IMG/VR virus record: IMGVR_UViG_3300036943_000020
Span: 1 to 25,059 of that record
Strand: one strand, 5' to 3'
DNA length: 25,059 nt
Origin: a virus
Lineage: Duplodnaviria > Caudoviricetes
Positions 1 to 25,059 of this stretch are shown here, piece by piece. Positions within the stretch are counted from its first letter, which is position 1. The number at the start of each line of letters is the position of its first letter. A program made the position numbers and the translations under genes. A model generated the notes under the pieces. That model was not told the origin of the DNA and made no database searches. It worked only from the letters and a program-made list of their open reading frames with translations.

Positions 1-2437
1 CCTCAATGTCCTTCAGGATCGGATCTTTAAAGGTACCATTCATCATGCTCCGCCGCATGCTGGCCAAGGCCGGGATCTGCGCCATGAACTGCTTGACTCC
101 CAGGCTGCCCGTCAGCCGGCCAAACTCCGCCGTCTGAGCGAACCCAACTTGGTTCATGCTGGTGAGGGTGGCCGCCCGGCGAAGTCCCCGTAGGAACCGT
201 GCCCCACCACTGGCGGGGTCCTTTTCCAGACTATCACCCTGGACAACCTTCCAGAGCTTCTGCATCTTGGTAACATGCCCCTCGATCTCAGACTGGGTCA
301 TGTCAGTATTTTTTCGATACCATTCGCCAACTTGCTCCACAACATCCATCCAAGAGGACTCATCCTTGAAACCCTTCTTTGCCATCGCAGCACGACCGGC
401 AGCCCGCCGGATGGTGCTGTCCATTTGACGGCCTAAGTCCAGATCCATGATATCAGACAGTACCACGCCATCCAATTCAGCATTTAAGTTCACCTCGATC
501 TGCTGCATGTATTCGTTCAGCAATCGGCTATCTTGGCCATCCACGGACGAGAGGATGTGCTCTAAAGTGTTGGGGTTATCAATTGCCTCAGCCAGGCGCT
601 TCTCCAGGATCTTACGGTCTTTCACCCGGATGTAGCTGGACCGGGCCAGATTGACAGTATCGGGGCGGCGGCTGAACCGCTCATAGACGGCCTTGGCCAT
701 CATCTGTGCCCGCTCCTCCTTGAATGCGTCCGTGAGCTTTGCGCCGAGCTTACCGTATTTGTGAGCCCTTTCAAATTCCTTTGAGGCCAAAATCCCTTTC
801 TTGATCAGACTGATTACGAAGTTTTCACCGCGGCCTCTGGCTAACCGGTTCATCCTGGTTGGGTCCCAGCGGTTGCTGGTGTGGAGCTTATCCGGTTCCA
901 GACCGCCGTAGCCATGAACCCCGGCATCCTGCTGGAGTTTGAACCGCTTAACTTCCAGATCGCCATATACATCAGCCATTCTGGATACCTGCTTGTTTAC
1001 TTTAGAGCCTTCGGGCCGGGTAGCCGGGTACCGCCGATAATGGATCTCTTTGAAGACCTCACGGTCAAACCGATCAGCGGCCCCGGTACTCCAGGGCTTT
1101 CCTTTGAACCCGGTTTCTCGAACCCAGCTCTTCAAGGCAGACAGGCGCTCAGGATGAAACATCGACCGCATCTGCATAGCGTACATGTCGGAGGTCAGGG
1201 CGGCGCTCTGGCTGGCGATCTTCTTCCCGCCCGTACCAGGAGCGAACTCAACCGTCAGCCACGTCAGGAGACGCTCGAACGGGTTCTTGCTGGCCATACC
1301 TTCGGCACCAATGGACTTCAGGGGGCCTGTATAAGTCTTGATCCTGGGGATCTCTGCGTCAATATCGCTGGCCATGTCCTGGGTAATCTTGGGAGTGGGA
1401 ACATCATACTCGGCTACAGATGGGGCAGCAGGAGCAGTATTAGACGCAACTTCAGCAGGATCCGTCCGACGATAGTAACCAGTTTCTTCCAACTTGCGGT
1501 AAGCCGCAACAGCGGCAGCACGATCAGTGTATTCGATAGCGGTATGGTCCACTCCCACGTACCATTTACCAGTAGCAGGATCTCGAACGAGTCGTCCGTC
1601 CAGTTGACCTCGATAAGCTGCACTAACATCAGATGTCCCTTCATAAAGTCTTTTGGTTGCTGCTTCAAGATCAGTGTTGACCGCCCGAGAATATTCTTTG
1701 CCCAAGATTTGCTTGGCCTTGATTGCTTCATCAATGTGGCTGCCCGGCTTCATAAACGCCGTGAGACCGCCGCCAAGAGCCGCTCCAGTACCAAAGGCTA
1801 CCAAAGCACCCACTTTATCTCTGCTCTTGTTGTTGGCGATGATAGCCAGCTCCTGAGCGGTGTTTGACAGGCCGCCGATAGCTGCACCTGCCACAAATCG
1901 TGATGTGGTGGTTTTAAGGGCCATCTTACTAAGCAATGCTGCCTCACCCGCACCCATGATAGCGGTCTCTGGGTTTACAATCATTGCTGCCAGGGCCACC
2001 GCGGTTCCCTTCCCACCCAAGTATTCCGATTCGGTATTGTAATCGATTTGTTCCTGATACCGCTCCCGCAAGCGTTGAAAGTGCCTGGCGTTTGCAGCGT
2101 CCTTCATAGCATCCTTGTACTCTTGTGGCCACTCCTTCGGCAAGGTCTTTAAATCCTCCGCCGGATCATAAGAACCATCGTACTCCTGGCTGAGGTCCAC
2201 AAGCTGGTCATATCCAGCCTTGACAATCGATTCCTGCTTCCAAGTCCGGCCCGCGTGGTTAAGCAGGCCGACGTCATGGTCTTTCGCCCACTGGTTCATT
2301 GTGGTCTCATAGGCGTCTTTGTCAGCTTCTTCCGCTTCAAGGATCGCATGAAATTGATAATGATCTTTCCCTTGCGGATTGCGATCCTCGATAACGGAGG
2401 TCCCCTGCGGGACCCCCAGATGTCGAAGTAAATCCAT
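1..2437 (-). CDS. Large internal virion (ejection) protein, T7 gp16-like position; partial, runs off the left edge
   Basis: ATG at 2437 just after the upstream stop (MDLLRHLGVPQG...). The frame is open where spot-checked (about 1400-1740, and ...MRRSMMNGTFKDPILKDIE at the edge). It is absent from the ORF track, consistent with no stop inside the window. Function is inferred from synteny. Confidence 0.75.
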   Translation of the reverse strand, partial: MDLLRHLGVPQGTSVIEDRNPQGKDHYQFHAILEAEEADKDAYETTMNQWAKDHDVGLLNHAGRTWKQESIVKAGYDQLVDLSQEYDGSYDPAEDLKTLPKEWPQEYKDAMKDAANARHFQRLRERYQEQIDYNTESEYLGGKGTAVALAAMIVNPETAIMGAGEAALLSKMALKTTTSRFVAGAAIGGLSNTAQELAIIANNKSRDKVGALVAFGTGAALGGGLTAFMKPGSHIDEAIKAKQILGKEYSRAVNTDLEAATKRLYEGTSDVSAAYRGQLDGRLVRDPATGKWYVGVDHTAIEYTDRAAAVAAYRKLEETGYYRRTDPAEVASNTAPAAPSVAEYDVPTPKITQDMASDIDAEIPRIKTYTGPLKSIGAEGMASKNPFERLLTWLTVEFAPGTGGKKIASQSAALTSDMYAMQMRSMFHPERLSALKSWVRETGFKGKPWSTGAADRFDREVFKEIHYRRYPATRPEGSKVNKQVSRMADVYGDLEVKRFKLQQDAGVHGYGGLEPDKLHTSNRWDPTRMNRLARGRGENFVISLIKKGILASKEFERAHKYGKLGAKLTDAFKEERAQMMAKAVYERFSRRPDTVNLARSSYIRVKDRKILEKRLAEAIDNPNTLEHILSSVDGQDSRLLNEYMQQIEVNLNAELDGVVLSDIMDLDLGRQMDSTIRRAAGRAAMAKKGFKDESSWMDVVEQVGEWYRKNTDMTQSEIEGHVTKMQKLWKVVQGDSLEKDPASGGARFLRGLRRAATLTSMNQVGFAQTAEFGRLTGSLGVKQFMAQIPALASMRRSMMNGTFKDPILKDIE

Positions 2438-2440
2438 TTA

Positions 2441-5299
2441 TCATCCTTCCCTCATCTGCTGGACGAGAGTCGTGCCCCTTCCATGGACCTGCTGAAACCA
2501 TTTGGAATTCTGCATGGAATCAGCAACCTTCTCGAAATCCCCGGCGTTCAGATACTTGCGCATCGTCTTGAACTTCGAAAGTTTCGATCTGCCAAGATTA
2601 AATGTCATGTCGATAAGCACCTTCCGGCGCTGTTCCGACAGGTCATCCCAGGCCCCAGAGAACAGGGACTTGGCATCCTTGGTGGCTACTTTCAGGTCAT
2701 TCTGGAATAGGATAGCGGCCTCATCTTCCGTCAGTGGTTCTTTGTTTAAATCACGTCTACCACCCAACGCTTTCCACTCATCTTGCGTGATGGGGTTTGC
2801 TTCCAGGTTTCGGCCATAGCCCACTGTTTCAACCCCCACGGAATCCTTGTAGGGAGATCCGCGGAATCCTTCATGCTTCATGATCTGCGTGGCGGTGCCA
2901 CTTGGGGCATCCTTCGGCGCAGCACTTTCTGCATCTGAAGTAATGGGCTGCGCTGGAATGTCGTCTGTGGCCCGCTGAGGCGGCGCTGCTGCGTCGATGT
3001 CCTCCTGGGTGGACCGATAGCCCTCATCCAAGGGCTCGTCCCCCGGAAGAGCTTCTCCGGCACTCATACGATCACCGAACCAATTGAACAGTTTGGTACC
3101 TTTGTCCATCCAGAAGTCGCATGCCGTTACCAGCATCTTGGCGAACCGCTGGGTACCAACACTGAACTCTCTGTGCCAGGCATCATACATTTCGATTTTG
3201 CCGTCCAGGTCTGCCCGTTCGTAATCTTCGATGGTGACAGGTTTTCCATTTACAGTTGCAAAGTTCGCCCCAGGTGTCAGGATCCCGTATTTGTTATACA
3301 GAATCTGCTGAAACATATCAGCCGTCTCTTGCCTGTTCTGAAGGTCCTCATGCTCATCTTCGGCTTTCTGCTCTTTGAGATCTTGGAGCTGTTTGTGTTC
3401 CCAAAGTTCGCCGATCACAGTTGCCGGCACCGGAGGAAGCTCTTCCCCAGTAGTTTTGTCAACAATTGTTACCATCCCCCCAGACAGGGTCGGGGCCAAA
3501 TCGCCAGGGTCCTTACCGAGCTGCTCGGCATAGAATTCCCACCCGCGGTCCATGGTCTTGGCGTCTGTTCCGCTGGGAAATCCAAAAACAGGCCCGCTGC
3601 CTGCGCCGCCGGTAAAATGCAGCTCACCTCCGAACTCGCTGTAGTTTGCTGCGACCTTCCGACCAGCTTGTTCGATGGCAGCCTCTGGGGACCACCCCTT
3701 CAGGATCAGCCTTTCGGCAGCCGCTTGCATGTCGGCCCGAACACCCCCGGTAAACAAGGAGTCTCCAGCCTTTGAAATCAATCCAAAGAACTTCGTAACA
3801 CTTGGATCCGATGTATCGAAGTTGCCAGCGAACACGTCATCGGTTGCTGTTTGCATGGCCTTAAGTTCCTGGGAGGTCAAGTGGGCTTCCAGGCCGTGCT
3901 CCTTGCGCTTCTGTGTTGCTGCGGCGTAGCTGGCGATGGCCGCTGAAAAATCTCCACCATTGAATTTTAGCTCATTGTCCAGGAACTTAAAGGTGTCGTA
4001 GGCATCATCACCCATCTGGCGTTTGAGCTGCTCGTTGCTCATGTGTTTGTTCATTATGGTAGCGATTGTGAAGGACTGCTGGAACTGCTCGTTCTGTGCA
4101 ACAGCCGGGGTCCAGACTTGGCGGCCCAACGCGGAGTTCATGGTCGCCTTGATGGAATTGCTTACCATGTTCTGATCAGCCATCTTCATAACCACTTTGG
4201 TCATGGTCTCCATCGGGTCGTCACCATTGATAGCACCTTCGGCCATGACCTGTTCAATAACCGCATCGTATTGTTTTGGGGTTGCTCCTATGATGGGGGT
4301 GGAGCTGTTGAATTTATTGTAAAAGTCATACAGCATGGCGGAGTTCTGGCGGGATTTATCGCCATCCCGGAGCCAGCTATCGATCTGGGAACGACCGCCA
4401 AGGCGGTCAATAGCTTCCTGGTTGATAATCAGGTCATCCCAATCTTCTTTGGTAAACTGGCCACTCCGGGCCTTTTCCTCGTATGCCTTGTACTGGGTGT
4501 TCCAGTAGTCCGCGGTCTGGTTTTTATCCCACTTGCGAATGAGGTTTTCGGCCACGGCAACTTGCTCAGCCTGGGTGGCATCAACCCCGTAATTTTCGAT
4601 TGCATAATCGAGCATCCGGCGGTCACCATTTCGAGAGCTATTTACAGCAGCAGCCATAATGATATTCCGGCGCTCTGTCGAGGTAAACATGGTTTTGGGG
4701 ATGATAGATTCAATAAGCTCCGCGGTACTTAGATTGAATGCCTCTGGGCTCATGGTTTGCGGCGTCTTTGACAATGCCATCAGGGCATGATTAAACTGTC
4801 CGTTCTTGATTTGCTGCTTGTACTGGGCAGCGTGCATGGCAACAAGTTTAGGCTGGTTGGCTGCCATGAACTTGTTGTAGACCGCAGCATTCACATGAGC
4901 GTATTTGCCGGTATTGTTCTTATCAAAGGTGTCAGTCTGTTCATTGATATATTTCTGAAAGTCATCTGGGTCCATTGTGGACAGCTCCGATGCCGGATCC
5001 TGCAAGTCGTTCTGGATCTTTTCATAAGCTGTCTGCATGAAATTTCGTGTAATGGAGGCAGAATAGAACATATCATTCTGCACCCGTTCTGGATCGATTG
5101 TGTTCCGAACAAGGTCAGCCTGCGCAGCCCGAATGGACTCCTGATCCTCCTTAACCTGCTTGCGCTTCATCTCCTTGAGATGGGTGCTTACCAGTTTGTC
5201 AATAGCGGATGATACCTGCTCTGCACCGACGTTGGTGCTCGGCCTGCTACTGACAAACTGGGCCTTCGGCGCATTCATGTCTAATAGGGTATATGCCAT
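2441..5299 (-). CDS. Internal virion protein with C-terminal T4-type (GH24-like) lysozyme domain
   Basis: 952 aa. The last ~150 aa contain IMKHEGFRGSPYKDSVGVETVGYGRNL (E-x8-D-x5-T triad), LIDMTFNLG and SKWFQQV. Position matches SP6/phiKMV gp36-type proteins. Confidence 0.85.
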   Translation of the reverse strand: MAYTLLDMNAPKAQFVSSRPSTNVGAEQVSSAIDKLVSTHLKEMKRKQVKEDQESIRAAQADLVRNTIDPERVQNDMFYSASITRNFMQTAYEKIQNDLQDPASELSTMDPDDFQKYINEQTDTFDKNNTGKYAHVNAAVYNKFMAANQPKLVAMHAAQYKQQIKNGQFNHALMALSKTPQTMSPEAFNLSTAELIESIIPKTMFTSTERRNIIMAAAVNSSRNGDRRMLDYAIENYGVDATQAEQVAVAENLIRKWDKNQTADYWNTQYKAYEEKARSGQFTKEDWDDLIINQEAIDRLGGRSQIDSWLRDGDKSRQNSAMLYDFYNKFNSSTPIIGATPKQYDAVIEQVMAEGAINGDDPMETMTKVVMKMADQNMVSNSIKATMNSALGRQVWTPAVAQNEQFQQSFTIATIMNKHMSNEQLKRQMGDDAYDTFKFLDNELKFNGGDFSAAIASYAAATQKRKEHGLEAHLTSQELKAMQTATDDVFAGNFDTSDPSVTKFFGLISKAGDSLFTGGVRADMQAAAERLILKGWSPEAAIEQAGRKVAANYSEFGGELHFTGGAGSGPVFGFPSGTDAKTMDRGWEFYAEQLGKDPGDLAPTLSGGMVTIVDKTTGEELPPVPATVIGELWEHKQLQDLKEQKAEDEHEDLQNRQETADMFQQILYNKYGILTPGANFATVNGKPVTIEDYERADLDGKIEMYDAWHREFSVGTQRFAKMLVTACDFWMDKGTKLFNWFGDRMSAGEALPGDEPLDEGYRSTQEDIDAAAPPQRATDDIPAQPITSDAESAAPKDAPSGTATQIMKHEGFRGSPYKDSVGVETVGYGRNLEANPITQDEWKALGGRRDLNKEPLTEDEAAILFQNDLKVATKDAKSLFSGAWDDLSEQRRKVLIDMTFNLGRSKLSKFKTMRKYLNAGDFEKVADSMQNSKWFQQVHGRGTTLVQQMREG
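3457..3473. repeat. 17-bp near-palindromic motif, copy 1 (inside a coding region)
   Basis: TGTCAACAATTGTTACC, identical to 17114-17130 and to the reverse complement of 9121-9137. Confidence 0.75.
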
Positions 5300-5302
5300 T
5301 TG

Positions 5303-5884
5303 TTATCCGTCTCCTGTTGCTGAAGCTTCGCGTGCATCCTTCTGGAATTGGTGATTTGAGTAGATCGAATAAATGTCTGCTGAAAAACCCATCAATGCTC
5401 CGGTCCAAATATCCTTGGTGCTAATGGACGAGGAGATATCGATTGGACCAGCAATCAAATCAGACACAGCTTTGGTGTGGGCTGCATTTCTCTGGTCGAT
5501 CAGGGCATCCTGTTTAGCATCAACGTCAGCCTTTAGCTTGCCCATCTGGCGGTCCACGGCTCCGGTGATCTTCTGCTCTCTGGCTAACTGGACACGTTGG
5601 CCATATGCCCCTGTCCTGGCGGCCTCGACCTTGGCCTCACCCATGGCTGCATGGGCCTCGGTCTTCACCTGAAACTCAACAGCCCTGGCCTGCTCCGTTA
5701 TTTCGGTTCTGGTTTTCTGGGCACTGTTCATTGTAGTGGTGAGTGACAGACCGGTCAGGGTTTCATTAATTTTGGTTTGTGCTGCATTGATCTCGGAAGC
5801 GGCTTCTGCCTGATACATAGCCGTGTAAGAGTTTGCGATATTCGATGCAGCAGATGAAAACATAGACAGAATCATTCCGTACAT
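5303..5884 (-). CDS. Internal virion protein (T7 gp14-like position)
   Basis: 193 aa, Ala/Gln-rich and helical, directly after tail tubular protein B. Called by synteny. Confidence 0.7.
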   Translation of the reverse strand: MYGMILSMFSSAASNIANSYTAMYQAEAASEINAAQTKINETLTGLSLTTTMNSAQKTRTEITEQARAVEFQVKTEAHAAMGEAKVEAARTGAYGQRVQLAREQKITGAVDRQMGKLKADVDAKQDALIDQRNAAHTKAVSDLIAGPIDISSSISTKDIWTGALMGFSADIYSIYSNHQFQKDAREASATGDG

Positions 5885-5885
5885 T

Positions 5886-8540
5886 TTATGTTCTCCTACC
5901 GTGTGAGTGCATGTTTACGTGGAACGTAGCCCCGTCAAATCCGAAGCCATATAAAGAATCTGACCAGATCGTGACATCGTACAAATCACGCATGTTGCAG
6001 ATGGCCACCTGATCTGTTCCCGAAAAGTGGTTGACAGCGCCTATCTGACATCGCCAGTCATTAACAAATTGTCCATTGAAGACGTGTGTGTATCCGTCAC
6101 CAGACTCGTTCCCCACCTGGGCTTCCCAATACACCGCGTTATTCATATCAAGGGTCACCTTTTCGACCTGGGCATCTTCTGTGTACGGGCGGCCTTGGCT
6201 GTCCTTAACATACGGCTTCGATAATGTGAAGTAGCTCGGGAATTTACAACCGACTGTCACACTGAAGCTTGTACTCTCATAGGCGCTGGGGACATTAAAC
6301 ATCAGGTATTCTCCGGCAGCGAAACCAGCTGGGTCAGTGATCTGCTGATAGTCTGTGATCTCTACCCCATTTGGCACAGTGTCGGTATCAGAAGAGCTTG
6401 TAATCACAACAGAATCAAACCATTGCTCTCGATTGCTGCCGGTTGTAGGATCCTTACCCACCAACTTGTAGTAGTCAAGTTCCACGTACCCATTGTACCA
6501 GTTCCCGCCATACTCGAATTCACCAAGAGTAACCTGATCTGAAGTCTCATATTGGTAATCCAGGAAGATTTCAGGATCATCAACAGTGGATTCGAGCAGA
6601 TTCAGGTCCATGGAGATCAGACGTGGAAAATAGAACGGTGGGAACCTGGGAATGCCTTGTTGTTGATAGTCTTCCCGATCTTGCCGGGCATCAAACCGGG
6701 CAATGGCAATCAACTTATCACCAACAACAAACACGTCGGAGACGGTCGGGTGTTCAGTGTAATCCAGGCTTGTGTACCAACCGCCATAGTCCTCCATCTG
6801 AGCAATGTCCCACTTGTGCCAAGCAAGCTGGACACGTTTTCCGTCCTTTTCATACGTTTGCAGAACATAAATGAATCCGCCGCTTGCCATGAAGAACAGA
6901 CCCTTGGATGGATGGACAGCGATTTTCTCGATGCCATCAACCTCTTCATTCGATGTAGTGTCGGGATAGATACGGCCATCACCGGGGATGTAGCCGCCGA
7001 TGTGGGCGGTGATTTCTTGCACCTGCGGTAGGCTGGTCAAAGGGTCCTTCTTGTACTCCCAAACAGCCACCTTGCGGTCCTCCAAAGAAGGAAACAGCAG
7101 GCTATTCCCCATTACGACAGGGGCCACAGCGGGGTTAGTGGGGAACTTGGTATTTGATGAAACAGCAAACGTTGACGGCTTTACCGTCTCCTCTCCCGGA
7201 TGCAGGAACTGTGCAGTGTTGCTAAGGATGAACAGATCTTTATTAAACACCACCCCATGCCTCAGCTCTGTGATCTGATTATCACTACTGGAAGAGTCAA
7301 TGGGGTCATCATCGCTGGCTTCCGCTGCGGATTCAGCAAACCATTGATAATAGTCAAATGCACGACTGGCGCATGCGTTCTCACCGGACAGAAACCACAT
7401 GCGATTCTGGTAGGTGAATAGATCAGTGATCGTTCGTCCAACAAAACTTGGAAATGGGTTAGTAGTGTCATCACCGGCTTCCCGAAGGCCCCAATCGGCT
7501 ACAACGCAGACAAAATACGGGACCCCGTCAAGCCAGTGGCGCTCAATAATATGGGGCAGAGTGTAGGGAAAAATGCCGGTAACGCTCCCCGGCTCTGCAC
7601 ATTCCTGCCAGTACCCGTGAGGCGTGAGGTAGGTCTTCCACTGGTCACCCATATCCGATACGAATTCAACCCAGAAGTCGTCATAGTCGGACTTGCCAAG
7701 GCCCTTGACTTTACACTTGAAGCCATGCGGGGCGGAGGGCGGCAGGTCTTCATAGCTATCAACCTGATCACGAATCAGCACCATGTCCTCGTTATTCCCG
7801 GAGTCCTCACATTTCCATAAAGCTGGATCGCTGGTATCATACTCAATCCAGAGCACATTATTCAGTGGTCCAGCGACATACCCGAACGTGCCGATCTGGG
7901 CTGCAAGTGCCGTGGCCAAATCTGATGTGCTGAGGTTCAACTGTTTGTGCGTGGTCGAGGTGTCTATCGTCACTGTTGCTGGATTCGTAACCGATGCAGC
8001 GATGCTATTGCCAAGGCTAATGTTATACTGCTTGCCATACAAACTATTCTTTACCCAGATCAGGATACTTTCATGCCCAGCGGCCGCTGTCCCAACGTTT
8101 TGGGTAACCTCAACCTCTTTGTTCAAAACAAATGTGGTGTCACCGATGGTGTAAAACTTTAGTCTGGTACGGATTCCAGATGTCCCGACACCAACATATG
8201 TCGCGGGACCTGGGTCCATGGGCTGGGTGCTCACCGGCTGCCCTGTGTAGGCATTAAATACCTGCCACTCGGCACCATTGCTAATGATGATGATATACGC
8301 CTCTTCCCCGTCCCCACGCTCATACATGTGACAGGTATAATAAGGCACTTTCTCGATGTCCTCATTATATTGAAGCAAGCACTCATCCATCAACTTGAAG
8401 GCGGGGCGACGGCGTAGGCCCTGGATGATATCTGAAATGCAATTAACCTGCTCGGTCATCTGTCCTACGCTTCGCCGCTGCTGAGGCTGTTTGGAAACCC
8501 CCTGAAGCAGATTATCGAATCTCGGGCTATACAAAGCCAT
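5886..8540 (-). CDS. Tail tubular protein B / nozzle (T7 gp12-like)
   Basis: 884 aa. N-terminal NLLQGVSKQP...GLRRRP; also NPFPSFVG, YQNRMWFLSGE, DDDPID and QLAWHKW motifs typical of this family. Confidence 0.92.
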   Translation of the reverse strand: MALYSPRFDNLLQGVSKQPQQRRSVGQMTEQVNCISDIIQGLRRRPAFKLMDECLLQYNEDIEKVPYYTCHMYERGDGEEAYIIIISNGAEWQVFNAYTGQPVSTQPMDPGPATYVGVGTSGIRTRLKFYTIGDTTFVLNKEVEVTQNVGTAAAGHESILIWVKNSLYGKQYNISLGNSIAASVTNPATVTIDTSTTHKQLNLSTSDLATALAAQIGTFGYVAGPLNNVLWIEYDTSDPALWKCEDSGNNEDMVLIRDQVDSYEDLPPSAPHGFKCKVKGLGKSDYDDFWVEFVSDMGDQWKTYLTPHGYWQECAEPGSVTGIFPYTLPHIIERHWLDGVPYFVCVVADWGLREAGDDTTNPFPSFVGRTITDLFTYQNRMWFLSGENACASRAFDYYQWFAESAAEASDDDPIDSSSSDNQITELRHGVVFNKDLFILSNTAQFLHPGEETVKPSTFAVSSNTKFPTNPAVAPVVMGNSLLFPSLEDRKVAVWEYKKDPLTSLPQVQEITAHIGGYIPGDGRIYPDTTSNEEVDGIEKIAVHPSKGLFFMASGGFIYVLQTYEKDGKRVQLAWHKWDIAQMEDYGGWYTSLDYTEHPTVSDVFVVGDKLIAIARFDARQDREDYQQQGIPRFPPFYFPRLISMDLNLLESTVDDPEIFLDYQYETSDQVTLGEFEYGGNWYNGYVELDYYKLVGKDPTTGSNREQWFDSVVITSSSDTDTVPNGVEITDYQQITDPAGFAAGEYLMFNVPSAYESTSFSVTVGCKFPSYFTLSKPYVKDSQGRPYTEDAQVEKVTLDMNNAVYWEAQVGNESGDGYTHVFNGQFVNDWRCQIGAVNHFSGTDQVAICNMRDLYDVTIWSDSLYGFGFDGATFHVNMHSHGRRT

Positions 8541-8549
8541 ACACCCTCC

Positions 8550-9107
8550 TTATCTGACCAGCATCTTGGCTTTCCATTTTGCCATAAGGGGCATGGTCGT
8601 TGTAGAAATGTCTTTATGTCGTAAATCAGCAGCCTGTAGGTGGGAAAAAGTTCTTGAAGCGTCCTTCTCGGCCTGCGTTGTTTTCAACTGATCATTCATG
8701 TGACGAATAAACTCCTCTTTTGCCATGGCCTCAATATAATTGAACGCCAGGGTAGGAAGCTCTTCCCAATCCCGATTAAAGATCAGAGTGACCTCATCAG
8801 GAGCCTCTATGAAAATATTAGTCCCCTCTTCCGGGTCGTACAAGCAACCACCCATAATTATGTAATCACAATCATCTAAGTCGATTACTGTGGTAGGAAC
8901 AGGAACTTTGCCGGTGGACGTATCGATTGCCAGTTGGTACTCTGTCTCTGTATTAAACCACCAGCGGTGGGCGCAGATATTCTCTTTGTGTCGCTCTAAT
9001 AATCTCGTAGCAATAGCGTGGGCCGGGTGGCCCGATACTACTTGATTTACCGGGGCCAATCCCCGAGCCATGAGCAGGGTATTGATGCCGTCTAATAACG
9101 TAGCCAT
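8550..9107 (-). CDS. Tail tubular protein A / adaptor (T7 gp11-like)
   Basis: Start re-called at ATG 9107 (MATLLDGINTLLMARGLAPV) behind a GAGG RBS; 185 aa. Contains WWFNTE and DWEELP motifs and follows the capsid terminator. Confidence 0.88.
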   Translation of the reverse strand: MATLLDGINTLLMARGLAPVNQVVSGHPAHAIATRLLERHKENICAHRWWFNTETEYQLAIDTSTGKVPVPTTVIDLDDCDYIIMGGCLYDPEEGTNIFIEAPDEVTLIFNRDWEELPTLAFNYIEAMAKEEFIRHMNDQLKTTQAEKDASRTFSHLQAADLRHKDISTTTMPLMAKWKAKMLVR

Positions 9108-9120
9108 AGGCCATCCTCTT

Positions 9121-9137
9121 GGTAACAATTGTTGACA
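9121..9137. repeat. 17-bp motif, copy 2 (between the terminator and the tail tube A RBS)
   Basis: GGTAACAATTGTTGACA, the exact reverse complement of copy 1. Confidence 0.8.
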
Positions 9138-9174
9138 AAAATAGGCGGCAGCAGCACTAAGGCCACTGCCGCCC
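9137..9174 (-). terminator. Intrinsic terminator after the major capsid gene (T-phi-like)
   Basis: Minus strand reads GGCGGCAG-TGGCCTTAGTGCTG-CTGCCGCC-TATTTTT: a GC-rich stem followed by a U-tract, in the usual post-capsid position. Confidence 0.8.
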
Positions 9175-9276
9175 GATCTGGCGATAATTAGGTTTGAGTG
9201 GCTGGTTACTCCTTTTACCCAGGATTGTGCCATCTGCACAGATTGTGTAACCAGCCTTCTCAAAGGTTTCAACCAT
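9157..9276 (-). pseudogene. 39-aa ORF resembling the N-terminus of an HNH homing endonuclease (probable remnant)
   Basis: TAATG overlap with the capsid stop. Sequence MVETFEKAGYTICADGTILGKRSNQPLKPNYRQIGRQWP aligns by eye with YSVTEDGRVYSFNSNQYLTP of the intron HNH. Confidence 0.45.
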
Positions 9277-10010
9277 TAAGCCCGATACTTTCTCAACACG
9301 GCAGTTTTATCGGGGCGGTCGGGGGCGGCACCGAAAGCAAGGTAGCTGTCGATGAACCAGCACAGCAGACGCTTATCCCAATAGACGTCGGAGGTCAGCG
9401 GAATAGACTGCGCGACCATGATGCTTTCGCCCATGCAGAACAGAGCCACGACATCAGACTCCTCATCCGAACAGGTATAGTTCGCGCCCATGAGATAGGC
9501 GTTCTTACTGCTGTCGGAACCATCATCAGCGGCCTGGGTCAGACGCATGGTCATAACCAAGGGCATACCGGCGGCCACAGACAGGGCGGCCTGGGCGTAG
9601 TTGCCGTTTTCCTTAGAGAAGTTGGCGTCAACCAGCTTGTCATTCTTCAGCAAGGTAAAGTACTGGGCCGGCGCGATGTAGCAACGGCCGTCCATCAGAT
9701 CCACTTCCTGCTCGGCCAGACCCTGGGCCAGACCGGTAATACCGGTTTCCAGCTTGGTGGCATCCAGCTCATCGGTGGCCGCGGCCAGCTCATTATTCAC
9801 GCCGCCAGGCATGTCGGAAACCTCACCGGCACCGGTAGCTTTCATACCGGACTTGACGGCCATGAGCAGCAGGATCTGATCTTTTGCCTTGGCAATCTTC
9901 CGGGCGAAGTTCAACGGGGTGCGGGACTTGACGTCAAGGCGATCCTGAACCTGCGCCAACATGGCCACGGTAACACGGGCCAGAATCGGCTGCTTGACTT
10001 GTACGATTTG
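9276..10010 (-). CDS. Major capsid protein, exon 2 (244 aa; spliced product 331 aa)
   Basis: QIVQVKQPILAR...IAPAQYFTLL...WFIDSYLAFGAAPDRPD is a T7-like capsid C-terminal part. It joins exon 1 in frame when 10011-10823 is removed. Confidence 0.9.
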   Translation of the reverse strand, partial: QIVQVKQPILARVTVAMLAQVQDRLDVKSRTPLNFARKIAKAKDQILLLMAVKSGMKATGAGEVSDMPGGVNNELAAATDELDATKLETGITGLAQGLAEQEVDLMDGRCYIAPAQYFTLLKNDKLVDANFSKENGNYAQAALSVAAGMPLVMTMRLTQAADDGSDSSKNAYLMGANYTCSDEESDVVALFCMGESIMVAQSIPLTSDVYWDKRLLCWFIDSYLAFGAAPDRPDKTAVLRKYRA

Positions 10011-10823
10011 CAATATCTTCAGCAGTAGGCGTTAGCTACTGCCCGCTCCTTATAGCCATTAGGAGCTGCTGCATGTTGCCATGCAGATGAGACCATATCT
10101 TTACCCATAAATGGGTACGGTGTATTTCGGGCCACTTGGCCCTACAGGGAGGTAACCCCTTGGTCGTTGAACACCGCATTATCTCTTTAAGTAGCCCCAG
10201 CGTTTACCAGATTTGATCATAGATATTAATGAATCGGATACCTTATAATCAATGGCAAGCTGTTGCGCGGACATTCCGGCATTTAGCTCGGTAATAATGT
10301 CCTTTACTTGTGCTTCTGTTAGTTTTGATTGTCCATGCTTCTCACCTTTCTGCGGCGTACGAAGGCCGGTCTGGAAGGCGTGGATGTCGTTCTCTTGATG
10401 CGTGACCCACTCAAGATTGCACGCACGATTGTCGTCTTTGATCCCGTTCTTATGATTCACGCAGTTCTTTGTGGCTGGGTCTGGATTAGGGCACCATACA
10501 GACGCCACCAATCTATGCACAAGAACCTTCTTCCGCGAATCACGAGAGCCATTATATAGCAGAACATATTCATACCCGCTGTTGAACTTGGCGGGCGTTA
10601 AATACTGGTTGCTATTAAATGAATAAACTCTACCGTCTTCAGTAACAGAATATCGCGGGAACTCTGCGATTTGCTTTAACTCCGTGTATTTCATTGGGTC
10701 TCCTATAGAGGCAATGTAGAGATAATACTAATGCTGCTGATTGTCCCGGAGGGAGGTTCCAGCAGTTAACACCGGTTTACTGTAGCATTTCGGCTACAGC
10801 AGACCATAGGCCAAAGGCCATTA
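10011..10823 (-). mobile_element. Group I intron (IA2-like, 813 nt) in the major capsid gene
   Basis: P TTAACTGCTGGAA (10757-10769), Q AATCAGCAGC (10733-10742), R GTTCAACGACCA (10161-10172), S AAGATATGGTCT (10090-10101). P3 CGGTGT/ACACCG; P9 CTGCATG-GCAA-CATGCAG. The 5' site follows a U (GAT|TAA) with a U.G pair in P1; the intron ends in G (ATATTG|CAA). Confidence 0.9.
10179..10694 (-). CDS. Intron-encoded HNH homing endonuclease (I-HmuI-like architecture)
   Basis: 171 aa. YSVTEDGRV N-terminal domain, VHRLVA...VNHKNGIKDDNRACNLEWVT HNH core, C-terminal HTH-like segment, AGGAG RBS. Lies between Q and R, closed by a GCATTA/TAATGC stem. Confidence 0.93.
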   Translation of the reverse strand: MKYTELKQIAEFPRYSVTEDGRVYSFNSNQYLTPAKFNSGYEYVLLYNGSRDSRKKVLVHRLVASVWCPNPDPATKNCVNHKNGIKDDNRACNLEWVTHQENDIHAFQTGLRTPQKGEKHGQSKLTEAQVKDIITELNAGMSAQQLAIDYKVSDSLISMIKSGKRWGYLKR

Positions 10824-11084
10824 ATCACCGACTTCCTGCGCGGTGCCCAGGGGCTCGATGCCGGGGATGACCGGCTGAAGGGTGGGGTCACCCATGGCGG
10901 CGTTGCTCATGGTGTCGGTACCAACCAGGGGGTTGAAGATGAACACGCCGTCGGTAATGCTGTCACGCTGCTCGTGAAAGTGGACCCGTCCGTCGAACTT
11001 TTCGATCATCAGGGCGTCAACGGGACCTGCCAGATTTCTCTGCGCGGGGTGTGTAAGAGTAGCGGAAATGTCCTGTCCAGCCAT
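10824..11084 (-). CDS. Major capsid protein, exon 1 (87 aa)
   Basis: MAGQDISATL...ALMIEKFDGRV is a T7-like capsid N-terminal motif. AAAGGA RBS; follows the scaffold gene. Confidence 0.9.
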
Positions 11085-11111
11085 AATTTAAATCCTTTCA
11101 ATAGGTTACGT

Positions 11112-11133
11112 TAAGTGATCTCCCCATCACTTA
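11112..11133. promoter_or_regulatory. Intergenic hairpin upstream of the capsid gene
   Basis: Perfect 8-bp inverted repeat TAAGTGAT-CTCCCC-ATCACTTA with no U-tract. Function unknown. Confidence 0.4.
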
Positions 11134-11140
11134 CAAATTG

Positions 11141-12040
11141 TTATCGGCGCACAGGCCGGTATTTACTGTATTCCGGTGTAAAGAACCTGGCGTTACCCTG
11201 GTCAAGGGTTTTCTTCCGACGCTCATCGATCTTAGCCGCGTACTCGGCATCGGTATTGTACTTTTCCGTTGACATAATCGCCACGTACTCATCACGGTCC
11301 AGGGGCTCAAATCCGGGGTTCTGCGGCTGCTGCACATCGGCAGACGAATCACCAGACATCATAGGTTTCTCTTTTCCTTTCTTCCAGGCATCAACGGCCT
11401 GCTGAAGGCCCTGGCGAACAACATCTTTGTTGTCAGACCGGAGCAACGTATTGATAGCGTCAAGCTGTGCCTTGTCCATATTCTTTTGGCACCAGCCGGA
11501 TAAAGCAACAAAGTTGTCTTTGCCTTTGGTGGCATCACCATCAGCAAGGGTTTCGAAAATGTAGGTGTTCATATCCTGGACAGGCTTGTTAATTTCCTGT
11601 GCCTTGATATAGTTTTCCTCTACCTGTTTAACTGCTGCGTCAATCGCTTCCTGGGTAAACTTACCGGACAGGGATTCTTTCAGTGTATCCGGGACCTTCC
11701 CACTGTTCTCCTTGATCTGAGTTACAATGTCGGTGACCTTGATGCCGGCGGCCTCCAGAGCATCATTGGTGACCTCGGTTGCCGGGGCGATCTTCTGTCC
11801 CTCTGCGGGTTTCGTTGGCTCCGCACTGAAAGTCAGATCCAGCCCACCCTTTGCCGGTTCCGCATCGCCCGTCTTTGTTGCAGGATCCACTTGGGGCTCC
11901 TGGGGCTTTACGGCTGGTGCAGGATTTTGCTGCTGCGCCGGGGGAATCGTCGGTTCGGGTTCGGCTGGGTTCTGTTGTGCAGCCTGCTGCTGAATAGCTG
12001 CCTGAGTTTCAGATGATTGAAAGTTTGGTCCTACAGCCAC
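11141..12040 (-). CDS. Capsid assembly scaffolding protein
   Basis: 299 aa, GTG start with GGAG RBS, Q/P/A-rich N-terminus, C-terminal YNTDAEYAAKIDERR. Lies between portal and capsid. Confidence 0.88.
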   Translation of the reverse strand: MAVGPNFQSSETQAAIQQQAAQQNPAEPEPTIPPAQQQNPAPAVKPQEPQVDPATKTGDAEPAKGGLDLTFSAEPTKPAEGQKIAPATEVTNDALEAAGIKVTDIVTQIKENSGKVPDTLKESLSGKFTQEAIDAAVKQVEENYIKAQEINKPVQDMNTYIFETLADGDATKGKDNFVALSGWCQKNMDKAQLDAINTLLRSDNKDVVRQGLQQAVDAWKKGKEKPMMSGDSSADVQQPQNPGFEPLDRDEYVAIMSTEKYNTDAEYAAKIDERRKKTLDQGNARFFTPEYSKYRPVRR

Positions 12041-12055
12041 GCTATGACTCCTTTC

Positions 12056-12527
12056 TTAAAAGGTCTGGCCCATCTGACCGCCAAGTCCTTGACCAGGGGA
12101 TTGTCTCTGGTCAAGTCCTCTTGCCTGAGCTTGTGTGTTCGCATCAAGTTCCGCGGCTGCCTGCATCTTCACCTGATAGTCTGTTTCGGACATAATGAAC
12201 TTTGTAAAGTCCACGTCGCGGCCGGCAGCGGTCACCTTCATGAAGTCTTCCCACTGCATACGGCCGGCAGCTTCCTGCGGCAATTGCGCTGCATTATTCA
12301 GGTCGGATAGCCAGTAATTGATTTTATCGTTCTCGTTACCTCGGCTCAATGCGTCCATACCAGTTGTGATATTCAGGGTGATGCCCTCGGCCTCCAAGCC
12401 ATCAAGGCCCATTTCAGCGAATAGCAACAGGGCTAAGGGGCGTTGCAAAGATTCAGCGAGGGCTGAATACACGCCACCATGGGTATTCTCCAACTCATTG
12501 GCCCGAAGTCGTACCTCTTCTGCGGTT
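12056..12527 (-). CDS. Portal (head-tail connector) protein, exon 2 (spliced product 527 aa)
   Basis: Reads TAEEVRLRANELENTHGGVYSALA...ITTGMDALSR, completing the conserved RDAERVTAEE portal motif. Confidence 0.92.
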
Positions 12528-13294
12528 CAATTTGTGTTGCAGACGCTCGTTAGGCGTCCTCTATGTGTTACCACATAGTTCAGACTATATCTTGTCCTTT
12601 CGGACCTACCCGTTTCAAACCCACTTGGGCCTTACTCCTTTCGGATAGTCGTTACACATCCAACTTACTGGTTACGTGCGCCCAATTCTTGCCGTTCGTC
12701 ACACGTGATACGGCAGTGCGGCATACGTTGAGTTTCAACATGCGGATAATAGCAGTGGGCCTGTGTCCCTGCTTCGCCAATCTCCATATGTCAACTACAA
12801 CCTCTTCAGTTAGTTTACTGATAGGGTTTAACTCACCGGTATTTGACTTCAGTCCGGTTTTATAAGCATGGTTAACATTCTGGCTTGGAGTTACCCACTC
12901 AAGGTTACTGACAGCATTATTGTTTCGGTTGCCGTCTATATGATTGACCTGTGTTTTTCGTCGGTCGGTGTTCGGAATAAATGTCTGCGCCACCAACTTG
13001 TGGAGCAAGTATCGCCTATTCAGAACAATTTTTACATATCTATTCGCCTTGGTTATCCTGGTGCCTTTTAACACCTTGCCTGTTGTTTCGTTGACCACAA
13101 CACCGTTAGTGTCAATTGAGTACCGGTGCTGTGTTCCTAAGTCCAGTAATTTCTTTTCGTAGTGCATGGCATGCATCCTTGTTGGTTGCTCGGTATTGTC
13201 CGGTGGCACGGTGTGCCTTCACGGAGTTTCACCGAATTAGGGTAGTTTATAGAGAGCTTCCGCTTATGTAAGTACCAATATAAACAGATAGTTA
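12528..13294 (-). mobile_element. Group I intron (IA2-like, 767 nt) in the portal gene
   Basis: P TAATTCGGTGAAA (13227-13239), Q AATACCGAGC (13188-13197), R TGTAACGACTA (12646-12656), S AAGATATAGTCT (12582-12593). P3 CTACCC/GGGTAG; P9 CTATGTG-GTAA-CACATAG. Junctions GAGAGGGT|TAAC and AATTG|AACCGCA rebuild the Val codon GTA. Confidence 0.93.
12652..13167 (-). CDS. Intron-encoded HNH homing endonuclease (I-HmuI-like architecture)
   Basis: Start re-called at ATG 13167 behind AAGGA; 171 aa. YSIDTNGVV, LHKLVAQTFIPN, VNHIDGNRNNNAVSNLEWVT, C-terminal HTH-like segment. The stop codon lies in the intron R element. Confidence 0.92.
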   Translation of the reverse strand: MHYEKKLLDLGTQHRYSIDTNGVVVNETTGKVLKGTRITKANRYVKIVLNRRYLLHKLVAQTFIPNTDRRKTQVNHIDGNRNNNAVSNLEWVTPSQNVNHAYKTGLKSNTGELNPISKLTEEVVVDIWRLAKQGHRPTAIIRMLKLNVCRTAVSRVTNGKNWAHVTSKLDV

Positions 13295-14406
13295 ACCCTC
13301 TCGGCATCACGCATGGTACTGGGAAGGTACATGAACACTTCGCCAAGGTGTCTTTTGTAAATATCGATCACATCTTTGATCAGCACGATATCGCGGGACT
13401 TATCATTCGTGATGGCGTTGATGTCGTCTGCCTCGCCATAATGGTAAGTCCCTGACTCTGAAGCATTCAAGGTAGCGACGTCAACCAGGGATCCAGGACG
13501 AACCAAGTACTTGATGTCGGCCATGGTAACGCACCCAATAGCCAAAGCCTCGCTCAAAATGCTGAGGGTCCAGAAGCTGCCGAAGTGTTCCTCGACCAGC
13601 CCACGATGATAGATTTCTCTGCGGGTGCGGTTCCACCCAACAGGGATCCACCGGAGTGTCTCGTCGGTATACGTATTCTGTTCCCCGATGCCAATATTCT
13701 CAACACTTTGGTCCACAAGCCACTGAGCTGGGTTTTCTGGATGTCGTCTGATGTACGTGTAAAGGTTGACCGTGGTCGTTACATCTTCTTGGGAAGAAAG
13801 GTCCAGGTTGAGACTCTTGGCCACCTCTGCCTGTAGTTCCTGTGGCAAAGACAGCAGATTCTTTTTATCCTCGGTAATCATCTCGGTAATGGTCCCGTCA
13901 AGGGATCGATTCAGCACGTACTCGTCTAAGCTGTAGTTTTGGATCTTCCCGCCCGCGGGCAGATAGAGCATGTTGTTCCCGGTAATAATCAAAGCCTTTA
14001 ACAAGTCCACCATTACAGGCCGTGCCCCGATCGAAACAAACTTCTTTCTGTGATCACGTTCCGTGGTAGCGAAGATCGATTCGATGTCCGCTTTGTTACG
14101 ACCCATCTGCTCCATGTCCTTCTGGACTTCCGCATCCAGCTCCAGCTTTACGAAGGAACGTCCAGCGGGGAACAGGGTCTCGACATATCGGTTGGCCAAG
14201 GCGTTGGTCAGCTTGGCCCCCTCGGTATTGTAATCATTCTGGAACTCCAGGGAATCGGTATCGCCGTCGGTGTCTGGCATGATATACGGCAGGGTCACCT
14301 TGGCATATTCCCGGGCTCGGTCCCGGTACTTATTGCGAATTGAAGACAGCACCGAATAGCGGTTTTTGATGTAACCCTCTTTTGGAGTAATCATGTCGGA
14401 ATTCAT
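13295..14406 (-). CDS. Portal (head-tail connector) protein, exon 1
   Basis: AREYAKVTLPY, GAKLTNALAN..LFP, LIITGN, YHRGLVEE, MRDAERV are T7-like portal motifs. Confidence 0.93.
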
Positions 14407-14768
14407 AATTGAACACCTCCTGAACCCGCGTCAGGCGTATTCTCTCCGATTTGCACCCTGCTGGCGGTACTGGACTGCTTCTGTTTCTGCTCTTCGATAA
14501 TGAAAGCTGCCTTGCCTTTGGACCTCTTCTTCCGCTGGGCCTCATCCTCACCGAGTTCAAGCCGCCCAATTGCACTGGACTCGTCTGAAGATGTCTTGTC
14601 ACGCAGTGCCTGAAGTTTTGCCAGCTCCTCGGCCTGTGCGGCGGCCGCCGCAGCGGCCTCACGCGCCGCATCGGCCTGCTTATTAGCGGCCTTTCTCTGG
14701 GCATTCACGGAATACACTGTGGTGCCTGCGATAAGCAATGCCCCCACAATAAATACTTCTGCTCCCAT
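14403..14768 (-). CDS. Small virion/tail-assembly protein (T7 gp7.3-like position)
   Basis: 121 aa, hydrophobic N-terminus, Ala-rich middle, basic KKRSKGK, ends GSGGVQL. ATGA overlap with the portal gene. Confidence 0.6.
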   Translation of the reverse strand: MGAEVFIVGALLIAGTTVYSVNAQRKAANKQADAAREAAAAAAAQAEELAKLQALRDKTSSDESSAIGRLELGEDEAQRKKRSKGKAAFIIEEQKQKQSSTASRVQIGENTPDAGSGGVQL

Positions 14769-14779
14769 ATTGTCCTCCT

Positions 14780-14797
14780 TGTCGACAATTGTTTACA
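14780..14797. repeat. Motif variant, copy 3 (gene junction)
   Basis: TGTCGACAATTGTTTACA shares TGTCnACAATTGTT; spans the GNAT stop and abuts the next RBS. Confidence 0.6.
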
Positions 14798-15185
14798 GAA
14801 TATGTGTTCCAAGGACGACCGTTTGGGTGAATAAACCACATGCCTCAAAGAGTTTGCGAACTGTTTGGTGTTCGGCTGGACAATCGGCAATAATCTTTGA
14901 GAACCCGGCATCCTTTGCCATCTTTACAATATCCCGGCGATATACTTCGACAATGCCACGAGCTGTTGCCACACCTCGCCGGGAGGGTAAGGACATAATA
15001 TGGCCACGCATAACAGACTCCTCGTTTACCTTACACACCTCATAGGCAAAGTAAGCGACGACTTCGTTCTTCATATTTGTTATGGCAAAAGCATCAATTG
15101 ACGCAGTGGGGTTGATGGCCGGGAAGACCTTTCTGATATGGTCGATGTCCTCGAAATCAAGGTGACGCAGCTTGTATCGTTTCAT
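14793..15185 (-). CDS. Putative GNAT-fold acetyltransferase
   Basis: 130 aa; LPSRRGVAT (acetyl-CoA loop-like) and KLFEACGL motifs. SP6/phiKMV-like phages carry a similar gene before the portal. Confidence 0.6.
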   Translation of the reverse strand: MKRYKLRHLDFEDIDHIRKVFPAINPTASIDAFAITNMKNEVVAYFAYEVCKVNEESVMRGHIMSLPSRRGVATARGIVEVYRRDIVKMAKDAGFSKIIADCPAEHQTVRKLFEACGLFTQTVVLGTHIL

Positions 15186-15475
15186 GCACCATACTCCCTT
15201 CTGGCCTCTGCCGACTGCTGATCATAATGAGCCTTTAGGTAATCAATGATCAGATTGCATCCGTATTGTACCTGCAGCAATTGTGCGAGTTGTGGATGCT
15301 GTGGTTTAATACCGCCATTGGCGAATACCTTCTCCAGGTGCCGGATCAGGTGCGGGTCTATCGGAGGGCATGAGTTGGTGATCTTCTCGAATTCACCATC
15401 CCTGGATAGGCTATCCTGATTACCTGCCCTCCGGTTAAGAATATCTTGGAGGCGGTTGCTTATAGGAATTTGCAT
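15182..15475 (-). CDS. Hypothetical phage protein, first gene of the late block
   Basis: 97 aa, GAGG RBS, ATGA overlap with the next gene. Confidence 0.7.
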   Translation of the reverse strand: MQIPISNRLQDILNRRAGNQDSLSRDGEFEKITNSCPPIDPHLIRHLEKVFANGGIKPQHPQLAQLLQVQYGCNLIIDYLKAHYDQQSAEARREYGA

Positions 15476-15543
15476 AGTAACCTCTTTAGTAACTATCTAT
15501 AGTTAACATCCCTATCGGGACACCTTCCCCCTCTCGTCAAGTC

Positions 15544-15564
15544 TTCTATAATGTGGTGAAATTA
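15544..15564 (-). promoter_or_regulatory. Putative phage RNA polymerase promoter (late), +1 G near 15546
   Basis: TAATTTCACCACATTATAGAA. The TATA-GAA end resembles the SP6 promoter; 18/21 identical to the copy at 20048-20068; intergenic, just before the structural block. Confidence 0.75.
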
Positions 15565-15604
15565 TTTCTGAATGATTTGAGGGGGTTGCAAACTGGTTAA
15601 TCCC

Positions 15605-16240
15605 CTACTTTCGATCCTCTTCCATGGGGACATCCGGCTCATCTCGGTAAAAAGCTGCCAGGAACATAGCGTTGCACAGCAGCATTCCCCGGTGGGTGAC
15701 CTTCATATTGAACTGGTCCAAGGCCTCCGCGTCATAAATAACGCCGGCATTCATCTTACGCCAGTGCCGGAGCATCGCTGCAAAATATACAGCCTTGGCC
15801 TTTGGTACCTGTAGCCATCCCATGGGATTCCCGTACTTCATGACCCCGTATTGCCGAGCCACCGCCACCTCCTCCAACAGATCCCACTCAAGTAACTCAA
15901 ACGGGGTCTTGCCTGAAGTATCCTTGTTATAGCTGCATGATTTACCCGGAATGTCTTGGTGTTGGGACGAAGGGGGGCTTTCTGCAAGTGCTTCAAATAC
16001 TTCGGTAATCGTCACGTCGTCATCCTGGGGGAGATCCACGTCGGCTACCTCCTCTCTTATGCGGCCAAAGAATACACACTCCAGACACATGCCGTCTGCG
16101 TGATCGCAGTTCTGGCAGACATTCCATGGTGCATCTTCATTGGCCGCCCAGTTGTCATTGTCAGAACAAGTCTTGCACAGGACCGAGTCGATAACGTGCT
16201 TGCAAGATTCACAGTCTTTCATCAAAAACAGATCAGACAT
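15605..16240 (-). CDS. Cys-rich N-terminus fused to a DUF5664-like (dATP/dGTP diphosphohydrolase N-terminal) domain
   Basis: 211 aa. Four CxxC pairs, then KDTSGKTPFELL...VAVARQYGVMKYGNPMGW...YFAAMLRH...THRGMLLCNAMFL. Confidence 0.7.
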   Translation of the reverse strand: MSDLFLMKDCESCKHVIDSVLCKTCSDNDNWAANEDAPWNVCQNCDHADGMCLECVFFGRIREEVADVDLPQDDDVTITEVFEALAESPPSSQHQDIPGKSCSYNKDTSGKTPFELLEWDLLEEVAVARQYGVMKYGNPMGWLQVPKAKAVYFAAMLRHWRKMNAGVIYDAEALDQFNMKVTHRGMLLCNAMFLAAFYRDEPDVPMEEDRK

Positions 16241-16248
16241 GCCACCTC

Positions 16249-17097
16249 CTATTTGTTATGTCGGGAATATTTCCACATGTTCATGGGGACAAACATCGCC
16301 ACCTCGGGACTGAACACGATCCCACAGCCCAAAGTCGGGCGGTGGGGGTAATGCTTTCCATAGGCCATGGCATATGCCTCGATGTCCAGGCCACACCCGG
16401 CATTCATACCGAACATGATCTGAAACGGGGTAGCTACGTAGGCAACTCCTCCGAAGGAGTGGCAATGGCCCATGACCGCGGACATGCCCTTGGTGATCGC
16501 ATGATTGCGATGGCCATTGATGCCAGCCATCCCGATCCCGTGGCTGTAGAAGACATCATCCAGAATGACATCTTCCCGATTGATCCACCCTTCCGGGATT
16601 CCATATAGATTCGACCGGAGGATCCGTTTGGTCAGACCGGCTGTCATCAGCTTGCGCTTGGGAATATTGTCATGGTTACCGGACAACCAAGTGACTTCCG
16701 GGAATGCCTCGTACCATGCAGCAAGGTGGTCCTGGGCGCGATCCCACTCCATGCCAGCGCTGTCCCCATCGGGGTCCGACTCATGGTAGCTCATAGCATG
16801 GTTATCAACAAGATCCCCGATATGAACAATATTTGCGACATTGTGTTGAAGGAATGTGTCCAGGCAAAATTCCAGATACCTGGGATGTTCAAAGGGGATA
16901 TGGGTATCCCCAATGACTCCAGTCGGGCGGCTCTGCACCATGGGCACCATGCCGGTATCCTGCAGAGCGGCTGCCTTAGCTCTTATATTGTAGATGGTAG
17001 TTTTCCCGATATTGGGAAACGTGGCAAGGACAGTACCTGTTGCCGCCCCGGACAGAAACATGGATAGGATATTGTCCTTTATTGCTTGCTCAATCAT
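16249..17097 (-). CDS. Calcineurin-like metallophosphoesterase with an N-terminal extension
   Basis: 282 aa; GDTH, GDLVD, GNHD, SHG and GHCH motifs in the canonical order. Confidence 0.9.
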   Translation of the reverse strand: MIEQAIKDNILSMFLSGAATGTVLATFPNIGKTTIYNIRAKAAALQDTGMVPMVQSRPTGVIGDTHIPFEHPRYLEFCLDTFLQHNVANIVHIGDLVDNHAMSYHESDPDGDSAGMEWDRAQDHLAAWYEAFPEVTWLSGNHDNIPKRKLMTAGLTKRILRSNLYGIPEGWINREDVILDDVFYSHGIGMAGINGHRNHAITKGMSAVMGHCHSFGGVAYVATPFQIMFGMNAGCGLDIEAYAMAYGKHYPHRPTLGCGIVFSPEVAMFVPMNMWKYSRHNK

Positions 17098-17113
17098 AGT
17101 TGCCCTTTCAAAT

Positions 17114-17130
17114 TGTCAACAATTGTTACC
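17114..17130. repeat. 17-bp motif, copy 4 (intergenic)
   Basis: TGTCAACAATTGTTACC, exact copy, upstream of the phosphoesterase gene. Confidence 0.8.
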
Positions 17131-17132
17131 AG

Positions 17133-17576
17133 TTATTCGCACACCATCTCAAAGACTGGTTTGGTTTCGGTGGTCTCGCCGACTTTCATCAGATTACACC
17201 GGCCCCCATGATACACCCAAATGGAAACGAAGTGGTTATCCCGAGTCCATTGGTAATCCAGGCTGTATGTATCATATTTCGGCTCCTCAAGTTTATACCC
17301 CACCTGAGCCAATCGCTCATCCAAGAATTCAATGAGCAGCTGCAGATCGTAACTGCGGGTCGGGTATCGACCATTCGGTTTCAGCTTGCTCATGTAAATG
17401 GTAATGGTACAGCTGTCCGTATGGTAGTTAGGCTGCGTATCTGCCCCGGTAAAATTGTCCCAGAATTTGGCTGCTGCGTTGCAGATATCAATTGCTGGGA
17501 TGTTTTTCTCAATCATTTTTAAAGTGTGCTCATAGGACTTCATGGCGTCAATGCGAAGTTTATTTGCGATGCTCAT
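17133..17576 (-). CDS. Hypothetical protein
   Basis: Start re-called at ATG 17576 (MSIANKLR), ATGA-coupled to the endonuclease VII stop; 147 aa; no recognised motif. Confidence 0.7.
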   Translation of the reverse strand: MSIANKLRIDAMKSYEHTLKMIEKNIPAIDICNAAAKFWDNFTGADTQPNYHTDSCTITIYMSKLKPNGRYPTRSYDLQLLIEFLDERLAQVGYKLEEPKYDTYSLDYQWTRDNHFVSIWVYHGGRCNLMKVGETTETKPVFEMVCE

Positions 17577-17989
17577 TTTCCAGCCCTCTTTCTGGCCCTG
17601 TAGTCTCGGGCTTTCTGATTCTTGAGTATGCGGCGCTCCTCCGGGGATTTCCAGGTATGATGAATAAGCCCGGTCTGGTTCGTCCTGTGTTTTTTCCAAT
17701 AGTTAAGCAGGTTTTCCAGCCACTCGATGGGGTTTAGGTTGCCTTTGGAGCAATCCACCCGGTTCTTGATCCTACCTTCATTGCCATTGCAGTTCGAGCA
17801 CAAGCAGCCCCGGATAGCGCCGGCTGCCGGACCATCCAGGGCGTGGTCATGATCGACACATCGTTGCCGCGGCTGCACGTTTCTCATATCCCTACCGCAT
17901 AGGGGACAGACCCACCCCTGTTTTTCCAGCAGCATATCACGCACCCACTTAAGGTCACTGGCTTTTATCTTACGGTAGGTATCTTCCAC
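17573..17989 (-). CDS. Recombination endonuclease VII
   Basis: QGWVCPLC...CVDHDH...IRGCLCSNCN. Start re-called at GTG 17989 behind GAGGGGG; 138 aa. Confidence 0.88.
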   Translation of the reverse strand: MEDTYRKIKASDLKWVRDMLLEKQGWVCPLCGRDMRNVQPRQRCVDHDHALDGPAAGAIRGCLCSNCNGNEGRIKNRVDCSKGNLNPIEWLENLLNYWKKHRTNQTGLIHHTWKSPEERRILKNQKARDYRARKRAGK

Positions 17990-18876
17990 ATTTCCCCCTC
18001 TATCTGTCGGATCCACAGCAACCGCCCCTGCTCCAAGAGCATGTCCTCGGCCGCCGGAGTTATTTTGTCGTTGGTTCTGCAATGGTTATACCAATGCGTC
18101 CCGTCCCAATAAGACCGATAGCAAAACAAGGCACGTTCCAATAGGTCTGCCTCAGATGTGGCATTTGCCATTACGTGGTAGGCGGCCATCGGACCACAGC
18201 CGCCCATGCGCTTGATGCCAGCAAAACGGTCCTTCATGGCGGCAGTTACCTTCGGTAAGCCTGGAATCCAGTCCGCTGAATCTCCCATGAGTAACTGGGC
18301 ATAAAAGAACTTCAAGCCGTATCCACGAACTTTATTCTTTGCATCAACCTCGAGAGCACCCAAAGGGTCATGGAACTCCATGATAAACCCGGAGTTCATG
18401 TCATGGTGCATACCGGGAATGATCCTTAGATCTTTATCCACGGTGCTAATGATCGAGTGCCACTTTTTGGAAGCATTGCACTTTGTCTGGGCAATACCCA
18501 ATAGGTCATCAGCCTCTTCCCCGACAGATACGGTGCTGTTGTAGTGCTTGGCAATGTATCCCTTACACGCATGTAGCCACTTCGGTTGGGCCTTAATCCG
18601 GCTGCCATCATCGGCATACCGGTTTCCTTTGTATCGCTGATATGTTGCTACTTCATCACGGAAGTTGTCACCGCCGGTCAGGTAACAGCGGATCTCATCG
18701 GTCTGTATCTGATCACAAATCGCCATGATCCTGTCTTGGACCTTACGGAAAGCAGCCTCGCGGGGCATGTCGTCGCATCCAGCGGATGCCCAATACCCCA
18801 CGACATCAGCATCAATCAAGCCTATACGATTAGGTACCCTGGGAGCCTGTCCCAACTCGGGTATTTCAAAGGCCAT
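17965..18876 (-). CDS. 5'-3' exonuclease (T7 gp6 / flap nuclease family)
   Basis: LIDAD, YKGNR, EEADDLL, DKDL, MGDSADWIPGL motifs. Start re-called at ATG 18876; 303 aa. Confidence 0.9.
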   Translation of the reverse strand: MAFEIPELGQAPRVPNRIGLIDADVVGYWASAGCDDMPREAAFRKVQDRIMAICDQIQTDEIRCYLTGGDNFRDEVATYQRYKGNRYADDGSRIKAQPKWLHACKGYIAKHYNSTVSVGEEADDLLGIAQTKCNASKKWHSIISTVDKDLRIIPGMHHDMNSGFIMEFHDPLGALEVDAKNKVRGYGLKFFYAQLLMGDSADWIPGLPKVTAAMKDRFAGIKRMGGCGPMAAYHVMANATSEADLLERALFCYRSYWDGTHWYNHCRTNDKITPAAEDMLLEQGRLLWIRQIEGEMWKIPTVR

Positions 18877-19111
18877 TGGTCCCCCTTTCCCATGGGTTGG
18901 TAAGGAACTCTTCGCAATACTGCTCGATAAGCTGATCAAAGCTACTCCACAACAGATTCTTATCGTCCAAAGTCATCCAGCATCCAGGAACCGGCTGATC
19001 GTTATAAATCTTTGCTCGGTCAGATTTTCTATAAACATAGACCACAAGTGTTTCGTCAGTCTCCATGATCGCGCCCCAAAACATCTTCGAAAATCGTCTT
19101 GCTTTTGTCAT
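18866..19111 (-). CDS. Hypothetical protein
   Basis: ATG 19111 (MTKARRF) behind AGGAG; 81 aa; fills the gap between two genes. Confidence 0.65.
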   Translation of the reverse strand: MTKARRFSKMFWGAIMETDETLVVYVYRKSDRAKIYNDQPVPGCWMTLDDKNLLWSSFDQLIEQYCEEFLTNPWERGTNGL

Positions 19112-19140
19112 TAGCGCTCTCCTTGAATTCATAGTCTAAA

Positions 19141-20010
19141 TTAAAAGGGAATGTCGTCATCTGCGGGGACTTCTCCGGGCATTGTCGGATCAGGTGGTAT
19201 GCTGTCGTCCTGTGCCGGATTGCCATCGGCCTCGCCATCTACCACCCTGTCAAGTTCCGGGTTGGCGGTAAGCAGTTGGTGGATCGGGCTGCCTTTAAAA
19301 TTCAATGCTTTCTTGATGGTGTCTTTGTCCCAGGGTTTCAGAGCCCGCCAGGCATCTTCGGTGGGTGCGTCCCAATCGAACACCGTACAGTACTCGCCCT
19401 TGACTGGCAGAATCTTGCTGCTGTAATCTGTGACCTCGCCGGTCATCGGATCCTCTACCTTTGGGCTGGTAATCCCTTCGGGTTTCATATTGGCATACAC
19501 CGGAATGGACCCGTCCTCCCTGGCCGCCCCCTTCTTGTTGGTAACGTTAATAATCAGGGGCACCTGCTCTTTGGCGAAGTCAGCAATGCTGGGGTAGGGC
19601 AGGCCTGTGGCTGCCTGGAGACCGGTCAGGAACTTCATGAACTTGGTGCGCATGGCTACGGACTTACTGATGGTCCCGGCAATCAGGGAATCCGGGACGG
19701 TGACGGCATCAAAGAAATCCCCGTTATCCATACGCCGAGTAGTGCTGATGGTCAGGGGATAGTCTCCGGTGTATTCGCAGGCCGTAAACTCAAAAGTCAG
19801 GGCCACATGCAGGACAGCGGGTTTCTGCTTGCCCTTCATCTTACCATTGTCATAGATTGCGGGCTTGCCTTTGAACATCGGCTGATGCTTGCCCAGCTCC
19901 ACGTAGGAGACGAGGCGGGCCGGGCGGTTACCGGCCTGGATATGTTTGGTTTCAGGATTGGCGCTCTTGCCTTTTTCTGGCAGCTCTTCGGTCTTTATGA
20001 CTATAGCCAT
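19141..20010 (-). CDS. Putative single-stranded DNA-binding protein
   Basis: 289 aa; ARLVSYVELGKH N-terminal motif, acidic tail ending DDDIPF; between polymerase and exonuclease as in SP6-like phages. Confidence 0.7.
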   Translation of the reverse strand: MAIVIKTEELPEKGKSANPETKHIQAGNRPARLVSYVELGKHQPMFKGKPAIYDNGKMKGKQKPAVLHVALTFEFTACEYTGDYPLTISTTRRMDNGDFFDAVTVPDSLIAGTISKSVAMRTKFMKFLTGLQAATGLPYPSIADFAKEQVPLIINVTNKKGAAREDGSIPVYANMKPEGITSPKVEDPMTGEVTDYSSKILPVKGEYCTVFDWDAPTEDAWRALKPWDKDTIKKALNFKGSPIHQLLTANPELDRVVDGEADGNPAQDDSIPPDPTMPGEVPADDDIPF

Positions 20011-20030
20011 GAGTAAATTCCTTTCTATTT

Positions 20031-20047
20031 GTAATCAATTGTTGACA
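20031..20047. repeat. Motif variant, copy 5 (immediately downstream of the putative promoter)
   Basis: GTAATCAATTGTTGACA; the 12-bp core CAATTGTTGACA is identical. Confidence 0.65.
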
Positions 20048-20068
20048 TTCTATAATAGGTTGAAATTA
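20048..20068 (-). promoter_or_regulatory. Putative phage RNA polymerase promoter, +1 G near 20050
   Basis: TAATTTCAACCTATTATAGAA, second copy of the motif, in the intergenic space upstream of the SSB-like gene. Confidence 0.72.
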
Positions 20069-20081
20069 ATGCACGATCATG

Positions 20082-20207
20082 TTATTGATATTGTTGCTGA
20101 CAACGACATGCGCTGCATTGAGATGTCGGCAGACGGCTTCGATCCGGGCATCCAGGACAGAATGATCTCTCGCCAATTACAGTTGTGCGGGTTTTAAATT
20201 CACTCAA
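20082..20207 (-). CDS. Possible 41-aa Cys-rich (zinc-ribbon-like) peptide
   Basis: TTG start overlapping the polymerase TGA (TTGA); LSEFKTRTTVIGERSFCPGCPDRSRLPTSQCSACRCQQQYQ; no strong RBS. Confidence 0.35.
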   Translation of the reverse strand: MSEFKTRTTVIGERSFCPGCPDRSRLPTSQCSACRCQQQYQ

Positions 20208-22471
20208 TGTAAAATATCCAAATCATACATATTTTTTCCAACCTCAAACTCAACAGGGAACGGGGTGTTCCAGCTTACGTTCGGGTAGTTTTCGTTGAAG
20301 AATGGGCATACGTCCTCCATGATCCCTTTGACGGTGTAGAGGTGGTGCTCCAGGCTTTTGTGATAATCAAGCCATAGACAGTCGTGTACTGTGTTGCAAA
20401 GGAGCATCATATCATCGAACCGATCGTTATCCAAGAGCCAACGGAATACTCGACCCAGGGATACCTGCATGATCTCACCGCCCAGGCCCTGCGACGGGTA
20501 GTTCTTGATAGTCGTTGGGCTGAAGCTGGTCAGGGTCCCTTTGTGTTGCATCCAGTCCGGCGCGTCCCCCTCCAGGAAGTGGAATATCGTATCCGTGGCT
20601 GAACGCAAGTAGCCGATCCCTGCCTGGTTACCCTCCGGGGTCTGAAGTACCGACAATCGTCGTGAGGCTTTGACCTTCTCTATGTTCTGTTCATCGTACT
20701 CATACATCCGGTGATATTTTTCCTTGCGGGCAGCAATGGCGGCCTCAATAGCCTCCGGGGCCATGCCGGTATCTGCTGACAGCTTCGGCACGCCAGCGCC
20801 ATATGCCTCCCCGAAGGTCAGCGGCTTGATCATCTTGCGCTTGGCGGCCCATACCGGATCATGTTCCACCTTGCACAATCTGAATACCTCAGCATAGGAC
20901 TTGCCCTCGGCAGCCGGGGAAAGCGCCAACCAGTCACAGTGGAAACATACCTTATCAAGCAAGGCCTGTAGCAGAACCTCGTCGCCGGACAACACGCCTT
21001 TGCATACGACCTCCAACTGGCTGTAATCACCTTCAGCCATTCGGCCGTCTTCACCGAACCGGCTGATGAACATCTTGCGGACCTGGGATTTCCCTGTACC
21101 GCTGAGATTTTGCAGATTTGGCCGGGAGCTGGACAATCGAGATGTAACGGTGATTGCATGGTCCAGGGTGTGATGGATCCGACCATCAGGATGCACAGTG
21201 GTCAGCATACCCGTCTCTTTGCCGCGGTAGACTCGGCGGTAGTATGTACCGATGTCCTTTTCCAGGCCCCGCTTTTCCAACAAGACGTCTACCAGCGGCA
21301 CGCCAAGGGTTTTAACCTCTTCCAGGACGGCGGCACTTGTACTGTACTGGATGAACTCCGGGCAGGTCTCCGACTTGCTTGAATCGGTTCGCCACTTCGG
21401 CTTACCTTCAATGAACCCAGAAAGATGGTGATAGAAGTCCCCCTTCTTGGTCTTGGGGCCACGCTCAATGTCCGGTATTGTTTCGGTCTTGGTCTTAATC
21501 TTACCTTTGTTCTTGCCGGATTTAAAGTAGACTGGGTTACCATTGTCATCGTGAATAGGAACCTTGATCTTTTTCTGATAATACTGCATGGTCCCGTCAT
21601 CATTGTATTTAATGGCGTCGTCTTTGTACTTAATCATGCCACCAAAGATCAGGGCGGACAGATGCGCACCGGAATTCCAGTTGAATTCGCAGGCATCTGG
21701 CAGCTCAGGAACATACTCCTGAAGGACAGCGGTCTTTTCTTCCAGCTCAGCAGTCAGCGCAGCAAGGCGACGTTCGGCCTCATCCAAGTCAATCATTAAA
21801 CCATTGAACTCCATCTCGGTAGTTGCAAGGAGGCCGTCCATTCGAAAGTGAATCATGTGAAGCTGGTTCTGGCGCACTGCTTGGGCGATCTGCAAATCAT
21901 AAATCTCAGCGGTAGACTGACAGTCACCATGCAAGTATTCCATCAAGACCTGTTCCTGAATATCCTCGGTCCTTGCCCCCTGTTCCCATAAAGCGGCGAC
22001 GACATCGAGTTTATGTGTAACTCTACGTCTTTTAGCAACGTTTTCAAGTGACGGGCGAAGGTGTGGGAGTTGCTGGATATGGTAGAACTGGCCTGACAGG
22101 AGATACTCAGCGTACAAGGTATCCCATACTCTACCGCCCCTTTTGAGAAAGCGCTCAAGTTCAGGATGACGCCAATACCATAAGAGGTCGAATTTGATAT
22201 TGTGGCCCACGAGAACCTCACGGCCCTCAAGGCTTGGAAAGGAATCCAGCCATTCCTGGCTGCCTCTTTGAACGCCTCGACGCACTCCGTCAGCCCCCTT
22301 GAAGACGAGATAATTGCCTATATACGAATCTCGAAAGTTAAAACCGGAAGAACACAGTCCGACCTCCCCATCTGAGAATGGGGAACCCTTGCGACCATAG
22401 TAAGTGGCATAGGTGGTCTCGACATCAAATACGCAGGATCGGTGTGGCATGTAGATGCTTTCATCAAGCAT
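20204..22471 (-). CDS. DNA polymerase, family A, with 3'-5' exonuclease domain
   Basis: 755 aa. Exonuclease motifs FDVET and GHNIKFD; TSRLSSSRPNLQN; motif A GDYSQLE; motif B RKMIKPLTFGEAYG; motif C TVHD. Confidence 0.96.
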   Translation of the reverse strand: MLDESIYMPHRSCVFDVETTYATYYGRKGSPFSDGEVGLCSSGFNFRDSYIGNYLVFKGADGVRRGVQRGSQEWLDSFPSLEGREVLVGHNIKFDLLWYWRHPELERFLKRGGRVWDTLYAEYLLSGQFYHIQQLPHLRPSLENVAKRRRVTHKLDVVAALWEQGARTEDIQEQVLMEYLHGDCQSTAEIYDLQIAQAVRQNQLHMIHFRMDGLLATTEMEFNGLMIDLDEAERRLAALTAELEEKTAVLQEYVPELPDACEFNWNSGAHLSALIFGGMIKYKDDAIKYNDDGTMQYYQKKIKVPIHDDNGNPVYFKSGKNKGKIKTKTETIPDIERGPKTKKGDFYHHLSGFIEGKPKWRTDSSKSETCPEFIQYSTSAAVLEEVKTLGVPLVDVLLEKRGLEKDIGTYYRRVYRGKETGMLTTVHPDGRIHHTLDHAITVTSRLSSSRPNLQNLSGTGKSQVRKMFISRFGEDGRMAEGDYSQLEVVCKGVLSGDEVLLQALLDKVCFHCDWLALSPAAEGKSYAEVFRLCKVEHDPVWAAKRKMIKPLTFGEAYGAGVPKLSADTGMAPEAIEAAIAARKEKYHRMYEYDEQNIEKVKASRRLSVLQTPEGNQAGIGYLRSATDTIFHFLEGDAPDWMQHKGTLTSFSPTTIKNYPSQGLGGEIMQVSLGRVFRWLLDNDRFDDMMLLCNTVHDCLWLDYHKSLEHHLYTVKGIMEDVCPFFNENYPNVSWNTPFPVEFEVGKNMYDLDILH

Positions 22472-22953
22472 TAGACCTCCTTATGATACCTAAATAAGCT
22501 TTTGACAAAGGGTTCTTTAGCCAAAGATCCATCATATGCCACGAACGTGTCGATGTCCTTAGGCACACTGAGGCGCTGTAGGCAGGTAGTCCTGGTCGTA
22601 CCCGAATAAAAGCTGTCGTCCACGAAGCAGACCTTACGCACCCACAGGTTGGGGTCCTTAAGCAAATGGTATTTGATCGGTTGCTGCACCCCACTACGCA
22701 TACCTCCGGGAAATAACAAATACCCATTGTAAGGCTTACTGGTCTGATTCAGCAACTGCACAAACTTTTCCCCGAATGTGCCTGTTAGGACAAAAGTGTA
22801 CCTGTGTGGATCTTTGATCAGATTGTAGACACGTTCCAGAATATTTGAATCATTGCAGATAATGTCATCCAAGGCGTCAAAGAACGGCTCGCCACCCTCG
22901 GGAAACCGATCTTCCAGAATGGCAACAATTGTTGACATGATGTCGTTGGACAT
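22471..22953 (-). CDS. Protein with a type I phosphoribosyltransferase-like motif
   Basis: Start re-called at ATG 22953 (TAATG overlap); 160 aa. KVCFVDDSFYSGTT fits the PRPP-binding loop hhhhDDhhxxGxT. Confidence 0.6.
   Translation of the reverse strand: MSNDIMSTIVAILEDRFPEGGEPFFDALDDIICNDSNILERVYNLIKDPHRYTFVLTGTFGEKFVQLLNQTSKPYNGYLLFPGGMRSGVQQPIKYHLLKDPNLWVRKVCFVDDSFYSGTTRTTCLQRLSVPKDIDTFVAYDGSLAKEPFVKSLFRYHKEV
22921..22937. repeat. 17-bp motif, copy 6 (5' end of the PRTase-like gene)
   Basis: GGCAACAATTGTTGACA, one mismatch to copy 2. Confidence 0.75.
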
Positions 22954-23168
22954 TAGCGCACCCCCACCGGATTCAGGATGCCTGCCAGCCGATGGATCTT
23001 GGACAGCGTGGCTTCGTATTTCTTGGCCATCCGATCCATGCGGACTGCGGCCAAAGAATTCTTGGATGCCTGTTTTTCCAGCTTGCGCAGGATCTTCCGA
23101 CACTTCTGAAGCTGAACGTCATACGGGTCACGGTTCTGACCATTGAGTGCATTTCTGTATTTATTCAT
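22953..23168 (-). CDS. Hypothetical small basic protein
   Basis: 71 aa, AAGGA RBS, TAATG-coupled to the next gene. Confidence 0.7.
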   Translation of the reverse strand: MNKYRNALNGQNRDPYDVQLQKCRKILRKLEKQASKNSLAAVRMDRMAKKYEATLSKIHRLAGILNPVGVR

Positions 23169-23195
23169 GGTTTTCCTTTCTTGGAATGCTATAGG

Positions 23196-24482
23196 TCATA
23201 CGTTGGGGTCCTCCTGGGAGGTGTCGGTCGGCAGCGTTTCGATAAACTGACACTTACCACCATTGAACCGGATCTCGACTGCGCAATCTGCCCGATAGCC
23301 TTTCTCCGGGGACTGCTTGGTTTTCGGCACGAACAGAAAGCGGCTGTCAAGCCATTGCTTGCCGCCTTTATATCCCATGGTAATGATTGAATCACAAGCC
23401 CCTTGGACCCCGGTCTTGCTGTCCTTCAGGGCACTGGCCGGTATCCAGGGAATTGCGTCCCCCTCTACCGACACCTGCTTGGTAGGTATAGACAGGAAGT
23501 CATAGATCACAGCAGATTCCCTGGACCATTGATACAGGCTTTCAAGTCGCAGATCGTCTCGCGCAGCATCTCCAAATCCTTTGACATTATCCAGCATATC
23601 AAAGAACACGACGGACGGGCGGTGGGCGTCAATGATTCGCTCCAAGTATCGGTAGTCTCGCCCATGCACATCAAAGATACGGATTCGATCAGGGCCTCCG
23701 CACACCTCACTAAATTGTTTCGCTGCATTTGCGGCTCCAAGATCGATGATGCCGTTGAAGTCAAGGTGCAGAGCCGCTCGGTATGTTGTGCCTTTAATGA
23801 CACGTCCTTTGCCCTCATTATTGAACCAGACAATAGGTCTATCATCCGGTATCTGACGAGCAAAGCAAACAGCCTGTGCGGCACAAAAGGACGTCTTTCC
23901 CTTGCCTGGTCGAGCTGCAAATATATGCTGCTGGCCTGTTCTAACATTCGGCAAAGAACCATTAAGGCAAGCGAGGGACCACCGAAACCGGTGACCCGAC
24001 ATCTCTTCCTCGATAATCGTATCAATCGAATCCTCGATATAGTCAACGCCGGCATCTCTTGAGATGTCCTTTTCAAAGTGCTGGAGGATATCCTTGACCG
24101 TTTGGTACAAGTCAATATCAGCACCTTCTTCAAAACGTTCATGGGCCTTTGCTACCCTTTCCGCGAACTCCATCGTCCGAAGCGTTCTGATAATACCATC
24201 GGCAGCCTCTTGATTCGGATCCATCATCATGGTGTTTACCATGTTCTGGTAGTACCGTTTTTGGTCGTCGTCCAAATCTTGGTTAGATAACTGGAACTCA
24301 GAAAAGAACACATCCGGCTGGATAATGTCATGCTTCTCGTAATTTTTCCAGTAGTTGTCCAGTGCATTAATAACCCGACGGATCTCATAATCAATCAAGT
24401 GGGTGTTGACCACCGATCTGAGCTTATCATAATGCTTGCGGGATTTCAGAAGCTGCAATATTGTCCTATGTGATTCGAACAT
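23196..24482 (-). CDS. Replicative DNA helicase (DnaB/SF4-like)
   Basis: 428 aa; Walker A ARPGKGKTS, WFNNEG, VVFFDMLD, SKTGVQGACD. Confidence 0.93.
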   Translation of the reverse strand: MFESHRTILQLLKSRKHYDKLRSVVNTHLIDYEIRRVINALDNYWKNYEKHDIIQPDVFFSEFQLSNQDLDDDQKRYYQNMVNTMMMDPNQEAADGIIRTLRTMEFAERVAKAHERFEEGADIDLYQTVKDILQHFEKDISRDAGVDYIEDSIDTIIEEEMSGHRFRWSLACLNGSLPNVRTGQQHIFAARPGKGKTSFCAAQAVCFARQIPDDRPIVWFNNEGKGRVIKGTTYRAALHLDFNGIIDLGAANAAKQFSEVCGGPDRIRIFDVHGRDYRYLERIIDAHRPSVVFFDMLDNVKGFGDAARDDLRLESLYQWSRESAVIYDFLSIPTKQVSVEGDAIPWIPASALKDSKTGVQGACDSIITMGYKGGKQWLDSRFLFVPKTKQSPEKGYRADCAVEIRFNGGKCQFIETLPTDTSQEDPNV

Positions 24483-25059
24483 AAGATTTCCCTGATTTCC
24501 CTTTCATTGTAACGTTTCGGATCCTTGGCAGAAACAATATGCAGGACAGGAATACCCAACCACTTGCAATTATCTTCCAGGAACCGCCGCGACTTTTGCC
24601 CGGCCGCGTCATCGTCGGTCCAGATAATCAATGGTGCAATGCCTACTGGCGGTAACCATCGCTTAGGTGTCCCGAGCAGGGCTCGAGTCTGGACGAACTT
24701 TCCAACGCGGCCGGCGGACAGAATGTCCTCGGTTACGACAAGTGCCCCCGGTTGCAGCGGCTGGGAATCCCAAACTGCACCGCCAGGGGCCTTGTCAACA
24801 TATTTGGGCTGTTGGTCCTTGAAGACCGCCCTGGCAGTGTAGCCCGTTGGCTGGAGCGGAATCACCACCCGATTCAATTTTTCTGACCACCCCACACCAT
24901 ACCGAGTGATCAAGTCGGCTGTCCAGCCACCTGATCCCAGCCACGAAAGTCCTGCGGTGCTTATTTTTTGGGAAAAGTCCGCCGGTAGGTCGAAACCCCC
25001 TCGGCTCTTTTCAAGCTGCACCGCTTCGTACTCGGCTTTCCGTGCCCGACGATCACGCC
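24446..25059 (-). CDS. DNA primase (TOPRIM domain); partial, start lies beyond the right edge
   Basis: VVTEDILSA, ALLGT, WTDDDAAG, KDPK motifs. The frame stays open to the window edge (RDRRARKAEYEAV...). Confidence 0.9.
   Translation of the reverse strand, partial: RDRRARKAEYEAVQLEKSRGGFDLPADFSQKISTAGLSWLGSGGWTADLITRYGVGWSEKLNRVVIPLQPTGYTARAVFKDQQPKYVDKAPGGAVWDSQPLQPGALVVTEDILSAGRVGKFVQTRALLGTPKRWLPPVGIAPLIIWTDDDAAGQKSRRFLEDNCKWLGIPVLHIVSAKDPKRYNEREIREILCSNHIGQYCSF

Follow-up and report, generated by a model that had tools for sequence, protein, structure and literature searches.

The question that this locus raises is how a phage could make a complete major capsid protein from a gene that is divided by an insert carrying a reading frame of its own. 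In the window (the whole stretch of DNA that was analysed, 25,059 nucleotides), two pieces of a capsid gene lie on the minus strand on either side of such an insert, which a preliminary description had interpreted as a group I intron with an HNH endonuclease. We consider it very probable that the insert is an HNH-bearing group I intron between capsid codons 87 and 88, predicted to splice itself out to leave a 331-residue capsid and likely to home into intron-free copies of the gene. In addition to this element, we were able to locate a second intron in the portal gene of the same phage, which was absent from the preliminary description.

Results

The phage and its genes

All family-matched genes of the window lie on the minus strand (24 frames scanned) and encode a primase, a helicase, a family A DNA polymerase, an exonuclease and endonuclease VII, followed by the genes for portal, scaffold, capsid, tail tube, nozzle and internal virion proteins. 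This gene order and these families fit T7-like podophages (Autographiviridae), and the nearest cultured capsids are 33-36% identical to that of the window. A single-subunit RNA polymerase was not matched among the 24 scanned frames of this 25-kb fragment; the corresponding family (PF00940) is found in both complete relatives (44.7 and 49.8 kb; capsid ~55% identical) and in none of three fragments. The phage is most likely T7-like. The features of its head genes and introns are collected in Table 1.

A near-palindromic ten-base motif stands directly before the ribosome site of several genes (17127, 14793, 9133 and a variant at 20043; minus strand) and is also seen inside frames, at 3470 and 22933. 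The core of the motif has nine matches in the window, against 0.22 expected, and the motif occurs at corresponding places in four other loci (L001, L002, L003 and L211). It is a candidate phage promoter or operator.

Table 1. Features of the split head genes, their introns and neighbouring structural genes, by position in the window
Feature	Position	Strand	Remarks
Major capsid gene exon 1	10824..11084	-	87 codons; last base U10824 = 5' splice-site U; PHROG 267 positions 26-96
Capsid group I intron	10011..10823	-	813 nt; opens with TAA (bases 1-3), closes with terminal G10011; class IA-type
Major capsid gene exon 2	9276..10010	-	244 codons + stop; PHROG 267 positions 106-325
P1 of capsid intron	10802..10826	-	exon 10826-10824 with guide 10802-10804 (G-C, A-U, U.G); short GGCC/GGCC hairpin cap
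5' half of core	10718..10801	-	P2 10801-10778; P3 5' strand 10774-10769; P5, Q element, P6
P element and P4	10764-10760 with 10739-10735	-	in 5' half of core
P6a	10726-10718 (5' strand) with 10186-10178 (3' strand)	-	9 bp; ORF in loop
Capsid-intron HNH homing endonuclease gene	10179..10694	-	171 aa; in P6a loop; stop codon within P6a 3' strand
Hairpin over HNH start	10692..10716	-	predicted; covers Shine-Dalgarno GGAG (10703-10700) and AUG; weak, -5.7 kcal/mol
3' half of core	10011..10178	-	P6 3' strand, R element, P7.1, P7.2, P8, S element, P9, P9.1, P9.2, terminal G
P7 (GACCA/UGGUC) and R element	10167-10161 with 10095-10090	-	in 3' half of core
P3 3' strand	10123-10118	-	in 3' half of core
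Head scaffolding protein gene	11141..12040	-	not interrupted; flanked by the split capsid and portal genes
Portal (head-tail connector) gene exon 1	13295..14406	-	last base U13295
Portal group I intron	12528..13294	-	767 nt; 7-bp P1, P3, P4, P7 (GACUA/UAGUC), P9, P9.1, terminal G12528
Portal-intron HNH gene	12652..13209	-	longest frame 185 aa
Portal gene exon 2	12056..12527	-	joined frame 527 aa
Internal virion protein gene	2441-5299	-	952 aa; C-terminal phage lysozyme domain; profile matches

Two exons of one capsid gene

Both pieces of the capsid gene match one major head protein profile, PHROG 267 (410 positions), and they do so consecutively. With exon 2 as the query, 99 proteins were obtained; lengths were compared over the nearest 35, and the residues at the junction over the 32 full-length homologs. 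The joined exons encode 331 amino acids. Exactly this length is found in 27 of the 35, and D then Q stand across the junction in 19 of the 32. When in-frame pairs of splice sites within about 20 x 30 nt were scored against 32 intronless homologs, the junction 10824/10011 came first among 118 pairs, and it was the sole pair among nine candidates obeying the U/G rule that needed no added gap.

The coordinates, strand and length of the insert, together with its anatomy (P, Q, R and S elements, P3, P7 and P9), could all be located by coordinates as they had been described, and the in-frame 331-residue capsid that had been proposed is thus the product of the best-scoring junction. The U.G pair at the 5' site (U10824.G10804) and the terminal G (G10011) are likewise present. 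The first triplet of the intron is the TAA previously noted, and as UAA ends the exon 1 frame after codon 87, full-length capsid would require splicing.

The ribozyme core of the capsid intron

Group I introns are defined by P, Q, R and S elements that form P4 and P7, together with P3, P6, P8 and P9 (PMC3984707), and in the capsid insert all of these are present and in order. Furthermore, the insert contains P2, P7.1 and P7.2, which are features of its class (PMC3984707), and P7.2 covaries. P9 is capped by a GCAA loop, and P1 has only three exon-intron pairs.

The preliminary description had named a search with covariance models as a check on the intron and the lack of a hit as its refutation. 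A match was obtained with RF00028 (31.6 bits, E 1.9e-5), in the 3' half only and below the gathering cut-off of 50, and at gathering score Rfam has no match in the window. Because the 516-nt ORF splits the core, we do not take the latter result as a refutation, and because that ORF, lying in P6a, parts the halves of the core by about 600 nt, the lack of a hit seems too strict a standard.

A scan for the R and S motif of the capsid intron, covering 23 of 64 parts, yielded a comparison set of 120 viral loci. The Rfam gathering cut-off was passed by 16 of 20 tested loci with this motif, and these 16 other viral introns were used to build a model of the 3' core (R1). R1 matches two places in the 25,059 bases, the capsid insert (70.3 bits) and the portal insert (58.8 bits). 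The score of the capsid intron is partly circular, because the motif behind the training set came from its own R and S elements; the portal intron lies outside that pattern and is therefore the cleaner test. When R1 was run without filters on the whole window, no third intron appeared, with nothing further up to E 5.

The pairing of the core could be followed across 23 introns, related elements from other sites rather than orthologs, whose cores were aligned with MAFFT. As drawn on the window, P7, P7.2, P8 and P9 are 94.4% paired in this alignment, and compensatory change is seen in 17 of their 24 pairs (reached by 0 of 500 shuffles; slid controls 29-44%). The guanosine site in P7, a G-C pair after a bulged base, is present in all 23, window included. 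Simple patterns found P3 pairing over 6-7 bp across the ORF in eight of ten introns and P4 pairing at 5/5 positions in 14 of 17, the remaining 2/10 and 3/17, missed or mislocated by the patterns, being scored as misses. Single-strand folding of five pieces of the insert gave none that beats its own shuffles (z -0.1 to -1.6). Judging from its sequence, the capsid insert appears to be a real and intact group I intron of class IA type. Subgroup IA2 is the label for td-type introns (T4 td, nrdB and nrdD).

The HNH gene of the capsid intron

The protein encoded in the P6a loop matches PHROG 59 (E 2e-46) and PF13392 (27.3 bits, above the cut-off of 24.8), and it also matches chain M of PDB entry 1u3e (E 4.6e-10). 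With its frame intact and with core helices that covary around it, the earlier proposal of a group I intron with an HNH endonuclease in the capsid gene is borne out. Folds comparable to the predicted hairpin over its start precede the HNH genes of two related loci, L011 and L015. No promoter for the HNH gene was detected: a sigma-70 scan of positions 9000-14500 gave eight sites, against 5.5 expected, none of them a minus-strand site within the capsid intron, and the repeated upstream ten-base motif is missing from the capsid intron.

The intron of the portal gene

The portal gene of the window is also interrupted by an insert with a group I core (58.8 bits by R1, as above, and 27.3 bits by Rfam). 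The joined portal frame fits the junction of intron-free portals from ten loci, which read R-V-T-A-E-E in eight and R-T-T-A-E-E in two. The longest frame of the HNH gene in this intron probably overstates the protein, as the spacing of the ribosome site suggests that the real start is the ATG at 13167. This HNH is 32% identical to that of the capsid intron; given this distance, the 7-bp P1 and the different variant of P7, the two introns were gained separately.

Relatives of the portal intron are found in other phages. The locus L002 has the 3' part of it at 75%, and the cultured Phimunavirus phages Gaspode (L214:1906-2629) and PP90 (L215) have an insert at the same portal position, with a core that scores 69-70 bits by R1 and an HNH about 50% identical to that of the window's portal intron; the portal exon itself is 29% identical between the window and these phages. 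The portal HNH of Gaspode and PP90 is matched by 34 Pectobacterium phage records, two of which were inspected. In the records of Gaspode and PP90 the region is given as three separate genes, with the intron unmarked, and the CB5 paper remarks on the portal split without calling the insert an intron (PMC6115819).

Relatives and probable mobility of the capsid intron

The same intron occurs at the same base of the capsid gene in one other locus, L003. The window and L003 introns are identical at 754 of 813 positions (92.7%), and the exons that flank them at 188/261 and 537/735 (72-73%), so that there is a step at both borders. The RNA parts of the intron are identical at 127/129 and 163/168 positions; the seven substitutions outside the ORF fall at unpaired positions in four cases and leave a G.U pair in three (read by hand). 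At fourfold-degenerate sites the HNH gene is identical at 47 of 64, compared with 59 of 127 in the exons (Fisher p 4e-4), and this excess at silent sites indicates that RNA constraint does not explain the likeness of the introns. Both phages have an unbroken HNH frame, with proteins that are 94% identical.

Related loci number 29, of which 25 span the site; as three of these (L022, L024 and L027) are second finds of contigs already counted, 22 are distinct, and the intron is present in one of these and absent from the other 21. A quick tree of exon 2 (45 rows) groups the window and L003 in a single clade of eight rows (96), within which weak branches place intron-free rows between the two. A single gain of the capsid intron followed by several losses could be accommodated by this tree. 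No co-converted exon tract extends beyond about 6 nt at either border in the comparison of the window with L003, and among 50,697 phage records there is no whole-length relative of the capsid intron, 232 of them matching short stretches of the core only. On the strength of one carrier pair, the capsid intron is probably mobile by homing.

The capsid family of the window has been invaded by introns at three sites. In L011 (5050-5832), L015 (3042-3850) and L017, capsid genes of this family are interrupted after codon 32 by a different HNH group I intron, whose HNH is 40-44% identical to that of the window, and more distant PHROG 267 capsid genes carry introns about five codons past the window site in L166 and L178. 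The intron of L166 has no ORF in P6.

Several further observations were made in these relatives. Near position 133-180 of L166 there is a match resembling the S element of R1, a hint of a second, upstream intron. A free-standing HNH gene, without an intron core, lies between the scaffold and capsid genes of L013 (5270-5716), and PP90 has a free-standing HNH gene in the same place.

Discussion

A proposed mechanism

The two transesterifications by which a group I intron removes itself are established chemistry (PMC3984707). At the capsid locus, ribosomes would stop at the UAA that opens the intron, after which the core would fold; an outside guanosine bound in P7 would attack at the P1 U.G pair, and the freed exon would then attack after the terminal G. 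In the precursor, the predicted hairpin may mask the AUG of the HNH gene together with its ribosome site, and in this way could keep ribosomes out of P6a. When a relative without the intron infects the same cell, the HNH protein would nick its capsid gene close to the junction, and the intron would be copied in during repair. The second, unrelated intron may act likewise in the portal gene; with capsid and portal both split, two splicing events would be needed to build the head. Both introns are most readily interpreted as selfish elements residing in conserved late genes.

Alternative explanations

Two other readings of the capsid locus concern how the protein is made. The HNH gene could be a free-standing cassette, with the capsid produced from exon 2 alone or as two polypeptides, and splicing playing no part. 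An in-frame TTG at 10013-10011 could serve to start exon 2, and free-standing HNH genes do lie beside the capsid genes of L013 and PP90. However, no clear ribosome site accompanies this TTG, whose G doubles as the terminal G of the intron, a complete and covarying ribozyme core flanks the ORF, and exon 1 contains 3 of the 12 invariant and 11 of the 40 nearly invariant columns of the capsid alignment. Furthermore, the solved capsid chain 7y3t aligns across the site (a sequence alignment, continuous over residues 16-326 of an intron-free homolog). We therefore regard production without splicing as very unlikely. Still less credible is another splice register, with the 5' site one base later and the 3' site at G10004, giving a capsid of 329 residues: U10823 is likewise opposite a G in P1, and the 10823/10004 pair keeps the frame and has the required U and G, but the product loses two residues that are present in homologs, and the pair scores lowest of the nine U/G candidates (489 vs 499 bits). 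The junction 10824/10011, with self-splicing, remains the preferred reading.

Other readings accept splicing and differ over why the introns are there. The capsid intron might splice and yet be immobile now, having been inherited vertically and lost in sister lineages. That the window and L003 share one clade, in a tree that does not force two gains, is consistent with such a history, as is the short reach, about 6 nt, of any co-converted tract; the excess of identity at HNH silent sites would nevertheless be unexpected if the intron and exons had descended together, and the intact and closely similar HNH frames in both phages also argue for mobility. We consider an immobile intron unlikely. 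An equally improbable proposal is that the introns are kept for a benefit, either as a control on head assembly, in which the rate of splicing sets the output of capsid and portal, or as weapons against intron-free competitors. The two split head genes in one operon, the three invaded sites of the capsid family and the portal site that is common to phages with so dissimilar a portal exon could all be cited for it, but the capsid intron is present at 1 of 22 related loci and close relatives do without it, there is no sensor or added domain to be seen, and no benefit has to be assumed, as the pattern is explained by homing into conserved genes (PMC3984707). Homing by selfish introns is therefore retained as the preferred reading of both elements. 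It may be extended, in a form that we hold to be doubtful at best, to the T7-like head operon as an unrecognised hot spot for homing introns, with three capsid sites in one protein family and a portal site common to this lineage and cultured Phimunavirus. The HNH enzymes would then serve the phage by cleaving the capsid and portal genes of co-infecting relatives that have no intron. If this were true, head assembly would be both dependent on splicing and a field of competition between phages.

Comparison with known systems

The closest structural comparison for the HNH protein is PDB entry 1u3e, which we take to be I-HmuI from the DNA polymerase intron of SPO1, the catalytic roles of its residues being similarly assumed. 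Residues 13-118 align, with H56, H75, N83, N87 and N96 matching H60, H81, N89, N93 and N102, so that the histidines and asparagines of the motif are kept. In contrast, D74 of 1u3e is N80 in the window HNH, the C-terminal 50 residues are unaligned, and here the capsid gene would presumably be the target. Both I-HmuI and I-HmuII are enzymes that nick a single strand (PMC2988022).

The capsid intron resembles that of T4 td in having TAA as its bases 1-3 (PMC8565351) and an ORF that is placed in the P6 loop and runs into P6a (PMC3073962), and its HNH gene shares with those of the T4 intron nucleases a hairpin, predicted in our case, over the ribosome site of the ORF (PMC2988022). Unlike the window, td has thymidylate synthase as its host gene, and its nuclease, I-TevI, is of the GIY-YIG family, not HNH. 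An in-frame stop lies just beyond the 5' junction in most group I introns (PMC3073962), and by this analogy the TAA at intron +1 is ordinary.

The preliminary description had also held that a capsid gene is an unusual location for a group I intron. This view is not sustained, since Tuc2009, LittleE and the Delta and Zeta crAss-like phages all have capsid introns, and the capsid is not unusual as an intron location. A survey of related cores points the same way. It began with the 120 loci, less 19 that had repeated cores or lacked a 40-aa frame; in the resulting 101, a sample that leans towards relatives of the capsid intron, the top match of the downstream frame is a major head protein in ten, L003 included (counted by hand), and DNA polymerase, tape measure protein and a named terminase in five each. 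About nine more match an unnamed family, six of them with secondary terminase matches, so that terminase may be as common as capsid. Among the surveyed capsid loci, both exons are confirmed by profile in L107, L109 and L166, the first exon of L116 and L154 is merely a short stretch that is unconfirmed, and that of L172, L178, L188 and L201 lies beyond the fetched DNA. Terminase introns are spliced in the KASIA and Jug phages (PMC8541194, PMC12880540).

Other arrangements were also seen. In L090, L110, L114, L142 and L159 a transposase frame follows the intron core, as in IStrons. Polymerase or terminase genes are seemingly split in the Klebsiella phages DP and Kpp-61, Xanthomonas phage CP1 and Ralstonia phage BOESR1 (L216, L218, L219 and L220), where DNA polymerase or terminase surrounds a group I core and the stretch shown carries no intron feature.

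The nearest precedents for the capsid intron are each alike in some respects and different in others. In Tuc2009 (NC_002703.1, orf37/38/39), as in the window, the major head gene is divided by a group I intron whose HNH gene lies on the same strand between Q and R; the record annotates the two parts as one gene once the group I intron is excised, and the insert has been named as a capsid group I intron (PMC3706429). The Tuc2009 intron has the same P4 variant, an S element and P9 that are 88% identical over 43 nt, and an R1 score of 53.9 bits, but it belongs to another type of phage and another host group, its intron and HNH are longer, it occupies another site, and its P7 is GACUA as against GACCA. 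The mycobacteriophage LittleE has a capsid intron of 819 bp, with splicing documented by RT-PCR and N-terminal sequencing, in a gene whose product its authors place among the most highly expressed proteins (PMC3706429). It shares with the window a length of about 820 bp, the major capsid gene as location, a U at the end of the exon, a G at the end of the intron and an internal endonuclease gene, whereas its nuclease gene is on the opposite strand, the phage is a siphovirus of an actinobacterium, and its intron class was left uncertain (PMC3706429). Delta and Zeta crAss-like phages are, like the window phage, uncultured, with group I introns in the MCP gene and in several core genes per genome; unlike it, they are large gut phages, whose introns, as many as 14 in a genome, were predicted from protein domains (PMC7886860).

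In summary, capsid group I introns were already known, and the window adds another example rather than a new mechanism. A search of part of the literature, in openly accessible journals, returned no published capsid intron in a T7-like phage. What this work contributes is a T7-like host, a paired intron in the portal gene, and an unmarked portal intron in cultured phages. There is also a practical consequence for annotation: gene callers fragment the capsid and portal marker genes in the lineage of the window, and P0001, P0013 and P0044 are such pieces. Finally, the portal insert of cultured Phimunavirus phages offers a ready system in which splicing and homing could be studied in a structural gene of T7-like phages.
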